A stretch of 63,704 bases of DNA, filler included, from Rozella allomycis CSF55 (lineage: Eukaryota): the NCBI GenBank assembly GCA_000442015.1. It is 21 parts of 21 records of this genome, joined end to end, with 100 filler letters (N's around TTAATTAATTAA, not from the genome) between each part and the next. Parts side by side here need not be neighbours in the genome. Positions count along the whole stretch, not along the records: positions 28,728 to 40,883 come from KE561278.1; 20 more parts are not named here. One strand, written 5' to 3'. Each line of letters starts with the position of its first letter. The stretch's first letter is position 1. The notes under the pieces were generated by a model that was not told the origin of the DNA, did not search any database, and saw only the letters and a list, made by a program, of their open reading frames with translations. Positions 1-63,704 of the stretch are shown here, one piece after another. The position numbers were made by a program, and so were the translations under genes.

Positions 1-77
1 CATACCGAAATCTCTGTGTCATCTAATTTCGTCACAAAAAATAGTAAAAATATATTAACATTAAAAACATACCCCAT

Positions 78-1625
78 TTATTGAAGTTCAACTTCAACTT
101 CCTTGAGATTCGTTTCCCAAGTCTCGATATTCTATTTGAAATAATAAATGAATGTTACTGATTTGTAATAATTTATTTGTTCTTGAACATAGCTCTTAAT
201 GATGTGCTTCAAGTCTCTTTGTCGAACAGCATGAAATCTTTCCAATTCATCATTGACCAACTTTGAAATTGAAGATAGTTCATCAGCAACTTTTTGTTTC
301 TGTATTTCAAGCTAATTGAAGATGAATAAAATGTATACTTGGGTGATAATGTCTTTTGTTTTTGAAATGCCGTGTTTTCTAGACATTTCGGGTGAAGTAT
401 CAAGCATGTTACTCAAGTGATTAGTGAGGCTAGTAACGACGCTATTCTTCCTGGAAGCCACAGCGCCTTCAAGCTGAAGCAATTGATTTTGCTTTGTGAA
501 ATGTTCTTCTTGGATTGATTCGAGTTCCAATTGCTTAGCCCTTCGATAACGAAGAACATTCTTTCGTTTCATTTTAAGTTATCTCTTACTTTGACGCTTT
601 GACTGTAGAGCGCGTATTCATGCAAAGATTCACCAAAGCATTCTTCAAAATACGCGCCAAGGTTGTTTGTTGTTAAGTGAATGCCGTCAATCCCTTCGCC
701 AATTTTCTCAAGCGCAGACGATAAGTTCTTTTCTTCAAGACTGAAACCGTTAAATGATGCTCCCAAATCAGAATAATCTCCAGACAATTCAAACATCAAT
801 AAACTGAATTTTTACCTTGACATTTTCTTGAAATTCTTTTTTGTGTTTTATCAAGCGAATTCAAAGAATGACTGTAATATGAATTGTCATTTTCTATTTC
901 CATAAATTTAGGATCAGGATTTTTTAATTTAGACGATGAAGAAGCAGTCTTGTCCTTTTTTACATTCTCAGATGCCATAATGTCATTCTTGTTATCGTTA
1001 ATCTTAATTGAAATACCCAATTCTTATCTTCTTCCAAAAATCTATGGAACAAATGATGTGAACATAAGACTGGATGCTCTACCAGCCTATTAAGAAACGT
1101 TTGTAGCATTCTTTTTCTCTTTTCCGATATAGCTAAATCAATCTTTGATTTTGATGGTTTAGCGTAGCTCGCTAAAAATACATCAAATACTATTGTTACA
1201 CAATGAATGTTTTTCAGGAATCGGCGGAATGATAATTACTGGATGAAATAATCCCAAAACATTTCTAAGACTTTCAAAGTCTGAATATCTCCTCTTGACG
1301 CTAAAATTCTAAATCTCTACTCATTTGAATTTACCTTGAACGCAATTTGATAGAGGTAGTGGTTTCCAGTCCCATCAGTGTTCTTGTAAGCATCGACAAT
1401 CGAAATAACTTGCAATGGACCCGATGGGCATCTTTTTTTTTCATTGTGCTGGCTCAACAAACGGTCTACAGCACAACAAAACACATCTTTCTGGATTGGT
1501 TTAGGTTCTGCTTGTGCAGAAGTACTTGGTTGCGATGAAACAATGGAGGTTGTAAGATTCTCATAGTTAGAAGCGGCATTACCAGACGCAAATGCGGTGG
1601 TAGGAGTAGTATCAAATTCGTCCAT
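78..1625 (-). CDS. Sorting nexin, PX + BAR (SNX4/Snx41/Atg20-like), spliced
   Basis: PX motifs [12 protein letters not shown] and IIPPIPEKH, then [20 protein letters not shown] helices [14 protein letters not shown]; about 7 tiny introns join the ORF-track fragments. Confidence 0.85.
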
Positions 1626-2046
1626 TTGGTTGTGGCTGGGTAGATAAATATTGGAATATGTCGTTAGCCATTTTGTAAAATAAAACATTTCCTTTGCGTC
1701 ATGAATATGTTTTCACTCTAGCCTCCGTGCATTTAATGATTACGAAAAGAAGGGTGTTTTGATAGAAGATATGTTAAACCCTTAAATAGATGACATTATA
1801 GAATTAATGGAAATATGGACTCTTGAATCCTACAATTGTCAATTGTGAGCCCAGAGCCAGCGACTCACTAGTCACTACCACAAAATTTTTGTTATATACT
1901 TATATTAGACTACGGAGTATTCCACAATGAATTCAAATTTCCACAATAATATTATGTTTACAAATAATTATCCTCAGAGATAGGCCCTTTTTTATTTAAG
2001 ACAAGAAATTTAGTAAGAAAAAGCGCGGAGTAGCAAGAGTTCTATA

Positions 2047-2386
2047 TTATGGATAGTTTAATGCATTAGGAATTACTCTACGATCTTTAATTAAAATGTT
2101 GGCAATTTCCAAATGACCTTCCTTAAAGGCACGCCGAATAGCATAATTTCTCTTTACGCTTGGATCTACTCTAGAATCAGAAAGCAAAATTTTGACAATA
2201 TCCGCATGCCCGTTCTTAGAAGCACGTCGGATAGCATAATTCCTCCTAACACTTGGATCTACTCTAGAATCAGCAAGTAAAGCTCTAACAACATCGACAT
2301 CTCCATTCTCACAAGCCCGTTGAATGGCGTAATTGTCATATGCACTTGGATCTACTCTAGCATCTGCTAGAAGAATTTCAACAACT
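2047..2386 (-). CDS. Ankyrin-repeat protein, C-terminal fragment (cut by contig end)
   Basis: Manual translation gives ILLADARVDPSAYDNYAIQRACENG...DSRVDPSVRRNYAIRRASKNGHADIVKILL; same family as 48693-50874. Confidence 0.85.
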
Positions 2387-2486
2387 NNNNNNNNNNNNNN
2401 NNNNNNNNNNNNNNNNNNNNNNNNNNNNNNTTAATTAATTAANNNNNNNNNNNNNNNNNNNNNNNNNNNNNNNNNNNNNNNNNNNN
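2387..2486. other. Artificial contig linker N44-TTAATTAATTAA-N44. First of 20; others start near 7214, 9613, 12742, 16166, 17836, 19151, 21627, 23853, 25341, 27273, 28628, 40884, 42041, 43285, 52034, 53425, 58290, 60627, 62562
   Basis: The same 100-bp spacer with six-frame stops recurs throughout the window. Confidence 0.98.
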
Positions 2487-2603
2487 ATTTCACACACGAT
2501 ATTAATGATGTGTGCGCTGGAATTGTATATCGTAGAACTCAAACTTTTTTATCGTCTTTATCCAATCGGCCAATAGTCTGAAAATTTGGAATTTTTGAAT
2601 TTT

Positions 2604-3279
2604 ATGAGTTCTCCTCTTGTGTTTCCGGGCCAAGAAATAGGTCTATCTTCGGATTACCTTGCTTCAACTGGCATTTACGAGAAAAACGGAAAACTTTTCT
2701 CATCACTTTTCGGGACTCTAGTGATCACACAAGAAAATGTAGGCCTATTTTGTTTCTATTTTTTGTAGAAAACCAAAACCGCCAGAGTTATTCATTCAAA
2801 AAGACAAGAAAATTTTGTAACGCCTACGGAAGGACATGTCGTCATTGGCAAAGTCACAAAAATCAATCAAAAGCAAGCAAATGTGAATATTCTTGTGGTA
2901 GATGGGAAATATGTTTGCCATGATCCATTTAAAGGAATAATCAGGTAATCTATTTAAAAATTAAAAATATGGTCACAGGATGTGAGGCTGACTGAGCGGG
3001 ATAAAGTTCAAATGTTTAAATGTCTAAGACCTGGAGATGTTGTTAAAGCTATTGTGGTACAATTTAGTACTTTCTTTGAATAGATTTCGTTAGGTGATGC
3101 TAGTGCTTATTTTCTTAGCATTGCTGAACTAGAGTATGGCGTCATATGTGCTCAAACTGAATCTGGTATGTATTATCATAAATTTTTAACGAGGTGAAAT
3201 GCTGGTACCTTTTTCATCTGATGAAATGATCTGTCCAAAGACAGGTGCACTGGAATCTAGAAAAGTAGCAAAACCTTAG
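2604..3279 (+). CDS. CSL4: Exosome complex component Csl4 (4 introns)
   Basis: Spliced translation includes VFPGQ, VIGKVTKIN, FKGIIRSQDVRLTERDKV, RPGDVVKAIVISLGD, CPKTGALESRKVAKP. Confidence 0.9.
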
Positions 3280-3347
3280 AGAAATGTTTGTCATGATAAC
3301 AATTCTTTATTACACTTAAATAAATTCATTATAATTCAATATCCACA

Positions 3348-3811
3348 TTATATTTCCACGCGCTGTTCTTTCATTTTCTTCAACTTCCTTTGAGCATGCC
3401 AATACGGCAGGTACACTTTGTCATAATACACCAAAGCCCATCCAGTAAATGCTAGTCCTGAAGCGCAGGCAAACATCGCATCTGCAGGATTAGATCCTTT
3501 TCTTACTACCCGGAATAGAGATGTAAACAACGAGCCCGCTGACATGGATATTGCTAGCGGTCTAGCAAATTCTTCATTCTTATTATAAAAGGAGTAGCTA
3601 TTAACAATTACAAATCACAATTTTACCTTGCAAAAGCTAATCCCAAACCATAAAATGTATTCGTAGCCAGGAACTCCCACCGCTGATGATGAAAGTAATA
3701 ATCAAGAGCATTGTAAGCAAAGTCTTATTCTTTAACGCTAATAGTCTTACGGAGAGTGGATTGCGTTAACGTTATTCCTGTTTCATTTAGTTCGACTTTA
3801 TCTTCAGTCAT
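3348..3811 (-). CDS. Small membrane protein of unknown function (2 introns)
   Basis: Two GT-AG introns of 27-29 nt give a continuous ORF MTEDKVEL...RVEI with hydrophobic segments. Confidence 0.6.
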
Positions 3812-4004
3812 TTCAAATTGGCAAATTTCAACAACGCATATAAACCTGTTTATTTGAGAATTGAGATTTGTAAAAGATTAGTACTCCGTTAAGATTTAAA
3901 AGAGACAGCCATGACGCGATATTGGAATCAAATACAATTACTCGTTCATGATTACTTCAAATATATTAGCAAAAATATTATGCCAACCATATGTTTATTT
4001 AAAT

Positions 4005-4758
4005 TTAAAAATCAATGTCATCATTCAAATTTACCTGCACTTTTTCGCCAGGTTTAAAAGCCGGTGTACCGAGATAAGGGCATGTGCTACAACGAAAGGC
4101 ATCGCCTAAATAGCAATTACCGCATGAAGATTTGGGTAAAGAATTTGTAGTATCAACTTGGTTCTTCTCTGCTTCTGCTAATCCACATGTGCAGTTTTTG
4201 CATGCTCGTTTCTTCTTGGTGGCAGTAGTACCGCAGTCAGATGCCGTTAAATCTGGTTTCTTCAAGTCTTCAGCATCTAATAATTCATCTTCATCGATAA
4301 GATCGTCATTGTTTGAAATTGAGTTAATCCAACTTGTTTTCTTTTCTCCTTTTTTGAATGATATTTTAATACTTTGGACATTAGAGGGACATTTGCATTT
4401 ATACTAAAACAAATAGAAACAAATAAATTACGATATTCAAGTTTTCACTTATTTTGGTAGCCTCTATTTCCACATAGCCAGCATATTTTAAAGTCCTTTG
4501 AAGTGATTCGTTTCCTTGACAAATGAGAAACCCACTATCAGCTATACAAGGACTTAAAGAAGATAAGAAAGTTTCATCAACACTTGCTTCGCTTTCTAAG
4601 ATCAAAAAAATATTTTGAAATCTGCGATCCTGCAAAGACTTTATATTTTCTTCCAACGACGCAAATACAGTGTTTTCATTGTTTATATTAAATTCCTTTT
4701 CAAAAGAGTTGAAAAACTCGGTTAAATTCACAGACGATGAAACAACCAGATTACTCAT
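4005..4758 (-). CDS. DRE2: Fe-S cluster assembly protein Dre2/anamorsin (1 intron)
   Basis: [54 protein letters not shown]. Confidence 0.95.
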
Positions 4759-4917
4759 TTCACCAAGCCACTAAAAATGCAATTGAAAAAGCACATTAAG
4801 AACAATTCTATTAGGTTTAAACTTAATTGGTTTCAAAACTTGTTGGGGTTTGAAAGTTATTCTGAAAAATACTAATTTAGGTTTTCAAATCTATAATTAA
4901 CCTTCTCCTAGTTTCAA

Positions 4918-5649
4918 ATGACCGAGAAGATAATATACTCTTTTGTTGCTTTTAGACACACAATATTGGCTGAAAATGCTCTTTGCACGGGTACGTTCCC
5001 CACAATAGCTTCAACAATTCTCAAGCGTTTGGTGGTAAACAATGACTCTAAAGCATCATATTCGTATGATGACTATATGTTTCATTATATCATTGAAAAC
5101 CAATTCGTATATCTTTGCTTGGCTCGTCAAACCTTTTCTAAGGCAGCAGCATTTTCATTTTTACAAGACATACAAGAAAAATTTGAATCAATGTACGGAA
5201 ACGTCGTTGAAGCAAAATCAACTTTATTGCCGTATTCATTAAGTGAGTTCTCTAACATTTTAAATGACCGAATGGTAAGTAAAAAATGATATCATTCCTC
5301 TAGAAATACTTCAACACGAATGGAGACTATGACAAAATGAATAACGTTAAAGGTGAAATAGATCAAGTGAAAGACATCATGGTTAGTAATATTGGTAAAT
5401 CAATTTTATAAAACTTACAAAGAAAGGGTTTTGGAGCGAGGAGAAAGAATTGAACTTTTAGTTGACAAAACAGATCATCTAAGTCAGTCGGCATTGACTT
5501 TCCAAAGAAGGGCTAAGAAGGTGAAGAGATCATTTTGGTGGTCAAACATGAGATTGGCAGTTATCTTGGTATTTCTGTTAATTCTATTGGCTTATATCGG
5601 CACAAGCTACTTTTGTGGATTTGATTTCGATAAATGCATGAATAAATAA
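4918..5649 (+). CDS. VAMP7: Longin R-SNARE VAMP7 (2 introns)
   Basis: Longin domain, SNARE motif VKDIMVSNIERVLERGERIELLVDKT, C-terminal TM helix. Confidence 0.9.
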
Positions 5650-5686
5650 GGTTAAACTCATGACTTTTTAAATTTTGAAATTTCGA

Positions 5687-7213
5687 ATGTCGTCTAGAAT
5701 ATACTTTGGGTCCTTGGAAGAAGAAGAACGAAAAAATCAAGTAGCTTGTTGTAGTTTATAAAACAAGGCAAAAAATTCTATGCAAGAAATTCCAGCAACC
5801 ACCGGTGTTACTCTGGATGAGCTGTCCAGTAACTCGTCTCATATCTCAATATGGCAGGTGTAACAACAAAACCACTTGGTTCTGTCACTTTGCAAAAATG
5901 GAGGGAACATGAAGAAATGATCCACGAAATTGAAAAGAAACGNTGATCCACGAAATTGAAAAGAAACGCAAAATTAGAGAAATAGTTGTTCCGACAGATG
6001 ACTATAAAGTTAAGCAACAGCTGAGATCTATGGGCGAACCTATTTGCCTTTTTGGAGAAGGAGTAATTTAGCATATATAAATTTGACAGCCTTTTGAGCG
6101 CCGAGAAAGATTAAAGCAACTTGTTGCTTCGCGCGGTCCAGTCATTTCTCAAGAAGAGTATTCATCTTCTGAGGAGGAAAATGTAACGTTTTTATAAACT
6201 AATTATGAAGAATGCTGACGAAGAATTCTATACTGTCGGTCCTAAAGAACTTTATGATGCAAGAAAGTTCCTAGTCGATTATTCCTTGTCCAGAGCAAGA
6301 GACAGATTATCACATGCACGCGAAAAAACAAAAATGTCGACAACACAATTAAAGACAGAGAGATATAAACTATATTCCAAGCTTGAAGTAATCCACATTG
6401 TTTCGATTTATGAGACTACAGAGAGTTTTGCAAGTCAAGTAGGAGGTGATAGAGCGATTTCTTGTTGTAAATTTGCACCAAGAAATTCAAGTATCCTTGC
6501 GACTTCATCCTGGGATGGTACTTGTTCAATTTGGACAAATCCCGAGTGTAAACTCAAAATCACATTAAGGGGTATAATTGTTTTCAATTGTTTAAAGGAC
6601 ACAAAGATAGAGTTGGAACCCTGGACTTTCACCCCTTGTCATTTGATTCCTTGAGCGAAAATGCCGCCAATCTTGTTTCGGGTTCATCAGATGGGATTGT
6701 AAATCTATGGTCATTAAATAGGAATGAACCACTGGCTGAACTTAAAGGGCACACTTTAAGGGTGGCGACAACTTGTTTTCATCCAAGCGGTAGATATATT
6801 GGAAGCTCAAGGTAAGGCTAAGTTATTTGCTTACAAATTAGCTTTGATACATCATGGCGATTTTGGGACGTTGAAACCCAACAAGAATTGTTACTGCAAG
6901 AGGGTCATTCAAAGGAAGTCTTTGCCTTAGGATTTCATCCTGATGGATCTTTGTGTGGGACTGGGTAGTTTATTAACATTGCTTATATTTAGTGGATTTG
7001 ATTCGGTTGGTAGGATATGGGACATTAGAGTGGGAAAGTCTATTAGCACCTTGAAAGGACATGTTAAAGACATTTTGTGCATCAATTTTTCACCAAACGG
7101 GTACCATGTGATTACTGGAAGCGATGACAATACCATTAAAGTTTGGGATTTACGCCAACATAAGAATATATACACAATTCCAGCGCACACATCATTAATA
7201 TCGTGTGTGAAAT
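5687..7213 (+). CDS. PRP4: U4/U6 snRNP WD40 protein Prp4, 3' truncated
   Basis: VPTDD...[22 protein letters not shown] motif, [21 protein letters not shown] repeats; multiple tiny introns. Confidence 0.92.
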
Positions 7214-7313
7214 NNNNNNNNNNNNNNNNNNNNNNNNNNNNNNNNNNNNNNNNNNNNTTAATTAATTAANNNNNNNNNNNNNNNNNNNNNNNNNNNNNNN
7301 NNNNNNNNNNNNN

Positions 7314-9415
7314 TAGATTCATTATTTTCGACAAGAATTGGATTCATGATAGATAAAGCCTTTAATTGATTAAACCAAGGTTCATTTTCTAGAAAAGGTG
7401 TTACAATGGCCCCTTGGCATTTATCGGCCATTATTTTGTGGATTGTTTTCGTGATCAATTCTACTGGAACTTCAGCCCATACAATCTCATTTTTCCATGT
7501 TTTATTAAAACTATTCTTATCTGCTGTGTAGTATATGTTAATCTTATTGAAACCTGGTACTGTTAAGACTTCTAATGTGAAATGTTTATAATATTTTTGA
7601 ATCTTTTTGAAATTGTTATTTGATAGCAACCAATTAATTTCATTGATTGTTTGAACGGTCATAATGATTTGATTATCATCACTAATACTTAATGGATTGG
7701 AATCATATATTCGACTAGGTTTATCTGGTAAGATATTCAAGACTCCCGGCCGATGAATAATTTCAAAATCAAACTCTAACAAGATATCAATCCAATTATT
7801 CATCATAGCATTGACATGTTTTTGTGTAAAGAGATAAGATAGCGCGCGATGATCTGTTTAAAGTTTGAAGTGCACCCCGAATACATAGTTACGAAATTTG
7901 TCTAGCGCAAATATTATAGCCGATAATTCTCGCTTGGTCGCACTGTAGTTGCGTTCCCCTGCAGTCAATGCTCGTGAAGCAAAACAATTATACTGAATTT
8001 GATTATCATATTCCTGGTAAAGAACAGCACCTAGTCCTCTGTTTGATGCATCGGTAGCTATACAAAATGGATGGTTAAAGTCAGGATACTTCAAAATANA
8101 AATTTGATTATCATATTCCTGGTATAGAACAGAACCTAGTCCTCTGTTTGATACATCGGTAGCTATACAAAATGGATGGTTAAAGTCAGGATACTTCAAA
8201 ATAATCCGTTCCCACAGTATTCTACGTAGCTTCGCGTAAATATTTTCAAATTCTTTAGTCCATACAACGACTTTTGCTTTCTTAATTTATCAAGTGGTGC
8301 AGTTAAAGATGCATAATTTGGTATTAAATCTCTAAAATAATTAAAAAATCCCAATTGTTGTTCTATCATTTTTCCAGTTACTGGAGTTTTCCATTCATCC
8401 ATGATTAATAATTTTTCTGGTACCGCTTGAACTCCGTATTTGTTAATCTTAAAGCCTAAAATGTCTAGTTTCTCGTAAGCAAAACAACACTTTTCCAAGT
8501 TAATTTTCAATTTGATTTTGTTAAGTTCCTTAATGACAANTCCTAAAATGTCTAGTTCCTCGTATGCAAAACAACTCTTTTCCAAGTTAATTTTCAATTT
8601 GATTTTGTTAAGTTCCTTAATGACAATCTTTACATGTTCTAAATGTTCTTCGTAACTGTTAGAGAAAATAATTATATCATCGATATACTCATTCACAAAA
8701 GGAAACTTGCTAAGGTGTTTTGTCATAACCTTTTGAAATTCTGCGGGAATATTTTTGAACCCAAATGGTGCACCTTTAAAGATATATTGTTTTCCATTCC
8801 AAGTAAATGTAGTTTTAATTTGATCTTGCTGTTTTATTCTGAATTGATGAAAACCCGATTTAAGATCAATCTTGGTGAATACCTTCGCCCCTTTCAAAGA
8901 TTCTAAGATTTCTTTTATCAATGGAAGTGGATAGGTAATTGTTCTAGTGATTAGGTTGATGTGTCTCGGATCAAGACAAACTCTCCAGTCTTTTTGTTTT
9001 CCTGATATATCTTTTTTAGCAACAACCAATAACGAATAATTCCATTCCGAGTGACCTTTTAATTCTTTTATGAGCTTTGCTTCTTCCCATTTTTGAATTT
9101 GTTTGGTGACTATTGGACGCAGAGAGTGAGCTATTCTATATTGAGATTTAAATGCAGGTTTGTTGTCACCCGTTGCAATTTGAATTTCAGCATCTGGGAG
9201 AGTGCAAAAACCATTTATAGATTTGTTTGTATTTAAAAGAGGTTGAAGATGGTCAATCAAATATGTAGAGTATGCATCTGCTAAGAAGGAGAAATAGGTT
9301 GAAGTTGATTTATTGTCATCTAAGCTTTCGATGACTTTTGGAAAGGACGGTACAGGGCCTATGAATTTTGCTGGTGGAGTTTCGTCATTGGCCTGTTTGA
9401 TTTCCTTGATAGTTG
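7314..9415 (-). mobile_element. Ty3/Gypsy LTR-retrotransposon pol fragment (RT, RNase H, MTase-like domain), degenerate
   Basis: RT: WRVCLDPR, FTKIDLKSGFHQ, PFG, YIDD. RNase H: TDASNRGLGAVLYQ, NYSATKREL, TDHRAL. Frameshift near 8270 and in-frame TAA at 7858-7860. Confidence 0.92.
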
Positions 9416-9712
9416 NGTTTCACAAAGGCAGAAATGTTAAACACAACACGGAAGATTGCAAATCTTTGAAATACAAGAATCAGAAGTTGGAAAAAGCTAA
9501 AGAGAAAAATACTGACAAAGAANACAGATAATCATATCTTGATTATTGCCACGCCACTGTGCTATTTAAGCGTAATCAGATGAATAAAACCCTGGTTAAC
9601 TTTTAACGATTANNNNNNNNNNNNNNNNNNNNNNNNNNNNNNNNNNNNNNNNNNNNTTAATTAATTAANNNNNNNNNNNNNNNNNNNNNNNNNNNNNNNN
9701 NNNNNNNNNNNN

Positions 9713-12544
9713 AAGAGTTGATTGAGCTTTCATCTTCCTGATTTGAAAAAAAATGATTTGGACTTTTTCTTTTTCTTAAACTTCCCTCCCCTTCTTGAAC
9801 TTTTCTTTTTGAAGAAGTGAAAAATAGATTTGAACTTACTCCCCCCTCGTCTCTTTGTTGTTTAGAAATGAATGAATTATCTTTCGATTTATTGTTTACT
9901 CCTCCCTCTTCTCTCTCTATGTTTCGTTCTGGCAAACCGAAGAATAAATTTGGATGCACGTCTCCTCCGTTTTCGCTATCTTTCTCCATTACACCTCCCT
10001 TTCCATTATCTTTTCCCATTACTCCTCCCTCTTCTACTTCAATGTAATCTTCCATCATATTAAATTTTAATCTTTTTTCCACATCTACACCTCCCTTTTC
10101 TATTTCCATNTTGTCATCTCCAAACATATTAAATTTAAATCTTTTTTTCACATCAACACCACCCTTTTCATTTTCTTTTCCCATTACTCTCCCCTCTTTT
10201 ATTTCTTTGTCATCTCCCATCCTATTAAATTGTAATCTATGTTCCACATCTACACCTCCCTTTTCATTATCATTTCCCATTACTCCCCCCTNATTATTGC
10301 TTGTTTATTCTCATTTACGCCTCCCTCAATATACCAATCACCCAATACACCTCCCTCTTTTATTGCCTTTTCTTTCCCATTTACACCTCCCTCGTCTTTT
10401 GATCTTTCCATCACATCTACGCCTCCCTCGTTATTCCCGTCACCCATTACACTTCCCTCTGTTATTACATTTTCCTTTCCATTTACACCTCCCTCGTCTT
10501 TTGATTTTTTCCTCACATCTACGCCTTTCTCGTTATTTCCATCTCCCATTACACATCCCGTCATCAATTCTACCCATCCCTCAACATGTCTGTTTTGGGA
10601 TTTATTTGATCGCATTTCCGCATATAATCCTCCCTCTCTTTTTCTTTCGATTCCCTCTTCTCCTTCTTTTGGGATTATTTCATCATTATGATTCATGCCT
10701 AAGTTGAGATCATCTGTTTCTATATCATCTGGATACACTACATCCATTTTGGACGTGAACTTATTTTCCATCTCTTTCTCATCACCATTCATATCCATTT
10801 CATCAATTTCCACTTTGATCACTTCGTCCAATTCTTTTTCACCAGACATCTGCTTTGATTCAGAGCTAATGTTTGCATATACACATTCTTTATTGTTTTC
10901 AGAGGAGGCTGAAGCCATCAGCGCACTCTCTCCTTGATGTTTTAGGGATTGTTCGTTAAATTTCGCTTCATCAATTGTTCTATCATACATGTCTTTATCA
11001 CTCTTTAGGATCTCTCTCTTTCCTGATTCAATATCTTCCATTTTTCTTCCATCTTCCCCTATCATGATGCTATTGTTTTTCTCGTTTCTTATGCTTTGTT
11101 TCCATCCCTCACCACTCTTTCCTTTACCTTTTGGATAATCACCTCCCTCTCCACACTCAGAGGATTTAAAATAGTATAGAATAGATTTAGATTTGATGAC
11201 ATTATTATTTGAAACGGATTTACTTAAGAAAGATGTTTTATGAAAATTCATTCTTTTCTTTTCCACTACTTTCTTGCTCATTTCAATTTTAGTTGAAGCT
11301 TCTTTCATTTTTAATTTTCGTAGAGTAGATGGATTTAGATTTAGATTATTACGTTTCTCCATTAGAGATGGCAAGTTCGATATATTTTCCTCGTTTTGGA
11401 TAAAATCCTGGGGTAAGAAGTAGTTTGGACTTGATTTAGATTCTAGAGATGGCCCGGATGTTGAACTAAAGGGAAAAGCAAGGCAAGAATCATTGTTCCC
11501 TTTTGTATTTGCCAGAGATAATTCAGCACTGCCAGGAATCGGTTGGTTTCGTTTAGAAGCTGACGGATCCATACAGATGCCACTGTTTAGAGGTAAATTA
11601 ATTTCAGACATTAGTTTAGGTTGAACAGAAAAATGATGATGGGCGTTGGAGTTTCTTGGCGTATTCAGAGCTGATTGATCCTGAGATCCTGCATCAATCA
11701 ATTTAGATTTAAGTGGATTTGAATAAGAAGTTGTAGGTCCTGAAAAATTAGATGAAAAATCCCTTGACGAGGCATCAAGGGACGACTCTTTTAGACAAGA
11801 ACTTTTGGGAGTAGATCCTTGGGAGCAACAGTTTGTAGTGGGCAAAAAATTAGATGAACTCCACTTAGACCCTTTGGTAGGTGATGCATCTGAAGAGAGT
11901 TTTTTTAGGGGACCCTGTGAACTAGAATCCTTGGTAGATGGGTTAAATGCAGAAAGAAAATTTAGAGAAGAAGAATACGCAGCTAAAGAAGTTTCTTCTG
12001 ACGATGATTTTAAGGAAGGTCCTTCTGAAGAAGATCTCTTGGGAGTACATATGACAGAAGATCCAATTCTATTTAAATCATTGCAAGATTCATTTAAAGA
12101 GTATACGTCTGGAAGAGAGCCTGTCGAAGGTCCCTTAAAAGAAAGGCTTTTTGAAAAACAATTTGGAAAGAGAATGCTTTTGGATAAGATCCCTGATGAA
12201 ACATTCACAGAAGTCGGAGAAATAAAATTATTTGTGTTTCTTTCATCTTTTACTTGGTCTTCTATAGTGTTTTGTTTATCTTTGCATTTAGGAAGTAATT
12301 CCAACACGTTTGGTGGAATTTCCGAATTCGAAATCATGTCTTCCGATGAAGAATATCTATTGAGTAAGTCGTTTGATTCATTTAAATTAGGATTCTTGTA
12401 ATTTGCAGGTAATTTAGATTCTTCTTTTCTGCCCCCTTTTTTGATTTGCTTATACTCTTGTGAGGCAGGACAATTGAGAGTAGATTCAGAATGACGTAAG
12501 GATAAAAAAGGATGGTTTATATTTAGATTTGAGATAGAAACCAT
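9713..12544 (-). CDS. Long Ser-rich low-complexity protein with EGGV peptide repeats, function unknown, 3' truncated
   Basis: 754-aa and 207-aa ORFs joined across single-N junctions; recurring EGGV(M/N/D)G units. Confidence 0.6.
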
Positions 12545-12841
12545 GGTAGAGATAGGATGAGTCGGCTCAAAAGAGTTGTTTCCTTCCTTTCGTTCGTCAA
12601 GTAAGTTAAAACCATGTTTGCTATTTACGATAGGAATAGAGTCAAACGGAATTTTAGGATGAAGGGAAGGGAACTTTACTGAAGGGTAGGGTTAGCCCTA
12701 AGCCGATGGGACGATTTCTTTCAATAGCGATGCGTCTGCGANNNNNNNNNNNNNNNNNNNNNNNNNNNNNNNNNNNNNNNNNNNNTTAATTAATTAANNN
12801 NNNNNNNNNNNNNNNNNNNNNNNNNNNNNNNNNNNNNNNNN

Positions 12842-13468
12842 GGAGGAAAGCCAACTGAGGAGGAGATAAGAGTAACGGATATAATTAACTGAGAAAGGAT
12901 GTTGAAACTCTGGGTGGTGTCTACACTGATGACGCTTTTGAATGCACAGTTTGCTTAGCACCTAAAATGGCGCGAACAGCAAAATTTCTGGTTGCGCTTT
13001 GCAGGGGCATTCCTATACTAAATAGAAAATGGCTGGAAGATAGCGCTGTAATGAATTCATTTCAGCCTTATGATTCTTACTATTTAAAAGATTCTGCGGC
13101 CGAGAAAAAGTATGGTTTCAAATTAAGAGAATCGCTGAAATCGGCTAATGAAAATCTTTTGTTTAAAAATATTGTCATTTATATTACAGAAGGCGTCAAG
13201 CCAGATGCAAACACGCTAAGAACAATAATTCAGGCTGCTGGCGGTAGAGTAAGTCAAAAACAAAATATTTTAAAAGATTGTAACTGAATTAGACGCAAAT
13301 ATAAATTCAGAAGAAAAGTTGATAATTATTTCATGTGATGATGATCAAAAAATTTGGCATGAAATCAACGAAATGTCTGGTCTACCCATTCATTCTGCTG
13401 AGTTTATTCTAACCGGAGTTTTACGTCAAAAAGTTGAATTTGAAAATCATATTTTACTAAATAAATAA
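12842..13468 (+). CDS. C-terminal tandem BRCT domains (MDC1/PTIP/Rtt107-like), 5' truncated
   Basis: LGG...RTAKFLVALCRGIPILNRKWLEDS; IIQAAGGR; HSAEFILTGVLRQ. Confidence 0.85.
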
Positions 13469-13560
13469 ATAAAAATGATATTTTATTTGAACAAATTATT
13501 CTCCGACAAAGCGCACCAATTGGCCTTTCCCTTGAAGACTGCCAAAAAACATTCCGATCC

Positions 13561-14346
13561 ATGGACAACTTTCCTCGTCGAAAACATCACCTTGAAAGAT
13601 CAAACAGCTTCCAAAGTGACGAGCAACAGTCAATAGCGAATGCAATAGATTCCTTTACCCAAAATATATTCAAACCAGAGATACCTACGTTTGATCTGTC
13701 AGAATATACAAGTTTGTTTACTCCGGATGATTCGTCGGTACTTAATAATCCACCAGTACAAATGGATTGGAGTCAATCTCACTCTCAGTCCCCATTCCAT
13801 TTCCCCGCACATGCTGATCCCTTAACAAACATGGTTCTAGGAATAGATCCAATTGAACATTCGTTATTCGAAACTTTGAACAGCGTTTACATGTATCCTG
13901 ACCATATGAGCCAGTTACATCCAACAAATTCCAGCATGGATGAGACAATTATACTAGACACATCTCAGAAAAAGCAAGATAGGCGATCCTTCTCTAAACT
14001 AGACCAGCAGCCACCATCAAAGTCAGGCAAGGTATCCATGAGGCATGTAAGCCAAAGAACAATATCCGTATTGAAGCATAACCTTTTGCAAAGATTAAGT
14101 CAAGATACCGCCAGCACTGTAGACGCTGCCATGGACATGACTCATTCTCAAAACGGATTGATTAAATCGCTAAAGTCAAATTCTAAAAAATCCAAAAGTG
14201 CGGTTACAAAAACTGGAAATACTACTAAAAGAAGAAAGAAACATGAAAAAGACAACAGGGTTGATCACCTCAAGCGAGATATCCTAGGAGGGTTGAATGA
14301 TGCATTTGACATAGCAGACGGCTCATTCGGCTATGAAATGTTTTAA
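13561..14346 (+). CDS. Hypothetical protein (261 aa, intronless, basic NLS-like patch)
   Basis: Open frame with ATG; TKRRKK; AATAAA overlapping the stop. Confidence 0.6.
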   Translation: MDNFPRRKHHLERSNSFQSDEQQSIANAIDSFTQNIFKPEIPTFDLSEYTSLFTPDDSSVLNNPPVQMDWSQSHSQSPFHFPAHADPLTNMVLGIDPIEHSLFETLNSVYMYPDHMSQLHPTNSSMDETIILDTSQKKQDRRSFSKLDQQPPSKSGKVSMRHVSQRTISVLKHNLLQRLSQDTASTVDAAMDMTHSQNGLIKSLKSNSKKSKSAVTKTGNTTKRRKKHEKDNRVDHLKRDILGGLNDAFDIADGSFGYEMF

Positions 14347-14423
14347 TAAATTATTAAAGTTATAGAATTCTTAGATATTAGAATCCATCAACATTGGTTT
14401 TTTAAACAATCAGACCCTTGCAA

Positions 14424-15317
14424 ATGGGATTTAGTAAACCATTGATTGGATTTGCGCTAACATCGCCGGCTGCTGCATATGCAGCTTATGAATATTATTT
14501 TAAGCCAGTAAAAGCTGGTGGTGATATACTCCATCCACCTCATTACCCATGGGATCATGCAAACAATTTGACCTCTTTTGATCATGCTGCGTATCACCAT
14601 CATCATATATTAAGATAGGCTTAGGCGTGGATTTCAGGTTTATCAGCAAGTTTGCGCAGCTTGCCATAGTATGAGGAAGATAACATGGCGAAACTTGATT
14701 GATGTGACACACACAGAAGAAGAGTTAAAAGAAATGGCAAGCGAAGCAATGTATTTAGATGGCCCTAATGAAAAGGGAGAAATGTACATGCGTCCAGGAA
14801 AAGTAAGTTTTATACGGGATTGAAAGCAGATTCTAGACAAACTCCCCAGCCCTTACCCTAATGCAGAAGCAGCCCGTTACGCAAATGGTGGTGCTTTGCC
14901 TCCAGACCTTTCTAACATATCCATAGCCAGAGAAGGGGAGGCAGATTACATTTTCTCCCTTCTAACAGGCTACAGCGATCCGCCAGCGGGTGTGGCTGCA
15001 AAACCAGGATTGCATTACAATAAATATTTTCAAGGTGGTGCTATCGCTATGGCCAGAAATATTTACGATGATGTTGTTGAATATGAGGATGGTAAATGTG
15101 AGTTTTAAAGGAAATAGGCACCGATGCAACTGCTAGTCAAATAGCCAAAGATGTGACCACTTTCTTGGCATGGGCTAGTGTTCCAGACACTGATGACAGA
15201 AAACTTGCAGGAATGAAGGCTTTAATTGTCGTAGGAGGGCTGATCGTAACTTCATTTTATGTCCTCAGACATAAATGGAGTGTGTTGAAGTCAAGAAAAT
15301 TGATTTACAAACCATGA
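14424..15317 (+). CDS. CYT1: Mitochondrial cytochrome c1 (3 introns)
   Basis: [24 protein letters not shown] haem motif, [16 protein letters not shown]-terminal TM helix and KWSVLKSRK. Confidence 0.96.
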
Positions 15318-15334
15318 TAATAAAATTGATTCCT

Positions 15335-16076
15335 TTATGGAAAATCTTGCTTGTACGGCTTTGCCTTGATATAATCATATACAATTTTCTTCGTAACATT
15401 TGTTGCGTCAGGGAGTGGATCCTTTGGAGATTGTTGAATATAATTGATCAGCTCTTTTTCAAAGTGTACGTGACAATTATCCATCAAAAGAGATGCAGCA
15501 TGTTCCCAATCATCTTCACCACTTATTGGTCGCACATCAGTCACATCTTCATAAAGTCTATTCTTCAAAACATTCTTTGCCAATACATTAAAATGCATGT
15601 TCGATATTGAACCATTATTCATGTTTTCTTGTAAGAAGTTGACGTAACGTCTGGGAAGGGCGAAACCAACGTTCATAATTTTTGTTCCCCAATCATTAGC
15701 AGCAATTTGATTGTAACAATGTATAGCCTATATTTAATTCCTTAGAATATCCTACATTTAATATTTCATCTCTTGTCCCTGCAAATGTGACGTATTTGTA
15801 ATAGTCATACTGCCCAAATAAATTCACCAAGGTGTGCCAACTGCTGATATTTATCCGGGCATTAGTCCATAAATGAACTTTTCTACGATTGTAACTCCGA
15901 TGTCCGTCTAAATTATCGACCATCGATTCCTTTATCATGAAATTCAGTTTTATGGGTCCATAGGGGATAAAAAGGCCTTCTAATGTCTTTGGTTTTAAAA
16001 CAGCAGGAGAATTGGACTTTAGCGGTGTTATTTTGCCGTACAATCTAACATTTCCCTTAAACATATTATTAGCCAT
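15335..16076 (-). CDS. Hypothetical protein (1 intron)
   Basis: A 28-nt GT-AG intron (gtaggatatt...aaatatag) joins the 127-aa and 113-aa ORFs in frame. Confidence 0.6.
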
Positions 16077-16449
16077 CAATTTTGTAAAAATGGAATTTAA
16101 TTTTGCTTTCCTCTTTAAGTGAATCTATTTTTTTTAAGAAATTAAAATAGATTTATTTATAAATTNNNNNNNNNNNNNNNNNNNNNNNNNNNNNNNNNNN
16201 NNNNNNNNNTTAATTAATTAANNNNNNNNNNNNNNNNNNNNNNNNNNNNNNNNNNNNNNNNNNNNCCCCTAGTTTCAATACTGGTGATATTATTATTATT
16301 TCGGCTATTGTAAGAAAGAAAAGAACTTTTCTTTCACTTTCAGTTTTGTCTAAGCTTCCAAGTGGACTCTATTCCATCTTTTTATAGGATTTAAACCCAA
16401 TCACCAGTTCAGACAAAAGTACTCTATCCTTTAAGAAAAATCACGAATC

Positions 16450-17814
16450 ATGTCTTCGAAAGAATACAAGTTAACTGCCCTCCGAACAACAGATAAACAG
16501 TGTATCATGATGTTCCCATCTAAAACAAAATTATTCGGACCATTATCAATGGAAAAGATGGAAGCAGAAGGTGAAGCAGTATCGGATATTTCAAAGACGC
16601 TCCCTGAGGGATACGATCCGTCGTTAGTAGCACCTGGGTCGCATAAGAGGCGGGCATTTAAAAAGAAGACGACAGTTTTGACGCCAGAGCAGTTGAAGAA
16701 AGAGTCTGTGCAAAACAACTTGTCGCTGCAAGATGGCAACGGTGCGTCCTTTATTGGCAGAGAAGAGGGTGGTTTGGAAGCTGGCGAGTATGCGATTTTG
16801 GTGAAGACTGGTGAAAATAGTTTTGCGATGATACCTGTTGATAAATGGTATAGATTCCAAAACAAGATTCACTATCAAACGCTGTCGTTGGAAGAAGCAG
16901 AGCAAAAGGTATGATTTAAATAGTGGGGATTTGCAGATGAGCCAGAAATCGAGGAATATGGATTCAGACAGATGGATGATGAAATTGAGGGCGAAAGAAA
17001 TGGTTCCAGAGCACCAATCAGAGTAGAATATTTATTTTGAGATTAATAGAGTTGAAGAAGATGCGGAGGATATAGCAAAGCCGCATAGAGATGATGAAGA
17101 AATCGATTTTGACGAAGTGTTTAGCGATGACGATGAAAAGATTGGCGAAGGCCCTGAAATGGAAGAGGATGAGCAAGTAATAAATAAAATTACTTTAAAA
17201 CTGATTAAACAAAAAGCATTCAAGAAGAGGGATACCAGCGAAGAAGTTGAAGAGAACGAAGAGCTATCGTTAACAGGAAAGGATTTGAGGAGAATTGTGA
17301 GAAGATTAGAGAAGAATCAGGATTATGAATCTGATGATGAGAAAGATCCTTATGCTGATGAAGATGATATTGATACATCGTCGTTACCGTCAACTACTTC
17401 TGGAACAGCGACTCCAATGAGCTCGCGCATGTTCTCAGGGTTTAGCTCGGGAATTTCGTCTGTGGAAGAGCGCAGGAAGCCAGAACTATTGAGCAAGTCT
17501 ACAACATCCAGTCAATCATCCAATAAAGAAAAGGATATGATCAGACCTTTGGTGACTAAAAAAGTAAAAAGATTGTGTGTTTATGAAAGCCTAAACTTGC
17601 ACCAGCCCCATCATCTCAGCCAATTAGCATTGACGTGTTGAGAGCTGAAGTGATTAATGTGCTAAAAACTAACAATTTAACTGCGAAAGAGTTGATTAAT
17701 ATGTTCAAGAGAAAGATTAAAGATAACACAAAAGATTTTCAGAGTGTTGTAAAGCAAGTCGCTGAGATGGATAAAACAACAAGAATTTTGAAACTAAAAG
17801 CTGAATTCAAATGA
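16450..17814 (+). CDS. TFG1: TFIIF large subunit (Tfg1/RAP74)
   Basis: FIGREEGG, MIPVDKWYRF, TLSLEEAE, IDFDEVFSDDDE, C-terminal winged-helix-like segment. Confidence 0.85.
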
Positions 17815-17935
17815 AGAAGTGAAGCATTTAATAGTNNNNNNNNNNNNNNNNNNNNNNNNNNNNNNNNNNNNNNNNNNNNTTAATTAATTAANNNNNNNNN
17901 NNNNNNNNNNNNNNNNNNNNNNNNNNNNNNNNNNN

Positions 17936-18831
17936 AGAGGAAGTTGGTTAGACATGCTCGTTAGTACCTTCATGGGGTCCTTTGTGGGAATAATGATAGA
18001 GCTTTCATGTAAGATGAATGTTCTTTCAAGTGTCGTGGAGGTACTGTCGGCAATAATCGTCTCATTCACTGCAAGAACAATATCTTTTGCGTCAAATAGT
18101 TCAGTTTGTTATTGGGCCGTTTCCTTGGCTGGAATAGTTTGGGTAATTTGTGTATTAACATATAATAGCTGTTGCCTGGATTAGGTATTACTCTGGCCTG
18201 TCTAGAAATATCAACGCATAACATTATATCTGGAACCGTTCATATGTTTTATTCATTTATTGTCGCACTAATGCTAGGGTTTGGGATGTCCATTGGAATA
18301 CGGTTAGTTCCTTGGGCGAGTGAACTGCCAAATGATTTGCCTGGACAATGCAGCGGGGTGGACAAAATTTGGGGTTTCTTGTTGTTTCCTATTCTCATAA
18401 TATCAGTTAACGTAATTTTAAACGCGAGCCCGAAACAATGGAATGGAATGCTTTTAGTAATGATCTATATCGGCTAGAAAAAGGTTTCCAGTGTTGCTTA
18501 TGGTTGTTATTTCTTCTTGAACCTGTATGTTAGTATAGAAACTTCTTCCATCTTAGCGGCTGTAGTTGTTGGTGTATTGAGCTACATGTTTCGTCAATTC
18601 ACTGGTCAAATATCTACAGCACCTATTCTGGCAGGAATAATGGTACTCGTCCCCGGCTCATTAGGTATTCGAGGAGTTTCTGCGTTCTTTGACAAAGAAA
18701 TCCAAAACGGAGTGAACTTTGGATTTGAAATGATCATTATCGCTGTGTCAATTAGTGTTGGCTTATTCATTGCTACGCTCTTGGTAAATCCTTCAACTGT
18801 AAAGCGACCCGATAGAAACATAACATTTTAA
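17936..18831 (+). CDS. ThrE-family (Prm10-like) membrane exporter, 5' truncated
   Basis: LAGIVWLLPGLGITLACLEI...SGTVHM; LAGIMVLVPGSLG; multiple TM helices; 2 introns. Confidence 0.85.
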
Positions 18832-18956
18832 TAAAACCCATGTATCTTAATATATATGATTATGAAATCTTTTACAATTAAGTTTACCGGTTTAGATATT
18901 CTGATGAATGTCAGTGGCTATCCAAAATTGCAAAGCCCCGGTTTTGCTAAAAGCAT

Positions 18957-19150
18957 ATGGATTGGAACCAATTCAAATTGCCCAGCGATTCTCAAATCCG
19001 GCATCTATTTGAAGAATACACTGTTCTTGCTGATTCTCAATCCCAGAATAATAATGTGGCCCCTAATGCACATTCAAGACTTCAATGCACAATATGTCAA
19101 TTCCAAGCCGTCGATGAAATATCTTACCGGCAACATATGATAAATCATAC
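18957..19150 (+). CDS. C2H2 zinc-finger protein, N-terminal fragment
   Basis: CTICQFQAVDEISYRQHMINH, cut by contig end. Confidence 0.55.
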
Positions 19151-19270
19151 NNNNNNNNNNNNNNNNNNNNNNNNNNNNNNNNNNNNNNNNNNNNTTAATT
19201 AATTAANNNNNNNNNNNNNNNNNNNNNNNNNNNNNNNNNNNNNNNNNNNNATTTAATTAAACTTTATGAT

Positions 19271-20953
19271 TTATGTAAATATAATTTCTAAATGAGCACA
19301 AGGATTATTGTTGAAATGGTTTAAGATCTGATTGGAGCTGGTAAAGTTGGCCGTGCCATACAATGCATCTCTTTGATTCGACGTCGCGGGATATACAGCA
19401 TAAATTTTAAGGTTTTTTCCAGTCGAGTAAAAGTCTTTCCTACTGCCAATCCAAATGGGCGAATAATCCTGTGAAAGAAAGTGATTGCGTATTTGATCAT
19501 AAAAAGATTCAATGGATAAATCTGTTGAATCAAAAAACATTTCTTGAAATTCAAACTTTCCTCTTTCTCTCAAAAATACCCTAAAAGTGGTTTGTCCAGT
19601 ACTTTGCTGACATTGACATTCAGGGTGTTTGGTGGCTATTTCTTTCAATCTAACGGTAGTGCCCACATGTATGCAAAGCCTACATTGTGAATGCACAACA
19701 GCTAAATCAACCAACGCCAAAAACTTTGTTGACGGACCTTTCGACTTCCACTCCAGCATTTTCTTGTATTCGCTTTCATCGTTCATCAAGGATTTCATTT
19801 GAGCTGCAACTTGTGGTATTTGCTCCAAATTTTCTACATGAATAATCGAACCGTCTTGAGGCTCATAATCTTTAATATTTGGTGACCCGATAACCACAGG
19901 TACGGTTCCCTCCACAAGACTCTGAAAATACTTTTCCGTCACATAGTCTTCTTCAATGGAATTTTCAAAAGCCAAATGGAATTTGTAGTTTCTAATCGTG
20001 TCAGATTTCGATGATTTGGCATCTTTCGAATGCATGCATCGGCCAAATGAATCAATGCTTATNTAAATGGAATTTGTAGTTTCTAATCGTGTCAGATTTC
20101 GACGATTTGGCATCTTTCGAATGCATACATCGGCCAAATGAATCAATGCTTATTCCATTTTTACTCAATTCCTCCATAGCCTTCAGTCGAAAACTAGAAG
20201 CCCCGCAATTGGAAATAAAAGCAGATGCCATAACCGGTAATTTCTTATCAACTGCTGGTTTCATGAAATCGTATTCGGCCCACGAAAAATACGGAACTGG
20301 AACTTGTGAATCCAGATGGGTGTTCATTAAAATGTCTATCCCTTGTGCATTTGCTAGTTGTTTTCCGTAATGTGGATAGTTTGTGACCGACTCCATCGTC
20401 ATTCGAATTGACAGCGATTCAGGGTTTCCTGTCGGCATGGATTCTAAATGGGCATCCGAATTTTCAAAGTCTCCAAACTCGCAAATAAACGAACAATGAT
20501 CTTTCCATCTATTACTTTTGTCTGTCGGATATCCTTTAATCCTAATAGGATTTAACTGAAAATTTCTCAGCTTAAAATCGCTGTTTTCTCTAAGCCAAGC
20601 TTTGCAAGTTTCATGGGGTTTAATCTTTTCATCATCAGAGTTATTTATCGCCTCCTCGTTCTTTGTCTTTTTTATTATTACGACCTCTTCATTCGTTGCA
20701 TCCTCTTCATTTAAAATTAGCTTTGATGGCATTCTTTTAGGCAAATAATTAAACATGTAATACAANTATCATCAGATTTATTTAGCGCTTCCTCGTTCTT
20801 TGTCTTTTTGATTATTACGACCTCTTCATTTGTTACGTCTTCTTCATTTAACATTAGCTTTGATGGCATTCTTTTAGGCAAATAATTAAACATGTAATAC
20901 AAGCCGCAAACAAAAACTGTTATGAAAACTATGCGAGTTCGAAATCTTCCCAT
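19271..20953 (-). CDS. GT10 alpha-1,3-fucosyltransferase (plant core-FucT-like), intronless; broken by N-junction duplications
   Basis: N-terminal TM helix; FISNC; YKFHLAFENSIEEDYVTEKYFQSL (GT10 motif); C-terminal RERGKFE...NPCAHLEIIF. Confidence 0.9.
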
Positions 20954-21103
20954 GATATGTGGCTCAGATGCAGCAGATTGTAGATGCCAGATGGACAACT
21001 TTGTTCAAAGAATATATTGTCAAAATTTCTTTACATTGGTGGGGTATATGGAACGCAGACTAAATACTATATTGGTCAAAAATAGAGTGCGTGGCGTAGT
21101 TCC

Positions 21104-21626
21104 ATGAAAAACAAAGTTTTACTTGGTTTTGCAGAATCAGTGTTGTCTTTCGATGAAGAAAGAGATATATTTGCATCTAGAATTGGAGGAAAGCCTGTAA
21201 TTTATTCTTGTGTAGGCTAATAATTAGATCTGGCTGTTCAAAGGCAAGAAACCAGAAATCAAATGTAAAAATTGTAGAGGAAATATGTTTTTACTGTTAG
21301 AATGTTACGCCCCTGTGAATTCAGATAGATTTTTATATATCTTCGGGTGTAATCAGAAACGGTGTAGTGCCCTTGGAGGATTTAGAGTTTTCAGAGTATC
21401 TGTAGAGAAAGCGCAAGTTGCAGAGTTAGAAAAGAAAATCGAAAAGGTAAATTTGTATTTTCTTTTTAAAAGATTGATTGGTTTCAAGAATTTGAAACTC
21501 CACAAGAGATTGATGTGGATGCTCTTTTAAGTGAGACAAAAGATGTATGTGGTAAATTAAAAGATGAGGAAAAAGATTCAAATAATGATGAATTAAAAGA
21601 TAAATTGTGTGATGAATTAAACGATA
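21104..21626 (+). CDS. PDCD2/Tsr4-like protein, N-terminal part
   Basis: VLLGF...SRIGGKPIWL...CKNC...MFLLLECYAP...RFLYIFGC...FRVFR. Confidence 0.85.
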
Positions 21627-21751
21627 NNNNNNNNNNNNNNNNNNNNNNNNNNNNNNNNNNNNNNNNNNNNTTAATTAATTAANNNNNNNNNNNNNNNNNN
21701 NNNNNNNNNNNNNNNNNNNNNNNNNNCAAAGTCAGTAATCTATATTTTCCA

Positions 21752-23568
21752 TTATTTATTTAAAAATGGATTCATGTTCTTTTGTTCTGGCTGGACTTGG
21801 TTGCCAAACATTTGAGAAGTTTGTGCTAACATTGGATTGACACCAAAAAGTTGTTGTGTTTGAAAGTTACCCATGCTTGACTGTTGAAATCCTTGGGGCA
21901 TCATATTTGGCTGCTGAAAAGAAGCGGCATTAAATGGTTGTTGATAGATTTGTGATTGTTGTTGGAATTGATTGTGCTGGTAACTTTGAGAAGGAAACAA
22001 GTCGGAACCTGACTTATGAATATTCCCTTGAGACGAAGAAATGAATCCCGTAGATGTTTTCTCCATTGCCAATTCTTGTAGAGTTTTTCTTTGTTGAACT
22101 GGTGTTCCTTTGGAAGAAGAATAGTTTGATTGATTGTCAGAGAATGGATTACGCGGTTGCCTATGAGACATTAAGCTGGAGGGATCCAAGTCCACCATGC
22201 CGCCAAAGGGGGCAGATTTAACGTCCGCAATTTGAGATATTTGATTATTCTGCTTTAAATAAATTAGTGTCAATATTACATTAATATTGCTCTCTATTGC
22301 TCTTGATTGGGCTAATGAAGCGAATGGATCTATTTCTACTGCATTTCTAGCGACAGCTGCCAATTGAGCGTTTGCATTATCGGTCTATGGTATCTTGACA
22401 TTATATTTACTTGATATGGTAGCATTTTGGGGACATTTTGACCTTCAATCTGAGCAGTAAATGTACTCGCTTGCCCGTATCCTGGTGGCTGTGCAAATGA
22501 TTGCCCAAAAGGATTCTGTCCGACATTTCCTTGGCCAAATAAGTTATTAGAGTTATTATCATTAATTGATCGAAAAGGATCATTGCTTTGAGCAAAGGGA
22601 TGCGATTGAGTTGCAAAAGGATTAAATTGATTCCCTTGGTATGTACTTGACGAAGTAAATTGGGAGCTTTGGAAACTATTTTGAGAAAAGACAGGATTTG
22701 GAGCAAAAGGATCATTGGAAAAATTACTTGGGGTCTGGATCGTTGGCTCCCCAAAAATATCAATTAAATCCGCAGGTTTTTCTTGTTTTCTTTTGAATTA
22801 ATAAAAGCCAAACTTTTTACTGCTCTGAAAAAGAAGAGTTTCTGAGTTGATTAAAATTGCTTCTTTGTTCCCTTGCCTTTGTTTCAAGTTCATGAGTTCT
22901 TTTAGATTCTTCAATGGCTCTTTCTAATTCCATTTGTTCTTTAGCCGCATCATTGTCATATCTACCGTAAGTACGATCACCGTCATTTCTGAATCTACTC
23001 TTCATGCTTTGATGAGTTGATCTTTCGCGTTGTAGTCTTTCATCATCTTTAATCAGATCAGCAACGTCCTGGCTTTTTTGTCGTACTTTTTAAAGGTTTA
23101 AAATTTAATTACTATTAATTCCTTGATCTCTGCCTTCGTCATCAATGTATTGAAACTGATTTAGAGTTTGAATGACATGAACGTTTTGCTTGGCATACAC
23201 CAGAACATTTTCAGAGCCACAAAGAAGCAAGTATTCAAGGAGCTTTAATGCCTATCTATTTAATGAAAATGTCACATACCTTTAAAACATGCCTCCAGTT
23301 TTTTCCGTGATCATTTAATCTTTTGTCAAGAATCTCGAGGATTTCCTGGAACAACCCGCTATATTTACCCAAATTTATAAATACTAATTGAATGTAGCCT
23401 CTGCAATCTCAGTCATCAATGATCCACTTGCTCCCCAAGGATCATTCGACGTCGCATCCCTCACTTTCACTTGAATATCAGTGTATCCTTTGGTAACATT
23501 TTTTCTATCTATAAGACTTTGAAGGTTTACGCAGAACGCATTACAGAGCGTGCAACATTCTTATTCAT
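21752..23568 (-). CDS. Epsin (ENTH + UIM + NPF), Ent1/Ent2-like
   Basis: KVRDATSNDPWGA, KNWRHVLKALKLLEYL, DQGINIR, UIM ELERAIEES, DPF/NPF motifs. Confidence 0.93.
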
Positions 23569-23606
23569 GATCAAATCGGAAATTTATAGAATACTATTTA
23601 TTTATG

Positions 23607-23852
23607 TCATAAACTACACCATAGCTCCATTCGGTTACCCATAAGCTGTATAGCCAAGTCCAAGTCTTCTTGATCACTAATGTTCACCAAATCACCATCT
23701 TCGTCCTTGTATTTCAAACGCAATCTAGTTTTGAATTTGTCTTGAACTTTTTGAACAAGAGCTTCAAAATTTATGTTTTTGTTTAGCAGAAGGACGCGAG
23801 TATCGTCGTAATGACACTTTACTTTTATCATTCCTGTAGGAATGGATGCTCG
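23607..23852 (-). CDS. C-terminal PB1 domain (NoxR/p67phox-like), 5' truncated
   Basis: IKVKCHY...LKYKDEDGDLVNISDQEDLDLAI. Confidence 0.75.
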   Translation of the reverse strand, partial: RASIPTGMIKVKCHYDDTRVLLLNKNINFEALVQKVQDKFKTRLRLKYKDEDGDLVNISDQEDLDLAIQLMGNRMELWCSL

Positions 23853-23952
23853 NNNNNNNNNNNNNNNNNNNNNNNNNNNNNNNNNNNNNNNNNNNNTTAA
23901 TTAATTAANNNNNNNNNNNNNNNNNNNNNNNNNNNNNNNNNNNNNNNNNNNN

Positions 23953-25340
23953 AGAAGAGATTGGTGAAGCAGGGGAATATTAACCATAGTTATCCATTCT
24001 GTTGGCGCAGTGATACACCGTTGATCTACAAGGCTGTTCCCTCGTGGTTTGTGAGAGTGAAGAATATTATACCGAGATTGTTGAAGAATAATGAAGAGAG
24101 TTATTGGGTTCCAGATTTTGTGCAAGAAAAGAGATTTAAGAATTGGTTGGAGAATGCGAGGGATTGGGCTATTAGCAGAAGTAGATTTTGGGGGACTCCA
24201 ATACCCCTTTGGGTTAGTGAAGATTTTGAAGAGATCGTTTGTGTTGGAAGTATTAAAGAATTGGAAGAGTTGAGTGGAGTTGAAGGAATTAAAGATTTGC
24301 ATAGAGAAAAGTAATTTAAATTTGAAAGAGTGAGGATAGTATTGATAAGATAACGATTCCAAGTAGAAATGGGAATGGAGTGTTGAGAAGGGTTGATGAA
24401 GTGTTTGATTGTTGGTTTGAGAGTGGCAGGTAATAGAGAATGATGAATGAATAAAGTATGCCATATGCACAGCAGCATTATCCGTTTGAGAATGAAGAAA
24501 AGTTTAAAAAATCGTTTCCCGCTGATTTTATAGCGGAGGGGTTGGATCAAACTAGGGGATGGTTTTATACGTTGATGGTTATATCTACGCATTTGTTTGA
24601 TAAGCCAGCGTTTAAGAATTTGATAGTGAATGGATTAGTGTTGGCAGAGGATGGAAAGAAGATGAGTAAACGATTGAAGAATTATCCAGAACCAAATGTT
24701 ATTTTGAATGAGTATGGAGCAGATTCATTGAGACTTTATTTGATTAATTCACCTGTTGTGAGAGCAGAGAGCTTGAGATTTAAAGAAGAGGGTGTTAAGG
24801 GAATATCCAAGGTAAGAAAGTTTAAATTCCTTTGTTAAGGATGTGTTGAATCCGTGGTTTAATGCGTTTAAATTTTTTGCGAGTCAAGTTGAGATTTATG
24901 AGCAAGAGAATGGAGTTAAATTCCAGTGTGATGAGAGTGTTTATTCAGACAATTTGATGGACAGATGGATATTGGCAGCTACGCAGACGTTGATTGAGAC
25001 TGTGAGAACAGAAATGAAGAATTACAAATTGTATCAAGTAGTTCCACCTTTGGTTAAATTTATTGATCAATTAACGAATTGGTATGTGAGATTTAACAGG
25101 CAGCGACTGAAAGGAGTTGAAGATGTTGAGGGGATTGAAGTAGAGGGGGGTGAAAGAGTAAGGGGTGAAAGAGTAAGAGGTGAAAGAGTAGAGGTTGAAT
25201 TGAGTGAAAGCATGAACAATGGAATGAAATTGAATGACAAAGGATTAACTGATACTGCAACTACATTGAATACTAATTCTAACTCTAATTCCACCTCCAT
25301 CACTAATTCCACCTCCAACTCCACTTTTCATGCGTTGAAT
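23953..25340 (+). CDS. ILS1: Cytosolic isoleucyl-tRNA synthetase, internal fragment
   Basis: [48 protein letters not shown]. Confidence 0.96.
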
Positions 25341-25440
25341 NNNNNNNNNNNNNNNNNNNNNNNNNNNNNNNNNNNNNNNNNNNNTTAATTAATTAANNNN
25401 NNNNNNNNNNNNNNNNNNNNNNNNNNNNNNNNNNNNNNNN

Positions 25441-27272
25441 TCACTTTCAGGTAAGTTACAACCAGCTGCCCATGCAGTTGGGATTGCGTATTCAAGGTAG
25501 ACAACTTGCGTCAATTGCTTAAGGATTAAGGATTGAACTATATGGATCTTGTTGGGCATTTCGAGACTGCAATATAGTTACCTTGTTAGCAAACTTAAGA
25601 GTGGACTTGGATTCTTTAAAAACCTGTTTTCATTAGCTACAAGCATTTTAGTCTGTATGGTAAAAACTGATTACTTACATATTGAGACATATTTGAAGGA
25701 GAACTGTTTCAAAAACGTAGATGGAACATGTAAAATAAGATTTAACAAACGCGAACATCCGAAAGAGTTCATTGACTTCATGAAAAATACTACTCCCTCC
25801 AAAACCGACACGCCAGTACCGGGGAAACATACTGTATTCACATAGGGCGTAATTGTAGATTCAACTGATGAAATGGAAATATATGAACAGCTGTCAAGCC
25901 ATTCCAATTATGAAGACACAATACCTGCTGCTACAAAGAGACCTAAAACATTTGCGTGCGAGCGCAACTTATTTCTTCAGTCCTGGGGATTGCCAATCAT
26001 GCCGTCACTAATAAAGAAAGTGTACTTGTCCGCAACAGTGGAACATTCAGGTAGCAGCTTTTGTTGACGCATCTGAGAGCGCGCGGCGTAGTGTATTTTT
26101 GCAGCCAAACAATTTGACAGAACAATAAAAAATTTCCGAATCAATATAGACAATCAACAACTAGTTACGCTGGGACGAAATATATTTGTATTCCTCAATT
26201 AACTCCCATTACGAGGTCAAGACCACTGTGCGACTTTTAGTTTAAAAACATATTTATAGCTCCAGCGCACAAGTTTTGTTCTCCATCTTACACTACAATG
26301 TTTTTGAGCATGCAAAAATCATGTTAATCAATTCCGTCCTTGGTAACCTTAGACATGGACCAACAACATTTCGCAAGACAGCAATGGATTTTGTTTAACA
26401 AGAAAAGTAAGATCTTCCATTAGTGGGTCAAATAGAAAACGATGAATTTCTCTTCCCTGATGATATAATAACAAAAAAGAGCGATGAGGGAAAAAACCAA
26501 ATGCCTCAATAGGTAATACTATATTTTTGAGAGACAACTAAAGTCTTTTACGGTGTGGGATAATTGATGCAGACACTATTAAAAAGTTGGCCACTACAGC
26601 TGACAAAGAAGTAACGAGGGGAGCGCACAAAAAATTTAAGACGACTACTGGACAAATGAAACACGACTTTTTAGAATGTTTAAAAAAAGTGTTGGAGTTA
26701 TATCCCGGGCTAAATGAGATTAACAAATTGCTTCACACTAAACGCAAACGAATTTTAGATCTGAAACGAGACATCTTGCGTTTGCAGTCCGCATTGTTAG
26801 ATGAAAACCCATCGATTGCAATATCTAACGGGCTTTTAAATGCGTAATATTATTATATATATTTATTAGCATCTTCAACGAAGAGAGTGAAAAACCTTAC
26901 TACCGTGGACACGAGCAGAGGGAGGGCGGGGTTCTGGCCTTTTTTACCCAGTTTGTCGAACAAATAATAGTCAGTTATGCTCAGAATGACATTCGTATAT
27001 TCATGTAATGCTTATTGCAAAAAACAACAGAGGTGAGAAGAAGGATCATACATCGCTCCTTACACGGAACGCAAACAAATTGTTAGATTCGGTATTATTT
27101 GTTGGCGAAAGCAATAGTCCTCTTTCCCTTGTCCGTAAAGAAGGCAAGCGAATAGATGCTACAGTATTAGCTTTTGAAGAAGATAAAGTTAAATTATTAA
27201 GGGCATAAATGACTCTTTACAAGTCTCGGAGAGTCACTTTCAGGTAAGTTACAACCAGCTGCCCATGCAGTT
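25441..27272. repeat. Contig with a 39-bp direct terminal repeat (unit length 1793 bp)
   Basis: tcactttcaggtaagttacaaccagctgcccatgcagtt occurs at 25441-25479 and 27234-27272. Confidence 0.9.
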
Positions 27273-27399
27273 NNNNNNNNNNNNNNNNNNNNNNNNNNNN
27301 NNNNNNNNNNNNNNNNTTAATTAATTAANNNNNNNNNNNNNNNNNNNNNNNNNNNNNNNNNNNNNNNNNNNNTTGGCATTATTTAAATAAATTAAAGTG

Positions 27400-27520
27400 C
27401 AACTTTAAAGTGTTGAAATTAGAGAGTAATATTTGTAAAGTTTTAAAGTGCATGTTTAAAGTGTTATAATCTTAAAGTGTTATAATTGTTAAAGTGTTAT
27501 TTAAAGTGCAAGTTTAAAGT
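27400..27520. repeat. Degenerate short tandem repeat with TTAAAGTG core
   Basis: ttaaagtg and close variants recur about 7 times. Confidence 0.7.
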
Positions 27521-27561
27521 TATACAATTGGTCAAAAGGATTTATTGATCAAAAATATTAA

Positions 27562-28627
27562 TCAATTTATTCTAGAACAAAGATTTGGATCAACTCGCGT
27601 ATCTTTAAGCCATGTATTAACAACATCAATGTGCCCATTTAACAGTGCACCACGAATAGCAAAATTATCTTTATAGGTGGGGTCTATTCTTGGGTCATTA
27701 ATCAACATCTCTATTATTTCAGTGTCACCATCCTCTGATGCCTTTATTATCATTTTATGGTCATTAAATGCAGGATAACTTTACTACTTTTGTATGGCCA
27801 TTGATCCAAGCTTTTCTTATAGCATAATTGTTTTGAATGAAGGATCAATTCTCTTGTCATTAATCAACAACTTTATTGTTTCAACATCCCCCTTTTCTGA
27901 TGCTCTCTTAACCATCGCATGAAAATCAAAACTAGGATCAACTCTAGCATCCTGCAACCACAACTTTACAATCTCTCTGTGTCCATTCAACCACGCCTTT
28001 CTTATCGCATAGTTATTGTCATATCCTGGATTTATTCTTGGATCATTTATTAACAATTTCACAATCTCAATTTCACTATTTTCAGATGCTTTTTTAACCA
28101 TCAAATGATAGCTAAATCCTGGGTTCACCCTCTTATCTTGGAGCCACAGCTTTACAATCTCAGTATGTCCGTTCAACCATGCAGTACGAATAGCATAATG
28201 GTTGTCACAAGTCGGGTCAATTTTGGGATGATTAATTAATAATCGAACAACATTTGATTGACCATCTGCTGACGCCTTTTTAACCATGACATGATAATTG
28301 AAACTCGGATCAACTCTTCCATCACAAAGTAATAATTTCACAACTTCAATATGTCCATTCTGCCATGCCTTTCTTATGGCATAATTATTACTATGCGCTG
28401 GGTCTATTCTTGAATCATTAACTAGTAACTTTACAATCTCTATGTTTCCTTCTTCAGAAGCCTTTTTAACCATAATATTATAATTAAAACTGGGATCAAC
28501 CCTCTCATCTTCAAGTAAAACCTTTACAACATCCACATGATTTTCTCTAAATGCCCATTCAATCGCATAATTATTATTTGCAGCGGGATTAACCTTTTCA
28601 TTTGCGATAAGCAATTTAACTATTTCA
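27562..28627 (-). CDS. Ankyrin-repeat protein with alternating repeat types; frameshift near 27800; 5' truncated
   Basis: DPxxxNNYAIRKAWxNGH repeats alternate with DPSFNYxxMVKKASExG repeats. Confidence 0.85.
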
Positions 28628-28821
28628 NNNNNNNNNNNNNNNNNNNNNNNNNNNNNNNNNNNNNNNNNNNNTTAATTAATTAANNNNNNNNNNNNNNNNN
28701 NNNNNNNNNNNNNNNNNNNNNNNNNNNTATTCCTTGCCTTTATTCTTTACTTGTGCATCAACTTTCTTTCTTTATTCATTATTTTTGAAAACCCATTTTT
28801 GGAAATCCGCAATTTCAAAAA

Positions 28822-31439
<2,618 letters not shown>

Positions 31440-31489
31440 ATGTTTTATATATTTTCTTTACTTGAATTGTTTACAAAACATTTTCTCTA

Positions 31490-33086
31490 ATGATGTTGGC
31501 AAATGATTCATTTGTTCCGTCTACTTTAAATTATTCCCAATTTTATCAAACAACTGGCCAATCTTCATCATATCAACAACAAATCTCATTTTCGATTTCA
31601 AAAAAGGAATTGTTCACCCCTTCAAATGGGTTCAAATCATTAATTAAAAAATTGAAGCATAATTTCAAAATCTCTCAGTAAGTTGAATCACATTTAATTG
31701 TTGCAGAATAAAATCTGAAATTAATGTCGAAGCAATTTCTTCATCAAAGCTGCTAATTATTGCAGCGCCATCTGAGAAATATTCATCTAAAGAGTTTGAT
31801 GCTCTGCATGCATTTATTGATCATGGAGGTGCTTTATTGTACTTGGGAACTGAAGGTACTGAAAAATCGAATTTTAACTACTTTTTGGAAGAGTTTGGCA
31901 TTTCAGTAAACTCTGGTACAAATATTAAAAGCATTAAAAATAGGTACACTTCATGCATGTATTTTATAAGATTCGGTGACAAGGACTTCATACTTTAAAT
32001 ATTTTCATCCAAAGGAAAACTTCATTTCAAACGGAATAATAAACAGAGAAATAAACCGCATAGCGGGAAAACAACCAAAATCAATGACTGAAAATGAAAA
32101 TGTTCTTGATGCATTACCATCAGCTAATAGAATTGGACGACAGAGTTTTAGCAACCAGTATGCAAACCAGCAATACAATTTTAGTGATTTGACTATGGTT
32201 TACCCATTCGGCTCTACAATAAATGTAGATAAGCCAAGTGTCCCAATAATATCAACAGGTAGTGCCTCATACCCTACAAACAGGCCGATCGGCGCAGTTT
32301 ACCACCAAGTAATAAACTTGATGCTTTATTTAAAAGTATGGCAAAGGCAAAATCGTGGTCTTGGGTTCGTGTCACATATTTAGTGATCAATATTTGGACA
32401 AGGAAGAAAATGGAAAGTTGTTTGACGCGATTATCAAGTTTCTATTAGACGGTAATACCAAGTTTAGAATTGAAGTAGACCATTTGTGTCTTGACTCGAT
32501 TGACGCGGACGATCCTGATGTAATTACGTTGTACGTTTGATATGCAGGTTTCCGATTACCATTATGTCCCCGATATATTTTCACATTCAGAACAAATTAA
32601 ATGTTGCATACAAGAAAGCGAAGAGCCTCCCAAGGACTTTAGAAAAATGTTCGATAAATCTCTGTTTAAGTTTGACATGAATCTATTTCCCAAGGTCTTG
32701 AAGGCTCATGAAGTAAGTATCACAACGATTAGACATCAAGGTATTAAAAGTGAAGCCAGTTCCTTTAACCTTAATAGAACCACAGGTAAATCTTTTTCAA
32801 GCTCCTAAAACAGTTTGAGTTGCCACTGCCTGAATTTGAACCCGCAGTTTTCCCACCTACTTTTAGATCCCTACCTCCGCCGCCACTTGAATTGTTTGAT
32901 TTAGATGAAGAATTTGCAACCAATGAAGAAAAACTTGCAAAACTGGCAAACAAATGTAGCTCAGATGATATTGACTATTTTATCAAAGAAGCCGGTAAAA
33001 TTTTTGGATTTTACAATGACGATTCCTTTGGAATTCTAGAAAAGGTTGTCCGTCAGATTATAGACTGGAAAAAAGTTAATATATAA
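31490..33086 (+). CDS. IFT52: Intraflagellar transport protein 52
   Basis: NFNYFLEEFGI, KYFHPKE, VYPFGSTINV, PQFELPLP, PAVFPPTFRSLPPPPLELFDLDEEF. Confidence 0.95.
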
Positions 33087-33120
33087 CAATAAATAGCATT
33101 CAAGGTTTTTATGTACATTG

Positions 33121-34032
33121 TCACAACAATCTGTGATTTCTGATAAGCGGATTTTCTTTTGCTATTTTCTCCCTACCTTCCTTTTTGAAATCGTAAGTGC
33201 ACAAGTGCTGATCGTTAAATCGGTGAGAAGGGCAAAAATAACCCCCGCATTTGCACTTGAATTGATTTGTTAATTTCAATTTTCTGTTACATTTTCCGCA
33301 GGAGTTACTTACTCCAGATACAGAAGGGGCAGTTATAAAAGATACACTTTCAACCTTTGGTAAAAATGACGACGTTGAAGGTGCGTGATTGAGAATAGTG
33401 GATGAGACAGACGTTGATTTTGATGGCATTCTACGCGACTGCGGTTCAACTTCATTTTTTTCGAATGATAAAGATTTTAAGCCATCAGAACTAGAAGTAT
33501 AGCTTTTTGAGCATGAAGACGCAGAACTTTGATTTGATCTCGACTCCTTCTTTAATGTACCAGCGGAAGTTGTATTAACTCTATTTCCTGTTAAGGCGTA
33601 GTATACTTTCATGGTTAACGGTGACAACTGTTTCATTTTTTGGACTGAGAGCTTCCCATCTCTCCAGTCGCACTCTGCTAAATAATGGTTTTCATCTTTC
33701 TTTAGCAGAATAACATAATTGGATTTTTTCGGCTTTTCTCGAGATAATGTACCGTCATTCATTTGGAGAACCATTTTTAAATGAGCGTTGTGGTATAATT
33801 TTGCATCTCTTAGAGTTAAGTTATCGCATAAGGCTTTGGATTGATATATAATTATCTGACTTTCTGCGCTTATTCCATAGTCTTTTTGAAGTTCTTCTTT
33901 CAAATCCAAAATAGTATCGCTTGGTAGCATTTCAGCAGATAATAATTGCCCCGATATTGTTTCTATCTTTATACTCCATATAAAAGGAGACGGACTGTGG
34001 GTATTGTTTTCACAGTAAGTGATGGAATGCAT
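33121..34032 (-). CDS. Ubiquitin-like + AN1 zinc-finger protein (ZFAND4-like)
   Basis: IETISG...DTILDLK ubiquitin fold; CGKCNRKL...CKCGGYFCPSHRFNDQHLCTYDFK. Confidence 0.9.
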   Translation of the reverse strand: MHSITYCENNTHSPSPFIWSIKIETISGQLLSAEMLPSDTILDLKEELQKDYGISAESQIIIYQSKALCDNLTLRDAKLYHNAHLKMVLQMNDGTLSREKPKKSNYVILLKKDENHYLAECDWRDGKLSVQKMKQLSPLTMKVYYALTGNRVNTTSAGTLKKESRSNQSSASSCSKSYTSSSDGLKSLSFEKNEVEPQSRRMPSKSTSVSSTILNHAPSTSSFLPKVESVSFITAPSVSGVSNSCGKCNRKLKLTNQFKCKCGGYFCPSHRFNDQHLCTYDFKKEGREKIAKENPLIRNHRLL

Positions 34033-34124
34033 AGTGGAGTTGGTGTCTAAGGGCTATAATTAGTATCACTACCTACGAAGTCAAAATCTGATTAAACGGA
34101 AATTGAAACAATGATAGAGTTTAT

Positions 34125-34451
34125 TTAACGACTACTTATCAAAGCTGCTAAAAAATTAGAAATTGGCATATATCCTTTTCTAATTAACCGCATTTCATAG
34201 TTCTCTGTGTACCCTTCGTTTAGATTTCGTCCATATTCTTCAGTATCATATGAGCAATTAACTTCATTGACATCATATTTAACCTCTCTATTTAGTGAAG
34301 GACTGATATGTTCGGTTATTGGTTTTCTATTTTCTATATCTTCTTCGTCGTCACTATCAGCGTTTAAAAGTATGCTCTGATGTGCAAGTCGCATTTCTTT
34401 GAATTTCGGTTGCTCCTCGTCTGAGCTGTTAAATTCCCTCTTCTTTTTCAA
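34125..34451 (-). CDS. Hypothetical small acidic protein
   Basis: ORF with AATAAA-like sequence at the stop; start uncertain. Confidence 0.45.
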   Translation of the reverse strand: MKKKREFNSSDEEQPKFKEMRLAHQSILLNADSDDEEDIENRKPITEHISPSLNREVKYDVNEVNCSYDTEEYGRNLNEGYTENYEMRLIRKGYMPISNFLAALISSR

Positions 34452-34764
34452 ACTCGCACTGGATATTGTATTTGAATGTGTTATGAAAAACTATTTTGAA
34501 ATGTATGGAATTCTACTTGAGTATCAACTTGTATTGGAGTTGGAATATTTTGCGATAAATTTGGCTCAAAATCAAATTCGACATCTTTAAACAGATAAAC
34601 GGATACATACCTAAAAGATTTTTCACTCTTTGACTCTCAGGAATTATACAATCGAGTTCATCAATTTCTCTAGGAAACCCTTGATAACTATGGTTGAAGA
34701 ATTCATCCCATAACTTCTTAAGCGATGAATCTTCTTTTTGTCTTTTTTGGCCAACAAATCTTTC

Positions 34765-35917
34765 TTACAGTAAGACAAACTTTGCAACATCTGGATTGGC
34801 GTGAATGTCGATAGGATTTCCTTTCCTCTTATTATCAATGTTTAAGCAAGTTATTGAAATATCATTGACTAATATAGTGAATTTGTTGTCTTTAAACTGA
34901 ATGCAATAATCTGTGATAACTGCGTCCGCAAGGTTTAAAGTATTTAGTGATCCTTCTAAATTTCTTTTAAAGAAAAAAAGATGACATACTTTTCTATCGT
35001 TTTTCTACAAGTATCATTCAATATCAAAGGATAATAATAACTTTCATCCGAAAAATAAACATCGAGCGCTCCATTTCTTTCTGTCTAGGATCTTTATTCA
35101 CGTGCAGTCGTTACTGATATCAAAATTTGACCACCAATGCTTTTTCTAAGTGGATAACTTTCGAAAGGAATATTTTGAATAATATATTGTAGCAGTAGGG
35201 GCTTCCTGGGTTTTCTTTCCATTTATCGGGTAAAAGAAAATTTCTTTATTTATTTGGTAATAGACTAGGGAAAATGATAGTTTTCGAATTCATAAAATCC
35301 AGATTTGGTGCCTTTTCTTCTGATTTTGACGTGACTTCGCTAGATTGTCCATTAATTGGAACCTGGAAAATTTTTGTTTCAGTCGAAGAATTTGTATCCG
35401 TTGGAGTTTCAAACATCATCAAATCCACCATGGATAATTGTTTGATGTCAGTAGAATTCGCATTTGAAAGAGGTGGCGGGAAATTGAATAGGTTGTCATA
35501 AGGTGATAATGAAGGTTTCCGACCTAATATGTCACCCATCGAATCAAACGATGCACCCAAGTCACTCGAAGGCAATGTTAGAGAATGAGAACTTGAAGCA
35601 TATGCAGGTACTGATATCGATGCTCTCCTTTCCCCAGATTTTTCTTTCTCACTACTAAAATCTACTTTATCTTCTACTCAAAAAGAATTACTGGTCGAAA
35701 AGTAGTCTAATTTATTCTCATTCACCTGTATTGAAGGGCTGGGCGGATGATTTTTATCTGCATGCTTGGAAGCCTCCCAAACATTTTCTAATCCTAACTC
35801 ATCAAGTGAAGTGTTGAGCCATGCTTTTGAAGAATTGGATCCCTTGCCATCTTCTCTTAAAGGAACCTTTTTCTCGGTGCTATCAGTACTCCACGGATCA
35901 TCAAAATTTGGCAACAT
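34765..35917 (-). CDS. Hypothetical spliced protein, Ser-rich N-terminus
   Basis: 79-aa and 109-aa ORFs plus downstream exons joined by 27-30-nt GT-AG introns; boundaries approximate. Confidence 0.5.
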
Positions 35918-35994
35918 TACGAAATTTCTTATTGCTCACGTTGTTTTGTATTGTGAAATAAATTGATTTAAGGACTGGGCAATACTATTTGTTT

Positions 35995-38900
35995 ATGTTT
36001 AGTCTAGAAAATTTTACCGATCTTCTTCCTCCGTTTGCTGATGAGCAAAGCAAACAGCTTGATTTAAAGGTAAGATATATACTAGAATAGGATAAGATCA
36101 AGCAAAAGCATGCGGAGATGCAAAAATTGGAGCATCGAATTGAGGAACAAAAAAGGCGCCGAGATTTGATGAAAGAACACATGAAGAATATACGAACAGA
36201 ATTCGGCCAATGTCAATCATTGAAGGATGCAAAGAAGAGAGAGATGGACACAGAAAACAACTTGAGACAAATTGCGGAACGACAAATTGGCCGTATGCAT
36301 CAAGAAATGAGACGCTTATTAAATGAAATTGATGGTGTTACTGGTCATGTAAATATTAATGCACTATCTAATTTAACAGATAAACAATTTGCAAAGGAAT
36401 ATCCATCAATCCAATGAGAACATTGAAAAGATGCGACAAAGTATGAAAATGAGCAAAGAAGAACTTGATGAATGGCTGAAGATACAAAATGAAAAAGAGG
36501 AGGATATGATGGCGATGGCAAAGTATAGCAGACAAGATGATACAAGAATTAAAGAAATCATGTTGAAACTAGAGAAGATGTTGGGTGAAGTACACAAGAA
36601 GAAACAAGAATTGTCTCTGGAAGTTACAGAAACGCAGGCGGTTCAAATAGAATTAGCCAAAACAACAGAAATGTTCCATTCTCTTCACAATGAAAGACAA
36701 CAATTGATAAAAAGATGGGAGAATTTGATAGCTAATTTTACAGAGAAAGATGCTGATATTGAAAGCAAAAGAAACGAAGTAGAGCAACTTCAAGTATGCA
36801 AGCCTGAATCCAAATTTTAGAAATTAATTAACGAAAAAGTTGCTATTGTAAATGAAAAGCAAGCATTTTTAAACGAACAAATAGACAGAGCGGAATCCAT
36901 CGAAAAGAAGATTGAATTGACTGATCGGCTCGTGGGAAAAATCAGGTAACGAAAGAAAAGAAATATTAGAAGGTTGGAAGAACAAGAGTCCAGTTTGTCC
37001 TTGAAAGAATTCCAAGATGAAGTTGAAATGATAAGAAGCACCTTGAACAAGAGTAAAAATGCATTTTCTATTTTACTAAAGCTACAATCGAGTTGAATTC
37101 CAAAAAAGTGGAAATAAACAACCTAAGAAATGATCTTCAAAAAAGGCAAGACAGATTAGAAAAGGAAAACAAACAACGAAAAGAAGCTAAAAATAGACTC
37201 GAACAAGCCACAGACAAAACAGTCTCATTAGAGTCCAAAGCGGCGTCATTACAAGATATATTGAAGCAAGATGAAGAGAAATTTAAAGGACTTGAAAAGG
37301 AAATCAAAAATTTGAGAGAAATCCGTATAGTTTATTTTTTTCGCTAAATAGAATTCAAAAAGACGCAACAAGTATTTCAATTTAGAAAGGACGAGCAAGA
37401 CTTGACGGCTGAAATTTCTGGTGCTGAAGCCACCATCAAGAATTGGCATTCTAAAATATCAAAGTATAATATGGGAAATGATAATATAGGCTTGAAGATC
37501 AAATTCAAAAACAGCTGGAATTGATTTACAATCAAGATTTCCAGATCCAATTATTAGAAAGGAAGATTAGAAAAATCAAAGGAGAAAAATCAGAAGAAGA
37601 AAAAGAAGTTCTCAATGAAAAAATAAAAGAGTTGACATTGGCATTAGCAGAGTCTAAAAAGAAGCATTCATTGCTAAGTCAGCAATACAAAAAGTCTTTG
37701 GATGAAATTCGTAGGTTTACCAAACAATACGAAAACTTATTGAAGGAACGTAAAGGTAAAGTTGATATGTCTTAATTCTAAAATAGGTAATTAATGTTTA
37801 TGATGATAATGAGGTATAATTATTTGATGGCAAAATAAAGGTGTGGACCAAGCTTTGGATGATATAACATTGTATAATGATAGTGCCCAACGCCAGCTAG
37901 TTTCAAAGATTAAGGAAAAGGAAGAATTTATGGTCGAAGAAAATCTTTTAAGATTAGAATTGCAAAGATTACGAACATTTTTATCGTCAAGAGCAGATCA
38001 GGTAATTAAACTGAATGGAAATAAAAGGTCTATTCATTAGAGGCAAGACAGGTTCAATTGCAATTAGCCCTTGAAGAAAGGCAAAAGGAAATCGATTTGA
38101 ATCAAGAAATTACGAAATCACAAATAAAATTTGCTCAAGAAGAAAAGTAAACGGAGATTTGGAGTTTCAAAAGGCAACAAGTTAAGTTACAGATACGAGA
38201 GAAGAATGCGAAAATTCAAAAATTGAAAAACAAATATGATGTGTTGATTGCGAAAATAAATTCAGATGAAGAAGAACATTCTCAAGCTTACTATGTAATT
38301 AAAGCATCTCAAGTAAATAATTTAATAAATTGTAATTAGCGAAGAGAGGAGCTGCAAAGGGAAGGTGATGCGTTGGATGCTAAAATAAGAAAGGCAGAGG
38401 CGGAGATAAAGGCGTTAGAAAACACTTTGAATCTCTTAAACACAAGGAATTCAAAATACAGAAATACGTAATTGAATGTAATTGTTGTGGACAAGACTTA
38501 CAATGCCAGACAACAATTCAGAGGAAGTGAAACAAAAAATGATTTTAGAGCAGCAAATAAAATCTGCAGTTGACAAACTCCAATCAAAAAAGTCCGACTT
38601 GGAAAAGATTCAAAAAGAAATTGAAGGATTGGATTCTTCTCTACAGATTTATCATCAAGAAGAATCCAACCTGTCCAGTTCTATAGATGAGCTTCAAAGC
38701 AAGTTAGATTCACTAATCAAAGATATCGAAGACCAAGAAGCAAGAAAACAAAGATCAACTCTCTTAATAAAAAAGTATTCTAAAAATGATTTATAAAAAA
38801 AGGATTGCGAATAATCTAAAAAACCAAGAAAAGGATTTGTATGAAATGGCTTCACAGGATATCCTCTTAAAGGAACTAAAAGAAAACAATAATCAATTGT

Positions 38901-39431
38901 TACTTCAAATAGAATCTCTTTCTTCCCAATTTCCAGAAATAAAATTGGCTCTAAACTCATACTATGAACAAGTAATTCATTGAAAGTCCAATTTATTTAA
39001 AGAATGGTTTGATTGTGAACCCAGACAAGCTGAATGCATTGCCATCAAAAAGGTCTGCAAGTAGGCATAGCGTATCATCTAAACCTTCAACAAGGTAAAA
39101 TTTAAACCTCAAAAATAAAAGAAATCAAAGCCGCGCTGCTTTAGTTTCACTTGATGTTGCTTTCACTAAAGAACAACCTAGCACAATATCCCCCTCATTG
39201 GAGAATACTACAAATCATTCAAGACCTCCATCAAATTTGAGACAACTAAAATTTTCAAAAAGGTCCACGCCTATCCAACAAAACGAAAGAGAATACATTT
39301 CAAAAAGTAATTCAATGGATAAATTAGCGATTCACGCATCTACCCCGAGAAGTGTTGTAACAAAAGATGGCGACAAAATAGAATCTGATGCATTAAAAGA
39401 ACCATTAAAAGAAGCTAATGTTACTCAATAA
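35995..39431 (+). CDS. CCDC39: Axonemal ruler protein CCDC39
   Basis: Long coiled coil; [64 protein letters not shown]. Confidence 0.92.
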
Positions 39432-39465
39432 TAAAGTTTTCAAATGATGGTTTATTTCAGTTTAC

Positions 39466-40253
39466 TCAAATTCCTCCCATATATTTACCACCAGCGGCAA
39501 ATGCATCAGCTCCTAAAACGGCTTCTTTTTGTAATTTAATGAATAATACTGCGGAAGCAGCTAATCCAAGTACCTTTTGTAAAGTTAGATAGTAAACTAT
39601 ACCTGGAAGAAGGCCATAGTAATCGCTACACTTCCAATTGCATCCAAATGTGAGAATACTTGTTGCTTCATAACCAACATACAAGGTCTTTGAAAACCAA
39701 AGTTTGCATCTGTTGAACAGTCAGTAGGAACCGCCAATTCTGTAATGTTTTTAAATCCACAACATTTAAACTTTTGTTCCAAATATCTATCAAAAAATTG
39801 GCACATGCATACCGTATTGATGATGGATCGTTACTGATGCTAGCCTTCCAAACCTGCTCAACTGCTCTTTCAATATCACTTGCACGGGATAGCGCAACAC
39901 TTCCAATGATTACTTGAATTAGAAATATGGCACATAAAAGGCCAAAGAACTTAAAATTCAATGCATATAAATTTACTATTTTAAGAGATTTGATGTGTTC
40001 CTTGACAGCTGCAACTATTCCAAGAGTAGATATTATACATGCAAGAAATCCAATACCAATAAGACCACCAAATATAGATTGAGTAGCTACTCCGGTGCGA
40101 TCGTCTTGAACTGCAAGGCCAGTAATACCACCTCCAATAAGAAGCAACCCACTGAGCTAATTGATAAGAGAACAAATTAATTACCAAAGTTATAAGATTG
40201 GTAACTACTAAAATATACTTAAACACACGAAAAGTGAATAAAGCTGGAAGCAT
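39466..40253 (-). CDS. Tetraspanin (4 introns)
   Basis: Four TM helices and the CCG motif (LEQKFKCCGF). Confidence 0.88.
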
Positions 40254-40402
40254 TGTCGGGAATTATGGTATCCAAGTGGTTTGTTTCACATTTGATAACT
40301 TAATCTATTTTTAGAAAACTTTAGTTTTGATTTAGTTGAAGATAAGCTTTCATTATGATATGTATATATAATGAACTTTAAATCTACTATACTGTTTTCA
40401 AA

Positions 40403-40732
40403 ATGACTGCAAGAAAATATCACAAAGGTATGAATCCTAATAATTGCACCTTTAGGTGACCATGTCGAATATCACCCAGTTGGAGGTGAACACAATATGG
40501 TAAAGGCAGTAGGGAGAATAACGAAAATAATAACAAGTGAGGAGGTTTGGTCATTTTTATTTCATAACAATAGGAAGACCATTTTGGTAGAAAAATACAT
40601 GCTTCAAAAGATGAACCTCGCTACATGATCTTAAACGATCACACTCAGAAAGAGACGTAAATCTTTATTAGTTAAAATGATAGTGCGTATAAAGAATCCA
40701 ATATTGTACGGGTCATCGAGGACGAAGAGTGA
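40403..40732 (+). CDS. Small Hva1/DUF2945 Tudor-like protein (3 introns; absent from the ORF track)
   Basis: Spliced: MTARKYHKGDHVEYHPVGG...VGRITKII...HASKDEPRYMILNDHTQKETAYKESNI. Confidence 0.75.
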
Positions 40733-41119
40733 ATAAATNGCGGGTCATTGAGGACGAAGAGTGAATAAATACTATTTTAATAATTGAACTTATTATGACT
40801 TGAAATTAGAAAACAATGGTCTATTTAACATTGTTGTCTGTTTTCTTTGTCATCAATGAGGATACAAAATTTTAAGATGGGACNNNNNNNNNNNNNNNNN
40901 NNNNNNNNNNNNNNNNNNNNNNNNNNNTTAATTAATTAANNNNNNNNNNNNNNNNNNNNNNNNNNNNNNNNNNNNNNNNNNNNAACATTCACACATCATC
41001 ATCCATTAGGAGCTATGTGATCTGTTCAAAACGATACTACTTTAGATGGTTGTATTTGAAGTATAAATAAGCTTAATATATTACACAAAATCAAATAAGA
41101 AAAGTATATTTTTCAAAAT

Positions 41120-41863
41120 ACTTTAAGAAAATTGGTATTGTGAGAAGAACTAGAATTTAAAATAGATTCATTTGATAAAGGAAGTGGAAAGTTTACATTG
41201 TTGATTAGTTTGTTGAGAATAGTTGAAGCTGCTGAAGGAAAGATTTACATTGATGGATTGGATATTTCTACTATTGCTTTGAAAGATTTAAGAAGCAAAA
41301 TTGCTATTATTCCACAGGAACCTGTATTGTTTGTGGGTTCTGTAAGGGAGAATGTTGATCCATTCGAGTCTTGCACTGATGATGAAATATGGAAAGCCGT
41401 TGACGCTGTTCATCTAGGTACTATACTTTTAACTATTTAATCTTTAGGTGATTTTATTAGAAATATGGAGGCTAAATTGGATGTACTAGTTATTGAAAAT
41501 GGTAAAAACTTTTATGTTGGTCAACGCCAATTGTTATGTGTCGCAAGCGCAATTCTCTCCAAAACGCAAATTCTAGTCTTGGACGAAGCAACCGCCGCCA
41601 TTGAGGTTCAAACAGACCAGCTCAGTTAAAACACAATCAAGGAAAACTTTGGCAACTTGACTGCCCTTACAATCGCACACAGACTAAACACAATCATGGA
41701 GTCTGACAAGATTCTCGTCATGGATGCCGGCGTGGCTCTAGAATTTGCTCCACCGTTGTGTCTGCTTGATCGTCCAAACAGTTCATTCGCCGATCTCGTT
41801 AATCAAACTGGGTCGACAACTGCCAAAAAGGTGAGAGAGTTGGCGCAAAAGAAGTATGATTAG
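41120..41863 (+). pseudogene. ABCC/MRP transporter NBD2 fragment, degenerate
   Basis: IIPQEPVLF, VGQRQL, LVLDEATA, TIAHRLNT; damaged Walker A (RRT/SGKF), lost GT donor, in-frame TAA near 41627. Confidence 0.85.
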
Positions 41864-43992
41864 GATAAACGTTTGGGTAAGACTGCTATTCCAGCTGATG
41901 ATCCTGATAATATTTTTCATCTGGTGATCCAAGTAAGGATATTAATATTTCTATAAAGATTCCTTCTGTCTGCTTGAAATGCAAACAGAAACTGTCAAAG
42001 GAAGTGATAATTTATGCAAATGTCGTGGATATGTACGCATNNNNNNNNNNNNNNNNNNNNNNNNNNNNNNNNNNNNNNNNNNNNTTAATTAATTAANNNN
42101 NNNNNNNNNNNNNNNNNNNNNNNNNNNNNNNNNNNNNNNNCATTTACCTTAAAACATAATCAGAGTCATATTAATAAAGTTATTAAAGTATTATTTATAT
42201 AATCTTGTGTCGTCTTAACAGATTGTTTAAAAAAAATCCATGGCCGAGGCGGGTAGATATCTGGATATCTCGGACAATAAATAGAATGTAGAGCAACAGA
42301 GTGAAAATCAAAGCTAAATTCTTCATATAATGCTTGCCTTGATATACTTTATGCATTGCGCTCAAAAATTGTTTCCTTTTTAACTTATTCAAAAACAAGT
42401 CCAAGTTGGAAGTTAGAATAATGAGAAAGACATTAATTAATATTTATGTATTTTTTGACCGGCCAATATAGAGAACTGCTTGCCTGTTCAAACTGGGCAA
42501 ACGAATCGTTGATAGCATTTTGCGGATATTTCAACGTGTTCTTGAAGGATCTGTTGTGTAAAAATTTAATATCCTACCGTGTCACTACCCCGACGCTTGG
42601 CAAACCCTTTGGATGTTTCTATTAGACTCTAAGCTGCGCTAAGCGTCTTTGATTTCCACGACATCATTTTGTCGACCGCTTACCTTGTCATTTTCGGCTC
42701 AATTGTACCGAGATCTTTAAAGTAGGCCCTAAAATCAATTTGCCCGATCTGAAAATAATTTATCGTTCCCGAATTGACCGGGCGATGGTGTAATCTTCAG
42801 CCATAATCATATTTTGAATTTAGAAACCAGTATCTGAGTGTACCGATAACGCAGGTTTCCCCGATGCAGTCACGGCCCTTCCACGTCCATATTGGACCCT
42901 AAGCAATAATCTTTCATATAACCTTATTGTCAACTAAACATTCCCTAGCTTACCGCAAAATAGATGACTTAGACCACCCATAAATATTCCGTGTATTCTC
43001 TGAACATATGCAAGCAGCAGAAGTACTTTGCAACAATTTCGGGACAAACACTTTCTAATGCCTCCCGGAAAGACGGTCGCGGCCTTACTAAACTATTGGG
43101 ATAGCATCATCTATGATTTCCAACTGGCATCCGATTTCATTGTCCCCACGATATAGGTACATGCCACTTACCTGTAATGTACGGGTTTCCCAAAGTTGAG
43201 ACGACAAATTACCCGAAGCAAATACACGGACATCGAAAATTAATAGCCCTTTTACTGTTTACGCTTTTTCTTCAGTCTGGCCATNNNNNNNNNNNNNNNN
43301 NNNNNNNNNNNNNNNNNNNNNNNNNNNNTTAATTAATTAANNNNNNNNNNNNNNNNNNNNNNNNNNNNNNNNNNNNNNNNNNNNACTTGAAACTTAACAA
43401 TGTCAATTCATTTGATTGGAACATTTATTTGAATAAATAAAGAATTAATTAATTTGGACTAGGAATTCCCTTCACAAAACTATTCATTGAAATTATTCTT
43501 TGATCATATTATACTTGCTTTTCTAATAGATTTCTTTATTGTTTTAAGAATTATAATAGATATATTTAATATTTATAAATTCAGTTCCGCTTTTCTAAAC
43601 ACTTGATCACGGGTTTAAATATCATTAACGGCCTGGGATGAAGAATCGAGTTCACCATTCGGGGATGGATCGATCCCCATGTACATTCCCCTTTATGAAT
43701 TGAAATTCATTGAAAACTGACATCTGTATTCTTAAAATATCTGATAGAAGACTGCGCTTTCAGAATAAAATTGCGACAAACGGACGGTGAATGAGAATAA
43801 GTATAATAATATATATTCAATTCCCCATTAGTCATTACTAGTCCAATTTGATTTTTTTCTTACTATTCCTGATGTCTTTTAACCATCATAACTTTGAAAC
43901 ATATTTCCATGGTTTTTAAAACTACAACCACCCACTGCATAACATCCATCCGATCAACTAAATATAAACCATCAACCCTGGTCAAATTTTTT

Positions 43993-46900
43993 ATGGACGA
44001 AATTCTTCCCAAAAAGCAGCACCGATCCAAGCAAAGCGGTGCAAAGCTAAAGAAAAAGCAAAAAAGCACTTCCTCTGAAAACCCGCGAGTAAAAAGTTTA
44101 GATGGATATAAAAGGCATTTGCGTTCCAGAGTGGGCAAAAGGCTGAGCGAGCAGCGCGCCGAACGCTGGATCTGGGGGAGAAGCGTTTGCATGTTCCTAT
44201 GGTTGATAGAACGAGTATGGAGCCGCCGCCTATTGTCGTGGCTGTTGTTGGGCCGCCTGAAGTAAGGTTTGTTGGGTGGTTGAATAGGTTGGCAAGAGCA
44301 CGTTGATTAGAGATTTGGTGAAGAGATATACAAAGCATAATGTGAATGAGATCAAGGGGCCGATTACTGTTGTAGCTGGGAAGAATAGAAGGTTGACGTT
44401 TATTGAGTGTGCGAATGATATTAATGCGATGATTGATGTGGCAAAGATTGCTGATCTTGTGCTGCTGCTTATTGATGCGTCTTTTGGGTTTGAGATGGTA
44501 AGAGTGAAGCGATTGGTTGAGGTAGGAAACATTTGAGTTTTTAAATATCCTGCAGACACATGGGTTTCCAAAAGTTATTGGAGTTTTGACGCATTTGGAT
44601 TCATTCAAGGATAATAAAAAGCAGAAAAAGACGAAAAAGATGTTGAAGCAGAGATTTTGGACTGAGATTTACCAGGGCGCAAAGTTGTTTTATTTGTCTG
44701 GGATGATTAATGGAAGATATTTGAAGAATGAGATTCATAATTTGTCTAGATTTATTTCAGTGATGAAGTTTAGGCCGCTAGCTTGGAGGAATTCGCATCC
44801 GTATTTGGTTGTTGATAGAGTTGAAGATTTGACGAGTGCGGAAAAGATTAGAGAGAATAATAAAGTGGATAGAACGATATCGGTGTATGGGTATGTGCGC
44901 GGAACTAATTTGAAGCCGAATTCCAAGGTGCATATTCCTGGAGCTGGCGATCAAGTGATTAAAGAGATTAGTTTGTTGGAAGACCCATGTCCGTTGCCTG
45001 ATGTGAAGAATAAGGTTACTGGAAAGAAGAGAAGAACATTGAAGGAGCAAGAAAAGTTGATTTATGCGCCAATGACGGATGTAGCTGGTATTTTGTATGA
45101 TAAGGATGCTGTTTATATTGATATTCCAGAGAGAATGATAAGAAACAAAGAGAAGCAATCTGAAGGAGAGCAAATATTGGAAGAGATTGCGAATGTTGGA
45201 GGAACTTTGGATGAACAGATGGAAGAAACAGGGGTTTCAATGTTTAAGGGAGGTGAGAGAGTCAGAAGAAGGGTTACATTTGGAGATGAAGTAGATGAGA
45301 CTGATGAAGAAGAAGATGAAGGTGAAAGTGACGAGGATGAAGAAATTGATGATAACGAACAAATGGATGTAGAGGGTGAAAGTGGTGAAGAAGAGAATGA
45401 AGGCCCTCACAATGACGATGATGATCTTGATAATGAAGAAGTTTTAGACTATGGCGATGACGATGATGAAGATGAAGAGTGCAATGATAAATGGAAAGAA
45501 AATTTTCAACAAATGTTTTCAAAAAAGAGAGTGAATTTGATGAAAATGGTTTATGATGAAGATGAAGCAAGAGGAGAAGAAGATGTAGAAGAAGAAAGTG
45601 AAGAAGAAGAGTTGTTTAAAAAGGCCAGAAAGGTTGTTGATGAAAAGGATCAACTTTTAGATTCCTTCAAGTTTAAATTTAATAAAGAAAAGTATTTTGA
45701 TGAAAATGAGTTGAGAGAGATTGGAAATAAGTTTATTACAGGAAAGAATGAAGAAGATGAAGAAATTTATGGAGATTTTGAAGATTTAGAAAAATCAAAT
45801 GAAGACGAAGAAATTTCAGAAAATGAAAAGATGGAAAGAAAAAGAGAAATTTTAAAGAAAAAGTTTGATGAAGAATTTGATAATAAAGATAAAATAAAGT
45901 TTGATACTTTTTATGATGAAATGAAGAATGAAATGAATCAACAACAACAAAAGAATATTGAAGAATTTAAAGATTTGGATGATCAATCAAAGATTCAATT
46001 GTTGGGATTTTCAGCAGGGATGTATGTTAGAATTGTTATAGAAAATGTTACTTGTGAATTAATTGAACATTTTGACCCTTGCTATCCAATGATTTTGGGT
46101 GGACTTCAAATGAATGAAGAATCATTTGGATTCATTCAAACTAGAATAAAGAAACATAGATGGTTCAATAGAGTATTAAAAACAAATGATCCATTGATTA
46201 TCTCTCTTGGATGGAGAAGATTTCAAACTATTCCAGTTTATTCTATATGCACAGATGGTGATAGAAATAGAATGTTAAAATACACACCTGAACACATGCA
46301 TTGTCTTGCTACATTTTATGGTCCAACTTGCGCTCAAAATGTTGGTTTTTGTGCCTTTCAATCTGTTTCTGATGTTTCTTCTCAATTCAGAGTAAGAGCT
46401 ACTGGGGTTACCCTTGGAATGAACAAATCTACAAACATTAACAAAAAATTAAAAATTGTTGGATATCCAATAAAGATTCACAAAAAAACTGCATTCATTA
46501 AAGATATGTTCAACTCTGCTCTAGAAGTGGCAAAGTTTGAAGGCGCAGTCATTAAATCTGTTTCTGGTATCAGGGGTGTTATTAAAAAGGCTATCAAAAG
46601 TCCAGAAGGTGCATTCAGAGCAACGTTTGAAGATAAAATATTAATGAGCGACATTATCTTTCTTAGAACTTGGTATCCAGTTAAACCCAAGGTATTTTAC
46701 AACCCTGTCACTTCTCTTTTGCTTTCAAACAAACTTTCTTGGAATGGAATGCGTCTATCTTCTCAAGTCAGAAAAGATGACAACATTCCCCTCAAATCAA
46801 ACTCTGATTCAATCTACAAAGTAATCCATTCCATCTCCTTTAATCTTAGAAAATTGAACGCGTTGAAAAGAGATTCAATTCTCTCAAAATTCCAAAGAAA

Positions 46901-47197
46901 TTGCAAGCTGATCTTCCATTTGCTTCTAAACCAAAACTCACCAAAAAGAAACCTCAAAAGAAAGGCTACATGGAAAAGAGAGCCGTTGTTCTCGAATCAA
47001 AAGAAAAGAAAGTCAACGCTGTCATGCAACAATTATCATTCATTCAAAGAGAAAAAGAAAGAAAACAAAAACTTAAAGCCATCGAAGCAAGGAAAAAATT
47101 CATGCAAAAGAAACAAGCGGAAATGGAAAAAGAAAAAGAGAAACACAAAAATAAACTCAAGAGAATTTTCAAAGCTCAGAAACAGAAAAATCAATAA
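43993..47197 (+). CDS. BMS1: Ribosome biogenesis GTPase Bms1 (4 introns)
   Basis: VVGPPEVGKSTLIR, HGFPKVIGVLTHLD, RMLKYTPEHMHC, GAFRATFEDKI. Confidence 0.97.
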
Positions 47198-47308
47198 ACC
47201 TGCATTTTTAAACTTTCAAAGGGATTAGGAATTTAAAAGATTACTCTGGCAATTAAGTCATTAAAATCATTTCTAAAATTAAATCATTTCTATTCTTGCT
47301 TGTTTATT

Positions 47309-48067
47309 TCAATTGTAAATACTATTCTTGTGGCATTTATGCGCATGGTGATACCATGTAGTCAACGAATGTCGTGTAAGCGAATGTATCTGAATCCAAC
47401 ACCTACAATGACCACAAAACCCCTCAATCGTTCCATCTGATTCCTCTCTATATTCCACAGGCTTTTCAAATGACCGTCCATTAGATGCGCAGATACCATG
47501 ATGAAACTGCACGTGATACCTTTTCAGGCAAGTATTAACCCATTACCAATATGCACTATCCTTCAGACACAACCATGTCTCTTTCCTGCAAAATCTACAC
47601 AACCCCTCCTTCTTCGACGCACGATTACGCACCCATCTAGGCGAATACAAATCACCTTCAAATCTCACAGGCTGCTTCCTCCTCTCATCACTCTCAATGT
47701 CCCGCTCCCTGTCCTCACACACATCTCTTTGCAGCCCCACAAACTTCTCCAATCTATCATCCTCATCAATCGACGTCGCCTTTACAGAAACATACTCACT
47801 CAATATCTCCTTGATACACGGCAGATTGCACCTCCCAACACCACCCTTCATTCCCTTCAACTCTGCATTCTCACACACCCCTCGAAACGTTTCACCTTGA
47901 TCGGTTATATTCATGCAATCGGCATGTGAAATTACACCCGCATAGCTGTTCCGGCTCCTGCCGTGAACTTTACTTGACAGTGTCATGTTTCTGTTCAATA
48001 TATTATTCTCACCCCAATTCTCGGTTTTAACTATATATTTCGATCTTTGGCTGGAATATTGGTGCAT
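47309..48067 (-). CDS. Rua1_C/DUF4451-type zinc-binding regulator (1 intron)
   Basis: DLYSPRWVR...KEGLCRFC...WLCLKDSAYWYHVQFHHGI...EGFCGHC...WYHHAHKCH. Confidence 0.8.
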
Positions 48068-48294
48068 GTCAGCAATAAACGCGCTAGATCCGGAATTTCG
48101 GAGTCCACCCTTTTTAATGCAAGCATGAAATACCTAAAGAATTATGTTTCTTTTTGGATTAATTGAAATAATTTTATTTAAATTTAAATTTTAAGAGATG
48201 GATCAAAGGAGTGCGAAATTATATTCCTTAAATAGTAATAATCATGGACTCCGATGGAGAAGTGAGCAAACTATATTATACATCATTTTTTGAA

Positions 48295-48563
48295 TTCAGG
48301 GTAAAAATGATTATTTTTTGAATTTATAAATTTATTAGTGAAGCAAAGCAAAAATGATAACCATCATTTTCTCGTTTGGTGTCTACGCAACATTTCTACA
48401 ACCTTCGCATTACCGAAACAGGAAGCCCAACGAATAGCATAATTGTCATCTGCACTTGGATCAACTCTAGAATCTTCAGACAAAATTTTCACAACATCAA
48501 CATGGCCGTTTTCGGAAGCCCGAATAATAGCATAATTGTCATCTGCACTTGGATCTACTCTAG
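48295..48563 (-). repeat. Duplicate of the ankyrin gene 3' end and UTR (copy of about 48624-48890)
   Basis: Near-identical sequence ttcagggtaaaaatgattattttttg...ctctag. Confidence 0.8.
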
Positions 48564-48692
48564 AAACACAGGCACACCGACAACAGTCAAATCCCTTAAA
48601 GTGAGGGTCAGCAAAATCGTTAATTCAGGGTAAAAATGATTATTTTTTGAATTTATAAATTTATTAGTGAAGCAAAGCAAAAATGATAACCA

Positions 48693-50874
48693 TCATTTTC
48701 TCGTTTGGTGTCTACGCAACATTTCTACAACCTTCGCATTACCGAAACAGGAAGCCCAACGAATAGCATAATTGTCATCTGCACTTGGATCAACTCTAGA
48801 ATCTTCAGACAAAATTTTCACAATATCAGCATGGCCGTTTCTGGAAGCCCAACGAATACAATAATTGTCATATGCACTTGGATCTACTCTAGCATCTGCC
48901 AGAAGAATTTTAACAATATCTGCATAACCGTACACGGATGCACATTGAATAGCATAATTGTCATCTGCACTTGGATCTACCCTAACATCTGCCAGTAAAA
49001 TTTTGAAAACATCTATGTGGCCAAAATGGGCAGCCCGACGAATAGCATAATTGTCGTCTGCACTTGGATCTACTCTAGAATCTTCAAGCAAAATTTTCAC
49101 AACATCTGCATGACCGTTTTCGGAAGCCCGACGAATAGCATAATTGTCGCCTGCACTTGGATCTACTCTAGAATCTTCAAGCAAAATTTTCACAACATCT
49201 GCATGACCGTTTTCGGAAGCCCGAAGAATAGCAAAATTGCCACGTGCACTTGGATCTACTCTAGAATCTTCAAGCAAAATTTTCACAATATCAGCATAGC
49301 CTTTTTCGGAAGCTCGGCGAATAGCACGATTTTGTTTAACACTTGGATCAACTCTAGAATCTTCAAGTAAAATTTTAACAGTATCTGCATGACCGTACTC
49401 GGAAGCATGTTGAATAGCATAATTGTNAATAATTGTCATCTGCACTTGGATCCACTCTAGAATCTTCAAGCAAAAATTTCACAATATCTGCATGGCCATT
49501 ACTGGAAGCAAACCGAATAGCATAATTGTCATCTGCACTTGGATCGACTCCTGACTTCGTCAAANCTGCAAGTAGAATTTTAACAATATCTGCATGACCG
49601 TTCTCGGATCGACGTCGAATAGCGAAATTGCCACGTGCACTTGGATCTACTCTAGAATCTTCAAGCAAAATTTTCACAACATCTGCATAACCGTTTTCGG
49701 AAGCCCGAAGAATAGCAAAATTGCCACGTGCACTTGGATCTACTCTAGAATCTTCAAGCAAAATTTTCACAATATCAGCATAGCCTTTTTCGGAAGCCCG
49801 GCGAATAGAATAATTGTCATCTGCACTTGGATCTACTCTATAATCTTCAAGTAAAATTTTAACAGTATCTGCATGACCGTACTCGGAAGCATGTTGAATA
49901 GCATCTGCAAGTAGAATTTTAACAATATCTGCATGACCGTTCTCGGATCGACGTCGAATAGCGAAATTGCCACGTGCACTTGGATCTACTCTAGAATCTT
50001 CAAGCAAAATTTTCACAACATCTGCATGACCGTACTCGGAAGCCCGAAGAATAGCAAAATTGCCACGTGCACTTGGATCTACTCTAGAATCTTCAAGCAA
50101 AATTTTCACAATATCAGCATAGCCTTTTTCGGAAGCCCGGCGAATAGCATAATTGTCATCTGCACTTGGATCTACTCTATAATCTTCAAGTAAAATTTTC
50201 ACAATATCAGCATAGCCTTTTTCGGAAGCTCGGCGAATAGCACGATTTTGTTTAACACTTGGATCAACTCTAGAATCTTCAAGTAAAATTTTAACAGTAT
50301 CTGCATGACCGTACTCGGAAGCATGTTGAATAGCATAATTGTCATCTGCACTTGGATCGACTCCTGACTTCGTCAAATAATATTTAAAAGGCTTGCTTTG
50401 TCCATTTCTGAGAGATAGTCCTATTGGAAAGTTCCTATCTGCCAAAGGCTCTGGTTTAATATCTTCATCCTCAACACTACAGAGCTTCCGTTTACAACTT
50501 ATCTTCATCACCATGCATTGTAATATATGCAAAAGTCCGTATTGACATGCGAATTGAAAAGCATAGTTAGCAGCATTCTGAGATAAATCGTTTTGTTTCA
50601 TAAAGTTTATAAAACTAACGAACCTTTTAATGTAACCGATCTTGTTAAGGATATCCGAGCACATATCTTTCGTTAACATTTTCCCGCATATGTGTTTGAT
50701 TAGATATTGAATAACATATGGACATTTCCATGAGCTAATGAATTCTGGAGCTTGATGAAGGATCAAGTCAAAGCATAGAGAGCGAATCTGACGTGATGTT
50801 CTAGACATTTCTTTCACATCATTTAGGCTTAATTGCGACAAAATTACCAGCCAAATCTCATTTGGGTAGTGCAT
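48693..50874 (-). CDS. F-box + ankyrin-repeat protein (repeat number unreliable because of N junctions)
   Basis: N-terminal YPNEIWLVILSQLSLNDVKEMSRTSRQIRSLC; many 34-aa repeats RVDPSADDNYAIRRASENGHADVVKILLEDS. Confidence 0.85.
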
Positions 50875-52133
50875 TTTCCAANGTAGACAAAAATGTAAAG
50901 TTGGTTGCTGTAGTAGCATTTGCAGCATCCAGCAATGTCAATGTCAATGAGTAAACTCTTCTATCATCTCTTCTAGGCGGAATAATATTTCCAAATTCAT
51001 CAGTTTCTTTAATTAGCAATGTCCCGCTTGACTGTGATGTCATTCTNAGGTTTCCTTTTCCTTGGTTAAAATTACCCAACTGATTGCCCATTTTCTACAA
51101 AAAAGACTTTATACTTCAAATATAATATTAAAATTAAAGAAACTGAGGAATAATAATATGTAAATGTAAATCAATGTAATGTCAATTTTCTATTGATTAT
51201 CAAATTTGAATGGGCTGTTCATAATTGCCCATATCGATCCAATTATTTTGTCATTTTTGAATTGAATTTCTTGGTAAAATTTATAGTTATCAGGTCAANG
51301 TGTCAATTTTCTATTGTTATCAAATTTGAATGATCGATCCAATTATTTTGTCATTTTTGAAGTTCTTGGTACAATATGTAGTTACCTTTCTTCTATTTGT
51401 AGGAATTAGGGTCACTGGTCAGTGCCATTTTCAGGTCAATATTCTCATCTTGGGTATTCGATCCTTTTACCTTTATCTTGTTTAACACAGTCAATTTCTT
51501 TTTATTCTTTGGGGTAGGGGACGTAACAAAAATTATCCCATAAGCTTGGCGATTGAACATCTTTGATCTGGATCACAAACATTTTCATAAATTGTGGATT
51601 CTTGAATCCTTCTCACAAAGACATCGTCTTTTCTGTTTTGTCCAAAATATAGAAAACTTAACTATTACAATCTTTTACACCTCCAATCGACTAATTTTTT
51701 TATCATAAATTTAGTCGATTCTTCAAGTCGGAATCCAACTTCTAATAGTTTCTATCACTTGGTGACTGGTGTATGGTTACATATTTTGCCAGCCCACAAA
51801 GACTCTTTAATAAGCGCCACTTTAAAGATCTTGTATGGGCGAATTTTTTTTAAAAAAAAGACAAATTCAAACTACACTAAATAGTGTATATTAAGACTCT
51901 CGAGTCTCCTTTATGCCAAGCAGGCAAGCATTTGCCTGTTTTGTTTGTTCTCGATTTACTTTTGCGTCTGTAAATAACATTTTTTGGGTCTAAAGTGTTG
52001 GAAGTGAAAGAGTTAGCAATCCGGCTGCTCTCANNNNNNNNNNNNNNNNNNNNNNNNNNNNNNNNNNNNNNNNNNNNTTAATTAATTAANNNNNNNNNNN
52101 NNNNNNNNNNNNNNNNNNNNNNNNNNNNNNNNN

Positions 52134-53424
52134 TACCGTATTGGGCATAGTCGAAGGATGTGGCTTTGTATCACTTTCAGCCACCAAAACCAGGGTTTGG
52201 TCCTTGGACAAGGGCCTAGAAGTCTTCACGGTAGAATCCAAAATCAAGGAAATTTTTAATAAAACACGTTGCAATAATTTTCTAAATTTGTTTACTCTAT
52301 TATTCTTTTCAAATTTCGCGAATATCGTTATGACTGAAGAAGTTGGCAGTCCTGCACCTTTAGGACCTCTATTTCGTCGTAGACACTATACTATCAAAGA
52401 AAAATTATATTTTATTTCTATTTTAAATAAACCCAAGGTAGAAAGGTCTCCAGAGGAGGAAAGAGCACTACAAGCCATACCCCAGACAAATTTAAAACGC
52501 TGGCGTAAGAACGAAAACAAGTTTTTGGATGTGGAAAATAAAAGAACTAAAAAAACATTCCATAAAGGACGCAAACCAAAACATGAAGATATCCATAATC
52601 AAATTTTGGAACTAGTGAATGATTTAAGGTCGTCTTTAATACCCATTAGTTGCACTGATCTAACGGAAATCGTCCGCGGACAATTTTCAAACCAGCTGGG
52701 TAATTCAACTTCTGAAGGTGTACGTACTATGCTACGTAGGTTGTTGAAGAAAAATAATTATGTGAGGCGACGTGTGACCAGTCATACCAGACCCGAAGTG
52801 CATGTAGATTTAGAGGAACAAAAGGCAAATTACATCGCATTTATTAAAAATGTATTAGAAGATGTATCACTTCTAAAGTCTATCCCTTTAAACAATATTT
52901 TTATAATCAATGCGTAATCATATTTTGTAAATTTCGAAAAGGGATCAGACTGCTGTTTTTTTTGAAAACATTCCGAAATACACATTGTCGAAACTCGGAG
53001 AAAAGAATCCAAGAGCATTTACTTTAGGCTCATCAAAAAATAGATTAACTGCTATGTGCACAATTGTAAATAATGTTTCTTCTTTTACAACTCGTCTGCC
53101 AAATATTGCAAATGATGAAGGTAAGTAATCTAAATAAATTTAATTATTATTTTTACCTCTATTAATTTCACAACGTTCACCTGTAGACAAGATTGATGTT
53201 GACCTGCGAAAAATTACCAGGTCGCCTTCTTTAATGTCTTCCCCACACGAGTTTTTGCCTTTGGTGGCACAAGGGGCACAAAGGCGACCATTTCCTGGAT
53301 TTTTAAAGCCATAAAGTAAAACTTTGCCCGACATAACCTTAGACTCGGACCCTTCACTTTTGGTGGCTTGGGACACAGTATAGTCCTTAGACAAGAACGT
53401 CCCTCGACTACGCCCAATACGGTA
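52134..53424 (+). mobile_element. pogo-like Tc1/mariner DNA transposon, internally deleted, TIR to TIR
   Basis: 28-bp TIRs (52134-52161 and 53397-53424, 25/28 match) starting TACCGTATT; encodes HTH and CENP-B-type HTH transposase N-terminus. Confidence 0.88.
52330..53120 (+). CDS. pogo-type transposase, truncated after the first catalytic Asp
   Basis: RRHYTIKEK, NLKRWRK, GRKPK, RRRVT; removing the 28-nt intron 52914-52941 gives NADQTAVFFE...GSSKNRLTAMCTI. Confidence 0.85.
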
Positions 53425-53524
53425 NNNNNNNNNNNNNNNNNNNNNNNNNNNNNNNNNNNNNNNNNNNNTTAATTAATTAANNNNNNNNNNNNNNNNNNNN
53501 NNNNNNNNNNNNNNNNNNNNNNNN

Positions 53525-53888
53525 ATTCAAGTCCTCGCAGATTGCTTTAAAATAGAATGTCTCTTGTCTCTTCAAAATAAACTAAATCAATCAATCTCTT
53601 TGGCTGATTTACAGTCAAGCTTAAATGATATCAAAAACTCAAAGGATTTGGATAATTCTCAAAGAATTCAAAGAGTAACATTCTTCTGCTTACCTTTACA
53701 TAGCTGGAATCTCTTACATTTAAAACTAAAATAGAAAATGATGAAAATGACGAAACTGATCTAGTAGTTCCCAGAAAGAGAAAGAGTCTCGCAAGGTCCA
53801 AAAACTTTGCATTGTGCGAAGAAGAAACTTACACCAGATCTAAAAGAAAAAAGTCAAATGTTTCATACAATGAACTCTCTTCAAGTTA
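53525..53888 (+). CDS. 3' fragment of a coiled-coil protein with a basic tail (possibly shugoshin-like)
   Basis: One 29-nt intron; ends RSKRKKSNVSYNELSSS followed by TAATAAA. Confidence 0.35.
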
Positions 53889-55015
53889 ATAAATTGTATT
53901 CTTTTTATCACAATTTAATCAAAGTATATTTTTTAATACTTTCATGAGCATCTTTTTGTATAAGCCAGTATTCATTTTAAGTGGGTGCAGTATCAGTCAG
54001 GACTAAGTATTGTGGATAATGAAAATTAGATTCAGGTAATTAAGTTCTTTAAATTAATTTTGTGATTTATTTATAAAATTCCTGTGGATTTTGACCTACA
54101 ATACCAATGTGTCTTTCAGATTTCTTTTGTTGAGGCCAGTGAAAATTTAATGATTCGTTTCGGTTAATGGCTTTTGTAAGACTACTTACTGGGAGGCAGG
54201 GCAATATTCAAGTGATTCGCTTCTAAGTTCTAGCATTGGTTGAAGTTTTCATTAATACTGAAAGATCAGATTCAGGCAGGTTTTAAGCAATGGTTAGTTA
54301 AGAGATAAATCAATTTTCCATATTGTCATTACTAACCTGCTCTATTTCATGGTAGTTTAAAGTAGTTACAGGATTGACATAACTTTCCATGTCCTATTTC
54401 AAAGAGCCCAGCGCTTTTATTGAAATGAATGAATGCATAATCTTGGTAAAATCTGATAGACTGATTTTTACATGTACAGCCTACCGAACCTGAAGACACT
54501 GGAGTTCGAAACCTAGTCGACGCATGCTAGAACGCTAGGTTTAATGGCCAACTGTGCCTTGATGAATTTTCGCTTCTTTAGAGTGTCATCACATTATAGT
54601 TCATAAAAAATAAGTTTATTGAGATTCATGAAAAAAGAGTAGTTCAGTTATAACTCTTGATCGAATTAGCAGAATAATGTCTTATAATAAAACTATTTAC
54701 CTCAGTAATGAATTGATCAAGAATACCCGATGACACAAATATTATTATTATTGAGTTACATGATAGTGAATTTTCTGATGAAATAATATAAGATAATTCG
54801 TAGAAAGGCATATCGCTTACTGGTTGAATGCATCAAAAAATGGCAAATGCTTCAACTTTGGGAATTCCTACTGCCAGTAACATTTGTTTCTTTCGTCAAA
54901 CTTTTAAGATGATAAAAATGCGTATCAGTGGAAAAATTCTATCTGAATCTTATGAATTATGCCTATGATGTTGAAATAAATTAAAAAAGTCACAATCATC
55001 TTGTAAATTTTCACA

Positions 55016-58000
55016 ATGAAAAAAATCACACCCTTGTCTAGACTCCAGTGTCCCTTACTTCAAATGAAATCTCTGATTTTCTTTTCTATTCTCTTGATCT
55101 CTATTATTTGTTTTGATATTAAACAATATATAAGAGATGATAAGGTCGAGAAAGTTGTTGAACTAGTTGACAACGCCAGCTACTATGAAAAGCGCCGTTA
55201 TTTGACTGCTAAAGTTTTAAGTTCTTGTTTTCGGAATCCAAGCGAAGCTAAAATAGAAATATTTAACTACTTGTTGAAAAGTGTTGATAAAATTGGCAAA
55301 CTTGATGTAATATTGACCGAAAATAACTTTCAACTTTTGTATGATTTAATGAAGATGACACTGACGAGTAAAGAATGTACAAGCCTTTGCCGAATTAGTG
55401 TTACTTTGGCAAATCTGTTTGCTTCGTCTCAGAGTGTTCGAAAAGGTTTAAGTGAAGTTGTTCTTCGAACGACAAAAGGAGATCTATCAGTTGACAATGT
55501 GGGTTATTTAGTCATGCCAATTTTAAGATCTATTCACAAATGCAATAAACTTAATATTGAAATAAGGTTCTTTGGTGGTTTCCTGACAAAGTTGGTGGAA
55601 GAGAATTGGTTTTTAATGATGCAAAATATTATTGAAGAGGAAAAAAACAGTGAGTTTGTGCATGCAATGATTGAATTTACTGAAAAGGAGAAAGAGATGA
55701 TTGATGAAAAGTTTGCGAGAACATTGATTGAATCCAAGCATAGAAATTTCTATATGCTGCATTTACTCAAAATTGTCGAATATTTTTCACTTGAAGAGAG
55801 ATTTGTCACGGTTTTGGGTGTACCTGAATTAAGAAAAGCTGTCGAAGAAGACGAATTCGAAGAATTTGACAAAATTCAAAGATTAGTGAAGCGCATGAGA
55901 ATTGAAAAACATGTCGCATCTTTTGATAATTACATTCTAATCCGTGAAGCATCTAGAAAGGAGATTTTAGATTTCTTTAAAATTCTTGTCGAATGGGATT
56001 ACGTAAATTCTTTGGCTTCTGAAAAGTATGAAATAATCAAAAATGCTTTTAATGATAAGAGATTACTGAATTATGTCTGTGAGAACTCTTCATTGCCAAC
56101 TATAATTATGAAGAGTCAAATTTCCAAAGAAAATAAAGTTTTCCAATTTTTACTTGAAAATTGTCAGGTTAATGATATGGCGCTTGGAAATATCATGGAT
56201 TTAATTATCAAAAACAATGATCGAACAATTTACGAAATTTTCAAATCTGTTGAAGCGGGGAAAAGATTCATAAATGAAAATTTTCACACTTACATTCTGA
56301 TGTCAGCTTCCAAAGAAAAAATAATGTTCTTTTATGACCTATTTATAATTAAAATGCACCTTCCTTTTACAATTCTAGAATCTGATTTTCAAGTATCTCT
56401 TAACAAGGCTATTATTAAATCTGATGATCCATTGAGTTTATTAGGAATTGTTAGTAAATTTTATGGACTGAAAATTTATCCGATATTTTTTAATTACGAT
56501 AATTATAACTTGGTTTATTCTCATATTTTAACATCCGAAGGGGATCTAGTCTTGAAAACTTGGTTTATTAATGTTGTTTGCCAAAAGGAAGAAACAATTA
56601 ATGATTTCATCTTTTCTATAAACTTTGATAAAGCTTCAATTCTTCATGAATTTATGGTTGATCAAAAATATTACAGATACATCGAAACACTTCCCTTATA
56701 TGTCCGTATATTACTAATGGACAGGAAAGGATTTGAATATCTCTTTCACAAGGACAACCTATTTTTTATGGAGTTTTATCAATCCACCTTTAAAAATCAT
56801 TTGGATAATGCAATGAGTTCAATAAATAAATTGAGAAACGAAGAAAATGTTTATGAATGGGTAATGGATTATTCTCGAAATTTCAAAAACTACCTTTCGT
56901 ATCATACATTGAAAGCTTTTGCTGAAATAAGCTCTCACATTCATAATGATAATGATTTCAATTCACAAATTGCTGATATTTTACAAAGTCACTGGGGAAT
57001 TATTAATCAGGACGTGAAATACATTGCTGAGTTATTAAAGCAAGAAACACCAACTGAAGAAAATTCATCATATTACCCTCCAATAGTGCAAAGATTTAAA
57101 GTTGGACCAGAGGGGGACGAAAAACAAATTATTGATTACGAAATTAAATATTTGGCAAATGTCGTGGAAAATCCTTTATCTTTTTGGAGACAGCTATATC
57201 ATTTGAATAGAATATATTCTGCCTTGATTGTTGTCGATGAATTGGTTTATTTCATTAAATATAATGATTTTATAAAAGAAAATTTTTTAGTTATGTGGAT
57301 TGAAAGATTAGCTGAAGTTTATCCACAATTAAAATCTGAAATTGTCAAAAGCAAAAATTTTCTATCACTACTGAAAAGTGAAAACATCTCTTTAGTTCTA
57401 AATTTCATTTACTCTCACCTCTTTACTGACTTTTATGAATTGAGATTATCTTCAAACTTAGCCGATGATTGTGGAGATCCATTTATTTATGAATATTGGG
57501 TACATTTAATTCGAATGTATCATTTCAAGCCTCCACACAAACTATATTTATTTGCTGATATGATATTCTTGCGTTATCCTCTTTGTTCACAAGGCAATTT
57601 CAAGGAATTTCTGACATTCACAATATCAAGAATGAGAGCTGCCTTATTCATACTGGAATATGAATTTTCGAAATTTAATCTGATTCATGCGATTGAAAAT
57701 ATTGAAAACAGTTTAACATCAATCAACTTGAAATTTCATCCTTTTTTTAAAAGAGTCTTGAACCTTAACGACGCTGATAATTTTTCATATATACTTACCG
57801 TCATCTTAAAAATCGATTTTTTTCAGAAGATTGATCAAAATATTATCGAACCAAAAGTTTATAGCCCAAAACAAATAGTATACAGCTGTCACTTTCATAA
57901 AGACTTTCATGTTTATTTTCGTGATTTCACGTTAGTTGGAAAACATTACACCGCTGACGATCTTGGACTAGATTTGCATTTTTTCCTAAACGATCAACGT

Positions 58001-58084
58001 TGTAAATTTGACAGAGCAATTTTGGAACGGCCACCTAACATTTTTACGTATTTTTTTACAAAATGGCTTCCCGAAACTTGGTAA
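55016..58084 (+). CDS. Large intronless putative secreted helical protein with degenerate ankyrin-like repeats
   Basis: 1022-aa ORF; signal-peptide-like MKSLIFFSILLISIICF from the second Met; VASFDNYILIREAS resembles the local ankyrin family. Confidence 0.7.
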   Translation: MKKITPLSRLQCPLLQMKSLIFFSILLISIICFDIKQYIRDDKVEKVVELVDNASYYEKRRYLTAKVLSSCFRNPSEAKIEIFNYLLKSVDKIGKLDVILTENNFQLLYDLMKMTLTSKECTSLCRISVTLANLFASSQSVRKGLSEVVLRTTKGDLSVDNVGYLVMPILRSIHKCNKLNIEIRFFGGFLTKLVEENWFLMMQNIIEEEKNSEFVHAMIEFTEKEKEMIDEKFARTLIESKHRNFYMLHLLKIVEYFSLEERFVTVLGVPELRKAVEEDEFEEFDKIQRLVKRMRIEKHVASFDNYILIREASRKEILDFFKILVEWDYVNSLASEKYEIIKNAFNDKRLLNYVCENSSLPTIIMKSQISKENKVFQFLLENCQVNDMALGNIMDLIIKNNDRTIYEIFKSVEAGKRFINENFHTYILMSASKEKIMFFYDLFIIKMHLPFTILESDFQVSLNKAIIKSDDPLSLLGIVSKFYGLKIYPIFFNYDNYNLVYSHILTSEGDLVLKTWFINVVCQKEETINDFIFSINFDKASILHEFMVDQKYYRYIETLPLYVRILLMDRKGFEYLFHKDNLFFMEFYQSTFKNHLDNAMSSINKLRNEENVYEWVMDYSRNFKNYLSYHTLKAFAEISSHIHNDNDFNSQIADILQSHWGIINQDVKYIAELLKQETPTEENSSYYPPIVQRFKVGPEGDEKQIIDYEIKYLANVVENPLSFWRQLYHLNRIYSALIVVDELVYFIKYNDFIKENFLVMWIERLAEVYPQLKSEIVKSKNFLSLLKSENISLVLNFIYSHLFTDFYELRLSSNLADDCGDPFIYEYWVHLIRMYHFKPPHKLYLFADMIFLRYPLCSQGNFKEFLTFTISRMRAALFILEYEFSKFNLIHAIENIENSLTSINLKFHPFFKRVLNLNDADNFSYILTVILKIDFFQKIDQNIIEPKVYSPKQIVYSCHFHKDFHVYFRDFTLVGKHYTADDLGLDLHFFLNDQRCKFDRAILERPPNIFTYFFTKWLPETW

Positions 58085-58732
58085 ATAAATATGTTTAAAT
58101 CAGTCATTGTCGGATGGGGAGTTTACGAGGCCTGTTGAGTTTTTATTTTCAGGTTTGTATTTTCTGAATCCTCTTCTTTTTTTAGACGCACACTGTCGAT
58201 CGTTTAAGGGGCGTTTGGGTTTCGAATCTTTTTTTTAATGTGTCGTACCAGGGATTCTCATCCCACCCTTCTTAGAATAATTATCAAAGNNNNNNNNNNN
58301 NNNNNNNNNNNNNNNNNNNNNNNNNNNNNNNNNTTAATTAATTAANNNNNNNNNNNNNNNNNNNNNNNNNNNNNNNNNNNNNNNNNNNNATAATGCAAAC
58401 AATTGAGATTTATAATGACAATAAATTAAGATGTATTCTAAAGATTTCAATTTCATGCGAAAATGCAAATTTGTAATCCGTATAGCTTTTTTTTTATTTT
58501 TGAACGTAAATTGTATCAAATTCGATTATTCGAGTGTGAATGGATAATGATCGTTAGATCCATTCTATATATGTCACGAAAACGGAAAAACAACAAAAAT
58601 ATGACATCGTATTTAATAAAATTTAAAGCTTTATTAAATTATTGGCATTTAGATGATTTATTTCTCTGCTTCTTTGTATTTTCACGAAAAGTTCCAGCCA
58701 CGCCATTTACAAGGGTCTGAAAATTTTTTGAA

Positions 58733-60626
58733 ATGACTACAGACTCTAAGCAGCTATATGATTTATTTCTGCACACGCTGCACCAGGACCAAAACCTGAG
58801 AATGCAAGCCGAATTGCACTTGAAGCAAGCGCTTCACCAGCCAGGTTTCATGTCATCACTTTTGCAGTTGATATCGAATGTGGAGGCTGATTTAGCCGTC
58901 CGTCAGGCAGGTAATAAAAGCGAATATTTTTGAGATAGCGACTGTGTATTTTAAGAATCGCTTGAAATATTGGGACGATAAGAATGAGCAAACGGGGCAG
59001 CCGGAGATATCGGAGGATGACAAGGTGTTTATTAAGATGCATTTTCTGAGTACTTTGGTGGCATCGCCATCTGTTGTGCAAACACAGTTGATATCGTCGT
59101 TGAGAAGTATTTTGCGCCATGACTTTCCTGAAAAATGGGTTAATTTTGTGCCTGATGTTGTGAGTTTGTTGCAGAGTGAGCAGTTGGCGAGTATTAAAGC
59201 TGGGATAATGGTGTCTGAAAAGATTGCGTGTTGGAGAGCGTATGATGCTGATTCGCCGAATGAAAAGATTAATGCGATGATTGCGCCTGATTTGCTTAGA
59301 TTGGCAAAGAATATAATTAGTAATATGGATGGGATACCTGATTCTGTGTTCTTGATGAGAACATTGTTTAAGGGGTATTTTAAGAGTATTCAGTTTGTGT
59401 TTCCGGTTTGTTTGCAGGATAGTGGAATGTTGAATGCATGGATTGAGATATTTATTAAAGCGTTTCAGTTGCCTTTGCCAGCTAATTTGATAGATCTTGA
59501 TGGGAATGAAGCGAGTGAGAATATTTACTGGAAGATGAAGAAATGGGCGTGTCATTGTATGAATAGATTGTTTACGAGATATGGCAATCCATCTAACCAA
59601 AGTGTGAGGGTGAATGTGAGTGATGAATTCGCAGCTACTTACAGCAAGACTGTAGCCAAGGTGGTTTTAGAGGTTTATCTTCAAGCGTTGAAGGGATATG
59701 ATCAGGATAAGAAGAATGGATATTTGACAACAAAGATTAGAGAATTGATTTGTGATTATTTGTGTTCAGCTACAGCGTTGAAGAGTACTTGGAAGATTAT
59801 TCAAGCCAACTTTGAGTTTATTTTGACTAGATTTATATTGCCTGAGCTTTGTTATTCCAAGGAGGATGATGAATTGTGGAATGAAGATCCTTATGAGTAT
59901 ATTCATAAAAAGTTTGATCCATTGGATGATGCCAGTGCGAGTACATGTTCAGTTATGAATCTATTGATTGATTTGGTTACTATTAGAAAGAAACATACAT
60001 TGTTCCCAACATTGACGTTTATTAATTCAGTGTTAAATCATTATTTGGAATCTAATGAAAAGGATCCAAGATCTAAAGATGGAGCCTTGTGTATGGTTGG
60101 ATCTATAGCGCATGTTTTATTGGCAAAGAAATCACAAGTGAGAAATCAAATGGAACACTTTTTGATGATGCATGTTCAACCAGAGTTATCTAGTCAATTT
60201 CCATTCTTGAGGGCTAGAGCTTGTTGGGTGATTGAAAACTTTTCTGGAGTTAATTTTACTAATGAAAGCAATGCATTGAGTTTATTTCAAGGGATTGCTA
60301 ATTGTTTACAAGATAAAGAATTGCCAGTTAAAGTTAGAGCAGCATCAGCTATTAGTGGATTGTTGCAAGTGGAGCAAGTTCAACATTCAATGAAACAATT
60401 TATTCCTCAATTGATGGAGATTTTATTGAAATTAACTAATGAAAGTGATATGGAAGCAACTTCAAGTGTTATGGAAAAGATTGTTGATTTGTTTCCAGAG
60501 CAAGTGATTCCATTCTCATTACAGCTTTGTTGTCAGCTAAGAGATACTTTTATGCGTCAGATGAATGAATACACAGCAGCTGAAGAAGAAGGTGAAGATG
60601 GATTCACTGATGGTCCAAGTGAGAAA
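58733..60626 (+). CDS. Importin-7/8 (Nmd5/Sxm1-like), 3' truncated
   Basis: VRQAATVYFKN, WKMKKWA, RLFTRYG, EDPYEYI, KDGALCMVGS, FLRARACWV. Confidence 0.92.
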
Positions 60627-61090
60627 NNNNNNNNNNNNNNNNNNNNNNNNNNNNNNNNNNNNNNNNNNNNTTAATTAATTAANNNNNNNNNNNNNNNNNN
60701 NNNNNNNNNNNNNNNNNNNNNNNNNNTTTCAGATCCACCGCAAATGGTTGTTATATTTGTATTAGTAGCTACTTAATGTATCTAAATACCCCTATGTTGG
60801 CCTTGATATCCGACCAAAATTTGACGATATTCATGTTTCAATGATTCAATTACAAAAAATAGTTGATGTTTGAAAATCTTTTTATTTGAATAATGATAAT
60901 TAATTCATAATTTTCTTTTTGGTTCTAGGTTTTGCTGTTTTTTCTGTGTAAGAATAATTGTGTGTTTACTTTGGATGACTGGATTATGATTTTCATTGTC
61001 GTCTTCTGAATCCACCAATAACTTGTCAATTTCCATTTCTTGTTCTTTTGTCAAGACGGGGACATTTGATTGTGATGATGGCTAATGTTA

Positions 61091-62561
61091 TCATATAGTG
61101 GCATTTACTTGATTGCAATTATCTATTTCCATCAAGATATCATTATTTTCATTTTCACTTAAAATATTTCCATCATCATTTGCATTTTTATCATCATTTA
61201 CATATGCATTTTTATCACTTGCGCTTCCACTACCTACAATGCCATCACCTCCACTACTATCACCTCCCCTTGTATTCCCACTACATCCCCTTTCATCACC
61301 TCCCCTTCTATTCCCACTACATCCCCTTTCATCACTTCCACTTCCATCACCTCCACTACCTAAATCCATAGAATCCAGCTTATCAACAATTTGCATTTTC
61401 TGAATGGCATCAGAGTGTAAAAGAATTAATTTCTTTTCAAATTCATCAGCAAAAGAAATCTTTTTAGACTTTGCCACAATGTCTATTAAATATTTGAATA
61501 ATTTTTCGTCGTGTAGCTTGTCTTGGTAGAGAGGGAGATGATTGAATAACTTTTTGAGAGATTTTTCGTTGAATGACAAGAGAGACAAGCAAAAGCCAAT
61601 GTGTCTCCAGTTGGATTGATTTGAATTATTTTTGAATCTGAGACAAAGTTTGTCAATGATTGAATCGTATTGTTTTTCCTTTTTGATGAAAGAAAAGATG
61701 AATTTCATAATGTAAAAGAAATCAGGATCAGATGTGTTTGACGATGATAGATTTGAAATAATGTCGGGAAGATTATTGTAAATGGCATTGTCTTTGGAGG
61801 AAAGTTCAGTGAAGAATAATTTGGCTAGATCTGAAATGTTTGAAGATAAACATTTTGCCATTTCAGCTAGTTGGCCTTTGACTTTGATCATTCCATTTAG
61901 AATAAGATGCGTCAAGACCATGAATGTATTCTTTTTAACAGACAAATGATTGTCAGATAATTTATTGTACAGAAAATGAATGTTTTGGTCTATTAGATGG
62001 TTGAAACAAATCGCCATGTCGCCAATAGCGATAACAATGTTTGACTTTATTATGGAGTTGTTTGATTTAGATAGAATGGTTAGCAAGAGTTGCAAATGGG
62101 ATTGACAATATTCAGAAGAAACACACATAAACTTGCATAGAGTAACATTAGCTACAATTTGCAATGTCAAATCCTAAATAGTAACGAATGAATATAATTA
62201 CATTGTAGACTTTATTGTTTGCACAAACCTGAGCTACCAAAGGCCCATAGATGGACAATAAAGAATTCTTGCCAAATAGCAATTCCTTTTCTTTAACAAG
62301 AGAAATCAAATCATTTAAATCATCATCAACGTTTCCAGTAACATTTTCAATGTCATCCAAAGATTTATTCGCATTTTTACTAGACTTAGATTTACAGTGA
62401 TGTTCAAGCAATTCCAAGTGCACCAACTGTTTAATTGCAACATGCCCAACTACAAACAACAATCTTGTCAAATTAAAAACTTTTCTATTTTCAATCATTT
62501 GCCTTGTCAATTCTTTAATTAAATCTCCACAAACTACATCTGGTTGATCACAAAGTAAATA
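61091..62561 (-). CDS. Condensin I subunit Cnd1/Ycs4 (CAP-D2), C-terminal part
   Basis: LFVVGHVAIKQ, LCKFMCVSS, KSNIVIAIGD, VLTHLILNGMIKVKGQL, IYNNLPDIIS. Confidence 0.93.
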
Positions 62562-62661
62562 NNNNNNNNNNNNNNNNNNNNNNNNNNNNNNNNNNNNNNN
62601 NNNNNTTAATTAATTAANNNNNNNNNNNNNNNNNNNNNNNNNNNNNNNNNNNNNNNNNNNN

Positions 62662-63330
62662 GTGAAGTTGAAAATTTGAAAGATAAAGATGGAGATATAA
62701 TTGAATTTGGGGGGTATTGTCTATGGGACGAAGAAGATTGGATTAGAAATCTTGGTGATGACTATCCATTTATTTACACCAAGCTCAAGAAATTCAAAGA
62801 AGGTATGGTTCAATTTTACAAATCCTTCGATGCTGATATTGTTTGGAATGTTTATTATGCCTTATTTTCAAACTCAAATGTTATTGAGAACGACCATTCG
62901 TTCGTGCTACTCGGGATTGTTGGAGATTGTATGACCCATACATTTACAATATGGTGGCGTTGATATGGTTTTGGTGACTGATACAACAATTGTTGGAATC
63001 AATGTGACCATTGCTAGCACACAAATAACAAGATTTTTCGAAATGTGGAAACCCATAGCGGATCAACATCACTTTTCAATTAAAGGTTTGTTTGTAGCTG
63101 GTGATGATTTTACTCATGAAGAAGAAAATGTCAAAGTTGTATACCTGAAAAATGTTTATCAAAAATTTTGGGAAGCTTTGCGTCCCCGTCAAATGCCTGA
63201 TGTTCAAGATTATGTTTGCTCGTGCTGTTCGAATTGCTCCTCAAAGAGATGTGGATGCAACAAGTCAGGAAACGTATGTAGTCAAAATTGCAAATGTGAT
63301 CCCGAAAAGGGTTTAAACAAAGTTGAATGA
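62662..63330 (+). pseudogene. Crinkler-type REase-fold effector C-terminus with a CXC domain, disrupted
   Basis: PIHLQYGGVDMVLV...GINVTI resembles PD-(D/E)xK CR-REase motifs; CSCCSNCSSKRCGCNKSGNVCSQNCKC; frame change and in-frame TGA near 62932. Confidence 0.5.
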
Positions 63331-63704
63331 TCCACCTCATCATTGCGCCGCTTACAAGCGCTATTGTGTGGTCAAATCACAGTTGATGGATTATATTTCC
63401 GTGTTTAAAGGCCATATCATGGATTATGTCAACATCGAAGCTGATGTTTGGGGATCAAATGTTGTGTGACCGCTTTGAGCTTTGATGTCGACATGGTCCA
63501 TGATCAAACCCTTTAATGCCCATGGCGGTGCTTGGAAGCCGATTGTTCGACCAACAAATCTTCCCTCGAGCTACTATCAATTAGAAGTCACATTCTTAAT
63601 ATACCCACAAGCAACCATAACGATCGACTACCACCTTAAATCTCTGTTCGAAAGCTTATCAACAACTGCAATGTCTGCCTCAATTTCTACACTGAATTCG
63701 GTCA

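Follow-up and report, generated by a model that had tools for sequence, protein, structure and literature searches.

The second intron of the predicted CSL4/EXOSC1 gene of Rozella allomycis CSF55 was found to begin with GT and to end with TG in a 63,704-nt stretch of joined genomic contigs (hereafter the window). A functional CSL4 mRNA would, with a probability slightly better than even, be made by a putative GT-TG splice at the usual intron length of the window. The 27-nt intron removed by this splice leaves a complete and conserved protein, while a canonical alternative that keeps the reading frame deletes five conserved residues and is the basis of the public gene model.

The CSL4 gene and its surroundings

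The CSL4 finding is carried by a contig of 4,727 nt (2487-7213), in which the neighbours of CSL4 are a CIAPIN1/Dre2-type gene, a Sec22-type SNARE gene (Longin and Synaptobrevin), and a WD40 gene. This contig is therefore an ordinary nuclear housekeeping neighbourhood. The window is composed of small contigs of about 1-12 kb joined by N44-TTAATTAATTAA-N44 linkers, so that genes separated by a linker may lie apart in the genome. Elsewhere in the window, the minus strand of 7258-9419 contained long ORFs with reverse-transcriptase-like motifs (YIDD) and segments duplicated around single N bases; from its ORF translations only, this region is probably an LTR-retrotransposon fragment.

CSL4 is a core subunit of the exosome. 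The gene was identified as CSL4/EXOSC1 from its domain and protein matches, and its model is given in Table 1. Exon 1 matched the N-terminal domain ECR1_N (Pfam accession PF14382, E=2.4e-12), and exons 2-3 matched the EXOSC1/S1 domain (EXOSC1, Pfam accession PF10447, E=4.4e-17). With these two domains and a C-terminal ...RKVAKP tail, the predicted protein resembles the CSL4 of fungi and animals; it would be ordinary if the TG splice is used, whereas the public model is five residues short. The best database match was a protein of 182 amino acids (P0002), named by NCBI from R. allomycis CSF55, and the closest protein from outside Rozella shared 36% identity. A metagenome scan with P0002 returned one locus of 29% identity, which is too distant for a comparison of introns.

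Table 1. Coordinates of the CSL4 gene model, the candidate junctions of its second intron, and other introns discussed in the text.
Feature	Position	Strand	Description
CSL4/EXOSC1 gene (predicted)	2604-3279	+	five exons, four tiny introns; ATG 2604, TAG 3277-3279
Exon 1	2604-2738	+	CSL4 gene model
Intron 1	2739-2768	+	30 nt, GT-AG; matches public model P0002
Exon 2	2769-2944	+	CSL4 gene model
Intron 2 (putative)	2945-2971	+	27 nt, GTAATC...ATATG, GT-TG; two in-frame TAA codons
Exon 3	2972-3056	+	CSL4 gene model
Intron 3	3057-3083	+	27 nt, GT-AG; exact 9-residue insert relative to solved CSL4
Exon 4	3084-3165	+	CSL4 gene model
Intron 4	3166-3193	+	28 nt, GT-AG; agrees with P0002
Exon 5	3194-3279	+	CSL4 gene model
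(R)SQDVR segment	2972-2986	+	15 nt; exonic with the TG junction, intronic in the public 42-nt model
First AG after donor (cacAG)	2977-2978	+	34-nt intron; frameshift, stop at codon 105
Second AG after donor (gtgAG)	2985-2986	+	42-nt in-frame GT-AG intron; end of the public-model intron
Candidate GT-TG intron	790-815	-	26 nt; PX-BAR sorting-nexin gene (PX E=1.5e-8)
Gap in IFT52-type gene	31916-31970	+	55 nt = 28+27, AG/GTA at joint; homology-anchored
Stretch in coiled-coil gene	37756-37840	+	85 nt = 31+27+27, AG/GTA at both joints
BMS1 intron	44498-44525	+	28 nt, GTAAGA...GTAG; placed by the residue numbers of solved BMS1 chains

Three possible junctions of intron 2

Intron 2 is preceded by ATA ATC AG, reads GTAATCTATTTAAAAATTAAAAATATG (2945-2971), and is followed by G TCA CAG GAT GTG AGG; apart from its first and last base, the intron contains no G. 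The letters and coordinates given in the first-pass annotation were exact. The annotation had further held that reading through the intron meets TAA, that the conserved motif GIIRSQDVR is restored by the TG acceptor only, and that the rest of the gene is intact, and each of these points was borne out. Two in-frame TAA codons were seen in the read-through, and removal of the 27 nt produced an open CSL4 CDS of 187 codons in which GIIRSQDVRLTERDKV aligned without gaps to the CSL4 of other species. The core R-x-x-D-[VI]-R-x-T-E-x-D-K of CSL4 was complete only under this splice.

The donor, GTAATC, fits the consensus GTA[A/T] of 70 local introns and is of the U2-type GT class, while the 3' end of the 27-nt form is TG and not the canonical AG; at the sequence level, intron 2 combines a U2-like donor with a TG terminus and is a GT-TG intron. 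A U12-type intron was rejected. The motifs of U12 introns are the donor [AG]TATCCTT and the branch TCCTTAAC, and the donor of intron 2 reads GTAATCTA, with no TCCTTAAC in its 27 nt.

Two AG dinucleotides downstream of the TG provide canonical ends (Table 1). The annotation had correctly taken the nearer one to disrupt CSL4, and it overlooked the second, which ends an in-frame intron. As a consequence, its description of the TG as required by the frame did not hold: the frame can be kept without the TG, and only the motif depends on it. The 42-nt option preserves the frame, rebuilds an AGG (arginine) codon, and loses the five residues SQDVR. The public protein P0002 (...DPFKGIIRLTERDKV...) was built on this GT-AG intron (2945-2986), and it lacks SQDVR for that reason.

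Coding potential of the SQDVR segment

Read in frame, the 15 nt that follow the TG translate exactly to SQDVR. In an alignment with 14 homologs from outside Rozella (A1), R-x-x-D-[VI]-R was found at this position in all 14, and SQDVR itself was letter-identical in four of them (P0005, P0006, P0007, and P0009). The segment holds the D and one R of the R-x-x-D-[VI]-R motif, and the residues R123, D126, and R128 were invariant in an alignment of the homologs only (A2). When the solved CSL4 chain 8pel_I was aligned with the read-through translation, exactly nine inserted residues were observed at intron 2 and nine at intron 3, and SQDVRLTERDKV directly followed GIIR. Intron 2 also appeared as an exact insert of nine residues in alignment A1. 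The composition of the last 13 nt of the 42-nt intron was exon-like, with a log2 likelihood ratio of +2.74 that was matched by one of 70 intron 3' ends and 12 of 70 exon starts. That fifteen intronic bases should by chance spell out this conserved motif exactly and in frame is very improbable, and the 15 nt are coding now, or were until very recently.

These observations bear directly on the public model, which would be right if the canonical 42-nt intron is removed and the organism makes a Csl4 without SQDVR. The old acceptor would then have changed from AG to TG by mutation, at the cost of an exon end of which the 15 nt are a recent remnant. We consider this reading unlikely. It agrees with the deposited protein, and its intact frame and rebuilt arginine codon are in its favour, as is the similar fold predicted for its product: the public 182-aa protein folded as an S1 barrel in AlphaFold2 with a mean pLDDT of 79.9. 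Confidence dipped only locally, with the pLDDT blocks of residues 91-110 at 69-73 in this product versus 82-84 in the homolog, and this comparison does not show an unfolding of the domain by the five-residue deletion. However, the 42-nt splice deletes an invariant D and one invariant R that are kept in 14 of 14 homologs, and in the AlphaFold2 model of the nearest homolog the deleted segment makes up the turn immediately following strand 3 of the S1 barrel. It also assigns to an intron 15 nt that are exon-like in composition and that still encode the motif perfectly.

Intron lengths and acceptor contexts in the window

An intron census was obtained from codon-usage gene chains with GT..AG introns, a mild length prior, and retraining, to which the three canonical CSL4 introns were added; its models are imperfect, with CSL4 not rebuilt and BMS1 mis-modelled. 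Lengths of 25-31 nt, most often 27-28 nt, were found for 70 of the 77 modelled introns (25 nt, 2; 26 nt, 14; 27 nt, 18; 28 nt, 20; 29 nt, 8; 30 nt, 4; 31 nt, 4), and a peak at 26-28 nt was present when the length prior was removed (21 of 61). The 70 introns within the band served as the reference set. All of them ended in AG, with donors of GTA[A/T], acceptors of mostly AAG or TAG, and a GC content of 26%. No branch consensus was visible in the local introns, only an A-richness at -4/-5. AGs ending at position 24 or earlier were passed over, and in 69 of the 70 reference introns the used AG was the earliest at or beyond 25 nt.

The introns of the window hence seem to follow a working rule in which the donor is followed by an AG at a distance of about 25-31 nt. 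In intron 2 of CSL4 this band holds no AG, and the intron is an exception to the rule, not the rule itself. The first-pass annotation had proposed that the 3' splice site may be set by distance from the donor rather than by AG. A distance limit on the site is well supported by the narrow band of lengths and the skipping of early AGs, but the dispensability of AG is not supported: the reference introns and each unit of the chained introns described below all end in AG.

None of the seven census outliers was confirmed by homology as an intron longer than 31 nt. A 34-nt model in BMS1, the only one of this length in a well-scoring gene, was wrong, as the exon pieces fit human BMS1 (residues 93-162 and 163-262) only with a 28-nt intron. 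This intron skips an AG ending at position 24, where splicing would give a stop. A 74-nt model, as read from the ORFs, joins an unrelated ORF to the next gene, and a 54-nt model was rejected as one long intron, being composed of 27+27 with an internal AG/GTA. The models of 48, 22, and 19 nt all fall in one poorly conserved gene, and the 38-nt outlier is the PX-BAR gene discussed below.

The context of each candidate acceptor was scored over positions -10 to -3 with a matrix from the 70 local introns. The reference acceptors (n=70) averaged 0.91; their 10th percentile lay at -0.87 and their lowest score was -2.12. A typical score of 0.16 was obtained for the TG site, while the AG of the 34-nt intron scored -1.92, near the minimum of the reference acceptors, and the AG of the 42-nt intron scored -3.88, below all of them. 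The length of 27 nt is also at the centre of the distribution, and those of 34 and 42 nt are outside the 25-31 band. The public model thus faces additional difficulties: its intron is longer than any confirmed in the window, its splice must skip the nearer AG at 34 nt, and its acceptor context is worse than that of every reference intron.

The putative TG acceptor in contigs of four runs

The region was compared with contigs of four sequencing runs, each from a different study. Contigs of the runs X1, X4, and X7 (word depths of 204, 122, and 25) showed zero differences from the window across 2497-4052. X1 and X4 are possibly the source of the assembly, a flag that X7 and X8 do not carry. A diverged contig of the run X8 (depth 5.5) covered 2510-3230 with 15 differences and two gaps, a divergence of ~2%. 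Within intron 2 it had a single change, at 2960 (A>C), with the TG and the next 15 nt identical. The TG was hence read in contigs from all four studies, none of which had an AG at the acceptor.

Between X8 and the window, the CSL4 exons differed by five substitutions in ~515 nt, which in the frame of the model were four synonymous changes, one of them in exon 3, and one non-synonymous change (P4T). The four introns differed by five substitutions and one insertion in 112 nt and were approximately five times more divergent than the exons. This divergence and the excess of synonymous changes therefore indicate that CSL4 is under purifying selection in the model frame. In intron 1, X8 carried two substitutions and a 1-nt insertion that extends it from 30 to 31 nt; its length drifts between the two sequences yet remains inside the 25-31 band.

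The same comparison weighs on a second alternative, in which the first AG is used and the transcript is frameshifted and degraded, with CSL4 being a young pseudogene or a gene held at low expression by unproductive splicing. This AG is the one picked by the rule of the first AG at 25 nt or more, which 69 of the 70 reference introns follow. We nevertheless regard the 34-nt reading as distinctly improbable. The downstream exons are open and conserved to the C-terminal RKVAKP, the 4:1 ratio of synonymous to non-synonymous changes includes a site in exon 3, no second CSL4 protein from this organism was found in the protein search, and the established place of the protein in the core of the exosome argues against its loss.

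An assembly or base-call error, with a true acceptor of AG (for example, if T2970 is really A), is very unlikely and already largely refuted: while the window is a draft pieced together from many small contigs with N linkers between them, and another frame break in it is a 1-nt difference from paralogs, the independently assembled contigs of X1, X4, and X7 match it without a difference and the diverged contig of X8 reads TG too. The rest of the probability belongs to mixtures of the TG, 42-nt, 34-nt, and sequence-error readings.

Search for further non-AG introns

Two screens of the window were performed for other introns of this kind. The first, a codon-usage chain model that allowed GTA..NN introns of 24-31 nt, was insensitive and did not rebuild CSL4 itself. 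With a strict penalty it picked three sites, two of them ending in TG. The site at 37814-37839 was an artefact of a chained intron. The TG site at 62929-62953 was also rejected: in paralog-like proteins DPYIYNYGGVDMVLV continues across it uninterrupted, and the copy in the window carries a frameshift. The surrounding region, 62664-63330 on the plus strand, is a frameshifted copy of a multi-copy family, with a 1-nt difference around 62950 and a large internal deletion. Full-length members of this family have 600-760 amino acids, a GxGKSH P-loop, and a Cys-rich C-terminus; 18 matches were found at E<=0.001, and no Pfam domain was found in the window pieces.

A candidate remained in the PX-BAR sorting-nexin gene (Table 1), where the 26-nt form is nested inside a 38-nt GT-AG intron of the public model P0017 and would add ELSG to the protein. 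The gene model of another Rozella protein, P0018 (91% identical), differs strongly here, and both public models avoid the TG. No alignment of this region to solved SNX structures was obtained. TG accounts for 6.6% of the dinucleotides in the window, and a nested TG with two in-frame lengths in the band has roughly a one-in-eight chance per case; the CSL4 and PX-BAR cases together are suggestive and not significant. The second screen, a noisy one based purely on the bridging of ORFs, gave nine TG hits with no enrichment over other dinucleotides, and a search for unbridged neighbouring gene chains added nothing. Overall, a second non-AG intron with homology support was not found in the window by screens that were either insensitive or noisy.

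Chained introns

Two stretches longer than the usual band were resolved into consecutive units of about 27 nt (Table 1). In the IFT52-type gene, the end of the upstream exon corresponds to residue 119 of the solved chain 5fmr_A, and residue 122 of that chain is matched by the second full residue encoded in the downstream exon. The split codon is therefore at 120 and the first full downstream residue at 121, and this alignment shows that the whole 55 nt is removed. As in the coiled-coil gene, every unit ends in AG.

Discussion

In the reading favoured here, intron 2 of CSL4 would be a U2-type ultrashort intron with TG in place of AG at its 3' end. The introns of this genome would be removed within a narrow band of ~25-31 nt, most often at 27-28 nt, and intron 2 has a normal donor (GTAA), a normal length, and a normal A/T-rich 3' context, with AG absent from the band. 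Exon ligation would use the G at position 27 and give the conserved ...GIIR SQDVR LTERDK... protein; we infer both the ligation at TG by the spliceosome and its efficiency. Use of the AG at 34 nt would lead to a premature stop, and some unproductive splicing of this kind may run alongside the TG splice. The public 182-aa model would then be an artefact of GT-AG-only prediction, five conserved residues short.

Cryo-EM structures show that the last G of an intron pairs with its first G and that the branch adenosine is the partner of the A at -2. The TG site would retain the former contact and lose the latter, for which the tight geometry of a 27-nt intron may compensate. Against the TG reading, all 70 reference introns end in AG, the screens of the window gave no second non-AG intron with homology support, a canonical in-frame 42-nt alternative exists whose product still folds in AlphaFold2, and changes to the A of the 3' AG strongly impair exon ligation in budding yeast.

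Functional U2-type GT-TG introns are described in mammals, in GNAS, TSPYL2, and ARS2, of which the ARS2 intron is conserved between human and mouse (passages of PMC4176328 and PMC1557818). The putative GT-TG intron of CSL4 would join this rare class, as both have a normal U2-like GT donor and a TG 3' terminus. The mammalian cases are mostly alternative 3' sites of long introns with polypyrimidine tracts and are proven by cDNA. In contrast, the CSL4 intron is predicted from DNA, and its TG would be the sole productive site of a 27-nt intron that has no polypyrimidine tract.

Ultrashort introns are reported for ciliates, microsporidia, dicyemids, and myxozoans in passages of PMC13644364, and Rozella is absent from the list of lineages given there. 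For R. allomycis S23, a passage of PMC6349667 describes introns of roughly 30 nt without conserved motifs. As far as these passages go, the ultrashort-intron lineages and the window share a very narrow range of lengths below ~30 nt and degenerate internal signals; no statement on non-AG acceptors in such lineages appears in the same passages. A search of the full-text literature, with the genome paper (Curr Biol 2013) outside its scope, found no report of non-AG acceptors or chained introns in Rozella.

A more general idea is that the spliceosome acts here as a molecular ruler, which ligates at a G ~25-31 nt from the donor, as a rule that of an AG, and accepts TG if the band holds no AG, while longer introns are removed as successive units of ~27 nt with zero-length exons. 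This idea is tentative, and we hold it possible but doubtful. Recursive splicing with zero-length exons in Drosophila proceeds through AG/GT ratchet points. The chained units in the window (28+27 and 31+27+27) resemble these points in having AG/GTA at their internal joints. However, recursive splicing in Drosophila subdivides very long introns, whereas the putative splicing units here are of ~27 nt.

Splicing at the TG would make an essential housekeeping gene dependent on a 3' splice site other than AG, in an intron regime that is among the shortest known outside ciliates. It would be a natural test of the extent to which geometry can stand in for AG in exon ligation. The deposited CSL4 protein would then probably be wrong by five conserved residues, and GT-AG-only gene models of this genome deserve checking wherever an intron exceeds ~31 nt. 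Should the ruler idea be true, such annotation would systematically mis-model a small share of the genes, for example CSL4 and possibly the PX-BAR gene at 790-815.

Follow-up and report, generated by a model that had tools for sequence, protein, structure and literature searches.

Before May 2026, as far as the available text of the earlier accounts goes, Dam-like domains in the mobile elements of eukaryotes were known from DIRS elements only (PMC3783388, PMC6338049). A bioRxiv preprint of that month by Fernandez-Moreno et al. introduces LTR elements of Ty3/Gypsy-like and chromovirus-like kinds that carry a Dam domain, termed 'DAM-LTR', and reports repeated capture of Dam by Ty3/Gypsy elements, linked to 6mA-marked, permissive chromatin; it proposes that the DAM-LTR domain marks element cDNA or insertions with 6mA (10.64898/2026.05.21.726589). 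The five lineages in which that preprint places such elements are green algae, an ochrophyte, ichthyosporeans, a red alga and Euglena, and fungi are absent from its main text (10.64898/2026.05.21.726589).

The window, by which we mean the whole stretch of 63,704 nucleotides (filler included) analysed here from the Rozella allomycis CSF55 assembly GCA_000442015.1, consists of 21 small contigs joined through 100-nt linkers, so that genes lying side by side in it are not true neighbours. One of these contigs carries a retroelement fragment, which we consider likely to be a truncated Ty3/Gypsy LTR retrotransposon of a chromovirus-related clade with a Dam-like domain between RNase H and integrase, and a member of the DAM-LTR elements. 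Because that architecture is already described in the May 2026 preprint, the fragment would be a new, degenerate member of the group and not a new architecture.

Layout and assembly of the element fragment

The fragment occupies the minus strand of a 2.3-kb piece of contig at 7314–9612, delimited from the map of N runs and the sequence, truncated at both ends and flanked by 100-nt N linkers at 7214–7313 and 9613–9712. Its minus-strand order is reverse transcriptase, Gypsy-type RNase H, a 109-aa Dam-like domain and then the contig end. A tblastn search of the window with seven relatives gave 7318–9410 as the sole match, and neither a further copy nor another part of the element was found elsewhere in the window; not one of integrase, protease, gag, chromodomain and LTR is visible there, the contig stopping 109 aa into the Dam-like domain, and an Rfam scan of the whole window gave no matches.

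The Dam-like domain shares a single frame of 181 codons (7315–7857, minus strand) with the end of the RNase H. This frame has no stops, the remaining five have 9–28, and composition-preserving shuffles of it were open in 0 of 20,000 cases. Along this frame come the tail of the RNase H (TDHRAL...FEIIHRPGVLNILPD), then a short linker, then the Dam-like domain, which runs from NWLLSNNNFKKIQ... to ...PWFNQLKALSIMNPILVENNES and abuts the N linker at 7313; the peptides quoted in the preliminary description were found here, on the minus strand and in the same frame as the RNase H.

Element sequence is present in seven sequencing runs from four studies, with no RNA run listed among them, and four of the seven (X1, X5, X6 and X7), which are other runs from at least three studies, bear on the state of the contig. 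There is a 105-nt assembly duplication at 8049–8153 around a single n at 8099, the X1 and X7 contigs skipping these 105 nt (8048>8154), and an 87-nt duplication at 8454–8576 around a single n at 8540, where 87 nt are missing from the contigs of other runs (8453>8541 in X1; 8489>8577 in X5 and X7) and where repeated peptide text is seen in the translation. At 9417–9612, single n's (9416, 9523) link two short pieces; several runs show loose ends at 9415/9418 and 9522/9525, and word depth is 20–60x higher at 9470–9612. These pieces are probably not part of the true upstream sequence of the element.

The contig is visibly stitched, in that the n's at 8099 and 8540 have duplicated text around them and the pieces past 9416 are mis-joined, as would be expected if the RNase H–Dam junction were itself a chimera of a Gypsy and a DIRS element made in a low-quality, read-stitched assembly, but we regard such an origin as exceedingly improbable. 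The stretch 7314–8098 is free of any n, the junction is spanned by single contigs in all four of the other runs (X1 7314–8048, X7 7498–8048, X5 7565–8026, X6 7452–8083), and the same junction lies inside one ORF in ten independent relatives. A chimeric join had been raised in the preliminary description as a possible source of error, and the junction comes through this comparison intact.

Relationships of the reverse transcriptase and RNase H

The reverse transcriptase (YIDD) and connection occupy 8287–9419 on the minus strand, within an ORF at 8196–9419 (Pfam RVT_1, E 3.4e-30), and are followed directly in the window by an RNase H of the Ty3/Gypsy type as judged from Pfam (7858–8286, minus strand; NYSATKREL), which matches RT_RNaseH_2 at E 9.7e-39 and RT_RNaseH at E 1.7e-28. 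The C-terminal end of the RNase H (7723–7857, minus strand; TDHRAL...HRPGVLNILPD) matches Pfam RT_RNaseH over residues 1–29. The tail is 57% identical to that of the Gypsy element P0004, and the reverse transcriptase is 49% identical to that of P0001 over 238 columns.

In our careful tree of reverse transcriptases the split between DIRS-like and Gypsy sequences has support of 100/100, and the window falls in a clade with 98/96 support together with P0001, P0002, P0016, P0019, P0004 and P0040, and so groups with integrase-bearing elements; the DIRS-like group stands without the window in 100% of 200 bootstrap trees. AU tests reject a position of the window within the DIRS-like crown (delta lnL 48.7, p-AU 0.00027) but not one as sister of all DIRS-like reverse transcriptases (lnL 0.86 lower, p 0.46), and in a quick tree of 61 rows the sister-constrained tree is 22.5 lnL units better than the free tree. 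We read these sister-placement results as the uncertain attachment of the 3.8-unit-long DIRS stem together with a poor free search; taken alone, the tree is compatible with a sister relationship between the window and the DIRS-like reverse transcriptases.

The sister placement is one of three observations that suit a different account of the fragment, namely that it derives from a DIRS1-like (tyrosine-recombinase) retrotransposon with a pol of RT-RH-MT and has nothing chimeric about it; the others are that RT-RH-MT is the textbook order of a DIRS pol in the available text of one description of these elements (PMC3783388), and that the window ends upstream of any possible integrase. We nevertheless judge this account very improbable, in view not only of the tree but also of the sequence scores, since the window reverse transcriptase reaches 160–338 bits against Gypsy-type proteins and 12–55 bits against RT-Dam proteins without an integrase, the DIRS-like candidates, and the Gypsy-type Pfam families that its RNase H matches at E 1e-39 match the DIRS-like set weakly or not at all. 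Moreover, rve and not a tyrosine recombinase is present in every relative whose match covers all 181 aa and whose sequence continues beyond it. The assignment of the window reverse transcriptase and RNase H to the Ty3/Gypsy type is therefore supported by the Pfam matches, the bit scores and the 98/96 clade, as the preliminary description had claimed; the phylogeny that it called for groups the window with Gypsy-type relatives and outside the DIRS crown, with the one reservation of the unrejected sister placement.

Relatives and domain architecture

A phmmer search of 1.84 billion representatives found full-length matches (query residues 1–176) in P0001 (E 5.8e-33) and in P0014–P0018. Half of the proteins scanned for domains (10/20) have the order RH-Dam-rve, nine of these ten also with H2C2 and six also with Chromo, and a Phage_integrase (tyrosine recombinase) domain was found in none of the 20. 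The ten relatives read RT-RH-Dam-integrase, with a protease present where the N-terminus is available. In P0004 and P0040, members of the same reverse transcriptase clade, the integrase zinc finger follows 53–56 aa after the RNase H with no Dam-like insert. The chimeric element put forward in the preliminary description thus stands insofar as a Gypsy reverse transcriptase and RNase H are followed by a DIRS-type Dam domain and the relatives continue into H2C2/rve, but the architecture is not new and no integrase is seen in the window.

We also looked for closer copies. A metagenome scan gave 32 loci. With the exception of L003 (query residues 1–131, 24% identity), these match the RNase H tail alone; the Dam profile matched none of the 32, and no full-length or further Dam-bearing copy of the window's family was present among them. 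When the Dam region of P0132 was used in a word-based search, P0132 itself and one near-copy were the only results. As a separate observation, faint Pfam PCIF1_WW matches were seen in three DIRS-like relatives.

Homology and predicted fold of the Dam-like domain

A linker (7642–7722, minus strand), placed by alignment and coinciding with low pLDDT at model residues 1–14, leads from the RNase H to the Dam-like domain (7315–7641, minus strand; 109 aa; PF05869, DIRS 'MT'-type), which is delimited from Pfam, independent profiles, an AF2 model and fold matches and which meets the contig end. The Pfam Dam match itself is weak (PF05869, E 1.1e-4, 22.4 bits, residues 76–149), being under the 28.1-bit gathering cut-off and spanning only approximately profile positions 12–87 of 169. 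It is backed by test profiles of Dam domains that were built without the window sequence and are therefore non-circular, with 200 shuffles as the control: one profile comprises 14 Dam domains of integrase-bearing relatives and gives the window domain 88.6 bits (best of 200 shuffles, 6.3), and the other, of 15 DIRS-like Dam domains, gives it 57.0 bits (best of 200 shuffles, 8.8). These scores and the open frame of 181 codons bear out the earlier proposal that a DIRS-type methyltransferase domain sits where the integrase zinc finger normally begins. The Dam tree is poorly resolved, and the window belongs to no starred set in it.

The AF2 model of the domain has a pLDDT of 80.7. A Foldseek search of BFVD with this model gave two matches at E<=0.001, and all ten of the named rows in the top 16 are DNA (N6-adenine) methyltransferases; the matches to phage N6-adenine methyltransferases have E values of 1.4e-5 to 1e-2 and TMq of 0.60–0.67. 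With VIA-align we obtained Z scores of 9.2 for PCIF1, 7.6 for T4 Dam and 7.1 for EcoDam, to be read against a tool background of Z 7–8. The search for a methyltransferase fold suggested at the outset was thus successful among the phage enzymes in BFVD but not in the PDB, where Foldseek found nothing at E<=0.001 (best 0.13); a profile search of PDB sequences returned only Chk1 (E 0.015) and YafQ rows, which are spurious. The domain is predicted from its model to have a class I methyltransferase fold of the phage Dam type.

Motif loss, divergence and catalytic state

The sequence (D/N)PP(Y/F/W) constitutes motif IV of N6-adenine methyltransferases. In the alignment of the window with its relatives, the corresponding (N/F/H/C)-P-P-(W/F/Y) site is E-V-P-V (7462–7473, minus strand), and the site of a second motif, D-x-F-A-[ST], is E-V-L-T (about 7561–7575, minus strand). 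The Pro-Pro of motif IV, V-P in the window, is kept in 27 of the 29 aligned relatives, and D-x-F-A in 28 of the 29. The reading of EVPV at the NPPF position was correctly noted in the preliminary description, and the loss is common to copies in other read sets.

The same description concluded that the domain is probably inactive, and here the argument needs to be shifted. An Asn occupies the first position of motif IV in only 3 of 15 DIRS-like domains and in 8 of 14 integrase-linked domains; N-P-P is found in 8/14 of the LTR-type relatives, and Phe takes the place of Asn at the catalytic position in 9/15 of the DIRS-like domains. Since Asn is not universal in the domain family, its absence alone is weaker evidence than had been assumed, and the loss of both the Pro-Pro-aromatic part and D-x-F-A in the window is the stronger argument for inactivity. 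The rate of change points the same way as the motifs: the ratio of Dam to reverse transcriptase identity is 0.50–0.72 in pairs that include the window and 0.88–1.14 in nine other pairs of similar reverse transcriptase identity, and the end branch of the window is 1.85 in the Dam tree (median 0.67), compared with 0.74–0.86 for the reverse transcriptase (median 0.8–0.9). With the reverse transcriptase as the yardstick, the Dam-like domain appears to have changed to about twice the expected extent. Given the replacement of its two best-conserved motifs and a divergence greater than that of the reverse transcriptase, it seems likely that the domain no longer methylates, and on these sequence comparisons it is probably non-catalytic.

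Since motif IV has no Asn in many relatives that look intact, a non-canonical activity is conceivable, and the domain might then be an active adenine methyltransferase with a non-canonical site that marks element cDNA or insertions with 6mA. An intact frame across the 181 codons, a fold that is predicted with confidence and the scarcity of change among the read sets of organism A, in which the Dam region shows two differences, both synonymous and both in X1, are all consistent with such an enzyme. Against these we set the replacement of the two most conserved motifs, the accelerated divergence, and the report that canonical eukaryotic Dam domains gave no increase in 6mA in E. coli (10.64898/2026.05.21.726589), and we consider an active enzyme quite improbable.

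Copies in other sequencing runs

The window copy has two lesions upstream of the Dam-like domain, an in-frame TAA stop within the RNase H (7858–7860, minus strand; 'HFKL*TDH') and a frameshift at 8277 (minus strand) between the reverse transcriptase and RNase H frames, which form two overlapping ORFs; with this stop and frameshift the copy is dead. Both lesions are absent from X1 and X7, which carry a second organism label. Position 7858 is an A in X1 (268.7/268.7) and X7 (430.1/430.1), giving TAT (Tyr) as in P0002, and an extra T behind 8277 in X1 (340.7/340.7) and X7 (440.2/440.2) places the reverse transcriptase and RNase H in one frame. The TAA stop is present in X5 and X6, and X5 has the window form at 8277 (0/32.9).

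Within the Dam region, an X1 contig that covers it entirely (7314–8048) has only two differences from the window, both synonymous, and keeps EVPV as well as E-V-L-T. X7 has neither of the synonymous changes, and as none of its listed contigs lies over 7391–7497 its EVPV site is uncovered; X5 and X6 both have a P>L change at this site. Contigs of two runs extend past position 7314, X6 record 16 by 1714 nt and X5 record 9 by 547 nt.

Interpretation and significance

If the fragment is a degenerate DAM-LTR member, as we favor, then the full element would be expected to transpose by the ordinary route of protease, reverse transcriptase, RNase H and DDE integrase, and the Dam-like domain in this lineage would no longer methylate. 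The domain could be a relaxed remnant that is nearing loss, and we note that two relatives in the same reverse transcriptase clade have no such domain; alternatively, it could be retained in the polyprotein as a non-catalytic structural or nucleic-acid-binding module. A role of the 'dead fold' in binding or targeting, as envisaged in the preliminary description, is speculation. A more specific version, in which a chromovirus-related DAM-LTR lineage in an early-diverging (Mucoromycota-like) fungus carries the Dam domain as a pseudo-enzyme under selection, its role being to bind nucleic acid or chromatin marked with 6mA or to recruit the 6mA writer of the host, seems unlikely to us, and if true it would extend the DAM-LTR elements to fungi. 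The one pointer to a taxon, Mucoromycota, comes from an atlas search with scores of 0.84–0.85, short of the 0.9 level, and is a lead only.

As a degenerate DAM-LTR member, the window adds a lineage in which the captured domain has lost both conserved motifs with its frame still open, close reverse transcriptase relatives without a Dam domain, and possibly a fungal host. It bears on the question of whether a captured Dam domain acts as an enzyme, alongside the negative E. coli assays of the preprint and the Phe found in 9/15 DIRS-like domains. By itself it contributes only modestly, since the copy is dead and truncated and the assembly of poor quality.

Comparison with known systems

Among solved chains, PCIF1/CAPAM (6irx) is the best match to the predicted domain, with a Z of 9.2 and an rmsd of 2.6 over 115 residues, but with an identity of 12% and a Z just over the tool background of 7–8 this is a fold-level resemblance only. 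The phage N6-adenine methyltransferases share the predicted fold, according to the BFVD comparison, but the window domain differs from them in having no (D/N)PP(Y/F/W) and in being embedded in a retroelement polyprotein. DIRS1-like elements have a domain of the same family, whose profile scores the window domain at 57.0 bits and which in the window likewise stands directly after the RNase H; their MT domain, too, is found by Pfam Dam PF05869 in the available text of its description (PMC3783388). However, DIRS elements have a tyrosine recombinase and neither a protease nor a DDE integrase, whereas the reverse transcriptase and RNase H of the window and the integrase of its relatives are of the Gypsy type.

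The ordinary chromoviruses and Ty3/Gypsy elements without Dam, represented by P0004 and P0040, are in the same 98/96 reverse transcriptase clade as the window, but in these the zinc finger follows the RNase H without a Dam-like insert. The DAM-LTR elements of the preprint differ from the window in that almost all of their domains have Asn-Pro-Pro, a triplet that is replaced by E-V-P in the window and by F-P-P or F-A-P in its nearest relatives, and the window, with its Pfam E of 1.1e-4, would fail the 1e-5 screen used there. They agree with it in that the pol ORF combines a reverse transcriptase and RNase H of the Gypsy type with a Dam domain (PF05869), and the relatives of the window, with H2C2/rve and often a chromodomain, resemble the chlorophyte chromovirus-like clade of that study.

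Reading frames and contig structure

The element lies on one contig piece (7314–9612) among the 21 of the window and is read on the minus strand. Stop-to-stop open reading frames comprise an RT frame at 8196–9419 (minus; 407 aa, with YIDD), an RNase H frame at 7858–8286 (minus; 142 aa, with NYSATKREL), and a last frame at 7315–7857 (minus; 181 aa) that contains the RNase H tail and the Dam-like domain and runs into the linker; an in-frame TAA (7858–7860, minus) separates the RNase H frame from the Dam frame. The Pfam matches are RVT_1 in the RT frame (E 3.4e-30), RT_RNaseH_2 (E 9.7e-39) and RT_RNaseH (E 1.7e-28), with residues 1–29 of the last frame being the RNase H tail. Dam (PF05869) matches residues 76–149 on profile positions 12–87 of 169 with an E value of 1.1e-4, its 22.4 bits lying below the 28.1-bit cut-off. 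The 181-codon frame contains no stop, as compared to 9–28 in the other five frames, and was open in none of 20000 shuffles (30.8% G+C). All of the peptides quoted in the preliminary description are present, and there is no second copy or further part of such an element within the 63,704-nt window.

The window consists of 21 small contigs chained by 20 linkers of 100 nt, all with the same sequence (44 N, TTAATTAATTAA, 44 N); gene neighbourhoods across them are therefore meaningless. There are also 17 single n's outside the linkers. The 105 nt around the n at 8099 (8049–8153) and the 87 nt around that at 8540 (8454–8576) are duplicated, with a small number of differences, and are skipped in contigs from other public sequencing runs, so that the single n's here are read joins with duplicated text; the element contig is stitched from overlapping reads. 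We note that other X-containing ORFs of the window, such as 49375–50937, may suffer the same duplication. In the contigs of the other runs there are loose ends at pieces past 9416 and 9523, with depth 20–60 times higher there, and in all four runs the word depth of 9470–9612 is 20–60 times that of the rest of the contig. This segment has no match in Rfam, and represents a high-copy sequence, unrelated to the element, that was stitched onto it. The segment 7314–8098 has no n, and the RNase H/Dam junction lies inside single contigs of four runs, which carry two organism labels and come from at least three studies; these contigs cover 7314–8048 in X1, 7498–8048 in X7, 7565–8026 in X5, and 7452–8083 in X6.

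Elsewhere in the window, long arrays of a ~33-aa ankyrin-like repeat (...DPSADDNYAIRRASENGHADIVKILLEDSRV...) are present at 2047–2430, 27817–28671 and 48693–50937 (minus strand), apparently representing a large host gene family. The adjoining contig (9713–12691, minus strand) has an 803-aa open frame with a low-complexity repeat at its end, rich in E-G-G-V / G-K-E-N, and a strong G/C skew, and is unrelated to the retroelement.

The Dam-like domain

Searching 1.84 billion representatives by phmmer, with the 181-aa frame as query, returned 1090 proteins at E≤0.001, most of which cover the RNase H tail only. The whole query is matched by the relative P0001 (E 5.8e-33, query residues 1–176), and also by P0014–P0018, P0021, P0022, P0025, P0052, P0111, P0132 and P0143; the matching stretches of these relatives reach or approach the Pfam Dam cut-off (up to E 2.4e-14). 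Against circularity, two Dam profiles were built without the window. One, from 14 Dam domains of integrase-bearing relatives, scores the window's 109-aa domain at 88.6 bits (best of 200 shuffles, 6.3); the other, from 15 Dam domains of DIRS-like candidates – RT-Dam proteins without protease and integrase, one of them named from a decapod crab – scores it at 57.0 bits (best shuffle, 8.8).

The AlphaFold2 model of the domain (pLDDT 80.7, pTM 0.73; 15-row alignment) gave no Foldseek match in the PDB at E≤0.001 and two among predicted viral structures. All ten named rows in the top 16 of the viral search are phage DNA (N6-adenine) methyltransferases, nine of them with TMq 0.60–0.67. In VIA-align against 48161 solved chains the first match is the cap adenosine N6-methyltransferase PCIF1 (Z 9.2, rmsd 2.6, 115 residues), with T4 Dam at Z 7.6 and EcoDam at Z 7.1, and the top 50 are class I methyltransferases almost throughout; a PDB sequence profile search with the domain yielded spurious kinase rows only. 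The similarity to Dam/DIRS methyltransferases proposed from the sequence alone is borne out by both the window-free profiles and the phage fold matches.

Gypsy or DIRS affiliation

By itself, RT-RH-MT is what DIRS pol normally shows (PMC3783388), so the choice between the two rests on which RTs the window's RT resembles and on which enzyme lies downstream. The order RT (where present)-RH-Dam-rve is found in 10 of the 20 relatives scanned (P0001, P0002, P0014–P0017, P0025, P0052, P0132 and P0143), nine of which also have H2C2, most an upstream protease, and six a chromodomain; P0178 is a further Dam-H2C2-rve-Chromo protein. Phage_integrase, the tyrosine-recombinase type, is absent from all 20.

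The window RT scores 160–338 bits against Gypsy-type proteins (P0016 at 338, then P0004 at 308) but only 12–55 bits against the DIRS-like candidates. A careful maximum-likelihood RT tree of 35 rows separates nine DIRS-like from 26 Gypsy-type rows (100/100) and places the window among the latter, in a 98/96 clade with P0001, P0002, P0016 and P0019, which have Dam, and P0004 and P0040, which do not; a 61-row quick tree is concordant (97* and 98* sets). The Gypsy-type RT and RNase H combined with Dam, as originally described, are upheld by these comparisons together with the RH-Dam-rve relatives. An AU test did not reject a tree that keeps the window with all DIRS-like rows (lnL 0.86 lower, p 0.46), and in the quick tree the search under this constraint reached a likelihood 22.5 lnL units above that of the free search; we attribute both outcomes to a 3.8-unit inter-group stem that attaches to the window branch nearly cost-free, and to a weak free search. 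Placement of the window inside the DIRS-like crown, a group picked after the tree was seen, was rejected (lnL 48.7 lower, p-AU 0.00027). In P0004 and P0040 RNase H is separated from the integrase zinc finger by only 53–56 aa and no Dam insert is present; the insert has therefore been gained or lost inside the window's RT clade.

Motif loss and divergence

The (D/N)PP(Y/F/W) side chain of N6-adenine methyltransferases contacts the target adenine. Of the relatives aligned (29 in all, 15 DIRS-like and 14 integrase-linked), 28 have D-x-F-A and 27 have Pro-Pro. The first residue of motif IV is Asn in 3/15 DIRS-like and 8/14 integrase-linked domains, Phe in 9/15 and 5/14, Cys in 2/15 and 0/14, and His in 1/15 and 1/14, respectively. 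The window has E-V-L-T for D-x-F-A and E-V-P-V for motif IV (7462–7473), and is the most degenerate of all aligned rows, with the hydrophobic and Trp/Pro framework kept. Compared with six members of its clade, it has a Dam/RT identity ratio of 0.50–0.72, versus 0.88–1.14 for nine other pairs of similar RT identity; P0016 against P0001/P0002 (the F-P/A-P-T subgroup) gives 0.57–0.63. The window's Dam end branch is 1.85 (median 0.67), and its end branch in the RT trees is of median length.

We also note that F-P-P-F is the commonest motif IV form among the 15 DIRS-like domains. The predominance of Phe over Asn there fits poorly with the near-universal Asn-Pro-Pro of a May 2026 preprint (10.64898/2026.05.21.726589), and suggests that canonical enzyme function may be missing from many DIRS 'MT' domains.

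State of the copy in other runs

X1 and X7 (label A) have an A at 7858, changing TAA to TAT (Tyr, as in P0002), and one extra T behind 8277 that joins the RT and RNase H frames. X5 (label B) retains both the stop and the frameshift, and X6 (label B) retains the stop, with no cover at 8277. Among 38 classified differences to the window (8 more exist; the numbers are small and from contigs, not reads), label A alone has 13 synonymous and 10 non-synonymous ones, and label B alone has 0 and 7, two of these 7 being new stops. Over the Dam region, label A differs by two synonymous changes only, both in the X1 contig (7314–8048), where EVPV is kept; for X7, no contig is listed across 7391–7497. In contigs of X1 (depth 149), X7 (256) and X6 (4), 7339 is joined to 9248 with 'AG' between, omitting 1908 nt, among them the bulk of the RT, RNase H and Dam-like regions. 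An abundant derivative of the element with an internal deletion may explain this join, whose shorter-side flank is just 26 nt.

Interpretation and relation to known elements

We regard the observation in the preliminary description as confirmed and its architectural reading as supported. The window most likely carries a fragment of a chromovirus-related Ty3/Gypsy element of ordinary replication with a captured DIRS-type Dam domain. The full element would replicate via protease, RT, RNase H and DDE integrase, and the captured domain would be placed between the last two. Given this reading, the Dam-like domain is probably no longer a methyltransferase in the window's lineage; it may persist as a relic, or may have been retained as a non-catalytic module.

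Other Dam-bearing proteins differ in arrangement. P0191 is a 1598-aa Ty1/Copia-type polyprotein (Pol_BBD, rve, SH3_retrovirus, RVT_2) with a Dam-like domain between integrase and RT (Pfam E 2.2e-5; 82 bits with the profile of this study), P0203 has Dam N-terminal of protease-RT-RNase H, and P0187 has RT, a hepadnavirus-type DNA_pol_viral_C match, and Dam; the same preprint (10.64898/2026.05.21.726589) also mentions a hepadnavirus-like case. The nearest Atlas clusters (score 0.85) are commonest in Mucoromycota, a taxon lead only, with very few recorded members.

In its relevant passages, PMC6338049 mentions Dam domains for DIRS alone. The preprint (10.64898/2026.05.21.726589) describes exactly this element class, as DAM-LTRs, in a self-described first report of Dam in non-DIRS LTR elements, with five lineages (green algae; green algae and an ochrophyte; ichthyosporeans; a red alga; Euglena). 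It reports an Asn-Pro-Pro triplet as conserved, methylation assays in E. coli as negative, and 6mA as enriched on DAM-LTRs. The words 'fungi', 'fungal', 'Copia' and 'inactive' do not occur in its main text; its supplements may list fungal cases. Its screen required hmmsearch E≤1e-5, which the window's domain (Pfam E 1.1e-4) would fail. The window is a degenerate, truncated member of this recently described kind.

What the first reader, a model, noticed from the sequence alone, without database searches (positions are those of the whole stretch)
31916..31970. Two back-to-back micro-introns (28+27 nt) in IFT52
Seen: AAC TCT G|gtacaaatattaaaagcattaaaaatag|gtacacttcatgcatgtattttataag|AT TCG GTG. 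Removing both restores VNSDSVTRTSYFKYFHPKE, matching conserved IFT52. Removing only the first gives GGT ACA CTT CAT GCA TGT ATT TTA TAA. Both units start GTACA and sit after a G in phase 1, as in CCDC39, so excising one unit regenerates G|GTA. This is an independent second case of the chained-intron architecture. The shared start hints at origin by intron duplication or insertion at an existing splice junction (inference).
Basis: partly seen in the sequence, partly recalled or inferred. Interest (0 to 1): 0.85.

Follow-up and report, generated by a model that had tools for sequence, protein, structure and literature searches.

The report
Two abutting mini-introns in Rozella IFT52
In the fungal parasite Rozella allomycis, whose introns are almost all about 27 bases long, the 55-base gap in the cilium gene IFT52 is built from two such mini-introns placed head to tail with no exon between them, which suggests that longer gaps in this genome are removed one unit at a time.

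Summary
Bases 31916-31943 (28 nt) and 31944-31970 (27 nt) both run GTACA...AG, abut at AG|GT, and follow a phase-1 G. Only removal of all 55 nt gives ...GISVNS|DSVTRTSYFKYFHPKE, colinear with 4 of 4 IFT52 homologues. The contig is from the Rozella allomycis CSF55 reference assembly. The public model EPZ31224.1 removes the same 55 nt, necessarily as one intron.

Introns here are GTA...AG: 142 of 169 parsed introns are 24-33 nt, with the mode at 27. A random 55-nt intron splits into two such units in 0.4-1.4% of simulations. The 85-nt gap in CCDC39 (37756-37840 = 31+27+27) splits into three in 0.0025-0.02%.

My best reading (0.6) is that these are autonomous mini-introns sharing a zero-length exon, removed in separate reactions. 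That is mechanistically like zero-nucleotide recursive splicing, but at 55-85 nt rather than tens of kb.

No RNA evidence, whole genome or close relative was available, so stepwise removal is inferred. The units are no more alike than random intron pairs, so an origin by duplication is unsupported apart from the shared GTACA. This is a new variant of a known kind.

The parts
31490..33086 (+). IFT52 gene (CDS from the ATG to the stop), Rozella allomycis O9G_005194
   Evidence: Pfam finds IFT52_GIFT, IFT52_central and Itf52_C.
31915..31915 (+). Last exon base G, first base of the split Asp codon (G + AT); phase-1 position
   Evidence: Read directly from the sequence; translation.
31916..31943 (+). 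Unit 1: 28-nt mini-intron GTACAAAT...AAATAG
   Evidence: Donor PWM score 3.2 (6th percentile of 123 units); acceptor score 8.4 (98th percentile). AT content 0.82. Its AG is the first AG at 25 nt or more from its GTA (one search rule).
31942..31946 (+). Internal junction AG|GTA: the 3' splice site of unit 1 abuts the 5' splice site of unit 2 (zero-length exon)
   Evidence: AGGTA occurs 0 times at 2,323 positions inside the other unit introns.
31944..31970 (+). Unit 2: 27-nt mini-intron GTACACTT...TATAAG
   Evidence: Donor score 4.2 (13th percentile); acceptor score 6.2 (74th percentile). AT content 0.70.
31971..32308 (+). Downstream exon, (D)SVTRTSYFKYFHPKE...
   Evidence: tblastn of 4 homologues and of the public model.
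37756..37786 (+). CCDC39 chain, unit 1 (31 nt)
   Evidence: The Rozella model P0018 reads KERKG|V across 37756-37840.
37787..37813 (+). CCDC39 chain, unit 2 (27 nt)
37814..37840 (+). CCDC39 chain, unit 3 (27 nt)
   Evidence: Fish CCDC39 proteins P0019 and P0020 keep the same number of residues between their anchors (4 and 6) as the window does after removal of all 85 nt.

Best explanation
The 55 nt are two complete, autonomous spliceosomal mini-introns of the normal Rozella allomycis type (GTA...AG, about 27 nt, AT-rich). They lie head to tail, so the exon between them has zero length.

Inferred mechanism: the spliceosome pairs a GTA donor with the first AG that lies 25 nt or more downstream. 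From the donor at 31916 that AG is at 31942-31943, so unit 1 is cut out first. This joins the exon G to GTACAC..., an intact donor, and a second reaction removes unit 2 using the AG at 31969-31970. Unit 2 could equally go first, because both units are complete in the primary transcript. A direct reaction between the outer sites would give the same mRNA.

Only full removal gives IFT52. Every intermediate carries a premature stop.

What is shown: the anatomy, the need to remove exactly 55 nt, the length rule of this genome, and that the pattern is not chance. What is inferred: that the internal sites are actually used, and in what order.
For: 1. Exactly 55 nt must go. 4 of 4 homologues are colinear across the junction, the public model agrees, and the Pfam GIFT domain runs in one stretch across it.

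2. Unit length is the norm. 142 of 169 introns parsed in gene models scoring 40 bits or more are 24-33 nt, with the mode at 27. In the two genes with public protein support there are 11 single introns of 26-29 nt plus the 55-nt and 85-nt composites.

3. In 121 of 123 GTA units the acceptor is the first AG at 25 nt or more from the donor.

4. Chance of decomposability is 0.4-1.4% for 55 nt and 10-83 in 400,000 for the 85-nt CCDC39 gap. Both homology-supported gaps of 50 nt or more in the window are decomposable, and all 3 internal junctions read AG|GTA.

5. Splice-site scores of the five units fall within the range of ordinary units (6th-98th percentile). Their AT content is 0.70-0.82.

6. No RNA structure could shorten the gap: folding z-scores are +0.5 and +1.1.

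7. GTA is about 3-fold depleted in exons (16 against 53 expected; 98 against 275), as expected if it is a potent donor signal.

8. Abutment exceeds random placement of unit introns: 0.38 junctions expected, 3 seen, P = 0.007.
Against: There is no RNA evidence of any kind for intermediates or small lariats. The public annotation models one 55-nt intron.

The first-AG count rests on my own parse, which used a length prior, so it is partly circular. That set of 123 units also includes some from over-extended models.

The rule is not sufficient. Of 16 exonic GTAs in IFT52 and CCDC39, 6 have their first AG at 25-33 nt. At least 4 of these must stay in the mRNA.

A 38-nt intron (815..778) is supported by a single Pfam Vps5 stretch across its junction. 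Length is therefore not rigidly capped at about 31 nt, and one-step removal of 55 nt cannot be excluded.

The donor scores of the two IFT52 units are low (6th and 13th percentile).

The sample is only two loci on one 12-kb contig.
Confidence: 0.6

Rival explanations
1. There is one 55-nt intron, removed in a single step between the outer sites (donor 31916, acceptor 31970). The internal AG|GTA is a leftover of how the intron grew, for instance a 28-nt insertion or duplication at the old donor, and is not used.
For: The public model has a single intron here. A 38-nt intron shows that some length tolerance exists. GGTACA occurs at both 31915-31920 and 31943-31948, like the short direct repeats left by an insertion. 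A rare C at +4 is shared by both units (8 of 123 units overall).
Against: It would need the AG at +28 to be skipped, yet only 2 of 123 units do not use the first AG at 25 nt or more. The units are otherwise unrelated (score 3; 36% of random pairs score as high), yet all 3 internal junctions in the two chains keep a perfect AG|GTA. That argues the sites are maintained. No fold brings the outer sites together.
Confidence: 0.25
2. It is an ordinary 55-nt intron whose internal AGGT is a coincidence.
For: AGGT does occur by chance: 3 times in 2,446 interior positions and 293 times in 127,402 window positions.
Against: The probability is 0.4-1.4% for this intron. The only other homology-supported long gap (85 nt) has two such sites at unit spacing, with probability 2.5e-5 to 2e-4. 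An exhaustive two-unit scan gave 29 candidates, and in none of the other 28 were both units GTA-initiated and AT-rich.
Confidence: 0.03
3. The chain is a regulatory device. Needing two or three splicing events slows or gates production of cilium mRNAs (IFT52, CCDC39) that are wanted only in zoospores, with stop-containing intermediates being degraded.
For: Both chains found lie in cilium genes on one contig. Every intermediate has a premature stop.
Against: Two genes are too few to show any link with function. There are no expression data. The neighbouring EF-G gene and the other introns of the same two genes are ordinary.
Confidence: 0.08
4. It is an assembly or annotation artefact: an uncollapsed duplication at a join, or a hidden micro-exon.
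For: 9 of 17 single-N joins in the window carry uncollapsed repeats. Public models of this genome mis-handle tiny introns elsewhere.
Against: There is no N within 700 nt of the site, and the units are not copies of each other. A protein model from a second, single-cell assembly (P0002) skips the same stretch. Homologues leave no room for extra residues.
Confidence: 0.02

Closest known systems
Zero-nucleotide-exon recursive splicing at ratchet points (Drosophila Ubx and about 200 further sites). Seen only as the abstract start of bioRxiv 10.1101/006163 and as listings of PMC6110456 and PMC10156609.
   Same: A 3' splice site directly abuts a 5' splice site (AG|GT) inside an intervening sequence. 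Removing the upstream part regenerates a donor. The gap can be removed in several reactions without leaving any exon sequence.
   Different: The known cases cut very long introns (kilobases to tens of kilobases) into pieces. Here the whole gap is 55-85 nt and each piece is the genome's normal intron size. There is no pyrimidine tract or clear branch motif, and no RNA proof.
Stwintrons (spliceosomal twin introns) of filamentous fungi. Passages of PMC5639578 read; abstract starts of PMC9024468, PMC12403724 and PMC8469720 seen.
   Same: A complex intervening sequence in a fungus-related lineage that is removed by consecutive U2-type reactions. The described examples are also often phase 1.
   Different: [quoted passage not shown] Here the units abut, both are complete in the primary transcript, and either order would work.
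Ordinary R. allomycis mini-introns. Passages of PMC6349667 mention two introns of about 30 nt in the S23 gene. The 23-52-nt microsporidian introns are recalled, not checked.
   Same: Each unit has the same ends, length and composition as the roughly 140 single introns in the window.
   Different: Single introns are flanked by coding exons. Here two (or three) share a boundary.
Intron gain flanked by short direct repeats (double-strand-break repair model in Daphnia; tandem AGGT duplication model).
   Same: GGTACA flanks unit 1 on both sides (31915-31920 and 31943-31948). Such a duplication of the donor plus about 22 nt of filler would create a new unit-length intron at once.
   Different: Most of the repeat is the splice consensus itself. 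There is no comparative evidence of a recent gain, and the units are otherwise unrelated.

Membership tests
U2-type GT-AG mini-intron of R. allomycis | Starts GTA, ends AG, 24-33 nt long, AT-rich | tested here: met
   Unit 1 is 28 nt with AT 0.82. Unit 2 is 27 nt with AT 0.70. PWM scores fall within the range of 123 units. The 55 nt taken as a whole lies outside the 24-33 nt range that holds 142 of 169 parsed introns.
U2-type GT-AG mini-intron of R. allomycis | Removal restores the reading frame and colinearity with homologues | tested here: met
   Met only for both units together. Either unit alone leaves a stop.
U2-type GT-AG mini-intron of R. allomycis | Excision seen in RNA | not testable with these tools
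   Only one RNA run was listed, with next to none of the words, and nothing was laid on the site.
Zero-nucleotide-exon recursive splicing | Juxtaposed AG|GT inside the intervening sequence, with a donor regenerated after the first step | tested here: met
   AG|GTA lies at 31942-31946. After removal of unit 1 the junction reads G|GTACAC.
Zero-nucleotide-exon recursive splicing | The host intron is very long (kilobases) | tested here: not met
   The gaps here are 55 nt, and 85 nt in CCDC39.
Zero-nucleotide-exon recursive splicing | Intermediates, lariats or a sawtooth read pattern | not testable with these tools
   No usable RNA data.
Stwintron | [quoted passage not shown] | tested here: not met
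   Unit 2's donor GTACAC and unit 1's acceptor TAG are both intact in the unspliced sequence. No [D1,2] reading fits: 31917 is T and 31944 is G. The definition was taken from PMC5639578.
Tandem duplicate of one intron | The units are similar in sequence | tested here: not met
   The global alignment score is 3, and 36% of 7,503 intron pairs score as high or higher. The CCDC39 unit pairs score 4, 2 and 6 (27%, 48% and 12%). Only GTACA is shared.
Introner-like repeated intron family | Many near-identical copies at other intron sites | tested here: not met
   The best pair among the 123 units in the window scores 17, and no family is visible. The window is only 63.7 kb, so this test is weak.

The most novel reading that the evidence does not exclude
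The R. allomycis spliceosome works as a ruler: a GTA donor is paired with the first AG about 25-31 nt downstream. It therefore cannot take out a long intron in one piece. Every longer intervening sequence in this genome would then have to be a head-to-tail chain of unit introns removed by obligate recursive splicing through zero-length exons. Intron lengths genome-wide would be quantised, with peaks near 27, 55 and 83 nt. New units would arise preferentially at existing splice junctions.
Probability: 0.3. Interest if true: 0.85.

Novelty: new variant of a known kind. Interest (0 to 1): 0.62.

Why it matters
If the internal sites are used, this is recursive (zero-length-exon) splicing at the opposite end of the size scale from where it is known. 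It would be a way of living with a spliceosome tuned to one very short intron length, not a way of handling huge introns.

That makes an old question directly testable with public data: what sets intron length in genomes with ultra-short introns, and is there a hard upper limit? The reference genome of this organism is already deposited. A histogram of intron lengths, plus a check for AG|GT at unit spacing, would settle it.

It also bears on how introns are gained, because three of three internal junctions lie exactly at a splice boundary. There is a practical consequence for annotation too. Gene models of this genome and of its relatives merge chains into single introns and miss in-frame 27-nt introns.

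Tried and rejected
Whole genome: none is held for this window, so no genome-wide length histogram could be made.

RNA: no RNA holder was listed. The one run offered (X1, a metatranscriptome) put only 30-33-nt scraps on the contig and nothing at 31916-31970 or 37756-37840.

Relatives: a metagenome scan with an 8-sequence IFT52 alignment returned 80 loci, all at 53% identity or less. 80 of 80 read straight through the junction. Many may be transcript contigs and none is a close Rozella relative, so nothing can be said about the age of the intron position.

A third chain proposed by my parser (39629..39603 + 39602..39574, minus strand) was rejected. The first 'unit' is in frame, has no stop, and encodes SVAITMAFFQ, part of the last membrane helix of a tetraspanin-like protein.

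An 89-nt gap (34135..34047, minus strand) with AG|GTAG 26 nt from its 3' end was set aside. The downstream ORF has its own Met, 20 residues before its ubiquitin domain, followed by an AN1 finger, and the upstream ORF ends in a stop. It is probably a spacer between two genes.

Of the 24 parsed introns longer than 33 nt, I inspected 14 by hand and judged most of them unsupported: one is read-through of a retroelement with a stop (7892..7854), three lie past natural stop codons (48728..48595, 58081-58152, 39420-39460), and others sit in weak or antisense models; the exceptions are the 38-nt intron 815..778, which I kept, and the 48-nt call at 34135..34088, treated above with the 89-nt gap. The other 10 lie in over-extended or antisense parts of models and were not examined one by one.

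Branch-site motif search: none was found. Hairpin shortening of the gap: none. Duplication origin: not supported.

Literature: searches, and passages read, turned up no description of chained mini-introns in Rozella or in any other organism with tiny introns. Supplementary tables, for example per-species intron lengths in PMC8476143, are closed and might hold relevant numbers.

One search timed out and was rerun in faster code. In one search the first IFT52 intron was entered one base off (31679-31707 instead of 31678-31706), so its two printed scores are meaningless. Nothing else depends on it.

Full report
What the window is

The 63,704-base window is a pseudomolecule. Twenty linkers of the form N44-TTAATTAATTAA-N44 join 21 short contigs. 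The finding lies on the contig at 28728-40883.

The organism uses the standard genetic code: ORFs reach 1025 codons with all three stops read as stops. An exon next to the finding is 91% identical to a Rozella allomycis protein. The cluster look-up then showed that EPZ31224.1 (O9G_005194, 466 aa) comes from a contig of 12,156 bases, exactly the length of this contig. That protein matches the window's exons at 100%. The window is therefore R. allomycis CSF55 reference sequence. This organism is a zoosporic parasite on the lineage leading to Microsporidia.

The observation

The exon ends at G31915. Unit 1 is 31916-31943 (28 nt). Unit 2 is 31944-31970 (27 nt). The exon resumes at 31971. Both units begin GTACA and end AG, and the junction between them reads AG|GTA.

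Removal of all 55 nt gives ...EEFGISVNSDSVTRTSYFKYFHPKE. Removal of either unit alone, or of neither, runs into a stop.

In 4 of 4 homologues compared (a second Rozella model, Batrachochytrium, Sorochytrium, Allomyces), the residues on the two sides are consecutive. The Pfam IFT52_GIFT domain covers residues 32-287 of the public protein in one stretch. So exactly these 55 nt are an intervening sequence. The public model removes them too, necessarily as a single intron.

Introns of this genome

ORF-joining candidates showed a sharp class of GTA...AG introns of 26-31 nt. I trained a donor matrix, an acceptor matrix and a length term on 52 such candidates. I then parsed every contig on both strands with a dynamic programme that allows introns of 18-150 nt and also allows introns to follow one another directly.

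In gene models scoring 40 bits or more there are 169 introns. Of these, 142 are 24-33 nt (mode 27), 3 are shorter and 24 are longer.

The parse over-extends at gene ends and on antisense strands. I inspected 14 of the 24 long calls by hand and judged most of them unsupported: one is read-through of a retroelement with a stop, three lie beyond natural stop codons, and others sit in weak models or at contig edges. I kept the 38-nt intron at 815..778. The 48-nt call at 34135..34088 lies in an 89-nt gap between two large ORFs that is probably a spacer between two genes.

The one longer intron with some support is 38 nt (815..778). With it removed, the sorting-nexin model P0026 matches the Vps5 domain in one stretch across the junction.

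In the two genes backed by public proteins the picture is clean: 11 single introns of 26-29 nt, plus one gap of 55 nt and one of 85 nt.

A paper on microsporidian introns mentions in passing that R. allomycis has two introns of about 30 nt in S23 (passages of PMC6349667). I found nothing in print on the length distribution.

The second chain

The 85-nt gap in CCDC39 (37756-37840) consists of three units of 31, 27 and 27 nt, again in phase 1 after a G, with AG|GTA at both internal joins. The Rozella model P0018 reads KERKG|V across it. Two fish CCDC39 proteins keep exactly the same number of residues between anchors (4 and 6) as the window does after full removal. A third gave overlapping matches and is uninformative. 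All seven partial-removal products contain stops.

Is it chance?

I simulated 400,000 introns with a first-order model of intron interiors. A 55-mer can be cut into two GT..AG parts of 24-33 nt in 1.4% of cases (0.4% if both parts must start GTA). An 85-mer can be cut into three parts in 83 cases (10 with GTA). AGGTA occurs at none of 2,323 positions inside the single units. Both homology-supported gaps of 50 nt or more in the window are decomposable, so random sequence does not explain the pattern.

A different null is that unit introns simply sit at independent random places. That predicts 0.38 abutting junctions in the parsed models against 3 seen (P = 0.007). It also predicts about 10 nested pairs, of which I saw none.

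An exhaustive scan for two-unit chains that join ORFs gave 29 candidates. In the other 28 the units are not both GTA-initiated and AT-rich (mostly the first 'unit' is GC-richer sequence with a non-GTA start). The three-unit CCDC39 chain does not appear because no pair of its units restores the frame. A third chain suggested by the parser was rejected because its first unit encodes part of a membrane helix.

How it most likely works

The splice signals are minimal. At the 5' end there is GTA, then mostly A. At the 3' end there is an A-rich run, then T or A, then AG. No branch-site motif emerged.

In 121 of 123 GTA units the acceptor is the first AG at least 25 nt from the donor. Earlier AGs, up to position 24, are skipped. 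GTA is the rarest arrangement of G, T and A in exons (16 against 53 expected; 98 against 275 in seven long ORFs). That fits a strong donor signal that coding sequence avoids, although general TA avoidance contributes.

Under such a 'donor plus first AG beyond a minimum distance' rule, the donor at 31916 would pair with the AG at 31942-31943. The product G|GTACAC is again a donor, and the next AG at 25 nt or more is the true exon boundary. The same logic removes the CCDC39 gap in three steps.

Because each unit is complete in the primary transcript, the order is not forced, and a direct reaction between the outer sites would give the same mRNA. No RNA fold brings the outer sites together (z-scores +0.5 and +1.1).

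I put 0.6 on the reading that the internal sites are really used.

The caveats are substantial. There is no RNA evidence. The first-AG count comes from a parse that had a length prior. Four exonic GTA sites fit the rule yet must stay in the mRNA. A 38-nt intron shows some tolerance of length. The two IFT52 donors score low.

Origin

Units within a chain are no more alike than random intron pairs: 36%, 27%, 48% and 12% of background pairs score at least as high. So there is no sign of a recent tandem duplication and no repeated intron family in the window.

The hint that remains is that GGTACA stands on both sides of unit 1 (31915-31920 and 31943-31948), with the rare C at +4 (8 of 123 units). 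A staggered break at the old donor, filled with about 22 nt, would create a new unit-length intron in one event. This is inference only.

Homologues show no missing residues, so a shrunken exon between two old introns is unlikely.

Comparison with what is known

Functionally this is closest to zero-nucleotide-exon recursive splicing. It shares the AG|GT juxtaposition and the regenerated donor. It fails the defining context of very long host introns, and intermediates could not be tested.

It is not a stwintron. No splice motif of one unit is interrupted by the other (definition from PMC5639578).

Each unit passes as an ordinary Rozella mini-intron.

Eight literature searches and the passages read found no report of chained mini-introns.

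Verdict

The 'two introns' reading is the best-supported one, but it is unproven without RNA. It is a new variant of a known kind. The bold version, a ruler-like spliceosome with quantised intron lengths genome-wide, is testable at once on the public genome.

Noticed in passing
window 32452-32478 (+): An in-frame, stop-free 27-nt GTA...TAG segment is kept as coding (GNTKFRIEV) in both public IFT52 models. It is a 9-residue insertion relative to 3 of 3 fungal homologues, so it is probably an unannotated intron.
   Followed up: partly
window 32158-32184 (+): An in-frame 27-nt GTA...TAG segment is removed in the single-cell model P0002 but kept in the reference model P0025. The region is variable in homologues, so its status is open.
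   Followed up: partly
The exon after it begins GTG, so the final junction again reads G|GT.
   Followed up: yes
whole window; e.g. 2387-2486: The window is a pseudomolecule of 21 contigs joined by N44-TTAATTAATTAA-N44 linkers. Neighbouring contigs are not necessarily adjacent in the genome.
   Followed up: yes
single N positions, e.g. 31156, 5943, 30665: At 9 of 17 single-N positions the 20 nt left of the N recur within 200 nt to the right. These are uncollapsed overlaps at joins, and they break reading frames (for example in the EF-G gene near 31156).
   Followed up: partly
window 7315-9535 (-): There is a retroelement reverse-transcriptase/RNase H reading frame with an in-frame stop (...KFRNYVFGVHFKL*TDHRALSYL...). 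The parser mistook the stop region for a 39-nt intron.
   Followed up: no
window 34047-34135 (-): An 89-nt gap lies between two large ORFs and has AG|GTAG 26 nt from its 3' end. The downstream ORF has its own Met, a ubiquitin-like domain and an AN1 finger, so this is probably a spacer between two genes. If the ORFs are one gene, it would be a 63+26 chain with an over-long first unit.
   Followed up: partly
window 78-1625 (-): In this sorting-nexin (PX-BAR) gene the public model P0026 loses half the PX domain. Two mini-introns found by the parse (1334..1309, 1199..1172) restore [14 protein letters not shown]..., as in the paralogue P0027. A 38-nt intron (815..778) is the longest one with support.
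   Followed up: partly
window 31440-31489: Only about 50 nt separate the stop of the mitochondrial EF-G gene from the ATG of IFT52 on the same strand.
   Followed up: no
exons of IFT52, CCDC39 and seven long ORFs: GTA is about 3-fold under-represented in coding sequence and is rarer than TAG. The modal intron length of 27 is a multiple of three, so in-frame introns are common here.
   Followed up: partly
window 39332-40253 (-) and 39400-39600 (+): A tetraspanin-like gene converges on the 3' end of CCDC39, with very little or no spacer between them.
   Followed up: no

Follow-up and report, generated by a model that had tools for sequence, protein, structure and literature searches.

Head-to-tail arrays of abutting 27- to 31-nt introns in two flagellar genes of a Rozella-like genome as candidates for recursive splicing at the minimal intron size

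Zero-nucleotide-exon recursive splicing, known from Ubx in Drosophila and from the long introns of vertebrates, operates on animal introns of tens of kilobases and proceeds from 5′ to 3′ during transcription. Complex intervening sequences are divided into two named classes in the available text of PMC6616335 (citing Burnette 2005 and Georgomanolis 2016), with abutting U2 introns, removed by recursive splicing, set against nested introns, and the accessible part of a Drosophila report gives 196 zero-nucleotide-exon ratchet points (bioRxiv 10.1101/006163). Fungal stwintrons are complex interruptions made of several U2 units that are excised consecutively under intron definition, and in these the internal intron is nested in a splice signal of the external one, which is functional only after the first excision; in the [D6,7] "stwintron sensu lato" of Lipomyces, two donor hexamers abut. 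Ultra-short introns are found in Paramecium and other ciliates, dicyemids, myxozoans and microsporidia, with a tight length distribution whose centre lies under 30 nt and with reduced splice signals. For Rozella itself, two putative introns of ~30 nt in the S23 gene of R. allomycis are mentioned in passing in the available text of PMC6349667, and a fungal survey reports 2.5 introns per kb, with no length given in the portion available (PMC8476143).

In a window of 63.7 kb (the whole stretch of DNA that we analyzed), we identified two interruptions of protein-coding genes that consist of complete GT..AG introns placed head to tail, one of 85 nt in the gene encoding CCDC39 (positions 37756-37840) and one of 55 nt in IFT52 (31916-31970), with both arrays located on the same contig (Table 1). 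These arrays share with zero-nucleotide-exon recursive splicing the juxtaposition of AG|GT inside the interruption, the status of each segment as a formally complete intron, and the usable donor that removal of a segment leaves at the new junction. When compared with the class of abutting U2 introns, they show AG|GT without an intervening exon and competent signals in every segment (47th to 99th percentile of ordinary introns), and they do not subdivide a kilobase-long intron, being 85 and 55 nt long. Unlike animal ratchet introns, the arrays total 55-85 nt and their units, at 27-31 nt, have the standard minimal size of this organism; removal in animals runs from 5′ to 3′, whereas the order of removal in the arrays is unconstrained by sequence, the host is a fungus-like parasite, and stepwise removal is something that we infer here.

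Likeness to stwintrons is limited to the arrays being complex fungal interruptions of several U2 units, and to a pair of abutting donor hexamers (GTAAAG|GTAAAG, 37750-37761) that can be compared with the Lipomyces arrangement. The array units, unlike those of stwintrons, lie side by side with GTA start and AG end intact before any excision, and examination of each array identified no internal intron interrupting a donor, branch point or acceptor; the arrays are not stwintrons, because no unit interrupts another's signal. An earlier note on this DNA had contrasted nested fungal stwintrons with tandem units, and the end-to-end tiling of the units bears this out. Its statement that no description of such splicing exists was too strong, since abutting U2 introns are a named class in the available parts of PMC6616335 and bioRxiv 10.1101/006163, and it stands as regards scale, in that the abutting architecture with unit introns of 27 nt appears to be undescribed. 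Our search of the literature on tandem or abutting tiny introns found none at this scale, with supplementary intron-length tables and the Rozella genome paper outside its scope, and tandem zero-exon arrays are unmentioned in the available portions of the literature on ciliate introns and on the shortest animal introns.

Table 1. Positions in the window of the two arrays, their unit introns and the surrounding CCDC39 features. Scores are percentiles among ordinary single introns.
Feature	Position	Strand	Length and ends	Score (percentile)	Remarks
CCDC39 gene, approximate span	35973..39431	+			13 modelled intervening sequences from 36443 on, plus ~3 upstream
Upstream CCDC39 exon	37490..37755	+			Ends after base 1 of a Gly codon (phase 1)
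Exonic GTAAAG before unit 1	37750..37755	+	GTAAAG		Possible alternative donor; abuts the identical GTAAAG of unit 1
CCDC39 array, unit intron 1	37756..37786	+	31 nt, GTAAAG..ATAG	99th	Retention gives a premature stop
CCDC39 array, unit intron 2	37787..37813	+	27 nt, GTAATT..TGAG	79th	Retention gives a premature stop
CCDC39 array, unit intron 3	37814..37840	+	27 nt, GTATAA..AAAG	56th	Retention gives a premature stop
Downstream CCDC39 exon	37841..38001	+			Starts with GT, completing the Gly codon
IFT52 array, unit 1	31916..31943	+	28 nt, GTACAA..ATAG	65th	
IFT52 array, unit 2	31944..31970	+	27 nt, GTACAC..TAAG	47th	

The gene carrying the larger array was identified as CCDC39 by a match to its protein family and by collinearity with orthologs. 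Pfam PF24161 was matched above its gathering score in four exon translations (E-values of 6e-27, 1e-11 and 8e-19 on three of these exons), and the spliced model aligned to the chytrid CCDC39 protein P0001 as a single segment of 777 columns with 43% identity; chytrid fungi are also the source of the closest proteins. Mapped onto P0001, the upstream exon reaches residue 524, the Gly codon split as G|GT corresponds to residue 525, and the downstream exon continues from residue 526. Comparison with the public protein P0015, labelled Rozella allomycis CSF55 at NCBI and 99% identical, gave 486 aligned residues with no gaps, and this protein runs straight over the junction (..KERKGVEQ.. / ..LLKERKGVEQALDD..). 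Our first scan of metagenomes for orthologous CCDC39 array loci identified none, and a second scan identified one, locus L001 (positions 806-1741), which belongs to a different organism and encodes a 63%-identical CCDC39 segment in one uninterrupted frame of 312 codons. L001 has no intron at the array site, and the CCDC39 intron positions of the window are absent from it over that span; at the level of alignment, this locus is a confirmation of collinearity at the array site and is uninformative on the origin of the array.

Partition of the CCDC39 interruption showed that the 85 nt divide without remainder into three GT..AG units (31+27+27 nt), with AG|GTA junctions at 37786|37787 and 37813|37814 and an exon of 0 nt between them. 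Under the standard code, all 7 of the 7 combinations that keep at least one unit lead to a premature stop, and the frame is open only with full removal. The earlier note had claimed this exact three-way split, had held that no unit can be an exon, and had described the units as ordinary introns in size and in their GTA start; the partition and the seven retention products confirm the first two points, and the third agrees with the single introns of the window, where 98 of 103 are 26-30 nt long and 101 of 103 begin with GTA. Judged from conceptual translation and homology, all 85 nt must be removed, because every retention introduces a stop, the exons align gaplessly to chytrid CCDC39, and P0015 crosses the junction. 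Use of the upstream copy of the abutting donor hexamers would excise 91 nt, with the loss of 2 codons and the frame still open. Homologue spacing favours the donor at 37756 over that at 37750, because 11 residues separate KER/KEK from LYNDSA in L001 and P0001 as well as in the window's own CCDC39.

The second head-to-tail array, of 55 nt (28+27), lies in IFT52 and contains a single AG|GTA junction at 31943|31944. The Pfam IFT52_GIFT profile is collinear over it, the flanking exons matching up to profile position 105 and from 107, and all three retention combinations lead to a premature stop. Both P0020, which is labelled Rozella allomycis CSF55 at NCBI and is 91% identical to the exons of the window, and the Batrachochytrium dendrobatidis ortholog P0022 are gapless over the array site (VN[SP]DSVTRT), reading ..GISVNSDSVTRTSY.. 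and ..MMVNPDSVTRTVY.., respectively. With P0015 at 99% and P0020 at 91% identity to exons of the window, the source of this DNA is R. allomycis or a species very close to it. The IFT52 array, too, must on this comparison be removed in full, and its presence strengthens the case for a unit-wise interpretation. We also observe that the two arrays, both in flagellar genes, share strand and contig (28728-40883), lie ~6 kb apart and are both in phase 1; this shared gene type, strand and phase may be coincidence.

Introns across the window were called on both strands with our own dynamic-programming gene finder, which uses codon log-odds from open reading frames of 110 codons or more, takes GT..AG introns and allows chains of units; it is a heuristic that favours unit-sized introns and was run on 63.7 kb. 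The 105 intervening sequences called comprise the two arrays and 103 single introns, which range from 25 to 38 nt in length: 25 nt (1 intron), 26 nt (20), 27 nt (28), 28 nt (28), 29 nt (16), 30 nt (6), 31 nt (3) and 38 nt (1). Checked against public proteins, the calls gave no gap with P0015 and one gap with P0020, at an optional 27-nt stretch. By these gene-finder calls the window shows the lengths centred below ~30 nt, with little spread, that characterize ultra-short-intron genomes. Unlike in ciliates, where a depletion of introns with a length divisible by three is reported in the available text of PMC5014332, such introns are not depleted here (34 of 103), and several of them contain in-frame stops. 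With one 38-nt intron among the calls, there is no sharp upper limit to intron length. Introns of 52-148 nt from a cruder first pass were discarded, a second pass having resolved them into unit introns plus short exons, or into gene ends. A branch-point motif with a preferred position was found in no intron class of the window, including the array units.

Reading TAA and TAG as Gln (code 6, i.e., a ciliate with Paramecium-like internal eliminated sequences) also opens the frames, and this reading was rejected because the stops sit in 27-nt introns and the best relatives are fungal. The code-6 translation aligned to chytrid CCDC39 P0001 (47% identity) with two gaps of nine residues each, and both gaps coincide with 27-nt GTA..AG stretches that hold in-frame stops (36794-36820 and 36946-36972). 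The in-frame TAA and TAG codons fall within 27-nt introns; therefore the standard code applies and these stretches are multiple-of-three introns.

A scan of the window for tandem shapes of the GTA type identified 28, of which 3 have coding flanks, and a looser scan gave 48 chains, none of which combines open flanks with units that are all as strong as those of the two arrays. One candidate at 44498-44555 (24+34) was rejected, since its second part is coding (..ETFEFLNILQTHGF..) and 44498-44525, of 28 nt, is the actual intron, and another at 39061-39121 was kept as an exon plus an intron.

We estimated how often such partitions arise by chance from 300000 simulated introns per length, with GTA and AG ends fixed; their interiors were generated by a first-order model built on those of the 103 single introns. 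Division into units of 21-38 nt occurred in 2.8% of 55-nt simulated introns when units could start with GT and in 0.76% when GTA was required, and in 0.093% (279 of 300000) and 0.007% (21 of 300000), respectively, of those of 85 nt. Both of the long interruptions called in the window split into units and no unsplit one was called, so that the internal AG|GT at unit spacing that had been proposed as a check is found, within these 63.7 kb, in 2 of 2 longer interruptions and is rare in the simulations. The unit structure of the arrays is non-random.

Splice-site strength was scored from position weights at the splice sites together with interior composition, and each unit was ranked against the 103 ordinary single introns with leave-one-out scoring (Table 1). 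Exonic GT..AG decoys reached the scores of the array units in at most 0.7% of 1007 cases. Similarity between units of the same array is at background, 13-50% of 5253 random intron pairs scoring as high, and the internal sites are not leftovers of a recent duplication, because the units are no more alike than random pairs of introns; the internal AG|GTA junctions look maintained and not recently copied. RNA folds of the arrays are weaker than those of shuffled sequences (z of +1.05, +0.53 and +0.81), and no hairpin joins the outer splice sites, because the arrays fold worse than the shuffles.

We consider it fairly probable that the 85 nt of CCDC39 are three autonomous ultra-short U2-type introns, separated by zero-length exons and removed in consecutive, separate reactions. 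In this proposal, a Rozella-like zoosporic fungus would have a spliceosome acting by intron definition on a narrow size class of ~25-38 nt, each GTA donor would be paired with its nearest AG acceptor, and the units would be excised singly, in separate reactions one after another, with each excision leaving an intact donor or acceptor beside an exon or a neighbouring unit. The order of removal would be free and the mRNA the same, because after every excision AG|GT or exon|GT is intact at the new junction, and removal would proceed one unit at a time, because abutting introns of 27 nt cannot hold two spliceosomes at once. Since all other introns are 25-38 nt long and short-intron splicing uses the nearest sites, unit-by-unit removal would be expected, and stepwise removal is a plausible default expectation for the mechanism. 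We infer, further, that selection keeps the internal sites. A broader version is that the length of interruptions is quantised: the spliceosome would span little beyond ~40 nt, and longer interruptions would exist only as head-to-tail chains of autonomous introns of 27-31 nt that abut without exon sequence between them and are removed singly in any order, such chains arising by insertion or duplication of unit introns at AG|GT and being kept by selection on the internal sites. We offer this version tentatively, as possible but rather doubtful; the arrays found in the window number two, both in flagellar genes on one contig.

Against stepwise removal, a direct pairing of the outer donor with the outer acceptor is in principle conceivable, and a single 85-nt intron removed by its outermost GT and AG, with the internal AG|GTA as unused relics of duplication or insertion, would account for homology and public models that show just full removal. 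P0015 and P0020 represent just a non-coding treatment of the whole stretch and may themselves be homology-based. One-step removal also gains from the 38-nt intron, by which the length limit is not absolute, and from Microsporidia, relatives of Rozella, in which a 76-nt intron is spliced better than short ones according to the available text of PMC6349667. The exact unit structure, on the other hand, is improbable in a generic long intron, as the simulations show; the internal sites match ordinary ones in strength, while the interiors of the units have diverged to background similarity, and no RNA structure shortens the span. Nor was any long undivided intron found among the 105 calls, a small sample from 63.7 kb with a finder biased to unit size, and intron definition normally joins the nearest competent sites, as stated in the available part of PMC7138796. 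We regard one-step removal as unlikely, with some real chance of being correct.

Placement of both arrays in flagellar genes, CCDC39 and IFT52, and the premature stop in every partial product would also fit a regulatory role, in which the stacked introns are spliced slowly or conditionally and any RNA retaining a unit is broken down when zoospores are not being formed. We hold this to be very improbable, in that there are two cases only, from one contig, and AT-rich stretches of 27 nt are expected to hold in-frame stops by chance; it moreover presupposes stepwise splicing and does not compete with the stepwise reading. An artefact, whether mis-assembly, a pseudogene or DNA eliminated before expression (cf. 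the internal eliminated sequences of ciliates), might be suspected because the window strings together short draft contigs and the frames are open under code 6. Such an origin is barely credible and already largely refuted: among the contigs listed, those of three out of four DNA runs bridge all 85 nt (X5, 35221-40299; X6, 37235-38759; X7, 37685-38594), the rest of the gene is intact and keeps its collinearity with homologues over the 777 columns, the code is the standard one with fungal proteins closest, and in their GTA..AG ends the units resemble the other 103 introns. The draft contigs number ~21, are 1-12 kb long and are connected by identical N44-TTAATTAATTAA-N44 spacers at 20 sites between 2387 and 62661; therefore genes on either side of a spacer are not linked, and both arrays lie in the one piece at 28728-40883. 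Neither tRNA genes nor Rfam families at gathering score were found in the whole 63.7-kb window.

If the units are removed singly, as we consider fairly probable, the arrays would represent recursive splicing at the size extreme opposite to the known cases, would offer a natural read-out of the upper length limit of a minimal-intron spliceosome, and would show how a gene can gain new introns beside old ones without harm. Annotation would log such arrays as single introns of 55 or 85 nt, hiding the pattern, because gene models cannot hold zero-length exons. A Rozella-type genome with an intron mode of 27-28 nt does not figure among the ultra-short-intron lineages listed in the available part of PMC13644364, and this mode places the ultra-short regime next to the intron-poor Microsporidia.

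All four runs consist of DNA contigs and show no joints. They also contain a second haplotype, present at minority depth in X1 and being the form seen in X7, in which single bases are missing at 37760 and 37764, both in unit 1, and unit 3 carries the substitution T>A at 37817 together with an A inserted after 37831. Its units would be 29, 27 and 28 nt long, provided that the listed differences are complete. The listed changes spare both internal junctions, and with four events against 10 junction bases this is statistically uninformative. Just downstream of the array, C>A at 37848 changes Asp to Glu, which is the residue present in P0015. Over 31157-40738 this haplotype is a few percent divergent, one contig of 909 nt having 34 differing letters and 3 gaps, and a set of differences around 37039-37146 is common to X5 and X6. 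The organism or the sample is heterozygous or mixed.

Elsewhere in IFT52, a 27-nt stretch at 32158-32184 (+ strand; GTATGC..TTTAG) contains no in-frame stop; P0020 removes it (..SFSNHDLT..) and our gene finder reads it as nine codons, and it is therefore ambiguous between an intron of a length divisible by three and an alternatively retained segment. The same gene contains an exon of 45 nt (32741-32785, + strand) between two 28-nt introns, and this exon is present in P0020 (..VLKVKPVPLTLIEPQ..).
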